From: the human T2T-CHM13v2.0 reference genome, Homo sapiens | Direction: 5' to 3' (one strand) | Assembly: GCF_009914755.1 (NCBI RefSeq) | Contig: NC_060942.1 | Length of the DNA: 64,000 bases | Part shown: positions 1 to 64,000 of the stretch, one piece after another | Layout of the letters: the number at the start of each line of letters is the position of its first letter | Numbering within the stretch: the first letter of the stretch is position 1 | Made by a program: the position numbers and the translations under genes | Notes under the pieces: model-generated | Seen by the model: the letters and a program-made list of their open reading frames with translations, nothing else | Database searches by the model: none | What the model was told of the DNA's origin: nothing

Positions 1-2369
1 GGAGGATTACTGGCCTCTCATCAACCCTTTCAGCCAGTCATGAATGCATCCACACAGAACAGTCCTGTCAGCAGCCTAATTTCTTTGCAGGAAAGGAAAC
101 GATAGATTCATGTAGGTGAGGTGGGGCTACACTTCTTACATTCTTGGTTGTAAAGAAACTGCACTTCTGGAAGCTTCTTTGTAGGCAAGTAGGTACTGTT
201 TAGTGGCTGATTTGCTGCTGACTTGCGCAGGAAACTGAATCAGCTTGTGGGTCAGCCTCTGAGATTGGAGCTGTGAGGAGTTTCATACAGTAGGTTTCAG
301 GGAGGGATCTCAGGGTTTACCACTTGGAGTGGAACAGACCATTCCCCCATGCAGAAGATTTGCCCTTGTCTTTCTTAATCTTGACATTTAAAAGTCCCGT
401 AGGGACTGAGAATAAATATTTCTCTTTAGAAGGGGTAGATGTGTTAGTCAGCATCTCTCCAACTGACCCAATCATGGAAATCACCTGGTGAGCTTTTTGT
501 TAAAAAGCCACAAATTTCCAAGCTCCATCTCAATTGTGCTGGAAATAAAACAGCTTGATAACAATTAAGTATCTATCTTTAAGTTATTCTCTGTCAATAC
601 CCTTTTAGCTTCTTCAGGATCACTTTACTATTTGGTTAGAGACCATTTGATAGCCATAGAGTTTGAGAATGAGACTGATGCTTAGCCAACCTAATTTTGC
701 TAGTCATGTTTGCTATTTGTTGATTCATATGATTATTATATTTGTGTATTTCTTTAATCACTAATTAATACAACAAAGAACAAATATTTTGAGTTTAGGC
801 ACTGTACCAAATGCTAGAAATATAAACATGAATAAGACTTAAACTTGCCTTTAAGGAGAGCTTTTTCTTTCCTCAACATCTTTCTAGCTTACCATATGAT
901 TTTACTGCTTTGCTGCTGCTGCAAATAATAAAAATATGCACATTTTTTCACCCTTACAGTATGTACCCAAAACAAATTAATTAATTAATTCACTCACTAG
1001 TAACTAATTAACCCATTATAAAAAGTACTATGAATTCTCAGAAGAAAAATTGCTCAAATGTAGCAGATTATGTCTTTATAAATTTTGTTCAAAGTTGTCC
1101 ATTGTGTTAAATTTATGATGCTTTATTAAATTTTTTTGTCCCATGCTATATATTTAGTTCATATTTAAAACATGCATTTGAAAAATCTACTTTATTGGAA
1201 TTGCCCAAAAACTCTTCAAAAACCACCACAACCACCATCACCACCACAACCATCACAAAAACCTCTGTTTCTCCCAGGGTAAATAAGAACATTGGAATGA
1301 ATTCTAATTTTTTTTAAAAAGAAAACATTATGCTTTAGTAAAATAAACTTTTACTTCCTAATTTCAAGTTGCTGACAAGCAGTAATATTTGTCACAGAAA
1401 ATATTATGATATGCTTTCTCATGTTAAAAATGAAAGCGTAAGAACCAAAGGAGTTTACTAAAGATAAACAGAATGTCAATATAAACCAAACATTTCTTTC
1501 AAGTTTCTGGCCTTCCTGGCCAGAGAAGCAACTTTACCCAGGGTATGAGCATTACTAAATAAAATTAACAACTTATCTAAACAGTCAACTAAAATTCTGG
1601 AAGAATAGCTTCTTGGAGATTTGGACACCTCTAAGAGATGATATCACTATTTTATTTTTATAAAGGAATGTGTTTTCTGAGCTGGTAGCCTCTATCTCAG
1701 TGAATCTCTATGAATTCTCAACAAACTAATCAGTAATAATTCAGACATATTGCTCAATGGAGACTAAACTAACCTCGTGATAGATACTGTGACTGCCATG
1801 TACACTTACACTACCAAGCAAAGTTGCTTTATCTTTAAACCCCATCCCTCTGTGGCTCTTTCCCTCCTTCTCAGCTGTCTCTCTTCTCAGCCTACAAGTT
1901 TTCTCAAGTCTCTTCCACATTAATAAAACAAATCACAGAACCCTCAATAACGTCTTTTGACTCTGTGACTCCCTCTCTAGCCCCCTTTGGTTGGTTCCAC
2001 ATACTTCATTTGTGGTCAAGCTTCCAGAATATGTAATTTACACTCTAGGTTCATTTTCTGTGATTACCCCTTCCCATTACATTTTGGTTTTGCTCCATCA
2101 TACAATTAAAATTCCTCTTATTGGAGTCATTTCCACCTCCCATTTGGCATTTTTCAGTAATTATCTTAGTTTATTTCCTGGGGCATTTGACATTGTTCCC
2201 AATGCCCTCACTCCCAAAATGCCTTTATCTTTCTTGGCTACTTGAACAACACTTTCTCTGGGTTTTCTTCCTGCTTCTTTCTTTGGTTGCTGCCCCTTAA
2301 GTTTCCCCGAGTATATTTTAAATCTGCCTGCCTCTGAAAAATGTAAGAGTTACACTTCCAAAGACTAGA

Positions 2370-2960
2370 GAGAAAAAGTGACTTTATAGTGGAGAACCTG
2401 GCAAACACTACCTTACCTTTAAGGCTAATATCCCCAATGATGTCATATGGGTATCAGATACCCCTGGAATGCTGTGATGAGAAAGGCTGCTTTACCTTTG
2501 TGGGATATTCTTTCCAAAAACCCATAACCCCATCTAATGATGAGAAAAATACATGAGGCAAACCCAAATTGAGGAACATTCTACAAAATACCTGGCCAGG
2601 ACCCTTGAAAGATGATAAGGTCATTTTTTTTTTTTAAAGGAAGATTGAGAAGATGTCAGAGACAAAAGAAGACTAAAGGGACATATTAACTCAATGGAGT
2701 GTGGTATCCTGAAATTGAGCTTGGAACAGAAAAAGGACGTTAATGAAAAATGGGTGAAATCCAAAAAAAGTCTAAAGTTTAGTTAATAGTAGTGCACTAA
2801 TTTTGGTTTCTTAGACTTGGCAAATGTATCACAGTAATGTGAGATGGTAACATTAAGGGACATCGATATTGGGCAAAGGGTATATTTGAAAATCTTTCTA
2901 CTGTCTACACATTTTTGGCAAATCTAAAATTATTTTAAATCAAAGGTTTATTTTTTTAAA
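2370..2960 (+). mobile_element. Old L1 (L1MC/L1MD-type) 3' region fragment
   Basis: Motifs 'acccataacccc...atgagaaaaat...aaacccaaattgaggaacattctacaaaata' and 'tcctgaaattgagcttggaacagaaaaagga' resemble L1M 3' UTRs; subfamily from memory. Confidence 0.6.
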
Positions 2961-3554
2961 AGTGTAAGAATCTTAGGCTCCTATTACATTTTGATTGTGT
3001 ATTTACATGTTCCTTATTTAGATACTGAACCCTAGAATAGGGTTATTTAAGGCTATTGGTAGCAGAAAGGCTAATCTGAGACAAAATACTTGGGGAAGCA
3101 TTTCATGGGCTGGGGAGACTAAGAACAATTTATACTCAAAGCCAGAGGCAAAATGGGGTGTTAGAAGCTCAGAGTCATTCAGAGTCAGAGTGTGAACCAA
3201 AGCAGGTGGGAAATACATAAAAAGAGATAAATGCTAGGAAAGCCCTTGGGAATATATTAACTAGTATGACAGTAGGACTGCCCTTTAAACATACTGTTAC
3301 CTACTAGTTAAAATCTATTTGACTGACTTAAAGCATCAGAAGTATATGATGGCTTTTAGTTTATACAGCATACTTTGCATATGTTATGAGTTCCTTTGTT
3401 AATTCTTGCAGCAACTTTGTGAGGTACTATTATGTAGTATTTCCACTTTATAGATAAGCACACTGAGGTAAAGCAGCTAGTATAGAGCAACATGCCAAGA
3501 GACAGAGTCATGGCTCAAAACACTGCTAGTATCAGCTATGTTTTTTATTATTGA

Positions 3555-3878
<324 letters not shown>

Positions 3879-4948
3879 ATTGTTGAATTCTTTAAAAATA
3901 AAAAACAAACCTTCTTCAATTCATATAAAGGACACTTATCCTTCGACTCTTTGAAGTATTGTGATGTCTCTTCATCTTTAAGGTTTCTTTGTTTAACCTC
4001 ACAGGTTTGGCTAAACCAAGACATATGACAAAAAATGCTGCTGGATTCCAGGTCTTAATTTGCACTTTTGTGATGGAGTGCTGGGTAGGACTTGACTGAG
4101 CTGATCAATTGCTTAAGACATTTGGAAGAACTACAGGAAATACAGAGTGGTGGGAGTCCGTTTTGGTGTAGCCTCATGCTATTTGGCGACATACTTGTAT
4201 TTCTCGCCTTCCTTAGGAGATTCAGATAGGTTTTTTGTTGTTGTTAAATCTCTCAGAGTAACAACTTTTATTTAAGATACATTCAACACAAGCTTAAAAG
4301 CAAAAATGTAACAAAAAGATCTTGCTTGCTCTTGTTGGAATGTTCCTTGAAAATTTCAAATAGTCCAAAGGACCAAGTTTCTTTATGTTCTTTAGACCTA
4401 CCAGCTTCACCAGGTAATATATTTATTTCTTCATAAACAAGGCATGGTTTAGAAGATTAGAGTTTGGGCTTCCTAAATTCATTATAAGTCTTTCTGCTAA
4501 GAGGTTTTAGCATTTTTCTAATTAAGTTAACTTCAACATAACCTAAATTCTACAATGTAAACCCATGCAAAGTTCTTTTCCTCTCCTGGACTTAAGAAAC
4601 ATCAGTTGGGATGACTTTTACTGCTTCAGGTATTTTTGATCACCTGCATGTTAACACCTAAATGTAAGACAATGGTTTCTGTTCACACACCAACTGGAAA
4701 AACAAACATAGAAAAAATAATAAAAAACAGCATAAGTTACATGTCTGATGACAGGTAGCCGTAGCAAGAACTACAGAAATTTAGAGGAGAAAGTGTGCCT
4801 TAGGAGTAGTCAGGAGAAATGTAGTGAGAAAAAAGAAAACAAAACAATGAGGTAAGTAGAGACTTAAAGACTGAAGGGTCTGGAAAATAGCATTAAGTGA
4901 GGATTGATTTAGTGGATTGGAGGAAGAAGTAACTAAACTCCATACTGA

Positions 4949-5302
4949 GTATATTAGTCTGTTTTCACACTGCTGTAAAGAAATACCCGAGACAGGGTAA
5001 TTTATAAAGAAAAGAGGTTTAATTGGCTCACAGCTCCACATAGCTGGAGAGGCCTTAGGAAAAACTTACAACCATGGCAGAAGGCAAAGAAGAAGCAAGT
5101 ACCTTCTTCACAAGGCAGTAGGAAAGAGAGAACAGGAAAAACTGCCACTCATAAAACCATCAGATCTTGTAAGAACTCACTCACAATCACGAGGACAGCA
5201 TGGGATAAAACCACCCCATGATCCAATCACTTCCCACCAGGTCCTTCCATCAACATCTGGGGATTACAATTTGAGATGAAATTTGGGTGGGGACACAGAG
5301 CC
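4949..5302 (-). mobile_element. MaLR solo LTR (THE1D/MSTA-like)
   Basis: tattagtctgttttcacactgct...gggtaatttataaagaaaagagg...gagatgaaatttgggtggggacacag is the reverse complement of the THE1/MST LTR pattern. Confidence 0.9.
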
Positions 5303-7369
5303 CCACTCTCAGGAAGAGTCATTCTTTAAGAAATTGTTCCTGTGAGAACAGTGAGAGATAAGAGAGCATATATTTGAAATTGTGGGAGAATTTGTATGTC
5401 AGGATGTCTGTGACCCCTGTGTCAGAGACCCTTTCAGATCTCTGTGGCTCCTTCCTCAGCCATGAAGTGGATAAATAGCGACACTCTTGTCTGTCATTTA
5501 TCATCTCTTACCCCAAAGCTTCAGCTACTTGTTCATAAGGCACAGGAAAAGCCTTCTTACATTATGCAAGACCCAGACAGACAGACTACCAGGAAAGATG
5601 TTCTTTTCAGTGTGCAGTGAGGCCTTTGTCCTTCTAAGCATGATTTACACTAGTGCAAGGAAATTGTTCTCTGAACCAGTAAATGAAGAGGGGATTATAA
5701 TAATATCTGTTTCTCTTTTATTTCTTTGTTCATTATTGAAGGGTTATACTGCTTTACAAAACTGATTTAATTTTCATAGGATATAAAATGATCTACGAAA
5801 CTCACAGAGACCAAAAAGTACCTGATTTGTATTCAAGCTCTGAATGAAAGCTCTTCTTTTACAAGTGACAATATAAACAATAACTCTAGTTCTTCTGGCA
5901 GTTAGTTATTGCTTGGAATTATCCAGGAATTCAGAGTCCCTTTTGAGAATAATAGCATTTTGGTGTTTGATGTTATTTCATTTTGAAGAACTCAAAGGCT
6001 TTTATTTTTCACAAGTTTTTTAAATAAATGTGTTATTAGAATTTTCATATTTTATTTGATAATGTACATTAGAATTTCATAAAATATACAATGTTTAAAA
6101 TCTCTAAATTATTTAACTAATGGTCTTGAAAGATAAACTTGACTTCCTATCATTAAGTGAGGCCAATAGATATGTTGCTGTGCCTCCAATTCAAATTAAT
6201 TGAATCAGTCTAGATTTTATGATGTTAGACCAGTTAGATGTGAGAACTCCCTGGGTATTGGGTACTGGCAACAAAAAGGTAATAAGAGCATACATATCAT
6301 TATGAATCAAGACATTTTTGAAGTAAATTTTCAGATAACCTGCTTAAGACTTTCTGAAGGGAAATTAAGTGCAGGATGCCTTTAACGAGAGCTCCAGATC
6401 TCAGAACACTTCATGCATTATTTTACAAAATATTCAAGTTAATTCTCTGAGTTTTTCTTAATCAAAGAGAAGCCACATAGATTGAGGTACATGAAATGAA
6501 AGAACCATTGAAAAGTATGTAGTTTTCAAATAAGTGTAAAATAAAAATATGAGTAAATGTATTTTTCCAAGATTTAAAATTAATTTTAGTAAAATTTTTC
6601 AGAGTGCCCAAGTAAGGAAAAGAAAACACTTCTGGTTTTTGAACTATCTGAAATTCAGCAGGAATGAAAATATTTCAGGTTTAATGCAATCAAACTCTGG
6701 CACAGTTCTTTGCCTGAGTAAAATGGGAACTATTAATAAACATAAAATTAGAGAACAATTATTTAAACTACCCCTGAGTGAGCCATAGTTATTTCATTTA
6801 ATAGAAAATTTTTGTCTTCTTTCTTTTATCTTTTGCCGAAGGAATGCCAAAACCATTTGGGGATGTTTACTGAAGCAACAAGAGAAATAAGCAAAAAGGG
6901 ATAAGAAAATAGGGAGAAAAAGAAAAATATCTGATCTTCAATGTGCAAGTCTGTTGGGAAAATTCTATTTTTCATTTTGCCAAGTATTTGTTGAGGTTCA
7001 AGTAAGTAGCAGGATAGAAGGTTTTTCTTGCAAAGAATTGGCATTCACATCTTATGAAAATTAAAATGTTGAAGTCCCATTATAGATTTTCATTCATAGT
7101 GCATTTTTCCTTTGTAGTGTTTAGCACAGCTTATTAAACATTTATTTGTGTGTGCTTTTGCTAAGCTCTGAGTTCCCTGAGGGAAAGACTAGAAAGGATC
7201 TCTGGTCCTTTACTTACTTTCTAAGACTTAGCACAATGGCTGACACCTAATAGAAAACAGTAAAGAGTCATTGCATGAATGAATGATGCAAATGAAATAA
7301 AAAACTGAACTCACAGGGAAAACTAAGAGGACATTTGATTATTTTAGTCATTATGAGAAGACGGTTTTG

Positions 7370-7820
7370 TGGGGACAAGTGAAGAGTACACATATGAGAA
7401 CAAAGAGAAGCTCTTTATTCAGAGCTTGCAAGAGCATCAGCCACTATCTTTTGCAGTTGTCACAGAGAAAGAGGCAGGCAGAGGAGTACGAAAGCTTTAT
7501 AGTGATAAAAAGGGAAGGCTTCAGGATGCCCAACTGGAGGTGTCAACTTGAAGCAGCTGTAGGGGCTACCTAGAAGCAGCTTCTCTTCTCCAGTTGGTTT
7601 GGGGACTATATTTGGCTTTCTCTAGTTGGTCCTGAGTTGGGAGAGAGGGCAAAAATTATGAAAACTGACAGTCATTGACAAAGTCCTGACCAGTCTAGGC
7701 CAATCATTGCTGAGGTTGTGTTTTGACTTCTCTGGCTGGTTGCTTGCTGCCAGAAGTTATGGGTCAGAGTTCTACTGTCGTTTATGGTCTGGCCATTGTC
7801 CATCTGTATATTCAATTTCT
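7370..7820 (-). mobile_element. Probable old ERV solo LTR (family unassigned)
   Basis: GC-richer ~450-bp block with reverse-strand poly(A) signal (ctctttattc at ~7412) and LTR-like layout. Confidence 0.4.
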
Positions 7821-7962
7821 CTGTTTAGTGATTTACGGCCTCATGGGATTTTTTCCCCACAAATTTTATCTCCAGTACCATATAAAGGTGGGTACTTGAT
7901 AAACATGCGTGGGATGGTGAAGAATGGGAAAAGGGCTGAAGTCCTTTTTCTCTCTGCTGTAG

Positions 7963-8281
7963 AGACTGTACCATCTAGCGAAATAGCCACTAGCCAAATG
8001 TAGCTGGTAGGCACTGGAAATGTAACCAGTCTGAATTGAGATATAGTGCAAGTATAAAACACATACCTAATGTCCAGGATTTGAAATGAATGAAAGAATG
8101 TAAAATATCTCTTTAGTAATTAAAAAAGACATTTTCTACATGTCAAAATAATATTTTGGACATATTGGGATAAATAAATACATCATTAAAATTAATTTCA
8201 CTGTTATTTTTACATTAAAAATGTGGTTACTAGGAAATCTAAGATTATATATATGGTTTGGATTATATTTCTACTAGACAG
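7963..8281. mobile_element. hAT-Charlie MITE (MER33/MER3-like)
   Basis: tagccactagccaaatgtagctg...gtctgaattgagat...aagtataaaacacatacc...aatgtggttactaggaaat; ~320 bp. Confidence 0.8.
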
Positions 8282-9414
8282 GGTTGACCCAAGGTGACAT
8301 TTTTGTGTATAAGTTTCCTCTTCAATGAAATAAGACAAATACATTGTATGATTTGTTCCTTCTTCATTGCCTCAACATGAGTATTGAAAATGGCTGGAAA
8401 CAAATTTGTGCATTAGTTTATTCATTCATCAAAGTATTTTTTGAATTTACTGTGTGCCAAACAATAAGCTAGGGGTTGCTTACTCTTGAATAGTTCCCAA
8501 TCATTGCCTTTGGCAACCTGAGGAGACGGAAAACTTAAATGGTGATTTGCTTAATAGGTGTAGGAAACTACTTAAGTCCAAGAAAATTTCATGAGCAAAC
8601 ACTCATGCAGCCTAATGCTCACAATTATATATCAATAATGTTATAATTAACTTTTCTAAAAAAATAAAACCAGCACCAAAAATATCTAAAAATTCAGTGC
8701 AGGAAGATCTTTGTTTACATGTTTTCATGAACCAAGACCTATTCCAGCTGTGATTTTTTTCCCCACTTATAAAAGCTGTCTGACCTTGCTAAGCCCCAGA
8801 ACCCTATGGGAATCACAATCCCCTCCCCCATAAACTGGGTTTATCTCATGAAATTGCTCTGAGGCTCAAACATGATAATATGTGTGAAAAACCAATATAA
8901 ATATGAAGGATAATTATGTTTATTATTAGAAACAATTATGGTCATTAGGTTAAAATGAGGGTACTGGGAAAAAGCAGTTTGGTGACCCACAGAATACATT
9001 TTAGCTTGTGTAGATTCCCATAGAACTAGAAGAAGCTAAATAAGGAAGCCTAAAAATACAAAGCATAATACGTGATAAAATCTAACCCTTCACATACTTC
9101 TAAATCATTTTTTTAAACTGCCTTCATCGTTGAAGTGAACTAATGTATGACAGAAAGCTCTCAGGAAGAAATTGCTTTAGGGCTGCATTTTTTATTAAAG
9201 GTATGGCCTAAAGCCTTATTCTTTAGAGGAATCAAAATGAAAAAAGAAAATCATTGCTCCGTATGAACTCTGGTGGCCTTTTGACAAATTTTGGTTCTCT
9301 CTCCTCACCTAGCCAGATTAAGATAACATCTCCAGCTATAACACTGGATTACAAAAAGCTAGATGCAAATGCATATAGTCCAGGGCTATATGAAAAAGAT
9401 AACCTCCTTCCAGG

Positions 9415-9742
9415 CTTCCATAGTTCAGTATGGTAGCCGCAAGTTATGTGTGGCTGTTACACACTTGATATGTGGTTAGTCTGCACTGTGATATGTAGTA
9501 AGTGTAAAGTACACACCAAATTTTAAAGACTTAGCATGAAAAAAACAAACAAAAAATATTTCATTAATTTTTTATAATGATTACACATTGAACTAATAAT
9601 ATTTTGGATGTACTAAGTAAAATATATTATTAAAATTAATTTCACTTTTATTTCTACTTTTTGGAATGTAGCTACTAGAAAATTTAAAATTACATATGTA
9701 CTTTGAATTTGTGGCTCACATTGTATTTCCATTGAATAGAGC
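9415..9742. mobile_element. hAT-Charlie MITE (MER33-like), second copy
   Basis: gtatggtagcc...aagtgtaaagtacacaccaaattttaaagacttag...gtagctactagaaaatttaaaattacatatgt...gtggctcacattgtatttc. Confidence 0.8.
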
Positions 9743-10081
9743 TACCCAAGATCTTTCCTAGTGTGTTTTAAAGGCACAAGTCCTTGCCTTGATGGATTTT
9801 TGGATTCATCCATTTGGCTAAACTGCCAAAGCAGGTATCAAGGTTGGCTACCTGGAAAATAAGATGCCAATCATTCTTTCCTCCGGTTCTCATGTGTTTT
9901 CTTCATTCTTTCCCCTACCTCTGGTTGGAGAGAAGACAAACTTTGATTTTTTTTTAAAGGTTTTGAAGATTTATTGCCAGTATTAACAATATAACGAATG
10001 TATTTAAAGGGTGCAATTTTTTTGGCTCCATATTTAAAGCCTCAGCCTATATCACTCTTAATGTGATGTAATATGACAGTG

Positions 10082-11480
<1,399 letters not shown>

Positions 11481-12626
11481 TTAAAATGACTTGAGCAAAG
11501 TTCTTATAAAAATTCCTTCAGTTAATGAACAGATGGAAATTATAAGATGAGTTTTCTTTGCAGGTCAGTCACTTTCCGTTTAGTTTGAGGTCACCTGCCT
11601 CTGCTCATGTGTGCAATAGGCATGATTTATTAGTGCTTTTCAGGGACTCATGTTCTCTTTCACTAGACATTTCATTTAAGTACCTTGTCTGACCACAAAT
11701 TTGTACCAAGAAGGAAGTCCCATGACAGAAACCAGTTTAAACACCTTTTTCTTGCCTGTGTGCCCCCTAGCCCTTATGAGGAAAAAAGAAAGTCAAAGAG
11801 AAGCAGAGATTTATGGGATCACGCTTAAAAGTCAACAGAAAGAAGAAAGGTGTTCAAGATGATGTAGAATTTCTGAAAGTCAAATTCTCTATTTTCAAGG
11901 TTTTGTGCTCACAACATGCCCGGTATGGCAGTAGGCACTGGTCATGCAGGCAAAAATCCCTTCCCTCATTCAACTTATATTGTAATGTAAAGAGGCAGAC
12001 AATAAACAAAGTGTTAAAGCATAATTTTCAAGAAGGTTTTATAATGATTCTCTTGCAAATATAAAATGGATACATATCAAAGAATATGAAAGACTGTATT
12101 CAACTCATTAATTAACAAGGGAACCAGTAAGATTTAAAAACAGGTTTAAAGATCTTTGGAGAAGTTAGGTATTTACAGTTAATGTTAGGAGAAATTTGTT
12201 GGGTTATACATAAAACTAGTTCATGACCAACAGGGACATAAATCATAACCATAAACCATAAACTGTTACGCCAATTGTTAATCATGTGTATTCTCTTCAT
12301 CTTTCTCTATGCTTATGTAAGAATTTGCAACCATATACACAGTTTAAAAATGGAATCATATTCTCGATTTTAAGCAGAGTAATAATGTTCAGGTTTTACT
12401 TAATACATCATGGACATCTTTCCTGGGCCACATGCCGGGCTGGACAGAGTGAACACGTCTCTCAGCTGGTGGGGACCTTGTGCCATCTCCTACCGGCTCA
12501 GAGGAGCGGACTGTCAACGTGTCCTTCCAAGTCTGCATTCAGTGACCTATACTCTGGAAATTGTCCTATGCTATAAAGCAGGCCCTCTCTCCCAAGAGCT
12601 GATTGTTAAGCACTTACCATCACACC

Positions 12627-13121
12627 TGGCCAAGATAACCTCCCAGTCCTCTCAGCTTGACTAAACTGTAGATAGGTTTCTTCCTGACTATAGGCCGCTC
12701 TTGGATTCTTAGGGCATTTACTTTAGAAAAACTTCTGTTGAAAATTCTTTCTCTGCCCCTTTGAAATATTCTCCCAGGGTCTTGCTAGTTGCACAACCCA
12801 GGACTGTTTTTCTCAAGGACCTGGGAACCATCTCTTTTAGATGTAATCATCAAGGAGAATAGTGCCCTTGTCTCCCTGTCTCTGTGGAAGAGTAGGAGCC
12901 TAACTCGGATAAACACCAATTAGCAAGTACAGATGGCTTCATCACATTGACCAACCTCCCCTCTAATGTCTTGTAGTGCCTTTTCCCTGGCTCAGCCCAA
13001 TGCTTAAAATCTGTCATTCCTTTTGTTTCAGTCGGGTTAAATTGAATCTCTCTCCACTATTCCAATAGTCTCGAATAAAGTGTTCCCTGCTTGTTTTAAC
13101 TGGTACTAATTTTCTTTGACA
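12627..13121 (+). mobile_element. ERV1 solo LTR (MER31/MER67-like), apparently nested in the end of a hAT element (MER63-like)
   Basis: TG...CA ends, AATAAA at 13074, 4-bp TSD cacc/tacc; flanks 'gagctgattgttaagcacttaccatcaca|ccactg' rejoin as a hAT terminus. Confidence 0.7.
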
Positions 13122-13637
13122 TACCACTGTCTATAATTCATATGCCTTAAGGGTGATACAATGTGCCCAGCCTCATAGGATCTTAGATGCTATTCTTAGA
13201 TGCTATGTGCCATAGCATCTAAGTAATGGTAGGTTACCAATACTTCTACCCACAGGACAAAAGACAAATATCATGAAAACCATGACCAGACAGACTCCTT
13301 GTAGGAAAGGGGTCAGGCCAATATCAGGTAGGTCTATAAAATTAGCTTTCTAAACAGAGGGCTAATGGCCCCAGAGTCCTGTTCTAGTGGTCTTATGGGA
13401 ATGCTTGAAAAACCAAACAGTAGAGTCAATGCAGATTTAAAGGTGTGTGTGATCAAATTTTGGGGGCCTTGGGGAGGCTGTTCTTTGGTGAATAGAACCT
13501 GTGTTGAAGAGATTTCTTGAGATACGTGACTGAATGAAGGATGGTGGAGATGGCATCAGTGAAATAAGTAGCATGTAACTTAGCAGGACATTTGGAGTAC
13601 CATAAATGGATATCAAACTCATCAAGAAATAACTGCA

Positions 13638-13945
<308 letters not shown>

Positions 13946-16900
13946 TAACTGCCATATGTTCAAGTAGTATGAATGTCACATACCCTATTCAACCAGTCCC
14001 TTCTTGATGGGCATTCAGGGGTGGTTTAAAGTTCTTGGAATTGCAACTTTGCAACAAACATCTTTGTATAGTTATCCTTGTGTCATAGTGCCTTTATTTC
14101 TGCAAGATAGATTCTTAAAAGAGAGAAGGTGAAATCAAAAGACAAAAAAAATTAAAAAGATATTTTAAATTTCAATAGTTATTGAAATAGTAGATTGCAT
14201 TCTAAAAATAATATTTTGTAACCTTACCAGCGAAATGTAAGTGTTCAGCAGTGTATATAACTTCTGTTTCTGTGCATATTCTTGAACACTGGATGATACT
14301 GCTTTCTTAAAACCTTTGCCAATATATTGGGGGAAAACTGTATTTTCTTGGATTATGAATTTGTATCAGTACTACCACTTGGATCAGTGATAACAAGTGA
14401 AGTTGAGTGTATTTTTAGTTTAGATTTTTTTCTTGTGAGACTTGTCTTTCATATCCATTGCCCATTTTTCTATTGGCTTGTGCCTTTTCCTTATCAACTT
14501 GAAGACATGATTTTTATAGTATGTTTCATAGTATATTTTCTATTTTTATAGATAACATTATATTTTGTATTTGTCTGTTATATGGGGCAATCTTTTCTGA
14601 GTTCATCATTTATCTTTTGACTTTATTTATGGTCCAATTTTTATGTATGTGCAAATATGTATCTCTTTTCATTTGACTTCTGGGTGTTTCATCTCATTTA
14701 TGAAAGTCTCCTCCTCACCTCAAATTTACCAATATATATTTTTTACACCTCTTGTTATATTTTTAAATTTTTAATATTTAAATCTTTAACCTTTTAGCAT
14801 TTATTTTTTGTTTTAAAGCCAAATAGTTTCAAACAGAACATAAAACTTCCTTTTAGGGCAGGGATTTATTACTTTGAAAAGGCACACTTAAAAATTTTTA
14901 ATAATTATTAAACTAACACGTGTTCATTGTGGCACTTTTGGAAAATATGTACAAACACTTTGGGAACTATGCCCATGACTTTTAGCATTAACTAATAGCA
15001 CACACTTAATGCTATTTAGTTAGCTAACTCACTAATAACATTTTGATATATCCCTTTTACTCTTGTTGTATGTTACCATGTATGTAGAAAAGTGAGGTCA
15101 TACTGCATAAGTAGTTTTGTATCCTACTTTTTAATGTAATATTTGTAGGTGTATCACAAAATAATATCTGGAAATATGGGTGCATAACATCCGGTTATTT
15201 GAACATACCATATTTGATATCACCTTTGGTCCAAATGCTTTCAGTTGCCAACCACAGAAAACCCAAATATTAATGACCTAAACAATAAAGGCATTTACTG
15301 TTTTCCACAACAAAAAATTCCAGCAGTGCTACCCTAAATGCCAGTTTGCAAACTATTTGATACCAGCCAGTGATGACCTAAGTAGCCTGCTCCAGAATGG
15401 AAAGCAAAAAAACACCCTTAGTTTAGTAGATAAGTAAACACTATTTGGTAAACTTTTTTTTTTTTTTGGTAGTGAGACTTTCTCAGTGAAGGAAATGGCA
15501 CACTGCTTTATGCCTTGCATGTGATATCTCACTGAGGCCTATTAAAGTTCACAACAGCTACTATTACATGGACCCCACTTTGAGAAGCACAGGTCTAAAA
15601 AAAGGTCTGGTAGTTGCAAGCTTTCTAGATCCTGCAGCTCCACACCATCCAGGACTTAGGATCTTGGATCTTTTTGCACTGCCATTCTCAGCCTGTTGGC
15701 TCATACCCTTAGACTGATTTCTCTCAAACTCTCAAGCTGGCTTTAGTATATGCAGATGGACAACTCCGGAGGCAAAAATAAAGCATCTTTTGTGTTATAT
15801 TTTAAGAGCAAGAAATATATCAAGCAAACACACTCTCAGGTTTCATTGACCAAAATTGCATCACATGCCTGTGCCTAAACCTATCACTGGCAAGGAGAGT
15901 GGTATTACATCAGTTATAATTCACCCCTCAGGGTAGAGAAATTCTGTGTCCCTGCAAGCACATGACCACTGAACCACTCTAATATTTGCTAATAGTTAAT
16001 ACACGATGGGGCTTCTGCACATGGGGAATAATACTACTTGCCTTAAAGGGTTACTGTAGGAAACCCAATGGAATAATGTATGGAGAGCAGTTAGCAGAGT
16101 CTGGCATTTAATACATGCTCCATAAATGTTAGCTATTAATTTCATTAGTGTTATTTTTAATTGTGCTTTTTTTCACTGTAGTTTTGCTTGGAAAATTCTT
16201 CCCTTTCTACCCCAAAAGTGGACAGTTATTCAGCAAAGTTTTCCTGTTTTCTTGTGTGTTTTGAAATTTTTGATTGTGATTTTATATTTAGTGAGGTTCT
16301 CTCTGTGGAAGCCCTGGGAAGCCTAGGTTAAGAAAGGCTTTCCCCAAAGAGGACCAGGATTTGCATCTTCTACATGCCCTAGGGTGCAATCACCTGGGAA
16401 ATATGAGGTAATGCCCCTGCTTGGGGTGTCTGGTCCCATTGAAGGAGTGTACATTCTAATTCCACACCTGAATGAGGGCTAGTCTCTGAGGGTATAGCTG
16501 ATGGAGTGTTCCCACATTTGTGGGAATCTCAATCTCATATCTTCACCTCGTGCCTTGACCGTGATCCTGCTGAGGCCATTAAAACCCCAAATAGTGTTTC
16601 ATGGAAGATAATGACTTCAGTCCCTGATTTCTACTATGATGAAGAGTCCTCCCCACTCCCTCTATTGCCTCACAGTTTCATTTCCTGGTGTCTTGTAGTG
16701 GGAGAGCTTTTGTGAGATACATAGTCATTTATGCTGGCACAAATGGGTGCTGTCCGTCTATTGTATAGGCCTAATACTTCTTTCAGTAATTTCCTTCTTT
16801 ACAACTTTGCAATTTATCTGATATATTTTAGCATATGGTATGAGGTAATAATTTCATTTGATGTATTTTTTCCAAACAGTTATCTATTGAAATAGAACCA

Positions 16901-17309
16901 CTTATCATTTCTGATTTGTCATATGCTAAACTATATTCTGTTAGGCCTACTCCTGAATTTCATTCTGCCCTATTAATCTACTGCTATATTTGACAGCAAG
17001 TAACACACTTGAAATATTTTCTAAATTGTGGCTTGATAATATTTTTACTATCTATTAATGAATTTTTTCAAAACTTTGCTTTTCTCATTTATTCCTCCAG
17101 ATATATTTTAGACTCTGTTCTGAAGTATATATTATAAATTAATTTCAAAATCATTGATATCTTCATAATATTTACTCCAGAATTATGTTAGGACTCTATT
17201 TATTCAAGCTTATTTAAGCTAAGCAATTAATCTAGAGATAATTTTTTTAGATCGCTTAACTCAAGTAACCAGAATGATAGAGAAATTTTAGAAGGACATA
17301 GAATGGTAA

Positions 17310-18459
17310 TAGCCAGCCTATGGGTATGAGGGGATATCTTGTGTTTTTGACTTGCATTTCTTTCATAATCAACGATGTTGAGCACATTTTCATATGTCTG
17401 TTGGCCATTTGTATGTCTTTTTTCAGAAATGTCTATTCAAGTACTTTGCCCATTTTTTAAATCAAGTTTGTTTTTGCTATAGAGTTGTATGAGTTTCTTA
17501 TATATTTTGGATATTAACCCCTTATCAGAATAGGGTTTGCAAACATATTTTTTCCCATGCTGTAGGGTTTCTTTTCATTTTGTCATTTCCTTTGCTGTGC
17601 AGAAGCTTTTTATTTGAAGTAGTCCCAGTTGTTTGTTCTTGCTTTCGTTGCATGTGCTTTTGGTGTCATATCCAAAAAATCATTGCCAAGGACAATGTAA
17701 AGGAGTTTTTCTCCTATATTTTTTTTTCTAGGAGTTTTATGGTTTCAGAACTTACAGTGAAGTCCTTATTCCATTTGAAGTTAATTTTTGTATATGGTGT
17801 AAAACAAGGGTCCAAAAACAGTTTGCAATTTCCTCAAAAAATTAAAAATAGAACTATCATACCATCCAGCAATCCCACTGCTGGGTATATATCTAAAGGC
17901 TATGAAATAAGTATCTTGAAGAGATATCTGTATCCCCATGTTCATTGCAGCATTATTCATGGTAACCAAGATATGGTGACAACCTATCTGTGTCTACCTA
18001 ACCTAACCTAAGTGTCTGTGGACAAATGGATGGATAAAGAAAATGTTTCTCTCTTTCTCTCTCTCTTTGGCTTAGTCCATTTGTACTGCTATAGCAAAAT
18101 GCCAGATACTGGGTAATTTATAAAGAACAGAAATTAATTTTTCACGGTTCTGGAGGCTGAGAAGTTCAAGATCAAGGCACTGATGATTTTGGTGTCTTAC
18201 GAGGGTCCTGTTTGCTGCTTCCAGCATGGCACCTTGTTGCTGCATTCACCAAAGGGAACAAATGATGTGTCCTTACATGGTGGAAGGCTGAAGGGCAAAG
18301 GGCCTAAATAGTTCCTTTCAGCCCTTTTACAAGGCACTGATCCATTTATGAGGGCAAAGTCCTCCTGACTTAATTACTTGCCAAAAGGCCTTACCTCTTA
18401 ATGCCACCACAATGGTGATTAAGTCTCATCTTGAATTTTGGTGGGGACATATTCAAACC

Positions 18460-18490
<31 letters not shown>

Positions 18491-18895
18491 CACACACAGA
18501 ATATTATTCAACCATAAAAAGAAGGAAATCCTGCCATTTGCAACAACATGGATGAACCTAGAAGACATTATGTTAAGTGAAATAGCCAGAGACAGAAAAA
18601 TAAATACTGTGTGATCTCATTTACATGTGAAATCTAAAAAAGTTGAAATTATAGAAACAGAAAACAGTGGTTGCCAAGAGCTGGGAGTAGGGATGGGGGG
18701 AATAGGGAGACAGCGATCAAAGGGTACAAATTGTCAGTTATAAATGAACAGTTTCTGGGATCTAATGTACAGCATGAGTGGTCATGGATGTGTTAATTAA
18801 TTTGATTGTAGTAATCATTATACAATGTATATGTACATCAAATCCATTGCACACCTTTAATATATTCAGTCTTTGTTCATATTTAAAAATAAAAA
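17310..18895. mobile_element. Old L1 (L1MA/MB-like) with inverted 5' part (minus 17310-~17812, plus ~17813-18895), split by a MaLR LTR
   Basis: Minus-strand ORF2 sequence ends at 'aagggtcc'; plus-strand 'aaaacagtttgc...gaactatcatacc' runs to an L1M 3' end and A tail. Confidence 0.8.
18067..18462 (-). mobile_element. MaLR solo LTR (MSTD/MLT1A-like) inserted in L1
   Basis: cttagtccatttgtactgctatagcaaaat...ttctggaggctgagaagttcaagatcaagg...ggggacatattcaaaccacag. Confidence 0.85.
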
Positions 18896-20104
18896 AACCT
18901 AAAAAATGACTATATAGTGGGTTTTCTGCATTTGCTAGTAAAGTGTTGTTTTTTGATTTAGTGTAAAGATTAGAGAAAAAAGAGAAGAGAAAGAGAGAAG
19001 GAGAAACAGGGAAAGGTAATTATATTGAAAGTAGGTTGTTATGTCAGAATTTGTTGATAGCTTCTAAATCCTACTTTGACTATCAATTCCAAATTTTAGT
19101 CCCATCAAATTCTCATAAAAGTAAGTTTATAAATAATACATTTGACTGATACATATTACAGTCTCTTCTTTTCCCTCTCATTCTCTGTGGAGAAGAAGAA
19201 TTGTGAAAATGTCTGAGCAATCATCAATCTGCTTAGCTGGCCCTGGAATAGTCACGAATGCCCATTACTACCAGGATTTTAATACCCAGTGTAATGATCC
19301 AGTGAGACTTCTTTAGTAGACCACCAATGACAGGGGTCTTTATAAGGAGCACAGGCGTTTGGTCTAATGATCCAATTATAAATTTGACAGGGGTCTTTAT
19401 AACAGCACAGGTTTTGGTCTAATGATCCATATTAACAAAGACCTTCCAGTAGTTAATATGACCTAAGTTATTTTTTGGAAAAGGGATTGTGTGGATGGTC
19501 CTGATTGTTAACTCATGAATGAAGGTTGTTGGGCCCCTTTGTTGAGCTCGTGGTCCTCCCTAAGCTGACTAGGAGCTTTCAGAAATACCATGTACACATC
19601 CTGTTGTTGCTTTAGTCTCAAGACAGGAACCACAAGGCTGTGGATATTCCTTCACTTTATTCTAGAAGTTCAGCTGTGGTTGCTAAATGGCTCTGTTGTT
19701 GCATTGGAGGTTCTTCTATGATCCTCTGCTATGTTTGATGTTAAGGGGAATATATATTGCTCTATTAATTGTGTGACACAAGAGATCTGAAAAGTGTTCT
19801 GAGTTCTAGTCCACACTGGCCTTGTCTGGTAACTAACTCTTGCTTCTTTGTATTAAGGTAGCAAGACTCTTAAAACAGATTTTCCAGAAGAAAGAAAACA
19901 TGTTTATCTTACTATATTAGAGAGTAAGAAGAAAAACAGAATCAACCTGGAGACCTTTTTTACTATTTAGATTTTGACAGTTCTCTAAAACCCATTTTAT
20001 GTGCTTCCCTCCATGACATTTTTCCTAGATACCCTACTGTCTATATCTATTCTCCTCTGACTCTTGCAGCACATAGCTCTATGGCTTCAGCAGGAGCAGG
20101 AGTC

Positions 20105-21102
<998 letters not shown>

Positions 21103-21428
21103 CATGCTGTTTCTATAGCTCCAGGGCCTAGAGAATGGTAAATCTCAATATATGTTTATTTAGTGAAATAGTCAGTGCCCATCAAATATTTGCCAAGTGA
21201 ATATAAACGAGGAATGTGGTAGGAGGTGCAGAGCAGGGAAGACATTCTGCTAGGCCAGGGTCTTGGGGGTCTGTCTGTTGGTCAGGGCAGTTACCATGAG
21301 TGAGGAAGGCCCAGTCCAACAAGCCAAAGTGAATCCTCTAGAGTGAAGCAAGGAAGCAACTTGTGAACACTCAGGACCTTGTGTGGTGACCTGGAAATGG
21401 CTCTGGAATGAATGGGCCAGGTTCCTAG

Positions 21429-21752
<324 letters not shown>

Positions 21753-23334
21753 AGCATTTGCCACTATTTCAATGTGTCATTTGGAGAAAGTGATTTTATC
21801 TCTCTTGACCTCAGTTTCGTCATATGCAAACTGGGGCAACTGGGCTAGTTTAATGTTGAAGGCTTAGTGAACTTAGAATATGAAAAGAGGGAGCTGGCAG
21901 TTCCTGGGCTGCAACAAAAGCTTAAATGGCACATCATCTTTTCATAAGGCCCAAATGCAGAAATACAAATAACTACAGGAGTTTCAGTGTCTGAATTCTG
22001 CCTTCAACTTATTGGCACCTCGTTCAGACAATCTCATGGACAGTTCTGCAAACCATGTGCTCTCTCATCATACCTTTTGACATAGAAAGGGCCACTTCTA
22101 CAGAAGTCTTTGTATCATCTGCATGGGGCTTTATGTCACAGTCATCTTAAAGTTTGTAGTTCAGGTCAAATGAGATATTTTCAAAGCTCAGTCTGTATTC
22201 CCAAAACAGCAATAAATCACTCAGAAAGTTATGTGCTCATTTGCACATAGCTTCAAATTACTGATTTAGCCAGCTGAGGGCATGCATTATGGTTTTTTAG
22301 CATATGATTTTTTATTTCTGGTGTTCTGATCATCCAGTAATTAGTGGATACAGATGAAATTACATGCTGCTGCCATTGCCTCAGATGGTCAGGTTTTCAG
22401 GATGCCAACTCCCAGCTCCTTTAGAGTTGACATAAATATTATGGAAGCAAAAAATTATAGTCATTTGCAGGGAAATCATGTGTTTAATTGCCAAGTGAAG
22501 CAGGGAAAAATAGCAGAAGCACGCATCATGTATCAGTTAATGTGAGTGCATTATTGCATGTTGCAAAGGGGTCTGGAAGGACTTTTCAATAGCAAAATGA
22601 AAACAAAACTATTATTAAAAAAATGCCATCTGTGAAGTCTCCAGATATGTCTGCCTGGCTCATTTCCTTTCAAAAATATTCCCTGCATTCCAAGAGATGA
22701 TAATAATGAACGAAAATAACCATGGGGTAAACATGGACCATGGCTGATGGAGTGGGACTTAATGTAAGGAGTTGATGTTGAAATAAACACGGAAAGGAAT
22801 ATCCCGCAGACACATTTTGTGCAGCTATTTCAATGTTTGCTGTAGATGGCACTTTAACACAACAGAAGACTCCTCAGATCCTACACATAGGTGGGTTATT
22901 TTGATAATTTCAGATGCAGAATTTACTTAAACATTTATTTCTAAGCAAATGTTATTTGTAAAAAATGCACAAAACTATGGAGATATAATAATATTTCCAA
23001 GTTACATTAATTTTTGCCTTCCTATTTTAATTTAATCTTAATTTTAATTCACTTTTTTGTTATTTGGTAAACCTGTCATTTTGGGAAAGATAGTTGATAA
23101 TTGATAAGGTTTTATAGGAGGCCAAGAATCAAGGTAACTTGGAAATATTGCTATCATATTTCTGTATTAGGTAGACAAATAATCACCACAGAAAACTTAC
23201 CTAATCATGTGTCACATATCTTCCTCTATTTAAATTATGGTTAAAATTAGGGGCTTTATCTATTATTCTATATTATTATAAAAGCAAAGGTAAAGCTCTC
23301 ATAGGTTCTATGTGGTACACTGTGATCAGCAGAG

Positions 23335-23580
23335 TATGTCAGTCAAGGACAAGAACTCTGGAGTCAGATTTTCTGGTTTGATTCCCTGTCTGCCACTTAC
23401 CAATATGTGTCCTTGGACAAGTTTTACATTTATATATAACTCAGCTTCATCACCTTTAAAATGGAGAGACTATCAGTATCTACCTCGTATGCTCTTATGA
23501 GAATTAAATGAGACAATTCACATAAAGCAATTAGTCTAATACCTGGCATATATTAAGGGCTTAATATATGTAAGTAGCAA
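23335..23580 (+). mobile_element. MIR SINE
   Basis: ctctggagtcaga...ctgccacttacc...ccttggacaagtt...taaaatggag...tatgagaattaaatgaga MIR core. Confidence 0.8.
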
Positions 23581-24339
23581 ACTGCAAAAGCTAGCATTCA
23601 ACCAGAAGTTAAGTGTGGCACTCTCTGTTATATGACAATCTTTAGGTGAGATGATGAGAAAAGCTATTACTTTATGACAGTCTATTATAATATTACCTGT
23701 ATAATATTCTTTATTCTAATTGGACTATTATAATAGCTCATAATATAATAGATATGTATTATGAGGGGCCATTCTATGCCAATTACTGACATAATTTTTC
23801 TGAAAAGAAGACACATAAATTAAAATTACAATGAGATATGATTTTTTACCTATCAGAATTGTAAAATATAAAAGGATTAATAGTGTTGTTGATACAAATT
23901 CTATAAGTTCAATTCAGTGGAACCTATAGAACCTATAAAAAATGAGGAATGCACATACCTTTGATCCAGCACTTCAACATACAGAAACTTATTTTACAGA
24001 AATAATTATGCAAATACACATGAATATTTGTGTAAAGATATTCATTGTATCATTATTTGTAATAGTGCAAAATTGAAAACCAAAAAACATGAGCAGGGGA
24101 ATGAATGATTAGATACATTGTTGTCTTTTCATACTATTGAATATTATGTACCCACTCAAAATACAGAAAGTAGATCTATATGAAATGTTACATAAAGAAG
24201 TCTGTGACACTCTGTTCAAGGTACAAACCAAGTTGCATTATGCTATGTATTTGGTATGATTCTTTTTTGGCAAAAATATACTCATCTACCTTCATATTTG
24301 TGTATTTATAGAAAAAGACTAGAAGGAAATTTATGAGAT

Positions 24340-25403
24340 ACAGTTTTACACTACATAATGATATTTTGGTCAGGGATGGACCACATGTATGAAGGTGGTC
24401 CCATAAGATTATAACAGAGCTGAAAAATTTCTAGCATGTTTTAGCATAATGCATTACTCATGTGTTTGTGGTGTTGCTGGTGTAAATAAATTTACTGTGC
24501 TGCCAATCATATAAGCGTATAGTATATACAAGTATGTATACTGCATAATACTTGATAATGATAATAAACAACTATATTACTGGTTTATGAGTTCACTATA
24601 CTATACATTTATTGTTATTTTAAATTGTACTCCTTCTATTTATAAAAAAAAAAAGTTAACTATAAAATAGCCTCGGGTGGGACCTTAGAGAGGTATTCCA
24701 GAAAAAGGCAATGATATAGGAGATGACAGCTCCATGCTTGTTATTGCGTCTGCAGACCTTCTAGTGGGGAAAGATGGGGGGATAGAAGACAGTGGTATTG
24801 ATGATCCTGACTCTGTGTAGGCCTAGACTAATGTGTGTGTTTCTGTCTTCATTTTTAACAAAAAGTTTTTAAAAATAATAAAATTCAAAAATTTTAAAGT
24901 AGAAAAGGATTATAGAATAAGGATAAAAAGAAAGAAAATATTTTTGTACTGTTGTACAATGTGTTTGTGTTTTAAGCTAAAAGTGCTATTACGGAAGAGT
25001 CAAAAAGTTAAAAAAGGAAAAGATTATAGAGCAAAAATGTTATAGTAAGCGAAAAATAATTTATTACTGAAGGAAGAAAAATAATTAAAACATAAATTTA
25101 GTGTAGCCAAGTGTACAGTGTTTCTAGGGTCTGCGGTAGTGTGTGGTAATGTCCTGGGTCTTCACATTCACTCACCACTCACTCACTGACTCACCCAGAG
25201 CAATTTTCAGTTCTACAGGCTCCATTCATGGTAAATGTCTTACACAGATGTGCCTTTTAAAATCTTTTATATCATATTTTTATTGTATTTTTTCTATCTT
25301 AACATATGTTTAGATACACACATACTTACCATTGTATTACAATTGGCTACAGATTTCAGTACAATAGCATGCTGTATGGGTTTGTAGCCTAGGAGCAATA
25401 GGC
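24340..25403 (+). mobile_element. Tigger3 (Golem/MER7-like) DNA transposon
   Basis: ggtggtcccataagattataac...aggtattccagaaaaaggca...cacattcactcaccactcactcactgactcacccagagcaa...tgtagcctaggagcaataggc. Confidence 0.85.
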
Positions 25404-27041
25404 TTCTGGCTTTCACAGAGAACCCTGAGCTGATATTTAGCTGACCTAACTCTGTTGTTTTCTTCATTCAGGGCTGCTATGGCTTGTAATAACAGCTAAC
25501 CAGCTCTACATATCTTTCAAGCTCCAGAGTTTGCAGAAGTCAGTGCATCCCTTTCTGCCTGCACCCCATCCCAATCCACTACTGGTGGAAATCCTACTAA
25601 TTTTATGATGCTACTGAGTGCTGGAGGTACCACCATACTCGAGAGAGAAATGGGGCCCTCAGGTCCTCCTGGGTCCTTGTTGCCTCGATTCCCAGAATCT
25701 CACCCTGAAGTCTGCTCTCTATACTCATTTTTGTTAGCAACTGTCTTAATTTAGGTTTACCCAGAAATCTACACTGAGATAAGAATCTGAGTAAAGTAGT
25801 CCATGTGGGAGGAGGTCTGAGAAAGCATTAACTGGGCAATGAGGAAGTGAAGTTACAAGGGTAAGAGTTAAATACACAGCACATGTAAATGAGCAAGTTA
25901 CTATTGCAGGCACCTGGAGCCCAATCTGGCTGAGAAAAACTGTGTAGAAAGGGGCTTTACAAATTAAAGCCCAAGGGCCAAGTCTCACTGCGGCCTATTT
26001 TTCACCTACAGGTGAAGATACAGAAGAGGCTGAATTCACTGCCCTGGAAAATCTCCTGTTGAAAGTCAAGGATCTGACAGGCATGGAGTGGGGCTCTTAG
26101 ATTTGAGGCAGGTTCATTTGGGGATGTGCTGGGCTGGATTGCTGGAGCAAACAGCCTTCCTTGTCCTGAAGACTATGCAAATGCCTTACCTGAGGTAATG
26201 GCCTTGCAAGAGATGCTTTGTCTCTTTGAAATCAGTTCCTGCTTCCTCTCATTACCTAAAAGTAAATGACTAAGGTCAAGGTAACTAAGTCAAAAGTAAA
26301 TAACTAAGGCATGGCTATATTGAGCACCTACTGCCTATGCTATGGGAGGAAAAGAATAAAAGGATTATTCACCCAAAGAGCTGTGGGACCTGGCTAATAG
26401 GTACCAGCAGAACTAGGAGAACATACCTGGGGATGGAACCTGAGGATGCCGAGCCAGGGAGGGCAGGCTATGAAGCTAAAGATAATTGATACGGGGACAT
26501 TCTCTAATGATCCAGGATTTAACATCTTGTCAAGGACACCTGGAGCCAGTCCTCATGCCCTGCTGGGATGTCTCCTTTGAAGCCTGAGCACATTGGTGGC
26601 CCACAGGAAATACAGTAGATATGATAGAATTATCTTGACAAATTATTGGAGAAGGGATCAAAAGGCTCAGATAAATGGCCAAGTTAAAAGAGATTTATTC
26701 TGTAAAACCAGAGAACCCACCAATTGACTATGTTCCTTGAGGAGCACAAAGGGCGCTCTCTTCACTAAAGTGCTAGGAGCATGGCACTGAGGGGGACGCT
26801 GGTGGCATTGTTGGGAAGCTCTGTGATAACTGTACTCTGTAGGCCAGGTGTGGTCTATGGAATCAGGCTCCCTAATGTCACTGAGATAACAGAGTGGCTT
26901 GGTGGTGGCATTTAACATTCTGGGTGAGTGGATAAAATTACCACACTGGCAGTATGGTTGAAGAGTAAAAAAGGGCTTTGAATTGCATTTATCTGTAACA
27001 GTCACCAGTGGGGCCATGGTGCAGTTAAAAATGTATGGCTT

Positions 27042-27382
<341 letters not shown>

Positions 27383-27872
27383 CTACAGAAAGTGTCTAAG
27401 AGAGAATGTGCAGTCAACAGTCAGGTGGTTGAGATTAATCATCCATGGAGCTCAGCCATCCTCTGTCTCTGTTCCCCCCAAGTATTGGCACAATGGGTCA
27501 ATAATAAGAATAGATATTATGGCACGATGGAGGCTATACCTGAGACCAACAGCATGGGCTTCCACTGCCCGTGGCTGATATAGCTACCACTCTGATGAAT
27601 ATGTCCCCCGATAGCACCAGAGACTGACATTGTCCTCAATATGGTTCCACCCCTGGGGAAACCAACCAGCCAGTTAGTGATAAATTGACTACATCAGACC
27701 CTTTCCACTCTGGAGCACATAGCAATTTATCCTTACAGGGATTAATACATATTTTAATACCTCACTGGCAATAGTTTGCCTTCTCTGCCTGCAGTCCTCA
27801 GCTAGGATCACTGTCTGAGGTTTCACAGAGTTTCTGATATACTGACATAGAATCCCACATAACATTGTCTTA

Positions 27873-28093
27873 GATTGAGATTCTCAACTTTACCACTATT
27901 GACATTTGGATAATTCTTTGTTATGGGGGTGCTGACTTGGGCACCGTAGGATGTTTAGTAGCGTTGCTGGCTTCTGCCCATTTGATGCCTGTAGCATCAT
28001 GTACCCTGTCCCTCTAGTTTGAAAAACAACAATGTCTCCAGACAATGCCAGATATTCATGAGGGGATGGAATGTTCCCAGTTGAGAACCACTG
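27873..28093. mobile_element. MER20 hAT MITE
   Basis: ttctcaac...actattgacatttgg...gtaggatgtttag...aatgtctccagacaatgcca...gttgagaaccactg. Confidence 0.85.
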
Positions 28094-29264
28094 GTTTCAG
28101 ACAAAGGGAATCACTTTATGGCAAACAAAGTTTAATAGTGAGCACAAAACCACCAGATCCAGTGGTCTTTCAGTATCCTGCACCATTTTGAAATCTGCCT
28201 GTCAGAATCTTAAAGGAGCAGCTAATGTACCAGTGAGGGGCAAATAGTCTGCAACATTAGAGTGCTGTTCTTCTAGATACTTAGAACCAAATGGTCATTG
28301 TATGTGCCATGGCCTCAATAGCAGGAACATATGGGTCCAGAAACCAAGGAGTGGAAGTTGGAGTAGTCCCTTTACCATTACTTCTGCTGATCATTTGGGG
28401 GGAAATCGTGTTTTCTGTCTCAGAAATTTTAGCTCTGTTGTATTAGGGTCCTGACTCTTGGGTGATGGAAGGGAATGGTATCTGGTGGGGGACATATGTG
28501 TTCTACTAACCTTAAAGCTACAGCTGCTGACCTGCTTATTGTGGACTTCTCATTCCTGTAGATCAGCAGGCAAAGAAAGGAGTTAATATATTGACCAGGG
28601 TGCTTGATCATGAGTATTGTGGGGAGATAGGGTGGCTTCTACCTACCTGGGAGTAGGAAAGACATGTCTGAGATTCAGCACATATACTGCAATGCTTTTT
28701 GATGCTTTTGGTCCTGATAATAATAATGAAAGACCAATTTTAAGAACTATGGCCCAATCTACTATGGTGAAGTAAGTAGGTTTTACTCATGGGTGAGTGC
28801 TATATTACCCCATCAGAAATCTGGATGAGCAAAAGTTCTGGTCTAAGGAGTGAAGACTCTACAATGTGTAGTAGAGGAGAGAGATGAAGAATATCAGTGA
28901 TGACCTTGGAACCAAATGCAGCAGCTTCAACTATAGTTTATCCCACCAATCTTGTTTAAGCTTCTATTATTTTAAACTTCAGTTTTAGCAGCTGAACTGG
29001 AACCCTAAATAATACACACATCCAGAACACTTATAAATCTGCAAAAAAAGGAAAAGTAATTTAAAATAAAATTTGGCTCAACCTCACCACTTATTAACAA
29101 AATTCGAATTGAACACCTATGAGATTTACAAAAATTGATGTGGTAAGCAAATATTACAACACTGATTTTTTTTTTTAGAAAATACATAGATTTTGATCTT
29201 ATATGTAACATTGTATTTCAGATGGATTTATATTGTATAAACATCTCTTTAAAGTACTAGAAAG

Positions 29265-31470
29265 TTAAAAACCATATAATTTCAACTGATGCTGAAAAAG
29301 CATTTGATGAAATTCGACATCTCTTCATGATTAAAAGCCCTCAAAAAACTATGTATAGAAGGAACATAACTCAACATAATAAAAGCCGTATACGACCAGA
29401 TGCACAGCTAGTATCATACTGAATGAAGAAATATTGAAAGCCTTTTCTCTAAGATCTAGAACACAACAAGGACGCCTACTGTCACCACTGTTATTCAACA
29501 TAGTACTAGAAGTCCCAGCTAGAGCAATCAGACAAGAGGAAGACATAAAGGGCATACAAATTGAAAAGGAAGAAGTCAATTTATCCTTGTTTGCGGATGA
29601 TATAATCTTATATTTGGAAAAACCTAAAACTCCACATGAAAACTATTAGAACTGATAAACAAATTCAGTAAAGTTGCAGGATACAAAATCAACATTCAAA
29701 AATCAGTAGCATTTTTACATATCAACAGTTAACAATGCAAAAAAATAAACAGAAAAAGCAATCCCATTTAAAATAGCCACACATAAAATTAAATACCTAG
29801 GAATTAACCAGAGAAGTGAAGATCTCTATTATAAAAACTATAAAACATTTATAAAAGAAAGTAAAGAGGACACCAAAAAAGAAGAATATTCCATGTTCAT
29901 GGATTAGAATAATCAATATTGTTAAAATGTCTATAGCAATCTACAGATTCAATGAAATCCTTATCAAAATAACAATGACATTCTTCACAGAAATAGAAAA
30001 AAGAATCCTAAAATGTATATGGAACCACAAAAGACTCAGAATAGTTAAAGCTATCCTGAGCAAAAATAACAAAACTGGAGCAATCACATTACTTGACTTC
30101 AATTTGTACTACAGAGCTATAGTAACAAAAACAGCATGGTACTGGCATAAAAACGGACATATAGACCAATGGAACAGAATAGAAAATTCAGAAACAAATC
30201 CTCACACCTGCAATGAACTCATTTTTGACAAAGGTGTCAAGAACATCCAGTGGGAAAAAGACAGTTTCTTCAATAAATGGTTCTGGGAAAACAGAGTATC
30301 CATATGTGGAATAATGAAACTAGACTCCTATCTCTCACCGTATACAAAAATCAAATAAAAATGGATTAAAGGCTAAGACCTCAAACTACGAAACTATTAC
30401 AAGAAAACACTGGTGAAATCTCCAGGACATTGGTCTGGGCAAATATTTTTTGAGCAATTTCCCGTAAGCACAGGCAATCAAAGCAAAAATGGAAATATGG
30501 ATCGCATCAAGTTAAAAAGCTTCTGCACAGCAAAATATATAATCAACAAAGTAAAGAGACAACCCAGAGAATGGGAGAAAATATTTTCAAGCTACCCTGA
30601 TAAGGGATTAATAACCAGAATAAATAAGGAGCTATATAGGAAAAAAAATCTAATAATCTGACTAAAAAAATGGGCAAAGGATTTGAGTAGACATTTCTCA
30701 AAAGAAGGCATACAAATGGCAAACAGGGATATGAAAAGATGCTCAACATCACTGATCATCAGAGAAATGCAAATCAAAACTGCAATGAGATATCATCTTA
30801 CTCCAGTTAAAATGGTTTATATTCAAAAGACAAGCAATAAGAAATGCTGCCGAGGATATGGAAAAATGGAACCCTCATACACTGTTGGTGGGAATGTACG
30901 TTAGTACAATCACTATGGAGAACAGTTTGGAGGTTCTTCAAGAAAGGAAAATTTGAGCTACCATGTCATCCAACAATCCCACTGCTGGGTATATAACCCA
31001 AAGAAAGGAAATCAATATATCGAAGAGATGTCTACACTCCTGTGTTTGTTGCAGCACTGTTTACAATAACTAACATTTGGAAGTAGCCTAAGAGTCCATC
31101 AACAGATGAATGGTTAAAGAAAATGTGGTACATATACATTATCGAGTACTATTCAGCCATAAAAAGAATGAGATCCAGTCATCTGTAACAACATGGATGG
31201 AACTGGAGATCATTATGTTAAGTGAAATAAGCCATGCACAGAAAGACAAACATTGCATGTTATCATTTATTTGTGGGATCTAAACAGCAAAACAATTGAA
31301 CTCATGGACATGGAGAGTAGAAGGATGGTTACTAGAGGCTGAGAAGGGTAGTAGGCGGCTTAGGGGCAGGTGAGGATGGTTAATGGGTACAAAATAATTA
31401 GAAAGAATGAATAAGACCTACTATTTGATAGCACAATATAGTGACTAGTCAATAATAACTTAAATAATAA
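29265..31470 (+). mobile_element. 5'-truncated L1 (L1MA1-3-like) ORF2 RT/C-terminal region and 3' UTR
   Basis: Broken ORF2 fragments ([13 protein letters not shown]; [13 protein letters not shown]; [10 protein letters not shown]) and L1MA-type 3' end 'agaatgaataagacctactatttgatagcacaa'. Confidence 0.93.
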
Positions 31471-34400
31471 TAGCTAAAATGCTCCAGGAAGAAATGAGGC
31501 AAGAAGAATGAATTGACAAGGAGAGATACCTGCAATAGCAGAAAGACAATGGTGATGATGATGATGATAGTTAATATTTATTAATTACTTTCTAGCATCA
31601 AGGATTTTACTAAGCATTTTTATGTATCACCTTATTTAATTTTTCATGTGTTTAATTTTTCATGTATTACCTTATTTAATCCTCCAAATACTATGATGTA
31701 GATATTATCATTCCCATTTAGACAATTACACAGGTTAAGACATCCAGGAATTTGCAAGCAAGATAAATAAAGAGAAATCCACACTTAGACACATTACAGT
31801 GAAACTATCAAAATTCAAAGATGAAGAGAGAATCTTAAAAGCAGCCAGAGAAAAAAAGATGGCAAAATAATGACATTGACAGACAAACTAAAACGGAGAA
31901 TTGGTCGCCCAGGGACCCTCACCAAAGCAAATTCTAAAGGATATTATTCAGGCAGAAGGAAAGTAATCCTAGAAGGAAAGTTTGAGAGACAAGAAGGAAT
32001 GACAAGCAAAGAAAGTGGTAAATATCCAAGCAAATGCAAATAAACATTGGTTGTATAAAATAGTGACAATATTATGCATAGGGGTTAGGGAAACCCCAAC
32101 AAGATCCATTTAAAATGCCAGAAAACACAGTATATATATATATATGTCAGAGGGAGGGTAAATGGAATTAATTGGCTCAAAAGTTACTACCTTTTCAGGG
32201 GGAGCGTGATGAGGGTTGGAATAAGCTTAGACTTTGATAAATTCTAAATTCTAGGATAAATATAAAAAATTCAAACTTGTGGAGGAAAAAAATTGGAGTA
32301 ACAAAAGTTGCTTAGACTTGCATATGCATGTATAAAGAAAAGCAAGAATGTAATTACTATAAAAAGCAAGGATATAATTACTATGAAAATCAGAATAGTG
32401 TTACCTTTAAGCAGGAGGTATCTGTATCCCTGTGACCTGGAAGGCATGCAGAGAGTTTCTGGGATACTGGTAAATTTTTGTATCTCAGGTTGGGTGGTGA
32501 TGCAGTAGGTGTGAGTTTTATCATTGTTTTTTTAAATGTACAAGTATATTTAATGTAGTTTTATGTTTGCATGTTTTTTTAAGTAATTAATTAAAAAAAT
32601 TAATTAAAAAGCAAATAACCTGAGGTTGAGATGAGCAGATTCCAGGAACATTCTTAGGGTAAAAATAGGCAAGAGAAAGTATTAATGGAGTTGAAAACAA
32701 AGTCACCTACATTTAGCAACGTGTCTTTGATGAGTGGCTTTATTTACTGACACTTTTCCTAAAACTGAACATGTATAACTGAACAAAAGTGACAAAGATC
32801 TCTGCCCTGCGGATCCTAGAGCGGGGGACAGATAGTAAACCAGTTTTAGTATTCTCCTGTAATGTTGCTTATTGCTAAAGCAGGAGGGGTCAGGAAATCA
32901 AGTCCCTTTAGAGAGACACCAATAAAACTGCTGGTTTGATTTATATGAGACCAGTCGAAGGGGTAGCTTTTAAGTCCCTCCTGTCTGTAGAAGGTATAAT
33001 TCCATGATTGTTGTGAAGTTTGTGACCAAAAAGCATTATAATAGTAAGAGCAAGAATCAGCTATAGCCTCAAATTTCTGAAAATGACCTCAGAATTTCAT
33101 CTCAGAAAGAGCTTGGCAATGAAACAAAAGACATACAAATCAAAAGTGGAAAACAGCTCCAGGAAAATTTTGATTATCTTGAATAAGAAGGCATCCAGAG
33201 CTGTAGCAGAAAAACTAATTTTGCTGAAAACACAGACAATAAAGGCGTGAAAGTCCTGGTGGAAAAGGAACTGTGTTTCAAATGTGTTCAGGTTGATATT
33301 AGGCTAATATTGTGTGTCCAGGCTTGGACCTCTAGGATCTGGGTTCCCGGGATTGGCTGCTATCCTACCGAGTAGAGTGACCGGATTTGTACCCAATGTG
33401 CTCCAGCCTTCCTGAGCAAAATCAACCTTCATGAGCGGATGCCAGCTGAAGGCTTGTCCTTAACCCGTCATCCAGCAAATCATTAAAAGAGGTTGTCAAA
33501 GACAATACAGATTTCCTCCAAGTCGTTTGCTGGATTAAAAACAATTCAGGGGACCATGAGGAAGCCAGAGTGGAAGGCCAGAACACAGCATGTTAGTGAT
33601 TCCAGGTCCAAGGTAAGCCTGAAAATTCAGCTCCGGCTTTCAGAACCCACTGGCCCATTCTGACACAGCCTATTCATTTATTTTAAATTATATTCTCCCA
33701 TTATGTATGCTGTGTCCGAATACCACTATGTGCTGGACAGAGCTCTGGGTGGTGTATTCTTTTGTGTAAATAGCATTTAGAACATTCGGTAATAAATTAC
33801 AGTCTACCAGATAACCCATATGTACTTACTGAGGGTGAACTATAGATTTTAAGATATTATAAGTCTTAGTCTTATCCTCAATATATTTACAAGCTATAGT
33901 TGGGAGCAAATATATTGATACAGTAACTGACTGAAAATAACAAAAGTTTCCATAAGAATTAAGTGATACATTTCATGATATGAACGATAATAAAACAGGG
34001 AGATTACTGAAAGTTTAAACTGGTCTGGGAGGTTTCATGGAAGTCTGAACTTGTGCCCGGATTATGAGTGTGGATTTGGAGGTAGTGTTTAAAGAAAAGA
34101 TAAGGGGCAGGTATCCTAGTGAGAGAAACAGTGTTCAGGCAGGAAAGAGTACGAATTTACTACCACATACCTAAATGTGCAGGTTTGGAGAGCAATGGGC
34201 TAGAAGGAACATGTCGTTTCTGCTAATTGGTTTCTTCAGCTGTGACTCCTAATATTTACTGTTTCATTTGCTCAATGCAAACTATGAAGTACTTGCTCAG
34301 AGTACATGGAGCAGCTGGGTTTCTGGAATCCATGTGTTTTGAGCCTATTTTCCTTTTAAGAATAGTACAGAATACATTTATTGCAGGAAGCTCTTTTCCA

Positions 34401-34794
34401 CTAGTGTGCTGATTCATTCACCTTCTTTGTTTCTGCCTTTCTGAAGTTTTTCTTGAGTCTAAGTAACCAGAGCCACCAACCACAGCTCAGGTATAGCCAG
34501 AACAGCAAATGGAAAGTGTGAAACCAATTCAAAAGGTGTTAATTCACACCCACAGATTCTTGCTCAGTCAGAATTGTCAAACACGGGGGTATAAGTAGTA
34601 TGATTTTCTGTTTTCCTTGTCTTGTCATAAGACCCTCTAAAATTATTTTTATTTTAAACTGTTTTACGTTTATTCATTTGGCTTGGGTGTAATTCAATTA
34701 TTTATAAAATGCCAGTATTTGAGTATCTGCTTCATTAGAGGCATTAATAAGTATTTATGGTATGTTACTTTGGTGAAATGAATTAATATAGAAA

Positions 34795-35102
34795 TATTAT
34801 TATTATTATTATTATTGTTTGAGACAGAGTCTCACTCTATCACCTAGGCTGGAGTGTAGTGGTGTGATCTTGGCTCACTGCATCCTCTGCCACCTGGGTT
34901 CAAGTGATTCTCCTGCCTCATCCTCCTGAGTAACTGGGACTACAGGCATGTGCCACCATGCCCAGCTAATTTTTGTATTTTTAATAAAGATGGGGTTTAC
35001 CATGTTGGCCAGGCTGGTCTCAAACTCTTGGGCTCAAGTGATCTGCCCACCTTGGCCTCCTAAAGTGCTGGGATTACAGGTGTGAGCCACTGCACCTAGT
35101 CC
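34795..35102 (-). mobile_element. Alu (AluJb-like) with (TTA)n tail
   Basis: 'actcttgggctcaagtgatctgcccacc' J-type diagnostic; TSD agaaatattatt. Confidence 0.9.
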
Positions 35103-35125
35103 AGAAATATTATTTTTGAGCTGGT

Positions 35126-35750
35126 ATAAATATATATATTTTAAATATATATATAAACAATTACATATATATAACTTTAAAATTATATATAACTTTATAG
35201 ACTATATACTATATAACAATATATAATATATAGTATATGTATTTATATAATATAAAGTATATATATAACTTTATATACATGCTATATATAGTGTTTTTAA
35301 TATATAGGGTCAGTGTGTAAGTGTATAAAGTTTTATATATATATTTTATTTGTATATACACACATACACATATATGTATATATAAAACTTTATACATATA
35401 TATTATATATTTTATATATTTATATTTATATTAATATATGTACACTGAGATTTAGGATATACATATGCACACATATATAGAGTGCATGTATAAAGTTATA
35501 TATATAACTTTATATATGTATACATACATATACACATATATTTAGGTATGTGTATATATAGTGTGTGTATAAAGTTATACATATAATTTAGATTAAATAT
35601 ATAATATAAAGTAGGTTCAGAGGGATGAGTGAATCTAACACATACATATAAATTATATATAATTATATGTATATATATAATGCGTGCATGTATAAAGTTA
35701 TATATATAATTTATGTGCGTGTGTGCGTGTGTGTGTGTATACATACATAC
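35126..35750. repeat. Degenerate (TA)n/(CA)n/(TG)n low-complexity tract
   Basis: ~600 bp of alternating purine-pyrimidine repeats. Confidence 0.9.
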
Positions 35751-35889
35751 ACCTAGGAGCAGAATTGCTGGGTCATAGATATGTGTGGCCTTAATTTTAC
35801 CAAGGACCTGTAATGCCAGATTCTAGAATTGCTGCCACCCTGCCCAGCATTTATTCAGCTTTGCATTTTTTGCCAGTGCAATAGGCCTT

Positions 35890-36065
35890 GAATTCTAGCT
35901 ACGCAATACCTTGTGAAAACACCCCAGGAACTTTTAAATAAAACCAATGCCCAAGCCCCACCCAGAATATTTAGATTTAAATTTCTCAGGGTAGGGCCTG
36001 GGTGTTAGGTTTTAAAAAATCTTTCCAGGTGATTGATTCTAATGCACAGCCAAGGTAGGGATTCT
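35890..36065. mobile_element. MER5-type hAT MITE
   Basis: aatgcccaagccccacccaga...gggtagggcctggg...ttccaggtgatt...ctaatgcacagccaagg. Confidence 0.7.
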
Positions 36066-37409
36066 GGTGTAAAGTGCTGCCTTGGTGTTTTAATTTGCTT
36101 TTTTCTCTGATTACTCATGGTTTTGGATATCTCTTCTTATGCTTGTTAACTTCTGGGGTTTCTTCTTGAGTAAATTACCTGTTCCCCAGCATATTTACAT
36201 GATTGGGTGCAAGTTTAAATGATAATGTATATGTTTGAAGGGGAAAAACATCACACAGACCAAGAGAGATGAAACCACATGAGGAAGGGGCAGTCTGGCT
36301 CCCTTAGCCTCAGTGATCATGGGATTAGGAAATCTACCTCATTGTATGAGGCTGTGGTCTTTGGAAGTCACTTCCTCCTTATTCAGGTACTGCTTCCTAA
36401 ATCACTACTCAGCCCCAGCAGAATTAGGGATGGTGGAACTTAGTAAGTACTATTTAGGTGTTTGTGAAATAAATGTGAATAAATGACTCTTTTATTTCTA
36501 GGTTTGCAATACAAATGCCTCTTTTTCCTACTTAATAATTGGTGCTGGACAACTTCTATTATGGAAAGATGTCAGTTTCTAAGCATCATGGGTTAGGGGA
36601 TGGGCTTTGTGGCTACCATTTTGGATACAGAGCCTGGATGCCCCTAAGAGACTGAGTCTTGTTTCTAGGACCCACAGCCTGAACACCCAAACCTGTGGTA
36701 ATTTTCTCCTCAGTTCCTCCCTTAATCCCTAGAGCAGGCTCTTTTTGTGTGGCTAACCAGAATTTTATGGTGAGTCCACTTACCTGGAAAAAGTGAGCAG
36801 CTCCACCCTCTGAGACAGAGGCCTTTCTGGGGCCTGGGAAGCCTGAGGGCAGCGTAGGCTTTGGGTGAGCTAGGACGTGCATGGCTGCATGGCGTGTGGC
36901 TCGTGTGACTCTCGGAGGAGAAGGGAAGGTATGACCTGAGGTCATTTCACACTGTGCTAGGTGAGGAACACTTTTGTTTTCTCCCTAATTTTAATTGTAT
37001 GAGTTTTCAGATATTATTTAAGGCTGAATCATTCTTACCAAAAATGGGAGAGAAAAAAAGAAAAAAAGTCCTCAGTTACACTTCCTGGCCCCTTATGGAT
37101 GTCAAGAGTTTTTCTTCACCTTTAATTAGTTTACTAATTTTTTTAGCTAAGAGATAATGGTGGAAAAAATTAATTTTCTGTCATTTCATACCACGAGGAG
37201 CTCAAATTTTAGAAAGATAGAAGTAAATATAGGTAATCACAAATCAGTGATCTAAGAGCCATTTACTTGCAAGACTGAGGGAAGTGGGGACAAAAGACAG
37301 GGGAAGCGCTTCCCAAGGCCACATGCAAAAGCTACGATTAAGCAGTGATGTATGTTGAAGCTGGGTTTTGAAAGAAAAGTAGAAGTTTGCTAGGAGGAAA
37401 ACTGGAACT

Positions 37410-37605
37410 CAATTACTCACTGCCTGTGTGACCTTGGGCAAGTTCTGACACCTGAGAAGCTCAGTTTCCTTAGGTGTGAAATGGGAACACTAATATTACC
37501 TGCTTGTAAATGCAATTGCAGAGATTAAATGAAAAAAAAAAATAAAGCTTATGAAGGGCTTAACACAGGCCTGACATAGAAAAAGGCTCAGCAAACACTT
37601 ATTGA
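37410..37605 (+). mobile_element. MIR SINE
   Basis: tgtgtgaccttgggcaagtt...ctcagtttcct...tgtgaaatggga...gagattaaatga. Confidence 0.8.
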
Positions 37606-38454
37606 GTACATGCACAAATGAATGTGTGCATGGGTGTGCCATGATGAAAGGTCATGGCAAAGCCAGTAAGAGAGGGACACTGCCTGATTGTTGTCTGGTT
37701 GATTGACTCTTATTCAGTACACTTAATTAAAAAATATAAATTATGAAGAACCCCTGACATGCATCTCTTTATTTCAAGGTCAAAATTAAAGAAGGCTAAC
37801 ATTCTCTATTGTCCTCTATTTTATTTTTTATTTTATGAATAAGCATTGGGGTTTCAAGTGGATCAGTTTGGGGACAGGTATGGATGTGGTAGCCAGTGGG
37901 TCTCAGTAAAATCTGAAAGATGTTGAGTGTGAGCTGCAGAACTTCTAGTGGCTTTAAGGCACAAGCTATTAATGACAGAATTATTCACTGAGAGGGAATA
38001 ACTGTTAGCAATAATTACTCCTAAAGGTTCGGCTAAGAAAAGGATAATGAATGACCCAGCCACAGGCCTAGAGGGAAGACCTGGGTCTAATATGAGATTG
38101 ACTGATGTCCGAATTCCAAATCTGCAACCTACACCTTCCTGAACTTCGATTTTTTAAACTTGTTAAATACATTGCAGGTGTGTAGAATTATTTTATGTTT
38201 ATTCAGTGAATACTCATTGAAGGTCCACCATATGCCAGTGTTGGAGATATAATGATGATGAAAACTGCACAGTCCCCATCCATGTGATAGTTTGGATTCA
38301 AGAGGCATGACAGATATTAAACAGATCACAAAATTAATGTTTAAGGACCAACTGTGCTAAGTCCCAAGAAGGAACACAGTACTGGAGAGGTTGTGAAAGT
38401 AGAAGAATGAATTTAAATTGGAGAGTGAGATTCACACTGAGACCTGGAAGATGA

Positions 38455-38958
38455 TATATTAGGTTTCTTTGGCTGCTATAGCAAATACTACAAACTTAGT
38501 GACTTAAAACAACACAGATTAATTATCTTGCAGTTCTGACGGTTAGAAGTCCAGCATGGATTTCACTGGGATAAAGTTAAGGTATTGGCAGGGCTGAGTT
38601 CTTTCTGGAGCCCCTGAGCCTCCAGAACCTGTTTTCTTGCTTTTTTCCAGCTTTTGGAGTCTACCTACATTCCTTGGTTCATGGTCCATTTATTCTATCT
38701 TCAAAGCCCTCAAAATTGTGTATCTCTGATCATTTTAGTCATATCTCTTTCTGAGGCTCACTCTGTCTACCTCTTCCACTTTTTATGACCCTTTGATTAC
38801 ATTGGTCTCATTTGGATAATCCAGGATAATCTTCCTATTTTAAAGTCAACTAATTAGCAACCTTAATTCCACCTTTAATCTTAATTCCCCTTTGTCATAT
38901 AACCTATCTGTGAGGATTAAGTCTGTGAACATTTTTGGGAAGGTCATTATTTTGCCTA
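38455..38958 (-). mobile_element. MaLR LTR (MLT1C/D-like) within an L2 remnant
   Basis: ggctgctatagcaaatactacaaacttagtgacttaaaacaacac...ggataatccaggataatct. Confidence 0.8.
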
Positions 38959-39832
38959 GATGAATAGGCATGAGCCTGGGGAAGTTGGTCAGGGGTGGAG
39001 GGAAGATATCACAAGCAGAAGACCTTGAGTCAGGCTTCTGTTGAATTCATGAAAAAGAAGAATGTGTCTGAAGGGGAGAGCAGAGCCAGCTAAGGAGGTA
39101 GATGGAGCTAGATTTTGCAGGGCCTTTTTTGCCTTGTTAAAGATTTGGGACTTTTATCTGAATGCAGTAAGAATCCATCAGAGTGTTGAGTATGGCATGG
39201 CATCATGGGATGGCATTTAAGAATCACTCTGCATTCTTGGAGGAGAGTTGATGGAGAAGGCCAGCAATGAGACTCCTGTCCTTACCAGAGGAAGAGATTT
39301 ATGAGATTCATTAGCACAGGGCTTGCAATTAGTAGGAAGTCTCCTGTCTGTAGTTCTTCTCTACAACCAAGGTATTTGCTAGCATCTTTCTCAGCAACAT
39401 TCATTATTTTTGCCCATTCTACTTCCTCTTAAAGACTCTCTTCTTTTACAACACCTACTTTTGCTCTTTTTGCCAACCTCTAATATCCTTTATGATCTGG
39501 CTCAAGATTCACGCCTTCCAAGAAGCCATCAGCAACTGGCTTTATTCTACATCAGTCACTGCCTTTGCTCTCTGAACATACTGAATGACTTAACTGTCAT
39601 ACTCACCATATTCCTCCTTCCAGGGTCTACTCCAGCACCCCACAATGGCTTCTGTCCTGCCTAAATTCCCAACCCACCATGACTGAGACAGATTTCACTG
39701 ACCAGATAGTTAAACCTTCAATTTTGAACAATCAGGTGCCAGGATCTTCCTCCATCTACTGTGGCCCTGATACCTATGTTGCAGCTGTGAGCTGATGAAG
39801 TATAATGTCCCACTGGTGAGTCCTTAGATCTC

Positions 39833-40230
39833 TGTATTAGTCTGGACAGGCTACGTTTTGCTGCAATAACAAACAGCTTGTGTATTGCAATGATTTATAA
39901 GAACAAAGGTTTATTTCTTGCTCACACTATCTGCCCATTACTGGTCACTTATGGGCTCTGTTCATTTATCATTGTCCTCATTCTGAAACTTGGGCTAATG
40001 GAACCTGGCCTTTTTGTAGAACATTGTCTTCTATCATGGCTTATGACATGCATCAGTTTTAAATCTCTGGCTTCAAAGTGATAAATACATTTTTTACTTA
40101 CAACTGTAGCCAAAAGAAACCTGAATTCAAGGAGACTGAGAAGAAACACAGAAGGCTAGAAAGTGCAACCTTATCACGTGTTGGAAAAGGGAGAGCTAGA
40201 ACATTTGACAAACAACACGAATGACTAGTA
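39833..40230 (-). mobile_element. Old MaLR LTR (MLT1K/L-like)
   Basis: tgtattagtctggacaggcta...gctgcaataacaaac...aacaaaggtttatttcttgctcaca. Confidence 0.6.
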
Positions 40231-41399
40231 TTTTCATTCTGGTCTCAGGATCAGGACTCAACCCAAATTCCATGGTGCCTCAGATCTGATAATCAAATTA
40301 TGATACCAGAGGTTACAAGCCTAAGCCCTGTCTGTGTGACTCAGTTTTTATACCTGACTTTTTCCTGGGTTTCCCTTTGAGTCCTATTTTAGTAATCACT
40401 TTGTTCTCCTCCATTCTCCAACAGGGCTGGAAGCCTTGTTTTGTCCTTTTCCAGTTTCCGTTCCTATAGGCTGGAGGCTCATCTATTCTGATGCTAGAGC
40501 CCTACTCCCTATAGGCAGACTGTGACGTAGATGTCAATGAATGCCTGGACTCCTGAGGATTGTCTAATTGAATTGCACCTGTAGAAGGCCTTGATATTTT
40601 TGGTTGGTTTCTCTCATGCTGATCATTTGCTTGAACCCTGGGCAGAGGTTCCGAGTCTGCAAAAATAATAAACTTTGCCTTCTCCCTGAGAATTTTCAGC
40701 CTGTGATGTAATTTAGGTCTGAGTTCCAGCAGCCTCTTGCTAGTGGGCAGGCAAGTTTTTGGGCATTACCACCACCCCTTTCTTGCTGTCAATAAACAAT
40801 CATATTGTCTTAATATATTGAGATGTGTTGGCAGAGTCTCTGGTTGCTTTCTGATCTTTTTCCTATCCATAAGAGATTAAGATTCTAAATATATCTTCAT
40901 TTCCCCCATTTCCCAATTTTTTTTTTTTTTCTCAGCATCTAATGTGACACAGTGAATGTGCTAGGAGTTTAATAACTACTTCTTGGGTAAATGAATGGGG
41001 AGCCACAAACTTACCTTAGAACTCATAAAATATCACTAAATGCTTTGGTATTTCATCAGAAAAATGGGGTAATGACATTTAATTCAGGAAGACATTAGGA
41101 GGATTAGATATGATCAGTGTGGTATGCTCTGGAAGAGGCATTCCTTCACAAGAAATGGCAATAACATTATTAATAAGATGTGGCTGAGTCAGATGCCGCC
41201 CAGGTGTAGAACAGCAGCCAGTTAGTGTGCCCCAGTGACATTCTTCAACAAGGGATGAAACTTTTATTTTCCTACTTCTCACACACACCTGAACTGCCCT
41301 CTTGTAGCCTTTTCCTTAAGTCAAGGAAAAGTAACCCTTAATTTATTTAAGGCACATTTTTTGGTGGTCATTGGAGGGGTAGGACAGAGATGATTTGTT

Positions 41400-42400
41400 G
41401 AACAAATTTTCAGATAGTTTTGGTTTTTTCAGTCTTCCACTTGATCATTTTTTCACATAGTCATTTTACTGGTTTGATTTTTACTTGACATTTAACTTCC
41501 ACGCATTTTGAACAATTATCTTTTCAAGTTTAATTGACAGGAAATGTAAATCTGAATTCTGTACTGAAGCCTTTGAAATATGGTATCCATTTATTTCATT
41601 ACCATTTGATCACTCAACACAATATGATGAATTATAATAATGGCCCTGGCATCAAAAAATTGCTAAAGATGATAGACGTGGAGATGTCATATTGATTCTC
41701 ATCACATTAAAAGACCAAAGCAGGGACACAGAGATGTTTTGATTACTATCAGTTCATGGTGAAATCTCAGCCACAGAAATGTTTGATGTGGGTAACATGA
41801 TAAATAAATCAATTTCATTGTAATCTTTAGGACTATAGTGTGCTTCATTTTATAATGCTAGATGACATATTAACAGACTCTACATTCCTTTGGCTAAAAA
41901 AAGAAACCCTGTTATTGAAGGACTGTCAACTATTCTTAATTAATGTAGGCTTCCAAATTTTTTGGCTTAAAATTCTGCAGATATGAAAAGCTTTTGTAGG
42001 AGATATTCAGCATACCAATGAGAGATATCTGTATTCTCTTTGCACATTGTAATAATCCAGGTGCACTCTACTCTAGTGGTTGGCCTGTGATGTAAGATGT
42101 AATAAATGAACAAAATATGTTCTTTGAAAAAATAGTGAAAGTTTGAATTTTCCACTGAAAATTTAAGAACATGATAATTTACATTTTCATTCTTACTTTG
42201 GCTCTTGCAATGGCTAATCGATTCATGATGGTGACGGAGGGACTTTGAAATTATTTTGTCAGTAACAGAATGATGTATATACTCCATATATTTCTGAAAT
42301 AATGATTTACATTGGTGGAATTCCACATACTCGATGGTTATGAAACTCCAGTGCAAAATTTAAATATTTGTATCTCAGTATTACAATGTTATGTTAAATT
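41400..42400 (-). mobile_element. Possible ancient hAT transposase fossil (C-terminal dimerisation region)
   Basis: Minus-strand frames around 41640-41830 read IMLPTSN...FTMN...NVMRINM...FDARA across frameshifts, resembling the hAT 'LP.S...ER.FS.M...LMRI...FD' motif. Confidence 0.4.
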
Positions 42401-44585
42401 TTAAAATAGTTCAACTAAAGTATATATTCTAATCAACTGACATATTTGTTCACTAGTGATATGAATTGATTTTTAAGTCAGTGGAGTCAGTGGCTTATTG
42501 AGTGGTATTGTTTAGTACTAGTGAATCTTCCAACTCACGTAGGTTCCTTATAGCTAAGTGACCACCTGTCTTGTTTGCATGAGATACCGTTGTCTCTGAA
42601 ATTACTACTAGTGTTTCCTTTTGCTTTCAAAAGGAAATTTTGAAATGGATGGTAAAGTACATGAACACTCTACCTATACAGTCCTGGAAGCCATTGTTTT
42701 GGACTCTTTTTTGGACCAAATCTCTTCCCTAGATTTTTCATGCCTTTTTTGTAGTATAGGCCCCAGGGCTGTTTTTCTTTGCTTCAGTGGATTCCAATGG
42801 AAACGTTTTGCTGAAGAATGCATTTATAAAAGAATTTTAGAAATGATCAAAAAATTTTAAAATACATAATCTTCGCTCTTTTTCACCATTGAACACTCAG
42901 CACTTTGCACAATGCTTGGCTATCGTAGAGACTCCATAATTACTTGTTGAAGAATAAACAATTTAAAACTTAACCATTTTTTATTTAAGAAAATTCAAGT
43001 TTCTTCACACACACACTTTTCTTCCCAAAGATACTAAGCTACTGCATGATTACTCTTGGAATCATTGCTTAGTAAAATATTTCTCAAACATTGTTTGAAT
43101 AAAGATTACTTGGCATTTGGACAAACAGGACCAAAAGTCAGACTCCCAGATCCTGCCCCTGAGAGTCTGGTTTTGTCTCAGATAATGCCAGATAAATAAT
43201 AGGCATTCCATCTAGGATCCTCTCCAACTCCAAGTCTTTGAAATCTTTGTCTTACTTTAATTTCAAAAGGATATTTCCTTGACTTCCTACTAAGTTGTCC
43301 ATCTTTCTACCATGTCACTGCTGATAATGTAGTTGTGGAGAAGATATTAGACTGCATAAAAGCCAGGTTCCACCACATAACTGGCTTTTTACCACTTCCT
43401 CTCTCTGGACACAAATTTCCTCCACCTTAAAATGACATGGCTGAGCTACAAGATCTCTCGGATCTCTTGCAACTCTGTTATCAGGTGGTTCTTATCTTTG
43501 AAGCCTGATAGATGTCTGATCATGAGACATTTTCCACAAAAGAGTACAACTACTTTGTCTTTGTTGCTTCATTTGCAAGAAATAATCTCTGGATTAATTA
43601 TTACTTAAGAGATATTTTTAGTCTTTTAGGTTATTAAGCACCATTCTTCACCAACAACTTTCTGCATCAATTTTTTTTCAGATTCCCTAGATACGTGTAT
43701 TGGGAGGTGATTGGTATTTTTTTTTTCATTTCAGAGGTTAAAAATAATCTCTTAACTTTTGCCAATTGTCTTTTAGATCCTGCCAAAGATATTTCTACAG
43801 ATAAGAAAAAAGCCTTTGCCTTGGAGTATAATTTGCAAAAGTTGAAAGAGCCTTGTTTGCTCACATACCCTGTTATTAAATCATAAGCACAATCAGAAGT
43901 AATTGCTTGGGTGGCCATGCCAATTGGAGCCCACAAGATGGGAAGAAAAAGGGACCCTGGTGAATACATGTGCAGAGATTTGTTCATCAGATTAACTATC
44001 TTGTGGTGTATTGAGGCTTGAGGAAGGCTAAGCCATGTCATATTAATTTTTTTCAGAAGCAGAGAGAGAGAGAGGGAGAGAGAGAATAGACTGGAAAAGT
44101 TGTAGAGCATGGAAAGGTCCCCAAGAAGGTCAAGACTTGATGAGCAGTGGGTGGTGAGCCTCTAAAAGTTGTTTCCTCTGAAAGTTTTTTCCTCTTATTG
44201 GAGGAAAAGACAATCACATGTGGTTAGAAAAGAAGCAACAGAAACATTCACTTATACCAGAATTCTGTTCCTGTCTTGGGCTGTTCTTGAGGTCAGAAGG
44301 AAGAGTCCTGAGAAGTGATGTGACAGGGGAGAGAAGGAAGAAATGTATCTGACTGCAGTTTCTTTCTACTAAGCAGGCTGCTTGGGGAGGAGTATTGAGA
44401 GTGTAGTCACAGAGGTGGCATTGATTTTCTTGTGCCTTTACGTGATTACTTAACACCGCAGGTGTTAAGGTGGGTGGATCCCATGTAAAGAATAATTATT
44501 TATTATTTAGTCTAATCCACACTGGCACTGATGTCTCATAGTTGATTTACTATTAATCAACTCAATTATTTCTCAAGATTTTAGG

Positions 44586-44593
44586 TATAAAGG
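44586..44593 (+). promoter_or_regulatory. TATA box of the DYNAP-like gene
   Basis: TATAAAGG begins 67 bp upstream of a strong-Kozak ATG (agaATGG at 44653). Confidence 0.7.
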
Positions 44594-44652
44594 GCAATGA
44601 AGAGGCTGGAAAACGTTTCTGGAGTTAAGCTTGTGATATTTGCAGTTCAAGA

Positions 44653-44709
44653 ATGGACAGAAAACATGGGAAATACATAGTGAACATTGAACACTCTGGA
44701 AACCAGCCA
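44653..44709 (+). CDS. DYNAP-like type II mucin, coding exon 1 (MDRKHGKYIVNIEHSGNQP)
   Basis: 19 codons, strong Kozak, donor CCA|GTGAGT at 44710 (phase 0); close to the recalled DYNAP segment MDRKHGKYILNVEHSENQP. Confidence 0.88.
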
Positions 44710-46714
44710 GTGAGTATTGGTGGCACCACTGTGATATATTCTCACAGTCCAGAGTCTTATTTTCAATATTTATGAAACTCTAATTTTTAAAAATTATAAC
44801 ATAGTTTTTCCCAAAATGGAATTCTTAAAATTTTACATGGAAGCCAATTTCTAGCTGCTCTATTACAACTTATTAATTAGAAAACTTGTATTTTTTTCTG
44901 CATGTCAATACATGCATAGCAGAGAAACTTATTTTAAATAATCACTGATCTAAGACATCAGCAATTTTGGGGGGTAACAATTTAATGATATGTTTAATAC
45001 TTTACAGTTATTATAATTTAAGCATAAGACAACAAATGTGGGTTTGATTGCATTAGCAAATTAAACTTTTAAAATGTGATGTGTAGATTTTTGTGTTAAC
45101 TGCCAAGATTGTTAGTGTAATATCTAGATTTGTCAGAACCCAGATATTTCTACATATCTTTGGGAGTCAGAAGTGAATCTTGTAAGTAAAGTTGAGGCCT
45201 AGGAAGCAAATTATCTAGCAAATCCTTTAGACTGGCCTCTACTTAAGTACTTATGAATTTCTTTTTTGGTAAAGAATTGTATTTAGGTAATATTTTAGAG
45301 TTCAATTACATACAACCTTGTTTATTGTTTAGGTTTTTAGAAGAAACAATTTAGCTCTGTATGTTTTATGATTGCATTTTATATAACTCTTCATGTCTAA
45401 CTAGAGTCCTTGATATTGGAAACAGAAATGGAAATGTGCTGAATGAAATCAGTGTAAGTTTGAATGGATAGTTATGTTTTGTGAGGAAAAATATTTTTCT
45501 CTCCATGAACTAACAAGGAAGTTATAAGGCAGATAAATTTTTCCCTTGATTCTGGATCAGGACCCCTCTACCCTGAAGACGGTCTTCATGGTCTGTCTAG
45601 CCCTGCAAATCTGTCACTGTGTCTTCACAGTGTCAACATACTCAAATAAAAAGATTTCTTTGGTAATAGTAAGGAATCAGTTAGTCATCTTGAGTGTTTT
45701 CCTAAACAATGCTGTTTTCAAGTAAAGGTTACATATTTTAACACTGACTGAATATTTTACTTACATGTGTATACTTGGACATAGTGATAGAAAAAAATTT
45801 TTTTTCATTAAGGGCCATTTTGGTCAATGGATTGAATAGAAATTGAAGGCCACATAAAAATAAAATGTAGGAGTTTGTTTTTCTCTCTTAGGAAACAAAA
45901 ATTGGTAAATTAATCTCTTTAAATCTGTGAATAGGGAATTTAAAATTTTACTCTGTGAGTATAGCTAATGCATATCAGATGCATGATGGAGATTATTGGC
46001 TGCTACCAAAAGCTAATTAAGTATAATTCACAGCTCCCTAACTGATCAATTTCTAACTTTAGAGACAACTTTTAACTTTAATTTTTAACTTTAGAGACTG
46101 ACAGGAGAAACTGAGATAGCACGAATTATATTACCCCCAAAGCTCCACTGGGGTGTGTTCTTCATTCTTGGTACAGGTACCCACTATCTCCTTTCCTTTA
46201 AAGAATTTAAAAGAAATTCAGGCAAGCTGGTTTGGAAAGTGAGGTTTTACTTAATTATATAAGTTCAACAACAACAAAATCTAAGTTCATCACCCTCAGT
46301 ATACTAAATTGCTGAAGAATAAGTGAAGCTTTTATAAAAGATAAATCTTTGTTATTTTTCTCAAAGTTTCTGATTGAAAAACAGATGGAATTTTGTTAAA
46401 GTACCTGTGTATATCAGATTTTATCTTATTCGATATCACTGAATAGCTACTAAAAAATGTTCTGGCTTGCTATTGTACTGTAAAAAAAATTAGACTCTGG
46501 CTAAGTCTTTACACCCAGATATATTCCTTCTTGACTGTATTTAATCACAATTAAACTCTCTTTTATTCTTATGTATAGTCTGTCACTGAGTAGTGTCTGC
46601 ATACACATATGGTTTGATTGTTTCAATAGAATTTAGAGATTAATTGATCTGTCAGTAGTTTTTTAAAAATCCATTTAGGATGGGGTATTTAATCAAGAAG
46701 GTCAAGAGAGTATA

Positions 46715-47053
<339 letters not shown>

Positions 47054-47286
47054 TAAATAATATTCTTACTGTTGTATTAGAAAAAAAGTTCTAGATAATT
47101 GTATAATATTTTTCAATTGTAACAAATTTACATGGACCAATTTGCAGTCCCTTGAATATCTAACACAGATTATTCTCCTTTTTCTTAAAACTGTTTCTGA
47201 GATTGTTTTTTCTTTCAACCACCCTTTAAGAAAAACCTAACCCCCCAAATGTTTCACATTTGAACCGACATTTTTAATGCATTTAG

Positions 47287-49320
<2,034 letters not shown>

Positions 49321-49480
49321 GCTTAGTATACTCATTATTTTCAATTTTTAAAAATTAAGGTACAGTATACTTTATGTAAATTATACATAAAGTAAACATA
49401 TTTAAGTGAACAGGTTAATGAATTTTTACACATATATATGTGCATATATACATCAAACACATACCTGTGTAACCATCCCC

Positions 49481-49913
49481 TGTAGAGTCTTAATTAGGGA
49501 AAAGGAGTCAGGCTGGTGGAACCAAGGGAAAGCAAAAACCAAAAGCAGATAAGCTATAAGTCTGCCATTCTTCATGGTCCAGGACACACAGCTGTCCTGT
49601 GCAAATAACTTACAATCTTCCTGTGCCCAACCGATCACCAGACACCTGCAAGTTAGCTCACTGCAATCTTGGCATTATCAATACTGCATAAATCCCTCTT
49701 CAGCACACAGCGCAGGCACCATCCTACAAAATCCCCAGCAAGCCTTTATCTCCTTGCCATCAGCTCCTCTCTTGCTAACTTGCCCACTGTTTCCTTGCAA
49801 CTTATTTTGCAACTTTCTCTGATAAATCTACTTTTCTTTACCTACAAGTGTTTTGATAAATTATTTTTACCACCCATGCCACTGGCCCAGATAGTCACTG
49901 ATCACCTGTGACA
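49481..49913 (+). mobile_element. ERV solo LTR (MER83-like)
   Basis: TG...CA ends with a perfect tcccc TSD; begins tgtagagtcttaattagggaaaaggagtcaggctgg. Confidence 0.8.
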
Positions 49914-50250
49914 TCCCCTAGATCTAAATACAGAACATTTGCAACATCCAAGAAGACCCCCTATGCTGCTGCCAATCAGTACCCCATCCTTTCAGAGGTA
50001 ACCACTCTTACTTCTGTTGCCGCATCTTAGTTTTGTGTTTTCCTGAATTCTGCATAAATGGAGTTGTACAGTACTCTTATGTGTGTGGCTTATGTTGCTC
50101 AACACCATATCTGTATCACTGGTTTCTTCTTTATAACTGTAAAATATTTCATTTGCATAAACAAACCATAATTTATTTATCCATTTTCCTGCTGATGAAC
50201 GGTTGAGTTGTTTTCATTTTTTGATGTTATGGATCAAGCTTCTGTGAACT

Positions 50251-50893
50251 TGTTGCACCCAAGTGAGTTAGAGAAACGCCACACTTTGAGAAGAAATTGA
50301 GAGTCCTTTATTTAGCCGGCGACCGAGAGGCAGCTAACGCTCAAAATTCTCTCGGCCATGAGGAAGGGGCTTGATTTTCTTTTATTCTTTGGTTTAGGTA
50401 GGGGAGGGGGGTTCAGATGCAATAATTCTACAGAGGTAAAACATGCAAAAAAATTAAAAAGGACAAATGGCTACAGAGAAACAAACAATTTAAAAGACAA
50501 ATGGTTACAGAGAAGCAACAGTACCAGGTGCGGGGGCTCTAAATCCTTCATAAGATGTTAGATATGGGTGCTATGCCGGACACAAACTCAAGGCTTTATG
50601 GTGTTATCTTTTGAGCAAAATCCTGGGAACTTCGTACATTGCTTGTTTTAGTACCTTATCAGTTAATTGGACTCTTTTGATATGTTGAGAATCTGCTTAC
50701 ACAAGTTAACTCCTTGAGGAAAAGGGGTGGGTAGGGAGTCCTTAATGTCTTGTAAATCAAGGGAGCCAGGTGGAGTTCCTCGGGCTTTCTCAGCTAAGGG
50801 AGAGTCTATTCATGTGGAAACAAGGCTAGGTGATTAAGGGAGAAAAAAGGAGAGTCTAAAAACTGGGTTAGTAAAATAAGGTTAGGCATTACA
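50251..50893 (-). mobile_element. ERV1 solo LTR (LTR6/HERV-T-like)
   Basis: Reverse complement begins tgtaatgcctaaccttattttactaacccagtttttagactctcc, as in recalled LTR6; several CpGs retained. Confidence 0.8.
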
Positions 50894-51758
50894 AAATTCC
50901 TTGTCCATGGCTTATGGAGCACATATACTTTCACAGCTCTTGGATGTACAGGCAGGAACACAGTGACTATGTCATATGATAGGTGCTGAGAGATGCTAGC
51001 TGTCCAGGTGTTCAATTAGGACTTTGAGCCAAATTAAAAGTAATGACTAAGCCCTTATTCACTTATTGCAATAGTATAAGCAAGAGGTCGAAGAGATATG
51101 GTGTCAGCCACCATAATGTTCCATTTTTTTTTTTCTCCACATAACAGCACTGGGCAAGAGTTAAATGGATCAGCATAGACCAGGATGACCCAATTGCCAA
51201 GGGACCACTAAACAAAGGGCTTCTGCCATTTTATGGACTGGGAGATAGAGAAAGAGGAAGAAGGCCTAGAAGTGGGAAAGAACTGAGTACTGAGTCAGGG
51301 TGGAGAAAATTGTCTTCAAGGCCCCTGTTAAGGAGATGTCCACACAAGTGCTTGAACAGTATCTCCCCTGAGGCAACCCTTGTTTCTAACCCCTCACCAA
51401 ACAAGGAAGGCTCCAGATGGAAGTTCCTAGGCAAGGAATGAAGATATGCTCAACAGCATGATTGCCCAGGGTGGCATGGGGGAAGGGAAGGCTGAATTCC
51501 TGACTGCAGGTTCCTTCATAGACTGCAGTGCACAAATGCAATGCAGCTTCCTGACTGCAGCTTCCTCCAGATACTGCAATGCACAGCTGCACCAAATCTT
51601 CAGGGAGGGCCCTTTCCTCTTTGAGGCTTTCCAGGTGAAGCCTTTGCAGTGGCCTATGGTTACATCAGAAAGGTCACACATAGAATTTTGGCCTGGAGCC
51701 AGACATCTGAATAGGTAGTAAATGTTTTACATTTTTTCCCATTCTTTTCTGCCTATAG

Positions 51759-51923
51759 CCTTTCCTGAGTCCAAGAAACCATGAAGCTCACAATTCAGCA
51801 TGTCAATTCTCTACATCAACTGAAATAACTGGTGATGTTGGTACTAATTTAATTGGTGCCTGCACCAGCCCAGCGACCCTTGAACACTCAGAATTTCCAA
51901 ACAGAGAATTCCAACATTATCAG
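51759..51923 (+). CDS. DYNAP-like type II mucin, coding exon 2 (PFLSPRNHEAHNSACQFSTSTEITGDVGTNLIGACTSPATLEHSEFPNREFQHYQ)
   Basis: Polypyrimidine tract plus TAG acceptor (51757-58), 165 nt = 55 stop-free codons, donor CAG|GTAATA; aligns without gaps to the recalled DYNAP middle segment (EAH...C...IT.DV..NL.G.C..P..L.HS). Confidence 0.88.
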
Positions 51924-52634
51924 GTAATACTTGGGACAACAATGTTTTCTGGATTAAGATATAATCCACATGAAAATACTCTTGATCCAATATTTGGAGG
52001 AAGAACATTCGGTCAATTAACATTAACATTTTTCTTTTGAGAAATCCTTTGAAAATGTGAAGTCACTGAGAGGGAATATAGGAGAGGTAGAAGATTTATG
52101 GGGCTGTTTGTTTGCTTAAGGAGTTAATGATCTTAATAGAAAGACAAAAACATATAAGGAGTTTAGAGAGGGCCAAAGAAAACAAAAATTAGAGGCTTTT
52201 ATTTTTGAAGTACTGAATAGGTAGCAACATAACAAATACATTGGCAGTGAATGACATTGTCTGTAAACCTTGCTCAGGTGGAAGATGACGTCATGTGTTG
52301 AGGTCCAGGCCCTAATCTGTGGATGATCTGTCTCACTCTGCCTTCCTGCATGCCTCTGAATCTAACTGTGGGCCTTCCTGTAGCCCTCCTGGCTCTGATC
52401 TCATATGTTTTCAACCTTGACTTAGATGGTTTATGTACCCTGGGAGGTATAAAGAGTTTCTAAGAAGATATTTATTATTTTTTAATTTGGAAAGATATAT
52501 TCATGTGAATGAGAAAGCATGAGAGATCAGCGGAAATTTCTTTGAACATTAAGGAAACAAAAGTACAAGGCTTTTCCTAATAAAAGCTAAAATTTGGGCC
52601 CAGCGTTTGTTATTTAAAATAGTTTTTATCTTCC

Positions 52635-53304
52635 TGTTTTATGCTCAATGGGTTCTTCTTGCCCACTGCTTAGATAGAACAAATTTGTCAAGACAGGGGG
52701 ATTGCAATAAAGAGTTTTACACACTTAGAGCTGGCTAAATGGGAGGCCAGAGTTTTATTATTACTCATATCCGCCTCCCCCCAGATTTGGAGGCTAGAGT
52801 TTTTCAAACATAGTTTGGGAGAAGGAGAGGTGGCTAGGGAATGGGTGCTACTGACTGGTTGGGGATGGAATCATAGGAGTGTGGGAAATAGTCCTCATGG
52901 CCACTGAAGTTGATTCTGGGTGGGGCCACAGGACGAGTTGGGGCCACCAGTCATCAGAAATGCAAAAACCTGAAAAGGAATCTCAAAAGACCAATGTTAG
53001 GTGCTACAATAGTGAAGGAATCTGCAGGAGTAATTGGGGAAGTTGTAAATCTTGTGATCTCCAGAATAATGATAGGTAATCATTTATGTCTACACCTGAT
53101 CAGAATTCAGGCTCCTCTCATCCTCCTAACCTGGTGGTCTTTCATTAGCTTTACAAAGGCAGTTTAGTTTTGGGGAAGGGCTATTATGCCTAGGAACAAG
53201 TAAGGACAGTTTGGAGATTAAAGTCAAGATGAGGGTTGATTAGATCAGATATCTTTCACCATCATAATTTTCTCACTGTTATAATTTTTGCAAAGTTGGT
53301 TTCA
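52635..53304 (-). mobile_element. ERV1 solo LTR (LTR8A/B-like), intron 2
   Basis: Reverse complement begins tgaaaccaactttgcaaaaattataacagtgagaaaattatg; TG...CA ends. Confidence 0.85.
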
Positions 53305-53334
53305 TTTATACATTGTTTCAATGAAGTAATCTAT

Positions 53335-53645
53335 TTCAAAATCTACTACAAAGCTGTAGTAATCAAAACAGGATGGTATTGGCACTAAAAAACCAGACCA
53401 ATTGAAGAGGACAGAGTCCAGAAATAAATCCACACATTAATGATCGATTGGTTTTTCAACAAAGATGTGAAGAACACACAATGAAGAACAGTCTTTTCAA
53501 AAATGGTGTTGGGAAAACTAAATATCCACCTGGAGAAGAGGGAAATTGGACTCTGATCACTCATCATATACCAATATCAACACAAAATGGCAAAACACTC
53601 AAGTGTAAGACTTGAAACTATAATGCTACTAGAAGAAAACGTATA
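53335..53645 (+). mobile_element. Old L1 ORF2 fragment, intron 2
   Basis: tactacaaagctgtagtaatcaaaacaggatggtattggc...cttttcaaaaatggtgttgggaaaact. Confidence 0.8.
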
Positions 53646-53723
53646 AAAAGGATGAACAATGGCATTAATTTTTCATAAAATATTTATTTTCATCCTTAGT
53701 AATTTTATTTAAATCCGTTCCAG

Positions 53724-56700
53724 GTGACACGAAATTTCTTCTGTGACTGGTCTCTATGGAAAACCTTTCTGGCTTGTCTCTTAGCCTGTGTGATAACGAC
53801 AGCAATTGGAGTACTCATAGTATCCCTGGTATATAATGGGAAAAATAATAATGCCTCCATTGTTATCCAATTTCCCCAAAGCCATGGAACACCCTCATCT
53901 GCCACTGGAATAACCTCATCTATAGTTTCTCAACCTACTGTTGCCACTACTATAATAAATTCTACCACAAAATCCACTTCACCTAAACCTACTATTATAA
54001 GAACCACTGCAAGCACTTCTATAGAACCTACCAGCACAATGACCTCCAATAATACTTCAGCTGCAACTACAATATCACCAGCCACCACTTCAGCTGAAGC
54101 CACAGCCACAGCAACAGCAGGAATTTCCACAGAAGCTACAACCAAAACAGCCACCACTAACACTTCCACTGAATACACATCCGCAACAACAACGAGCAAT
54201 GCAACTGAACAGTCCACCACAACAACTGCAGGCACTTCCACCGAGTCTACAATCACAACAGCCACCACTGCCACCTCTACTGAACCCACAACCACAACAA
54301 CAGCCAGTAGTGCAACTGAACAGTCTGCCACCACAACTGTAGGCACTTCCACTGAGACTACAACCACAACAGCCACCACTACCACGTCTACTGAATCCAC
54401 AACCACACCAGTCAGCACTGCAACTGAACAGTCTGCCACCACAACTGCTGGCACTTCCACTGAGATAACAGCCACAACAGCCACCACCACAACCTCTACT
54501 GACTCCACAGCCACAACAACAGCCAGCACTGCAACTGAAAAGGATGCCACTACAAATGCAGGCACGTCCACTGAGGCTACATCCACCACAGCCACCACTA
54601 CCACTTCTGCTGAACCCACGACAACCACAGCAAGCACAGCAACTGAACAGTCTGCCACCACAACTGCTGGCACTTCCATTGAGACTGCAACCACAACAGC
54701 CACCACTGCCACCTCTACTAAACCCACAACCACAACAACAGCCAGCACTGCAACTGAACAATCTGCCGCCACAACTGCTGGCACTTCCACTGAGGTTACA
54801 ACTACAACAGCCACCACTACCACTTCTACTGAATACAGAATGACAACCACAGCAAGCACTGCAACTGAACAGCCTGCCACCACAACTCCAGGCACTTCCA
54901 CTGAGGCTACAACCACAGCAACCACCACAACCACTTCTACTGAGCCCACAACCAAAATGACAGCCAGCATTGCAACTGAACAGTCTGCCACCACAACTGC
55001 AGGCACTTCCACTGAGGCTACAACCCCATCAGCCACCACTACCACCTCTAATGAACCCACAACCACAACAGCCAGTACTGCATCTGAACAGTCTGCCACC
55101 ACAACTACTGACACTTCCGCTGAGGCTACATCCACAACAGCCACCACTACCACATCTACTGAACCCACAATGACAACCACAGCAAGCACTGCAACTGAAC
55201 AGTCTGCCACCACAACTGCAGCCACTGCTACTGAGACTACATCCATAACAGCCACCACTGCCACCTCTACTGAACCCACAACCACAACAGCAGCTAGCAC
55301 TGTGACTGAACAGTCTGCCACAAGAACTGGAGGTACTTCCACTGGAGTTACAATCACAGCAGACACCACTGCCATGTCTACTGAACCCAGCACTACAACA
55401 ACCGGCACTGCCAGTGAACAGTCTGCCACCACGACTGCAGGCACTTCCATTGAGGCAACAACCACAACAGCTACCACTACCACCTCTACTGAACCCAACA
55501 CCACCACAACAGCCAGCACTGTAACTGAACAGTCTGCCACCACAACTGCAGGCACTTCCACTGAGACAACAGCCACAACAGCCACCACTACCACTTCTAC
55601 TGAACCCACAATGACAATCTCAGCAAGCACTGCAACTGAACAGCCTGCCACTGCAACTGCAGCCATGGCCACTGAGACTACAACTACAACAGCTACCACT
55701 GCCACCTCTACTGAACCCAGAACCACAACAACAGCCAGCACTACAACTGAACAGTCTGCCACAACAACTGGAGGTACTTCAACTGGAGTTACAACCACAA
55801 CAGCAACCACTAGGACCTCTACTGAACCCAGCACTACGACAATTGGCACTGCGACTGACCAGTCTGCCACCACAACTGCAGGCACTTCCATTGAGACTAC
55901 AACCACAACAGCCATTACTACCACCTCTACTGAACCCACCACCACCACCACAACAGCCAGCACTGTAACTGAACAGTCTGCCACCACAACTACAGGCACT
56001 TCCATTGAGACAACAGCCACAACAGCCACCACTACAGCTTCTACTGAACCCACAATGACAACCACAGCAAGCACTGCAACTGAACAGCCTGCCACTGCAA
56101 CTGCAGCCACGGCCACTGAGACTACAACTACAACAGCCACCACTGCCACCTCTACTGAACCCACAACCACAGCAGCCAGGACTGTAACTGAACAGTCTGC
56201 CATCACAACTGTAGGCATTTACACTGAGACTACAACCCCATCAGCCACCACTACCACTTCTACTGAACCCACAACCACAACAACAGCCAGCACTACAGCT
56301 GAACAGTCTGCCACCACAACTGCAGGCACTTCCACTGAGACAACAACCACAACAGCCACCACTACCACATCTACTGAACCCACAATGACAACCACAGCAA
56401 ACACTGCAACTGAACGGTCTGCCACTGCAACTGCAGCCACTGCTACTGAGACCACAACCACAATAGCCACCACTGCCACCTCTACTGAACCCACAACCAC
56501 AACAACAGCCAGCACTACAACTGAACAGTCTGCCACAACAACTGGAGGTACTTCAACTGGAGTTACAACCACAACAGCAACCACTAGCACCTCTACTGAA
56601 CCCAGCACTACGACAATTGGCACTGTGACTGACCAGTCTGCCACCACAACTGCAGGCACTTCCATTGAGACTACAACCACAACAGCCATTACTACCACCT

Positions 56701-57185
56701 CTACGGAACCCACCACCACCACAACAGCCAGCACTGTAACTGAACAGTCTGCCACCACAACTGCAGGCACTTCCATTGAGACTACAACCACAACAGCCAT
56801 TACTACCACGTCTACTGAACCCACCACCACCACAACAGCCAGCACTGTAACTGAACAGTCTGCCACCACAACTACAGGCACTTCCACTGAGACAACAGCT
56901 ACAACAGCCACTACTACCGCTTCTACTGAACCCACAATGACAACCAGAGCAAGCACTGCAAGTGAACAGTCTGCCACCACAACTGCAGCCAGGGTCACTG
57001 AGACTACAACTACAACAGCCACCACTGCCATCTCTACTGAACCCACAACCACAACAACAGCCAGGACTGTAACAGAACAGTCTGCCATCACAACTGTAAG
57101 CACTTACACTGAGACTACAACCCCATCAGCCACCACTACCACTTCTACTGAACCCTCAACCACAACCAGCCAGCAGTGCAACTGA
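53724..57185 (+). CDS. DYNAP-like type II mucin, coding exon 3: CLLAC-motif TM segment plus Thr/Ser/Ala tandem-repeat ectodomain
   Basis: Acceptor ttccAG|GTG; 1153 codons open; hydrophobic FLACLLACVITTAIGVLIVSLVY (53766-53834); then 27 in-frame repeat units; TGA follows a frameshift at ~57168. Confidence 0.85.
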   Translation: MTRNFFCDWSLWKTFLACLLACVITTAIGVLIVSLVYNGKNNNASIVIQFPQSHGTPSSATGITSSIVSQPTVATTIINSTTKSTSPKPTIIRTTASTSIEPTSTMTSNNTSAATTISPATTSAEATATATAGISTEATTKTATTNTSTEYTSATTTSNATEQSTTTTAGTSTESTITTATTATSTEPTTTTTASSATEQSATTTVGTSTETTTTTATTTTSTESTTTPVSTATEQSATTTAGTSTEITATTATTTTSTDSTATTTASTATEKDATTNAGTSTEATSTTATTTTSAEPTTTTASTATEQSATTTAGTSIETATTTATTATSTKPTTTTTASTATEQSAATTAGTSTEVTTTTATTTTSTEYRMTTTASTATEQPATTTPGTSTEATTTATTTTTSTEPTTKMTASIATEQSATTTAGTSTEATTPSATTTTSNEPTTTTASTASEQSATTTTDTSAEATSTTATTTTSTEPTMTTTASTATEQSATTTAATATETTSITATTATSTEPTTTTAASTVTEQSATRTGGTSTGVTITADTTAMSTEPSTTTTGTASEQSATTTAGTSIEATTTTATTTTSTEPNTTTTASTVTEQSATTTAGTSTETTATTATTTTSTEPTMTISASTATEQPATATAAMATETTTTTATTATSTEPRTTTTASTTTEQSATTTGGTSTGVTTTTATTRTSTEPSTTTIGTATDQSATTTAGTSIETTTTTAITTTSTEPTTTTTTASTVTEQSATTTTGTSIETTATTATTTASTEPTMTTTASTATEQPATATAATATETTTTTATTATSTEPTTTAARTVTEQSAITTVGIYTETTTPSATTTTSTEPTTTTTASTTAEQSATTTAGTSTETTTTTATTTTSTEPTMTTTANTATERSATATAATATETTTTIATTATSTEPTTTTTASTTTEQSATTTGGTSTGVTTTTATTSTSTEPSTTTIGTVTDQSATTTAGTSIETTTTTAITTTSTEPTTTTTASTVTEQSATTTAGTSIETTTTTAITTTSTEPTTTTTASTVTEQSATTTTGTSTETTATTATTTASTEPTMTTRASTASEQSATTTAARVTETTTTTATTAISTEPTTTTTARTVTEQSAITTVSTYTETTTPSATTTTSTEPSTTTSQQCN

Positions 57186-58780
57186 ACAGTCTGCCACCAC
57201 AACTGCAGGCACTTCCACTGAGACAACAACCACAACAGCCACCACTGCCACTTCTGCTGAACCCACAATGACAACCACAGCAAGCACTGCAACTGAACAG
57301 TCTGCCACCACAACTGCAGCCACTGCTACTGAGACCACAACCACAGCAGCCACCACTGCCACCTCTACTGAACCCACAACCACAACAACAGCCAGCACTA
57401 CAACTGAACAGTCTGCCACCAAAACAGTAGGCATTTCCACTGAGGCTACATCCACAGCAGTCACCACTGCCACTTCTACCAAGACACCCACCATGACAAC
57501 CACAGCAAGCACTGCAAGTGAAGAGTCTGCTACCACAACTGCAGCCACTGCCCTGAGACTACAATCACGACAACCACCACTACCACTTCTACTGTACACA
57601 CAATGAGAACCACAGCAAGCACTGCTACTGAACAGTCTGCCATTACAACTGCTGACACTTCCACTGAGGCTGCAACTACAACAGCAACCACTACCACCTC
57701 TATGGAACCCACAACCACAACAACAGCCAGCACTACAACTGAACAGTCTACTGCAACAATTGAAGGTACTTCCACTGGAGTTACAGCCACAACAGACACC
57801 ACTGCCACAACAACTGGGGGTATTTCCACTGCAGTTACAACCACAACAGACACCACTGCCACGTCTACTGAACCCAGCACTACAAACTCCAGCACTGCAA
57901 CTGAACTGTCTCCCACCGCAACTGCAGGCACTTCCACTGAGGCTGCAACCACAACAGTCACCACTACCACCTCTACTGAACCCACCACCACAACAGCCAG
58001 CACTGTAACTGAATAGTCTGCCACCACAACTACAGGCACTTCCAATTAGACAACAGCCACAACAGCCACCACTACCACTTCTACTGAACCCACAATGACA
58101 ACCACAGCAAGCACTGTAACTGAACAGTCTGCCACCAGAACTGCAGGCACTTTCACTGACACTTCTACCACAATAGCCACCACTGCCACCTCTTCCGAAT
58201 CCAGTAGTAGAACAACACCTGGCACAGCAACTGAACAGTCTGCCACAACAACTGCTGGCCTTTCCACTGAGACTACAACGACCACAGCCACCACTACCAA
58301 CTCTACTGAACCAAGCACTACAACAGCAGCCAGCACTACAACTGAATAGTCTGCCATAACAACTGCAGGCACTTTCTCTGAGGCTACAACCACAACAGCC
58401 ACCGCTACCAACTTTACTGAACCCACAACCACAACAACAGCCAGCACTGCAACTGAACAGTCTGCTACAACAAGTGCAGGCACTTCCACTGAAGCTACAA
58501 CCACCACAGCCACCACTGCCATCTGTACTGACCCTGAAACCACAACAACAGCCAGCACTGCAACTGAACAGTCTGCCACAACAACTGCAGGCACTTCAAC
58601 TGATACTGCTACTGCAATTACCACCACTGCCACCTCTGCTGAGCCGGGCACTACAACAGCCAGCATTGAAATGGACCAGTTTGCCACAAGTGCAGCAACT
58701 TCTGCTGAGTCTTCAACCACATTGGCCACCACCACTGCTTCCTCAGAAATCACCACTTCAATCCAACAAGCCACCTAATT
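54204..58780 (+). repeat. Coding-type tandem array, ~41 units of mostly 111 bp (108/114 variants), consensus TEQSATTTAGTSTETTTTTATTTTSTEPTTTTTASTA
   Basis: 'actgaacagtctgccaccacaact' anchor recurs at 54204, 54315, 54423, 54534, ... 58563, 58671. Confidence 0.95.
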
Positions 58781-61150
58781 GCCAGCACTTTTACTGAGGC
58801 TGCCACCATGGTGAGCACTACTACGTCCTCTACTTGATCTACAACACCAATAGCAACCAGTATCTCCATTGAAACAGCCACCATAATAACATCAGGCCCT
58901 TCCACTGTGGCTACAATTACAACAGCCACCACTCTCCCTTCTACTGTACCCATAAGCACAATAGTAGCTAGCACTGAAACTAAACAGACTACCACAATGA
59001 CTGTGGGTACTTCCATAGTGGGTACAACCAAAATTGCCACTGCTAATGCCCTCACTGAGTATACAACCACAATAGTAGCCATGATGCCCACTGAACAGAC
59101 TAGTGCAACTGCAGGGACTTCCACTGAGTCATCAATCACAATGATCCCAACTCTGCTTCTACAAAATCTTCAACCACAACTACAGCCACCAGTTCACCTG
59201 AACTGACCACCACAACAACTGCAGGCACTCCGACTCAGGCTACAACCACAAAATCCCCATTACTACTTCTACTGAACCCACTACTCCAACAGCATCCACC
59301 ACTTTGACTGAACTAAACCTGGAAAACAGAAATAGCCACCATTTTTACTACGGTCATTACCATAACAATCATAGGCAGCATTTCTACTAGCCTGTAAGTA
59401 TAAGAGCCAGGACAATTGCTTCAAAAGAACCAATTATCACAACAGCAGCCATTCCTTCAATTTGACCACAAACCACACAACCATATATAGCACTTCAGCT
59501 GAATTTAACAGAACAACAACATGGACCTCATCTAATGAGTGTGTAGATGCAATTGGTAGTGCTACCACTTTTTTTTTTTTTTTGAGACAGAGTCTCACTC
59601 TGTTGCCCAGGCTGGATTGCAATGGTGCCACCTCTGCCTCCTGAGTTCAAGCGATTCTCCTGCCTCAGCCTCCCAAGTAACTGGGACTACAGGCATGTGC
59701 CACCACGCCTGGCTAATTTTTTGTATTTTCATTAGAGATGGGGTTTCACCATGTTATCTAGGATGGTCTCAATCTCCTGACCTCGTGATCCACCCGCCTC
59801 AGCCTCCCAAAGTTCTGGGATTACAGGCATGAGCCACTACACCTGGCCTGCTACCATTTTAAATAAGCTAATAACCACAACAGCAGCTGCTACTTTAACC
59901 GAAGTTACTATAAGGACACCTACTGGTAGCACCTCATCTGAACGTGTCAGCATAATTGTGAGCACCATTTCTTAATCCAAACTTATCACTGTAACTTCAA
60001 GCTTTGTTCCTTCAACTGAATACATTACTGCTATCACAATTATCTTTTCAATTGAGGCCACAGCCATGACAACCAGGTTCATATTAACTGAGTCTACGAC
60101 CATTGTAACTTTTTACTGAATCTACTATCATAAGATTAACAGTTTCACTCATTGGTATCCACAGTGGCCAAAACTCCCACTTCAGTTAAAGCTACAACTA
60201 CCTAAATCATCCAACAACTTTAACTCAACCCTGAATTACTCTCATATCAAATGAACCTACAAATGACTATTACTTTAACAAAATCATCAGGCACTACTAC
60301 CAGCACTTTAATTGAATTTACAACCCTCACAATAGCTACCTCCAACTCAGTTACTGAATCTATTCTGTTTTCTGATACAACTAAAACATCATCTTTAACC
60401 TCCACTGACACCAACTCAACTAAATGAAAGCCAACACATACACTACTAACTCAACTGACTCTTCGATCACAACTCCCTAGCAATGTCAGCTCAGTTTACA
60501 ATCTCCATGAGCATCATTACCTGTTAATAGAAAATGCAATTACAGTTTCTACATAATCTGCTATCATAATACTGCCAGCTCTTCCATGGCCCCTTCAAAT
60601 GAGTCCCTTCATAGCCACAGCAACCATGCCACATCAGCAAAATGTGCTACTCCCATGACATCTACTGAAATTTCACAATAGAGACCACATTTCTACTCTA
60701 TGTACTCCTACAACAGACAAAACTTTACTGAACCTTTTAGTACCCTATCACTGGAATCTACAAGCATCACAATTTCTATTAGCATGTTATTCAAAGTCAT
60801 TCAGTGCTTATTCATAAATGCAACACTATCATTTTTTTCTAGTAAATTGACTAAGTCAGATTACTACTCTCACTTGACAAAAATGACAACTTTCTAATGA
60901 CCTATTCCTGGGGCAACTGTGGTTAGTATACCTAGAAATTAAATCCTAACATGTACTATCCTCATTCCTACACCAGATATACCAGATTCTGTATCAACCA
61001 TCAATACCATAGGGAATTCTATGGCCAGTATCAGTGCCAACATATAACTCCAAAAACGTGGGGTTATAGTGGTTACCAGAAACAACCACTTCTAAAACAA
61101 GACTTACTTATTGACCAGTTCAGCTATTACTACCATGACAATGAAGTCAT
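57186..61150 (+). pseudogene. Decayed continuation of the mucin exon (now presumably 3' UTR)
   Basis: Same repeat with a 1-bp deletion ~57552, TAG at 58014/58047/58347, TAA 58776, then increasingly divergent ACN/TCN-rich sequence on both sides of an Alu. Confidence 0.8.
59569..59848 (-). mobile_element. Alu (AluSc-like, small internal deletion) inserted in the decayed mucin exon
   Basis: Reverse Alu with 'ggatggtctcaatctcctgacctcgtgatc'; TSD tgctacca at 59560 and 59849. Confidence 0.95.
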
Positions 61151-61675
61151 TTTCATGCCTACACTTAGATTTAAAAATATGACTTAGCAGACCTGAACAC
61201 TTAACGTGGAGTTTTCCTATTTTCTCTGTGAAGTTTTAGATAATACAATTTCTATACAAAGTAAGTTCAATCTATTTATTTATGTTGGAAACCTGTTCTG
61301 ATTAAATAAGTTACCAAATATGAATATAGTCTTTTATTATTCCAAAGATTTAGTGCTTAATACATATACTCCTTATGTAATAGGGAAAGAACATTCTGTA
61401 TGGTGAGGGTATATTAAATGTATGAAGTACCACATTTCCTCTTCAGATTGTGTGAAATTATTTCCATTTCATTATTTACTGTTTAAATTGTTTTACTATT
61501 TAAGTAATATTTATGAATTTGTTCTCGCTATTTTTGGTTTTAAAAATTTATTTTCCGCTGTTTTTTCCATAATCTTGTACAGTCATTCAATTAAAAACTT
61601 TGAGTGACAATTTACTGTGTGCCTGCTATTTGCTGAAGTACTGAAGAAAATTTAGGAAAAGAAAATAGAAATGCA

Positions 61676-61963
61676 GGCCAAGCACAGAGGCTCACATCTG
61701 TAATTCCAACATTTTGGGACCCTAAGACAGGAGGATTGCTTAAGGTCAGGAGTTTAAGACCAGCCTGGACAACAGGGTGAGACCCTGCCTCTATAAAAAA
61801 TAAAAAAATTAGCTGGGCGTGGTGGTGCACACCTGTAGTCCCAGCTACTCGGTAGGCTGAGGTGAGGGGATTGCTTGGCCCAGGAGCTCAAGGCTGCAGT
61901 AAGCTATGATTATGCCACTGCACTCAAGCCTGGGTGACAGAGCAAGTCTCTAAAAAAAAAAAA
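61676..61963 (+). mobile_element. Alu (AluJo/Jr-like)
   Basis: ggaggattgctt...ctcaaggctgcagtaagctatgat J-type features; TSD aaatgca. Confidence 0.9.
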
Positions 61964-62837
61964 ATGCAGATAAAAATACTTACAAATTTGGGTTCTGTTA
62001 TTTAGAATTCTTGGTAATTGACAGATTTAAATTAATGTTGATGGTACTTGCATTCCAGTGCAGTTCTACTGAATCAAAATCATCAAGGATGGGCCAGAAT
62101 TCCATATTTTTCAAAAAGTGTGTAGCCAGGGCTCATAACTACCCAATGAAGCGTTGAACTCAGGAGGACATTGTGACTTGTTACAGCTTTTGGATGGTGT
62201 TGATGAGATTGATATAAATCATCTAACAGTTTTTAAGCACTAAGAAAATTCAATCACTTTTTGGTGTTACTGCTATGTATAAACAAAAGACGGCGGTATA
62301 CAGGCACTTCACTTGAGCACGTGGTTGGGAGTGGGAGTGAAAATGCTTTATTTACCAAAAAAAGTGTTCTCAAGAAATTTAAAACAAAGATTTTGATAGC
62401 CTTTATGCTACTTAGAAATCATATTTAACTTTTTTTAATGTCATTCCTATAAAAGCGTTTTCCCCCCATTTTGCTAGCCTGCTGCCATTATATGCAATTA
62501 ATTTAACAAAACTGTATTCAAATGCTTTAATTCTATTTCTTTCCTTTCTTCATTATATTTTCAATTAGTATTACTTTATTATTAAATGTATCACTGATTA
62601 AACTTTTCTCTTTCTGCAAATTCTTTCACAGTAAATTTTAGTAAAAATTATAGTAAAATAAATTTTATTGGTTGTAACTTTTACTATTTTCTAGTTCTAC
62701 ATTTCTGCTGCTAATTAGGATGAGAAATGTTCCAGAGTAAATTCATTATGTAAATAAATACAAGTTTGTTTTTTTAAAAGATAGAAGATTTTCCTAGTTT
62801 AACACATTGTAGGTGCTTAATAGATATTTATTTAATG

Positions 62838-63220
62838 CAGTTGACCCTTGATCTCTGCTCAGTCTAAAATCTGCATATAACTTTTAACTCCTCAAAAATT
62901 TAACAACTAATAACCTACTATTGACCAGAAGCATTTCCGATGACATAGTCAACCAACACATCTTTTGTATATGTATTACAGTCTGTATTCCTACAATAAA
63001 GTAAGCTAGATAAAAGAAATTATTAAGAAACTCAGAAGGAAAAGAAAGCACATTTACTATTTATTAAGTGGAAGTAGATCATCATAGACTTCTTCCTTCT
63101 TGTCTTCATGTTGAGTAGGCTAAGGAGGAGGAAGAGGAGGGTTTGGTCTTGCTTTCTCAGCGTGGTGGAGATAAGAAATTTGCAGCACAGTTCAATCCCA
63201 TGACATTCAAGGGTCAACTA
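62838..63220. mobile_element. Tigger2-derived MITE (Tigger2a/MER28-like)
   Basis: TIRs cagttgacccttga ... tcaagggtcaact. Confidence 0.85.
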
Positions 63221-63479
63221 TGAGCATGTAAATGCATCATAGGAAGGCAATATGAGGTAAACTTTCAGAGCCAGGGACCTGGCCTCTATGTTTAACCACT
63301 ATATGTACCTGGCAGCCAGTAGATAATAAATATTTGTTCCACAAAAGAAAATAGTGATCATTGTAAGAATTTATTACCAAACTAAGATGACTAGAATTGG
63401 AATTACACTGTTACCTCAATTTTTAATCTACTTTTGTTTATGTTAATCTATTCCTATTAGTATTAGTATTAGTTTTCTA

Positions 63480-64000
63480 ATTTTTTTAGTTGAAGTACAA
63501 CATATTAGCAGAAAATGCACAAATCATAAGACACAACGCAATGAATTATCACAAAGTGAACACACCGACATGCAAATCAAGAAATAGAACATTATCAGCA
63601 CTTCAGAAACTCTCATGTGCCATTCCCCAATCACCACTTCGTTTTTCTTCCCTGCAAGGTAAACACTGTTCTGATTTCTAACACTGTTAATTACTTTGTC
63701 TGATTATGAACATAGTAGAAATGACATGGTATCACAGGAACTCTCTTCATCTGTCTCTTCATCTGGCTTCTTTGACTCAACCTTATATTTGTGAGATTCA
63801 TATATGTTTTTGCTTATACCAATGGTTCCTAGTGTTAGGTACTGATCCATGTGGCTATCCAAAGGATCCTGCATCATTTATTTAAAAGGCTATCCTTTCC
63901 CACTTCTCTGCTGTCTTACCTTGTCATAAATCACATCTGCCCTTTGACTCCTATTATCGTGAATTTGCTTGATTAATTTTCCCTGTGTGTAACCAAGGTC
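63480..64000 (-). mobile_element. Old L1M 3' fragment
   Basis: gaagtacaacatattagcagaaaatgcacaaatcataag...atgaattatcacaaagtgaacac...ttgtgagattcat. Confidence 0.65.

What the first reader, a model, noticed from the sequence alone, without database searches (positions are those of the whole stretch)
44586..57185. Intact three-exon DYNAP paralogue encoding a 1227-aa type II membrane mucin
Seen: TATA box, strong-Kozak ATG and three exons (19, 55 and 1153 codons) joined by phase-0 GT-AG introns (7049 and 1800 bp) with no stop until 57183. The product has no signal peptide, an ~88-aa N-terminal region, one TM segment (aa ~89-111, preceded by R/K), N-glycosylation sequons just after it (NAS, NST, NTS) and ~1,100 aa of T/S/A/E/P repeats. 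Known: DYNAP (C18orf26) is a short type II membrane protein with the CLLAC motif, whereas classical tethered mucins (MUC1, MUC4, MUC16) are type I. Inference: this is an 'inverted' mucin built on a DYNAP scaffold that pipelines could easily miss or label a pseudogene, since exons 1-2 are short and exon 3 is repeat-masked.
Basis: partly seen in the sequence, partly recalled or inferred. Interest (0 to 1): 0.95.

Follow-up and report, generated by a model that had tools for sequence, protein, structure and literature searches.

The report
Human DYNAP-like membrane mucin gene, already annotated
This stretch of human chromosome 18 holds an open 1227-codon gene for a membrane-anchored, mucin-like relative of DYNAP that public annotation already lists both as a predicted protein and as a pseudogene, and whether people actually make the protein is still untested.

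Summary
The three coding exons, GT-AG introns, Kozak ATG, 1227-aa frame, single membrane segment and about 1,100 aa of Thr-rich repeats are all in the sequence.

Exon 3 carries the Pfam CLLAC domain. In a family tree the protein falls in a well-supported "DYNAP-like" clade found in bats, cattle, whales and a cat, sister to DYNAP proper. The human branch is the shortest in that clade.

"Intact" needs qualifying. The 111-bp repeat array runs about 2.1 kb past the stop. The frame ends at a 2-bp deletion, and nine further disablements lie downstream, against none upstream. An in-frame TAA closes the ancestral N-terminal extension, and two upstream ORFs precede the ATG. The "TATA box" lies inside a RefSeq exon.

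My reading: a real, old DYNAP-family gene for a type II mucin-like glycoprotein, kept open by selection until at least recently. I put the odds that humans make the protein at about even. No expression or population data were within reach.

The parts
33534..33612 (+). RefSeq 5' non-coding exon of XM_047446838. It holds an ATG in frame with the main ORF that opens a 35-codon upstream ORF.
   Evidence: Hub annotation. GT donor after 33612, ATG at mRNA position 23, and the uORF ends at the TAA at 44626-44628.
44578..44652 (+). 5'UTR part of the first coding exon.
   Evidence: An AG acceptor precedes 44578.
44653..44709 (+). Coding exon of 19 codons. The start ATG sits in a strong Kozak context, and the Met is conserved across the family.
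   Evidence: M1 nearly invariant.
51759..51923 (+). Coding exon of 55 codons (cytoplasmic tail). It is the counterpart of the 55 residues missing in isoform dynAPb.
   Evidence: no stops here, whereas the DYNAPP2 counterpart has 2. PMC8329785 abstract.
53724..54104 (+). Start of the last exon: end of the tail, the CLLAC membrane segment (about 53763-53834), sequons, and a non-repetitive Thr/Ser-rich stem.
   Evidence: CLLAC at exon-3 aa 8-37, E = 7.4e-16.
54105..57166 (+). Open part of the 111-bp (37-aa) repeat array, about 27.6 units. Every indel nets to a multiple of 3 and there are no stops in the Thr frame.
57167..57185 (+). 2-bp deletion relative to the repeat consensus. It shifts the frame, and the stop follows at 57183-57185.
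57186..59260 (+). Relic of the array beyond the stop. It carries a -1 frameshift at about 57553; TAG at 58014, 58047 and 58347; further frameshifts at about 58776, 59153 and 59257; and TGA at 58812 and 58835. Identity to the consensus falls to about 72-77% and then to background.

Best explanation
The locus is the human copy of an old mammalian 'DYNAP-like' gene, the sister clade of DYNAP within the CLLAC family.

If translated from the ATG at 44653, it gives a type II (N-terminus inside, C-terminus outside) single-pass membrane protein. It has an 87-aa cytoplasmic tail related to the dynactin-binding tail of DYNAP, a CLLAC membrane segment, and a 1116-aa ectodomain that is 60% Thr+Ser. That ectodomain would be densely O-glycosylated and would stand out from the cell surface as a mucin-like brush.

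The ectodomain is a local tandem amplification of a T/S-rich unit that the family already had. The array erodes from its far (C-terminal) end. A type II protein can tolerate that, because the stop lies in the last exon and only the tip of the ectodomain is lost.

Steps shown here: the family membership, the anatomy, and the pattern of decay. Steps inferred: topology, glycosylation and function, from DYNAP experiments and from composition. Not shown: that humans transcribe and translate it.

I hold that the frame has been kept open by selection until at least recently, and that the 'pseudogene' label rests on comparison with DYNAP rather than on a disabling lesion of the core protein.
For: **Family and orthology**
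- Pfam CLLAC scores 57.9 bits against a cut-off of 25.
- In a tree of 45 rows, the 13 DYNAP-like rows form one clade with SH-aLRT 100. The human row pairs with the unnamed record P0001 at 99.

**Slow evolution of the human core**
- The human end branch is 0.026. Its path from the base of the clade is 0.125, the shortest of the clade's tips.
- Human and P0001 differ at 16 of 126 aligned sites. Three differences are human-derived, 12 are P0001-derived and 1 is ambiguous.
- For comparison, gorilla and macaque DYNAP differ at 12 of 125 sites.
- There are no stops or frameshifts in the two short exons or the membrane segment. The dead neighbour DYNAPP2 has 2 stops in its 55-codon exon and an in-frame stop after its membrane segment.

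**Decay gradient in the last exon**
- There are 0 disablements in 53724-57166 (3.44 kb), 5 in 57167-58775, and 5 more up to 59260.
- If 5 events fell at random over 53724-58775, all would land in the last 1.61 kb with p = 0.0033 (my arithmetic).
- All 9 net indels in the open part of the array are multiples of 3.
- The units there are not all young. Identity to the best other unit is 81-98%, mostly 88-95%.

**Topology and glycosylation, by homology**
- DYNAP is type II with its C-terminus outside. Its T/S-rich region causes a gel shift ascribed to O-glycosylation (PMC8329785 sections 3 and 16; PMC4540312 passages).
- The repeat consensus aligns to the DYNAP T/S region better than 60 of 60 dinucleotide shuffles (z = 6.2). 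An intron control gives z = -0.8.
Against: - HGNC and RefSeq label the same place DYNAPP1, a pseudogene (hub note).
- No transcript, ribosome or peptide evidence was available to me.
- The RefSeq model ends exactly at the stop codon, so it has no 3'UTR. No AATAAA or ATTAAA occurs until 60938.
- The 5'UTR of the model has an in-frame 35-codon uORF and an out-of-frame 27-codon uORF that overlaps the main ATG. Both would lower translation.
- The N-terminal extension translated in DYNAP and in P0001 is closed by a TAA.
- The tests on the repeats are weak on their own.
  - A simulation with the observed substitution number and spectrum expects 2.3 stops in the open part, so P(none) = 0.093.
  - The nonsynonymous-to-synonymous ratio against the consensus is about 0.60 in the open part and 0.73 beyond the stop, a small difference.
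  - Disablements are not independent. The TAGs at 58014 and 58347 sit 333 bp apart at the same unit position and may be one event that was copied.
- No named primate orthologue came up among 46 proteins of 174-557 aa. Only one long form, P0002, appeared among candidates of 634-2018 aa.
- The species of P0001 is unknown, so the rate on the human branch cannot be calibrated.
Confidence: 0.55

Rival explanations
1. Unprocessed pseudogene (DYNAPP1). The copy no longer makes a protein in humans. The long frame survives because the repeat has few stop-prone codons, because slippage in a 3-periodic repeat favours indels of 3n, and because the core exons are short.
For: - The curated pseudogene label (hub note).
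- A TAA in the ancestral N-terminal extension, plus uORFs.
- The frameshift truncation.
- A stop-free open part is not rare under neutrality: P = 0.093.
- An antisense 762-aa frame shows how easily long frames arise in this DNA.
- No poly(A) signal near the stop.
- No paper holds LOC124908007, and DYNAPP1 appears in one paper's gene list only (search listing).
Against: - The shortest branch in its clade, and only 3 of 16 differences from P0001 are human-derived.
- The dead neighbour DYNAPP2 shows what decay looks like here.
- 10 disablements lie beyond the first frameshift and none lies before it.
- Most orthologue models also start at the same Met, so the TAA need not disable the protein.
Confidence: 0.3
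2. Segregating allele. The open 1227-codon frame is a property of the CHM13 haplotype. Other human haplotypes, perhaps including GRCh38, carry other repeat numbers or earlier frameshifts, so the gene is functional in some people and broken in others.
For: - The hub note names the CHM13 RefSeq annotation as the source of the protein-coding model, alongside a pseudogene record.
- Arrays of this kind are usually length-polymorphic (general knowledge).
- Copies of 7-8 units at 93.5-98% identity show ongoing rearrangement.
Against: - Nothing here shows any second haplotype.
- The core exons are conserved.
Confidence: 0.12
3. A paralogue of MUC22, as the RefSeq name 'mucin-22-like' suggests. That would make it a classical type I tethered mucin family member.
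For: Only the automatic name and the Thr/Ser/Ala-rich composition (hub note).
Against: - All 19 of 19 genome matches to three repeat units lie within this array, at window 54105-59313.
- All non-repeat parts match DYNAP-family proteins.
- There is no N-terminal signal-like segment.
Confidence: 0.02

Closest known systems
DYNAP (dynAP, C18orf26), about 50 kb downstream on the same strand
   Same: - The CLLAC membrane segment.
- 61% identity over the first 51 aa of the last exon and 51% over the two short exons, measured against gorilla DYNAP.
- The same exon layout, including a 55-codon exon (PMC8329785 abstract).
- An extracellular T/S-rich region after a sequon (PMC4540312 passages).
- C-terminal erosion: relic T/S-rich sequence in the 3'UTR.
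   Different: - The ectodomain is 1116 aa here against about 75 aa in DYNAP.
- The two form separate clades that split before the divergence of bats, carnivores, cetartiodactyls and primates.
- The N-terminal extension is closed by a TAA here.
- DYNAP has experimental support for topology, localisation and dynactin binding. This copy has none.
Predicted 'dynactin-associated protein-like' genes of other mammals (Myotis, Bos, Pteropus, Rhinolophus, Hipposideros, Leopardus and cetacean models; unnamed P0001 and P0002)
   Same: - The same clade and the same start Met, tail and membrane segment.
- T-rich ectodomains with recurring STEP-like motifs.
- Some models end in Asn/His/Tyr-rich tails that look like frameshifted Thr repeats (P0003 and P0027).
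   Different: - The ectodomains in those models are about 50-300 aa, against 1116 aa here.
- P0002 has a different, shorter repeat unit.
- Draft assemblies may have collapsed their arrays.
Tethered mucins such as MUC1, MUC21 and MUC22
   Same: It works like them. A large single exon of Thr/Ser-rich tandem repeats sits next to a membrane anchor, so a glycocalyx or barrier role is expected.
   Different: - Those mucins are type I, with a signal peptide and a C-terminal anchor (recalled, not tested here).
- There is no sequence relation: the repeat is found only at this locus.
- Proline is low here at 3.5%.
Type II proteins with mucin-like stalks, such as the respiratory syncytial virus G protein and the stalk of enteropeptidase (recalled)
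   Same: N-in, C-out topology with an O-glycosylated Ser/Thr-rich ectodomain.
   Different: These are resemblances from memory only, and no relation was tested. Here the ectodomain is nothing but repeats and is far longer.

Membership tests
DYNAP / CLLAC family (Pfam PF15675) | CLLAC-motif domain scoring above Pfam's gathering score | tested here: met
   57.9 bits against a cut-off of 25, E = 7.4e-16, exon-3 aa 8-37, full profile 1-30 of 30.
DYNAP / CLLAC family (Pfam PF15675) | Homology outside the membrane segment (cytoplasmic tail) and a shared exon layout | tested here: met
   the tail aligns end to end with DYNAP-family proteins. The 55-codon exon matches the 55 residues missing in dynAPb (PMC8329785 abstract).
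DYNAP / CLLAC family (Pfam PF15675) | Type II topology with the C-terminus outside the cell | not testable with these tools
   Shown for DYNAP by antibody and flow cytometry (PMC8329785 section 16). Here there is only one hydrophobic segment and no signal-like start. Flank charges are 2 K/R before the segment and 1 after, which is weak.
DYNAP-like clade (orthologue of the mammalian 'dynactin-associated protein-like' genes) | Groups with those genes to the exclusion of DYNAP proper | tested here: met
   13 rows form one clade, SH-aLRT 100, with 0 of 500 label shuffles as low. Nine of 54 rows were left out as short, partial, avian or mis-modelled. This was a quick search with no bootstrap.
Mucin-domain glycoprotein | Long Pro/Thr/Ser-rich tandem repeats encoded in one exon | tested here: met
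   about 28 open units of 37 aa, 48% Thr, 12% Ser. Pro is only 3.5%, which is low for a classical PTS domain.
Mucin-domain glycoprotein | Dense O-GalNAc glycosylation of the repeats | not testable with these tools
   Inferred from composition and from the gel shift of DYNAP's T/S region (PMC8329785 section 16; a table row in PMC11976392 cites Yin, Konishi et al. 2022).
Mucin-domain glycoprotein | Expressed as a protein at a cell surface or in a secretion | not tested
   No expression data were within reach.
Pseudogene | A disabling lesion of the ancestral coding frame | tested here: inconclusive
   There are two lesions relative to relatives: the TAA in the N-terminal extension and the 2-bp deletion in the array. 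Neither touches the conserved Met, the tail, the membrane segment or the first 1100 aa of ectodomain.

The most novel reading that the evidence does not exclude
People make a true type II ('upside-down') membrane mucin from the locus now labelled DYNAPP1. It would be a roughly 1,200-aa O-glycosylated brush held by a CLLAC anchor, with a cytoplasmic tail, like DYNAP's, that can engage dynactin. A glycocalyx component would then be coupled directly to the microtubule motor machinery. The DYNAP family as a whole would be a family of type II mucin-like proteins whose arrays grow near the membrane and erode at the tip.
Probability: 0.35. Interest if true: 0.7.

Novelty: new member of a known kind. 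Interest (0 to 1): 0.42.

Why it matters
If the protein is made, the human set of membrane mucins gains a member with the opposite membrane orientation to MUC1, MUC4 and MUC16. It would also have a tail related to a protein that binds dynactin and promotes Akt signalling, which is relevant to squamous epithelia and to cancers in which DYNAP is studied.

The locus is also a clear case of annotation conflict: a curated pseudogene and a predicted protein at one place. A complete assembly and comparison with other mammals argue that the pseudogene call deserves a second look.

The exact coding sequence is already public, so the gain is in interpretation and not in discovery.

Tried and rejected
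Its held text, the first 300,000 characters, has no DYNAPP1, so the one printed mention could not be read.

**Searches with little or no yield**
- The search for long orthologues (634-2018 aa) gave only P0002 among 2677 candidates.
- The search with P0001 gave 46 proteins, none of them a named primate DYNAP-like form.
- Literature: LOC124908007 had 0 papers and DYNAPP1 had 1. DYNAP plus mucinome gave 1 paper, a review table. The main text of the 'mucinization' paper PMC9417175 has 0 mentions of DYNAP. The CLLAC/CUPIN1/PF15675 search returned 73 papers; none of the 15 listed, nearly all on plant cupin_1 proteins, bears on this locus. The type II mucin search gave nothing on this locus.

**Tests that were not decisive**
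- The stop-only simulation gave P = 0.093.
- The nonsynonymous-to-synonymous ratios were 0.60 and 0.73.

**Readings rejected**
- The TATA box as promoter.
- A MUC22 relationship.
- 'Array too young to have decayed'.

**Could not be checked**
- Whether the array is repeat-masked.

**Not attempted**
- dN/dS, because no DNA of other mammals is held.
- Comparison with GRCh38 or other human haplotypes, because none is held.
Full report
**1. What is there.**
- Joining 44653-44709, 51759-51923 and 53724-57185 gives 3684 nt: 1227 codons and one terminal stop.
- Both introns begin GT and end AG, and both are phase 0.
- The ATG has A at -3 and G at +4.
- A hydropathy scan finds one hydrophobic segment at about aa 88-111 and a hydrophilic start.
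- Sequons lie at 117, 153, 184 and four further places.
- The 1116 aa after the membrane segment are 48% Thr, 12% Ser, 14.5% Ala and 3.5% Pro.
- Tandem Repeats Finder reports a 111-bp unit, equal to 37 aa, at about 80% identity between neighbouring copies.

**2. It is already annotated.** The hub note gives RefSeq model XM_047446838 (LOC124908007, 'mucin-22-like') with exactly these coding parts, plus a 5' exon at 33534-33612. It also gives a pseudogene record, DYNAPP1, over 44615-53869. What remains open is which of the two labels is right and what the protein is.

**3. Family.**
- The last exon carries the Pfam CLLAC domain (57.9 bits, cut-off 25).
- Protein searches returned 26 and 46 family members from mammals.
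- I built a tree on the tail plus membrane segment: 45 rows and 126 columns, quick IQ-TREE, SH-aLRT only. Nine of 54 rows were left out: six short, partial or avian, and three with mis-modelled N-termini.
- The tree splits the family in two.
  - One clade holds DYNAP proper.
  - The other holds 13 rows (SH-aLRT 100): the human window, the unnamed P0001 and P0002, and models from Myotis, Bos, Pteropus, Rhinolophus, Hipposideros, Leopardus and three cetaceans.
- Both clades contain bats and primates. The duplication therefore predates the split of those orders, and this locus is the human copy of an old gene.
- The name 'mucin-22-like' reflects composition only. All 19 of 19 genome matches to three repeat units lie in this array.

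**4. The end of the frame is a truncation.**
- I aligned the array to its own consensus with a wrap-around alignment.
- From 54105 to 57166 every indel nets to a multiple of three, and the Thr frame has no stop.
- At 57167 a 2-bp deletion shifts the frame, and the stop follows at 57183.
- The array itself goes on, with these lesions:
  - a 1-bp deletion at about 57553, which restores the original frame;
  - TAG codons at 58014, 58047 and 58347;
  - more frameshifts at about 58776, 59153 and 59257;
  - TGA at 58812 and 58835.
- Identity to the consensus falls to 72-77% by 58600-59260 and to background beyond that.
- Read along the Thr frame, the ancestral ectodomain was at least about 530 codons longer.
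- The stop lies in the last exon and the C-terminus is the outer tip of a type II protein, so such a loss need not disable the protein. That step is inference.

**5. Is the frame kept by selection?**

*For:*
- There are 0 disablements in the first 3.44 kb of the last exon, against 5 in the next 1.61 kb and 5 more in the following 0.5 kb. Five random events would all fall in that last 1.61 kb with p = 0.0033 (my arithmetic).
- The 5' units are as diverged from other units as the 3' units, at 81-92% to the best other unit. Decay at array edges therefore does not explain the asymmetry.
- The tail and membrane segment evolve slowly. The human end branch is 0.026 against 0.12 for P0001, and the path from the clade base is the shortest of all tips.
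- Of 16 differences from P0001 in 126 sites, 3 are human-derived, 12 are P0001-derived and 1 is ambiguous. Gorilla and macaque DYNAP, a gene with experimental support, differ at 12 of 125 sites.
- The neighbour DYNAPP2 shows real decay: 2 stops in its 55-codon exon and a stop right after its membrane segment.

*Against:*
- With the observed number and spectrum of substitutions, a simulation expects only 2.3 stops in the open part, and 9.3% of runs have none.
- The nonsynonymous-to-synonymous ratio against the consensus is 0.60 in the open part and 0.73 beyond the stop.
- The events are not independent, since two TAGs lie exactly three units apart.
- Copies of 7-8 units at 93.5-98% identity show that part of the array is younger than the rest.

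*Balance:* I take this as moderate support for constraint up to recent times.

**6. The 5' end.**
It corresponds to codons that DYNAP translates, so it is not good evidence for a promoter.
- In the RefSeq transcript, an ATG in the first exon opens a 35-codon frame in phase with the main ORF. That frame ends at a TAA (44626-44628), 24 nt before the main ATG.
- P0001 and DYNAP have Glu at that position and read through.
- A second, out-of-frame uORF of 27 codons overlaps the main ATG.
- The Met at 44653 is nearly invariant in the family, and most clade members are modelled from it.
- The TAA is probably why a comparison with DYNAP gives 'pseudogene'. That step is inference.
- The model has no 3'UTR, and no AATAAA or ATTAAA occurs before 60938.

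**7. Family context in the genome.**
- The CLLAC segment matches four places, all on chromosome 18: this locus, the last exon of DYNAP, DYNAPP2, and a site inside CUPIN1P.
- Human DYNAP ends after a short T/S-rich stretch, but its 3'UTR reads on as T/S-rich sequence in another frame.
- The repeat consensus aligns to that region better than 60 of 60 dinucleotide shuffles (z = 6.2). DYNAPP2 gives z = 3.8 and an intron control gives z = -0.8.
- Several models from other species end in Asn/His/Tyr-rich tails that look like frameshifted Thr repeats.
- A mucin-like ectodomain that grows by unit duplication and is clipped by frameshifts therefore seems to be a family trait. This locus is its extreme.

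**8. How it most likely works.**
- DYNAP is a type II protein of the Golgi and plasma membrane with its C-terminus outside. It binds dynamitin and p150Glued. Its T/S-rich region causes an anomalous gel shift ascribed to O-glycosylation (PMC8329785 sections 3 and 16; PMC4540312 passages; a table row in PMC11976392 cites a 2022 study of that glycosylation).
- By homology, this protein would sit the same way. Its 87-aa tail would face the cytoplasm. Its ectodomain, 60% hydroxy-amino acids, would be decorated by GalNAc transferases in the Golgi.
- That would give an extended, protease-resistant, anti-adhesive brush a few hundred nanometres long. The length is an estimate from recalled figures for mucin domains.
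- Whether the tail still binds dynactin is unknown. It is 51% identical to gorilla DYNAP over the two short exons.

**9. Novelty and limits.**
- No paper in the library holds LOC124908007. DYNAPP1 occurs in one gene list that I could not read.
- The mucin-evolution paper PMC9417175 does not mention DYNAP in its main text. Its supplements, and the mucinome lists it refers to, were not seen and might name DYNAP.
- I had no RNA, ribosome, peptide or population data, no DNA of other mammals, and no second human haplotype.

**10. Verdict.**
- 'Intact' and 'unannotated' are not right.
- The locus is best seen as a new, uncharacterised member of the DYNAP family with a mucin-sized ectodomain.
- I put about even odds on it being a working human gene.

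Noticed in passing
L004:1486-1623 (chr18, about 65.6 kb upstream of the window start, inside the span the hub gives for CUPIN1P): A CLLAC-type membrane segment lies in the CUPIN1P region. The unnamed P0002 and a bird protein, P0026, combine cupin domains with a CLLAC segment. The neighbouring cupin gene may therefore share this anchor with the DYNAP genes, or gene models may fuse the two neighbours.
   Followed up: partly
L002:1813-2150 (3'UTR of human DYNAP): After the DYNAP stop codon, the sequence reads on as Thr/Ser-rich protein in another frame for about 110 codons with a few stops. DYNAP itself looks like a C-terminally clipped form of a longer mucin-like ancestor.
   Followed up: partly
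L003:1498-2208 and L015 (DYNAPP2): DYNAPP2 keeps a CLLAC segment, then an in-frame stop, then 165 codons of T-rich sequence. Its counterpart of the 55-codon exon has one TGA and one TAG. It makes a useful local picture of a truly dead copy.
   Followed up: partly
window 53930-56218, minus strand: The antisense strand of the array has a 762-codon open frame and several of 150-480 codons. This is a by-product of the low-complexity repeat and not evidence of a gene.
   Followed up: no
window 55758-57414: There is a higher-order duplication inside the array. Units 16-17 match units 23-24 at 98%, and units 18-22 match units 26-30 at 93.5-96.4% (lag 7-8 units). The copy spans the site of the truncating 2-bp deletion.
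   Followed up: partly
window 57186-60937: No AATAAA or ATTAAA occurs for about 3.7 kb after the stop codon, and the RefSeq model ends at the stop. The 3' end of any transcript is therefore undefined.
   Followed up: no
P0003 and P0027 (Myotis and Hipposideros models): These models end in Asn/His/Tyr-rich tails typical of Thr repeats read out of frame. This suggests recurrent frameshift truncation of the array in other mammals, or assembly errors in their repeats.
   Followed up: no

What the first reader, a model, noticed from the sequence alone, without database searches (positions are those of the whole stretch)
53724..61150. 5'-to-3' decay gradient: the mucin stalk looks trimmed by stops rather than the gene being killed
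Seen: all unit-length changes before the break are multiples of 3 (108/111/114 bp) and none of the first 27 units' CAG/GAA/GAG codons became a stop. From ~57168 on there are two frameshifts, three TAGs and a TAA within ~14 units, and the following ~2.4 kb is far more degraded. Known: stops in a last exon escape exon-junction-dependent NMD. Inference: with the anchor at the N-terminus, each new stop only shortens the stalk. The ancestral exon may have encoded over 2,000 aa, and selection may keep only the proximal part open.
Basis: partly seen in the sequence, partly recalled or inferred. Interest (0 to 1): 0.8.

Follow-up and report, generated by a model that had tools for sequence, protein, structure and literature searches.

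The report
Frameshift-trimmed stalk of a DYNAP-like mucin
The last exon of a little-known human membrane gene carries a long threonine-rich repeat whose far end has been cut off by frameshifts and stops and is decaying, but the sequence alone does not show that selection keeps the remaining open part open.

Summary
The decay gradient is real. The last exon (53724-57185) encodes a CLLAC membrane anchor followed by 28 in-frame 111-bp Thr-rich units. A 2-bp deletion in unit 29 (~57167) creates the TGA stop at 57183. Units 29-43 carry one more frameshift and three TAGs. Units 44-49 carry five defects, and the sequence then fades into background by ~61.2 kb. No TAA was found.

The locus is the human orthologue of mammalian 'dynactin-associated protein-like', an old paralogue of DYNAP, which is a type II membrane protein. 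A stop in the stalk therefore leaves the anchor intact.

Statistical support is moderate:
- Neutral simulations give zero stops in the open units in 10-16% of runs.
- The 3-bp length changes sit at one slippage-prone run.
- Finding all five disruptions distal, given substitution load, has p of about 0.008-0.02.

Comparative evidence points to trimming rather than gene death. The N-terminus and anchor are conserved across mammals. DYNAP, two bat orthologues and a primate-like orthologue all appear to end at frameshifts inside the Thr-rich tail.

Against a live gene: HGNC calls it a pseudogene, a strong in-frame upstream ATG runs into a TAA, and no transcript 3' end is annotated. An ancestral protein of more than 2,000 aa is not supported.

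The parts
33534..33612 (+). Exon 1 of the RefSeq model (5'UTR). It holds an upstream ATG in frame with the main ORF, in the context ACCATGA.
   Evidence: a uATG at mRNA position 23 opens a 35-codon ORF that ends at the TAA in exon 2. The donor is GT.
44578..44709 (+). Exon 2. The predicted start ATG is at 44653 (context AGAATGG). An in-frame TAA lies at 44626-44628 upstream of it. The ATG that DYNAP uses is ATT here.
   Evidence: Models from bat, cow and whale start at the same MDRKHG. NG86 omega against DYNAP is 0.12 downstream of the ATG and 1.2 upstream of it.
51759..51923 (+). Exon 3: 165 bp, 55 codons, cytoplasmic region.
   Evidence: Canonical AG/GT splice sites. It is the same size as the 55-residue exon of DYNAP. 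Omega against DYNAP is 0.58 with dS 0.87.
53745..53834 (+). CLLAC-motif transmembrane anchor (residues 8-37 of exon 4).
   Evidence: Pfam PF15675, E=7.4e-16, 57.9 bits against a cutoff of 25. Nucleotide identity to the last exon of DYNAP is 80%.
53835..53996 (+). Juxtamembrane stretch with NNNAS, followed by non-repetitive Ser/Thr-rich sequence.
   Evidence: Translation. 89% identical without gaps to the unnamed orthologue P0002, running through unit 1.
53997..57083 (+). Units 1-28 of the 111-bp (37-aa) Thr-rich array. All are in frame and open.
57084..57192 (+). Unit 29. A 2-bp deletion at ~57167 shifts reading into the frame where ACT GAR gives TGA. The stop is at 57183-57185, after 5 new residues.
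   Evidence: Its closest copy is unit 21 (94.5%), which lacks the deletion.
57193..58679 (+). Units 30-43, cut off and lightly decayed. They carry a 1-bp deletion at ~57553 (unit 33), a half unit (unit 35, 54 bp), and TAGs at 58014, 58047 and 58347.
   Evidence: These units belong to the same unit subtypes as the open part: unit 30 matches unit 22 at 95.5%, unit 31 matches 23 at 96.4%, and unit 38 matches 19 at 94.6%.
58680..59313 (+). Units 44-49, heavily decayed: a 22-bp deletion, a TGA at 58835, and 1-, 1- and 5-bp deletions.
   Evidence: Mean Thr+Ser is 0.525, against 0.60 upstream.
59314..61150 (+). Barely recognisable array remnant with an Alu-like insertion at about 59560-59852. A+C is 0.55-0.62 and relaxes towards background.
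   Evidence: Weak unit-HMM matches up to 60486. Composition. Alu-like matches to neighbouring loci. The masked stretch is given in the hub's table.

Best explanation
What it is. This is the last exon of the human orthologue of mammalian 'dynactin-associated protein-like' (HGNC DYNAPP1, RefSeq model LOC124908007). That gene is an old paralogue of DYNAP. The predicted protein has a short cytoplasmic N-terminus, a CLLAC transmembrane anchor and an extracellular tail. The tail is a tandem array of 37-residue Thr-rich units and is presumably O-glycosylated.

Why truncation is tolerated. The anchor lies upstream of the array, and the array sits in the last exon. A frameshift or stop inside it therefore removes only the distal stalk.

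How the repeat produces clean cuts. In one alternative frame, every ACT GAA/GAG (Thr-Glu) pair reads TGA, about three times per unit. A -2 or +1 slip therefore ends translation within about a dozen codons.

The history I infer:
- An older cut near unit 44 left units 44 onward to decay.
- Later events inside units 33-40 shortened the ORF again.
- The youngest event, the 2-bp deletion in unit 29, set the present stop.
- Meanwhile the middle of the array kept duplicating as blocks of several units.

Shown: the anatomy, the gradient, family membership, and conservation of the N-terminus and anchor.

Inferred: the type II topology (by homology), the stepwise order of events, O-glycosylation, and whether the open 28 units are now held open by selection. 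I put that last point at about even odds.
For: Anatomy and gradient:
-.
- Disruptions per kb run 0 (units 1-28, 3.1 kb), about 3 (units 29-43, 5 events) and about 8 (units 44-49, 5 events).

Placement of the disruptions:
- Exclusive branch lengths are 228 substitutions proximal and 140 distal.
- The chance that all 5 events fall distal is 0.38^5 = 0.008, or 0.02 if the long unit-1 branch is left out.

Stepwise order:
- The terminal branch of unit 29 is 0.0315 substitutions per site.
- Over the 1487 bp downstream that predicts 0.34-0.61 stops. Three are seen, giving p about 0.005-0.02 (arithmetic).

Family and topology:
- CLLAC domain, E=7e-16.
- Same exon layout as DYNAP: canonical splice sites and a 165-bp exon.
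- dynAP is reported as type II with a T/S-rich, probably O-glycosylated C-terminus outside the cell (passages only).

Long-term constraint:
- No disruption in the 1,227 codons, although dS against DYNAP is 0.57-0.87.
- The sister copy DYNAPP2 has a 7-bp deletion, a lost splice donor and an in-frame stop.
- N-terminus plus anchor is 114 of 130 identical to the unnamed orthologue P0002. Human-only changes number 3, against 11 on the P0002 side, with 2 ambiguous.

Recurrent trimming in relatives:
- DYNAP's TAA is followed by about 300 nt that are T/S-rich only in another frame.
- Bat models P0003 and P0006 end in His/Asn/Tyr-rich tails. P0002 ends 'FH' after about three units. I read these endings as out-of-frame Thr repeats.

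Hidden stops: frame-2 stops occur every 33-39 bp, and all nine checked after the shift are TGA.
Against: - Stops alone do not reject neutrality for the open part. P(0 stops) is 0.16, and 0.127 or 0.096.
- Indel classes do not differ significantly. My count is 7:0 against 5:2.
- Thr+Ser content hardly differs between the open units (0.60-0.61) and the cut-off units 29-43 (0.60).
- Third-position excess is only modest: 0.22 against 0.14-0.155 proximally and 0.24 against 0.18-0.19 distally.
- The distal units show as many stops as full neutrality predicts (3 against 1.84). There is therefore no sign that they were ever protected.
- The locus is named a pseudogene by HGNC.
- Its 5' leader has three upstream ATGs. 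One is in frame, has a strong context, and runs into a TAA where P0002 reads Glu.
- The RefSeq model is predicted and ends exactly at the stop codon, so no 3' end is documented.
- The first poly(A) signals lie 3.7-4.6 kb downstream. A 3'UTR that long could itself destabilise the mRNA (recalled knowledge).
- No expression or peptide evidence was seen.
- Orthologue ends come from automatic gene models that may carry assembly errors in repeats. No orthologous DNA could be examined.
Confidence: 0.6

Rival explanations
1. The whole human locus is a recently dead pseudogene (DYNAPP1). On this view the 3.46-kb open frame is a leftover. It persists because Thr/Ala/Pro codons rarely mutate to stops, because slippage in the ACC/ACA runs is in threes, and because the central units are young copies.
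For: - Only 0.73% of substitutions from the consensus unit give a stop.
- Neutral runs keep the open part free of stops in 10-16% of cases.
- A 762-aa ORF lies open on the opposite strand of the same array (53930..56218).
- Units 14-31 are 93-99% identical to their nearest copy.
- An in-frame upstream ATG runs into the TAA at 44626-44628, where P0002 reads Glu.
- HGNC names it a pseudogene.
- The RefSeq model has no 3'UTR.
Against: - All 5 nearby disruptions lie downstream (p about 0.008-0.02).
- Using the local rate of frameshifting indels per substitution, about 3.6 frameshifts are expected in units 1-28 and none is seen. The rate is 6 events per roughly 381 substitutions in units 29-49; this is my estimate.
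- Exons 2-3 and the anchor are intact with canonical splice sites.
- The human side has fewer replacements than P0002 (3 against 11).
- The start at MDRKHG is the one used in models from bat, cow and whale, so the upstream TAA need not be a defect.
Confidence: 0.3
2. The gradient is only the usual edge effect of tandem arrays. The centre is homogenised by unequal exchange while the edges drift. On this view the 3' part need never have been coding, and no trimming took place.
For: - The 5' edge is diverged too: unit 1 has 38 and unit 2 has 20 differences from the consensus.
- Units 1-13 and units 32-43 have equal summed divergence (174 against 175, my sums).
- The youngest copies sit in the middle of the array.
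Against: - Units 34-43 are in the exon frame and keep 3n lengths and Thr-rich codons.
- Units 29-31, 36, 37 and 38 belong to the same subtypes as open units, so the break lies inside the homogenised domain and not at its edge.
- At equal divergence the 5' flank has 0 disruptions and the 3' flank has 4.
- The 3' decay runs about 2.5 kb down to background composition, whereas only about 2 units at the 5' edge are strongly diverged.
Confidence: 0.07
3. The 2-bp deletion is private to this haplotype or is an assembly error. On this view the usual human ORF is several units longer, and the break position is not a species feature.
For: No direct evidence. Only one haplotype was available. VNTR exons are often polymorphic (general knowledge). 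The deletion is private to unit 29 and young.
Against: Even without it, the frame would be lost at the 1-bp deletion in unit 33 or at the TAG in unit 37. The gradient and its reading would therefore stand.
Confidence: 0.1

Closest known systems
DYNAP (dynactin-associated protein, dynAP), human chr18 paralogue about 40 kb downstream
   Same: - CLLAC anchor.
- Same exon layout: a 165-bp middle exon, and a last exon that starts just before the anchor.
- Shared MDRKHGKY motif.
- T/S-rich extracellular C-terminus.
- Type II topology reported for dynAP.
- Its stop is also followed by out-of-frame T/S-rich sequence.
   Different: - DYNAP is 210 aa, with about 75 residues after the anchor, and has at most one to four degenerate unit-like stretches. 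The gene here has 28 open units and 1,227 aa.
- Nucleotide identity is only 69-80% in the exons and nothing aligns outside them, so the split is old.
'Dynactin-associated protein-like' gene models of other mammals (P0003 bat, P0004 cat, P0005 banteng, P0006 bat, P0010 beaked whale) and unnamed records P0001 and P0002
   Same: They are orthologous by sequence. They share PFLSPRNHEAH, the anchor and YNGKNNNAS. P0002 is 89% identical without gaps over 132 aa, running into unit 2.
   Different: They are 165-410 aa, and the relevant part of P0001 is about 415 aa. Their tails are short or have a different period. None of the 36 representatives exceeds 408 aa and none was found above 2018 aa. The 111-bp array of 28 or more units is so far seen only in the human sequence.
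Membrane-tethered mucins (MUC1, MUC21 and MUC22 type), the source of the RefSeq name 'mucin-22-like'
   Same: A Thr/Ser/Pro/Ala-rich tandem repeat encoded in one large exon, about 60% Thr+Ser, attached to a membrane anchor.
   Different: Classical tethered mucins are type I, with a signal peptide and a C-terminal anchor (recalled knowledge). A stop in their repeat would detach the protein, whereas here the anchor is N-terminal. No homology to MUC22 was tested or found. The only Pfam match is CLLAC.
'Mucinization': lineage-specific gain of exonic PTS repeats by non-mucin genes (Sci Adv 2022, PMC9417175; abstract and passages seen)
   Same: Lineage-specific expansion of an exonic Thr-rich repeat turns a small protein into a mucin-like one.
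   Different: That paper does not mention DYNAP (0 occurrences). Its cases are secreted proline-rich precursors. In the passages seen it does not treat loss of repeats by stops or frameshifts (0 occurrences of 'frameshift' or 'premature stop').
Truncating variants in last exons that escape exon-junction-dependent NMD
   Same: The stop at 57183 lies in the last exon of the model, so the rule applies in principle (established knowledge, recalled; no paper read for it).
   Different: The cut leaves a 3'UTR of at least 3.7 kb made of former coding repeats, which could trigger length-dependent decay. No transcript data were seen.

Membership tests
DYNAP / CLLAC-motif family (Pfam PF15675) | CLLAC-motif transmembrane domain above the Pfam gathering score | tested here: met
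   E=7.4e-16, 57.9 bits against a cutoff of 25, covering profile positions 1-30 of 30.
DYNAP / CLLAC-motif family (Pfam PF15675) | DYNAP-type gene layout: a small first coding exon ending ...NQP, a 165-bp exon, and a last exon starting just before the anchor | tested here: met
   The 55-residue exon of dynAP is described in PMC8329785.
DYNAP / CLLAC-motif family (Pfam PF15675) | Type II topology (N-terminus inside, C-terminus outside) | not testable with these tools
   Reported for dynAP. Assumed here by homology.
DYNAP / CLLAC-motif family (Pfam PF15675) | Orthology to the 'DYNAP-like' lineage rather than to DYNAP itself | tested here: met
   PFLSPRNHEAH and YNGKNNNAS are shared with the -like models. 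DYNAP-type proteins (P0017, P0026) instead read PITHPNDQEAH-like and NNKGS.
Mucins (functional class) | Tandem exonic repeats rich in Pro/Thr/Ser | tested here: met
   28 open 37-aa units with about 60% Thr+Ser. Proline is sparse, about one per unit.
Mucins (functional class) | Dense O-glycosylation of the repeat | not testable with these tools
   There is only the report that dynAP's T/S-rich region migrates anomalously, 'most likely' because of O-glycosylation.
Mucins (functional class) | The protein is made and reaches the cell surface or secretions | not tested
   No expression or proteomic data were seen. DYNAPP1 appears only in one search listing, and the term is not in the held text of that paper.
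MUC22 homologue (as the RefSeq name suggests) | Sequence homology outside the low-complexity repeat | not tested
   No comparison with MUC22 was run. The non-repeat parts match the DYNAP family.
Unitary or duplicated pseudogene (HGNC DYNAPP1) | Disabling lesions in the coding frame or splice sites | tested here: not met
   From ATG 44653 there are no stops or frameshifts in 1,227 codons, and all sites are GT/AG. The TAA and lost ATG lie upstream of the start used by non-primate orthologue models. DYNAPP2, by contrast, has three lesions.
Unitary or duplicated pseudogene (HGNC DYNAPP1) | Neutral evolution on the human branch | tested here: inconclusive
   3 human-only against 11 P0002-only replacements in 130 sites argues against long neutrality. 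The divergence time of P0002 is unknown and no DNA was available for dN/dS.

The most novel reading that the evidence does not exclude
The human or ape lineage has built a large membrane mucin of an unusual kind out of a small DYNAP-like protein. It is anchored by its N-terminus (type II), is 1,227 aa long and is filed as a pseudogene. Its length is set by a built-in trimming device. The Thr-Glu codon pairs hide a TGA in one alternative frame three times per unit, so replication slips in the array yield clean, anchor-retaining truncations instead of toxic read-through. Central duplication and distal trimming together would make stalk length a fast-evolving, selectable trait. The same process would have produced the short tail of DYNAP itself.
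Probability: 0.22. Interest if true: 0.65.

Novelty: new variant of a known kind. Interest (0 to 1): 0.4.

Why it matters
If the open frame is translated, humans carry an unrecognised type II membrane mucin that the curated catalogue lists as a pseudogene. It sits beside DYNAP, whose over-expression transforms cells and which is reported in oesophagus and spleen.

The locus also gives a clean natural example of how protein topology decides whether a stop in a repeat exon kills a gene or merely shortens it.

It also carries a practical lesson. In Thr-rich repeats a multi-kilobase open frame, and even a 762-aa antisense one, is weak evidence of selection. Claims of this kind need divergence-normalised tests and orthologues.

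Tried and rejected
I used an ML tree without ancestral states, forward simulation from the unit consensus and a star model (a first version timed out).
- Literature searches:
  - 'DYNAP' plus 'mucin' gave 72 papers, and none of the 15 listed was relevant.
  - 'LOC124908007', 'DYNAPP1' or 'mucin-22-like' gave 9 papers. Eight concern other animals. One is a cancer expression list whose held text lacks the term.
  - From these searches I found nothing in print on this locus as a mucin or on its trimmed array.
- The mucinization paper does not mention DYNAP.
- The array has no second copy in the genome. All 11 matches fall inside the window's own array.
- Paralogous flanks do not align beyond the exons, so the array could not be bracketed against DYNAP.
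- Amino-acid composition did not separate open from cut-off units.
- The codon-position contrast is weak.
- No relative longer than 2018 aa was found. The tool itself calls that weak evidence.
- A reading that the upstream TAA proves pseudogeny was set aside, because non-primate orthologue models start at the same downstream Met and DYNAPP3 shares the TAA.
- No structure prediction or complex prediction was run. The protein is low-complexity and such predictions would add nothing.

Full report
**What is there**

The window is human chr18. The RefSeq model LOC124908007 has canonical GT/AG sites at all junctions and a 3,684-nt CDS, giving 1,227 aa plus the stop. Its last exon opens 21 nt before a hydrophobic segment that matches the Pfam CLLAC domain (E=7.4e-16).

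A short Ser/Thr-rich stretch follows, and then a tandem array of 111-bp units. TRF reports 33.5 copies at 54105-57808 and 7.8 more at 57802-58658. An nhmmer segmentation with the unit consensus gives 49 recognisable units between 53997 and 59313. Weaker matches run to 60486.

The array is unique in the genome. All 11 matches to a 663-bp probe lie inside it.

**Checking the observation**

Units 1-28 are 108, 111 or 114 bp long (28 of 28 are multiples of 3), and frame 0 is open from 53724 to 57182.

The disruptions in units 29-43 are as follows:
- Unit 29 lacks 2 bp at about 57167. Translation then reads five new residues and stops at TGA 57183.
- Unit 33 lacks 1 bp at about 57553. The two shifts sum to -3, so units 34-43 are back in the exon frame.
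- In the unit frame there are three TAGs, at 58014 and 58347 (both CAG>TAG) and at 58047 (GAG>TAG).
- There is no TAA. The other frame-0 stops between 57183 and 57519 are all out-of-frame TGAs.

Units 44-49 add a 22-bp deletion, a TGA and three small frameshifting deletions. They differ from the consensus at 21-44 positions each.

A+C content falls from 0.70-0.75 (to 58.5 kb) to 0.64-0.66, then to 0.55-0.62, and reaches background after about 61.2 kb. C is replaced by T along the way. An Alu-like element sits in the remnant at about 59.56-59.85 kb.

The gradient is therefore real, with about 0, 3 and 8 disruptions per kb before the sequence becomes unalignable.

**Is it more than chance?**

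Stops.
- The consensus unit has only four codons one step away from a stop. Rate-weighted, 0.73% of substitutions create one.
- In a star model, each unit received its observed number of changes. Zero stops occurred in 12.7% of 2000 runs for 27 units and in 9.6% for 28 units.
- I also simulated along an ML tree of the units (HKY, kappa 3.55), starting from the consensus. That gave a mean of 3.3 stops and zero stops in 16% of 4000 runs.
- The distal units are expected to hold 1.84 stops, and 3 are seen (P of 3 or more = 0.24).
- An unselected control points the same way. The opposite strand carries a 762-aa ORF across units 1-21.
- The absence of stops is therefore not significant by itself.

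Length changes.
- The 3-bp length changes all sit at one ACC/ACA run, which suggests slippage.
- By my count from that alignment, in-frame versus frameshifting indel events are 7:0 proximally and 5:2 distally. This difference is not significant.

Placement of the disruptions.
- Exclusive branch lengths are 228 substitutions for units 1-28 and 140 for units 29-43.
- The chance that all five disruptions fall in the distal share is 0.38^5 = 0.008, or 0.02 without the long unit-1 branch.
- The two flanks of the array are equally diverged. Units 1-13 and units 32-43 sum to 174 and 175 differences (my sums), yet hold 0 and 4 disruptions. By branch length the p value is about 0.04.
- The local rate of frameshifting indels per substitution is about 0.016. 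This is 6 events per roughly 381 substitutions in units 29-49, my estimate.
- At that rate about 3.6 frameshifts are expected in the open part, and none is seen.

This support is moderate, and it was obtained after the pattern had been noticed.

**Where the break lies**

The middle of the array (units 14-31) consists of young copies, 93-99% identical to their nearest relative. Units 17-23 are repeated as units 24-31. The pairs are 17/24 at 98.1%, 18/25 at 99.1%, 21/29 at 94.5%, 22/30 at 95.5% and 23/31 at 96.4%.

The present stop therefore lies inside the actively duplicating domain, and the 2-bp deletion is private to unit 29.

The short terminal branch of unit 29 (0.0315 substitutions per site) predicts only 0.34-0.61 stops in the 1,487 bp downstream. 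Three are present, giving p about 0.005-0.02. This is my arithmetic, and branch lengths from 111-bp units are noisy.

At least some distal lesions are therefore probably older than the present cut. That is what stepwise shortening predicts.

**What the gene is**

The T2T assembly could be searched, and two paralogous anchor exons turned up downstream: DYNAP and DYNAPP2.

DYNAP shares the exon layout and the MDRKHGKY motif. Identity is only 69-80% in the exons, and nothing aligns outside them. dS is 0.57-0.87, so the split is old.

Passages of two papers describe dynAP as follows (PMC8329785 and PMC4540312):
- It is a 210-aa type II membrane protein.
- It has a T/S-rich, probably O-glycosylated C-terminus outside the cell.
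- It is expressed in oesophagus and spleen.

Protein searches found 27 shorter relatives, one 801-aa fused model, 36 cluster representatives of 93-408 aa, and none longer than 2018 aa.

Several models named 'dynactin-associated protein-like' (bats, cat, banteng, whale), together with the unnamed records P0001 and P0002, share PFLSPRNHEAH, the anchor and YNGKNNNAS with the window's protein. The window therefore holds the human orthologue of an old eutherian DYNAP paralogue.

**Dead or alive?**

For long-term function:
- There are no lesions in 1,227 codons despite the old split.
- DYNAPP2, by contrast, has a 7-bp deletion, a lost splice donor and an in-frame stop.
- Omega is 0.12 in the first 19 codons and 0.58 in exon 3.
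- Against P0002, 114 of 130 N-terminal and anchor residues are identical. Human-only changes number 3, P0002-only changes 11, and 2 are ambiguous, using seven other proteins as reference.

The two 'defects' relative to DYNAP are ATG>ATT and a TAA at 44626-44628. Both lie upstream of the Met at which the bat, cow and whale models start. DYNAPP3 shares both.

Against present function:
- P0002 reads Glu where the human sequence has TAA.
- The model's leader has an in-frame upstream ATG in a strong context that runs into that TAA, plus two out-of-frame upstream ATGs.
- The RefSeq model is predicted and ends at the stop codon.
- The first poly(A) signals are 3.7-4.6 kb downstream.
- I saw no expression or peptide data.

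**Trimming elsewhere in the family**

- DYNAP's TAA (L004:2251) is followed by about 300 nt that are T/S-rich (0.48-0.62) only in another frame. Unit-like HMM matches lie on both sides of it.
- Bat models P0003 and P0006 end in His/Asn/Tyr/Phe-rich tails.
- P0002 ends 'FH' after about three units, of which unit 1 and the start of unit 2 align gaplessly with the human sequence.
- I read these endings as Thr repeats translated out of frame. Human 'ACT TCC ACT GAG', shifted, reads TTC CAC TGA.

These are automatic gene models without DNA, so assembly errors cannot be excluded.

**Mechanism**

With the anchor upstream and the array in the last exon, any stop removes only distal stalk.

In one alternative frame, each ACT GAA/GAG pair gives TGA every 33-39 bp. 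A -2 or +1 slip therefore truncates within about a dozen codons. The other alternative frame stays open for 100-400 bp, which fits the longer odd tails of the bat models.

The cut-off part then drifts neutrally while the centre continues to duplicate.

**On '>2,000 aa'**

The remnant spans about 7.15 kb, or roughly 62 unit equivalents once the Alu is subtracted. However, the decayed tail is much older than the central copies, and no relative is long. A protein of more than 2,000 aa at any one time is not supported.

**Limits**

- No orthologous DNA, no second human haplotype and no transcript data were available.
- Supplements of the cited papers were not opened.
- The NMD rule and the type I topology of classical mucins are recalled knowledge.

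Noticed in passing
L004:2251-2565 (chr18:54801251-54801565, DYNAP last exon and 3'UTR): DYNAP's own stop codon is followed by about 300 nt that are Thr/Ser-rich only in a different frame, and unit-like HMM matches lie on both sides of the stop. The tail of the expressed paralogue therefore also looks truncated by a frameshift.
   Followed up: partly
L007:8150-8360 and L005:2084-2800 (DYNAPP2): DYNAPP2 is a clearly broken copy. It has a 7-bp deletion in the exon-3 homologue, a donor changed from GT to AT, and an in-frame stop at codon 70 of the last exon. About 160 further Thr-rich codons follow in the same frame.
   Followed up: partly
window 33534-33612 and 44578-44652: The model's 5' leader holds three upstream ATGs. 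The first has the context ACCATGA, is in frame with the main ORF and ends at TAA 44626-44628. The unnamed orthologue P0002 reads Glu at that codon and has an N-terminal extension. DYNAPP3 also has the TAA.
   Followed up: partly
P0001 (residues 1-30 and 469-498) and P0028 (residues 39-67): A CLLAC anchor also precedes two cupin domains, in a bird protein and in the upstream half of a fused mammalian model. The neighbouring CUPIN1P pseudogene and the DYNAP family therefore seem to share one kind of N-terminal anchor. This hints that the DYNAP family arose from the anchor part of a cupin gene.
   Followed up: partly
window 53930-56218, minus strand: A 762-aa open frame lies antisense to the array. 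It is a by-product of the A+C-rich composition and a warning that ORF length means little here.
   Followed up: yes
window 57167 and 57553: The 2-bp and 1-bp deletions sum to -3, so the original frame is restored for units 34-43. Only 386 bp are actually out of phase.
   Followed up: yes
window 59560-59852 and 61685-61979: Two Alu-like elements match each other's relatives in the neighbouring loci at 72-80% identity. The first is inserted in the decayed part of the array, which was therefore non-coding (or UTR) when the element landed.
   Followed up: no
window 55758-57414: The array has a higher-order structure. Units 17-23 recur as units 24-31, with unit 26 an extra copy of unit 25. Identity per unit ranges unevenly from 93.5 to 99.1%, which suggests later gene conversion at the 5' end of the block.
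   Followed up: partly
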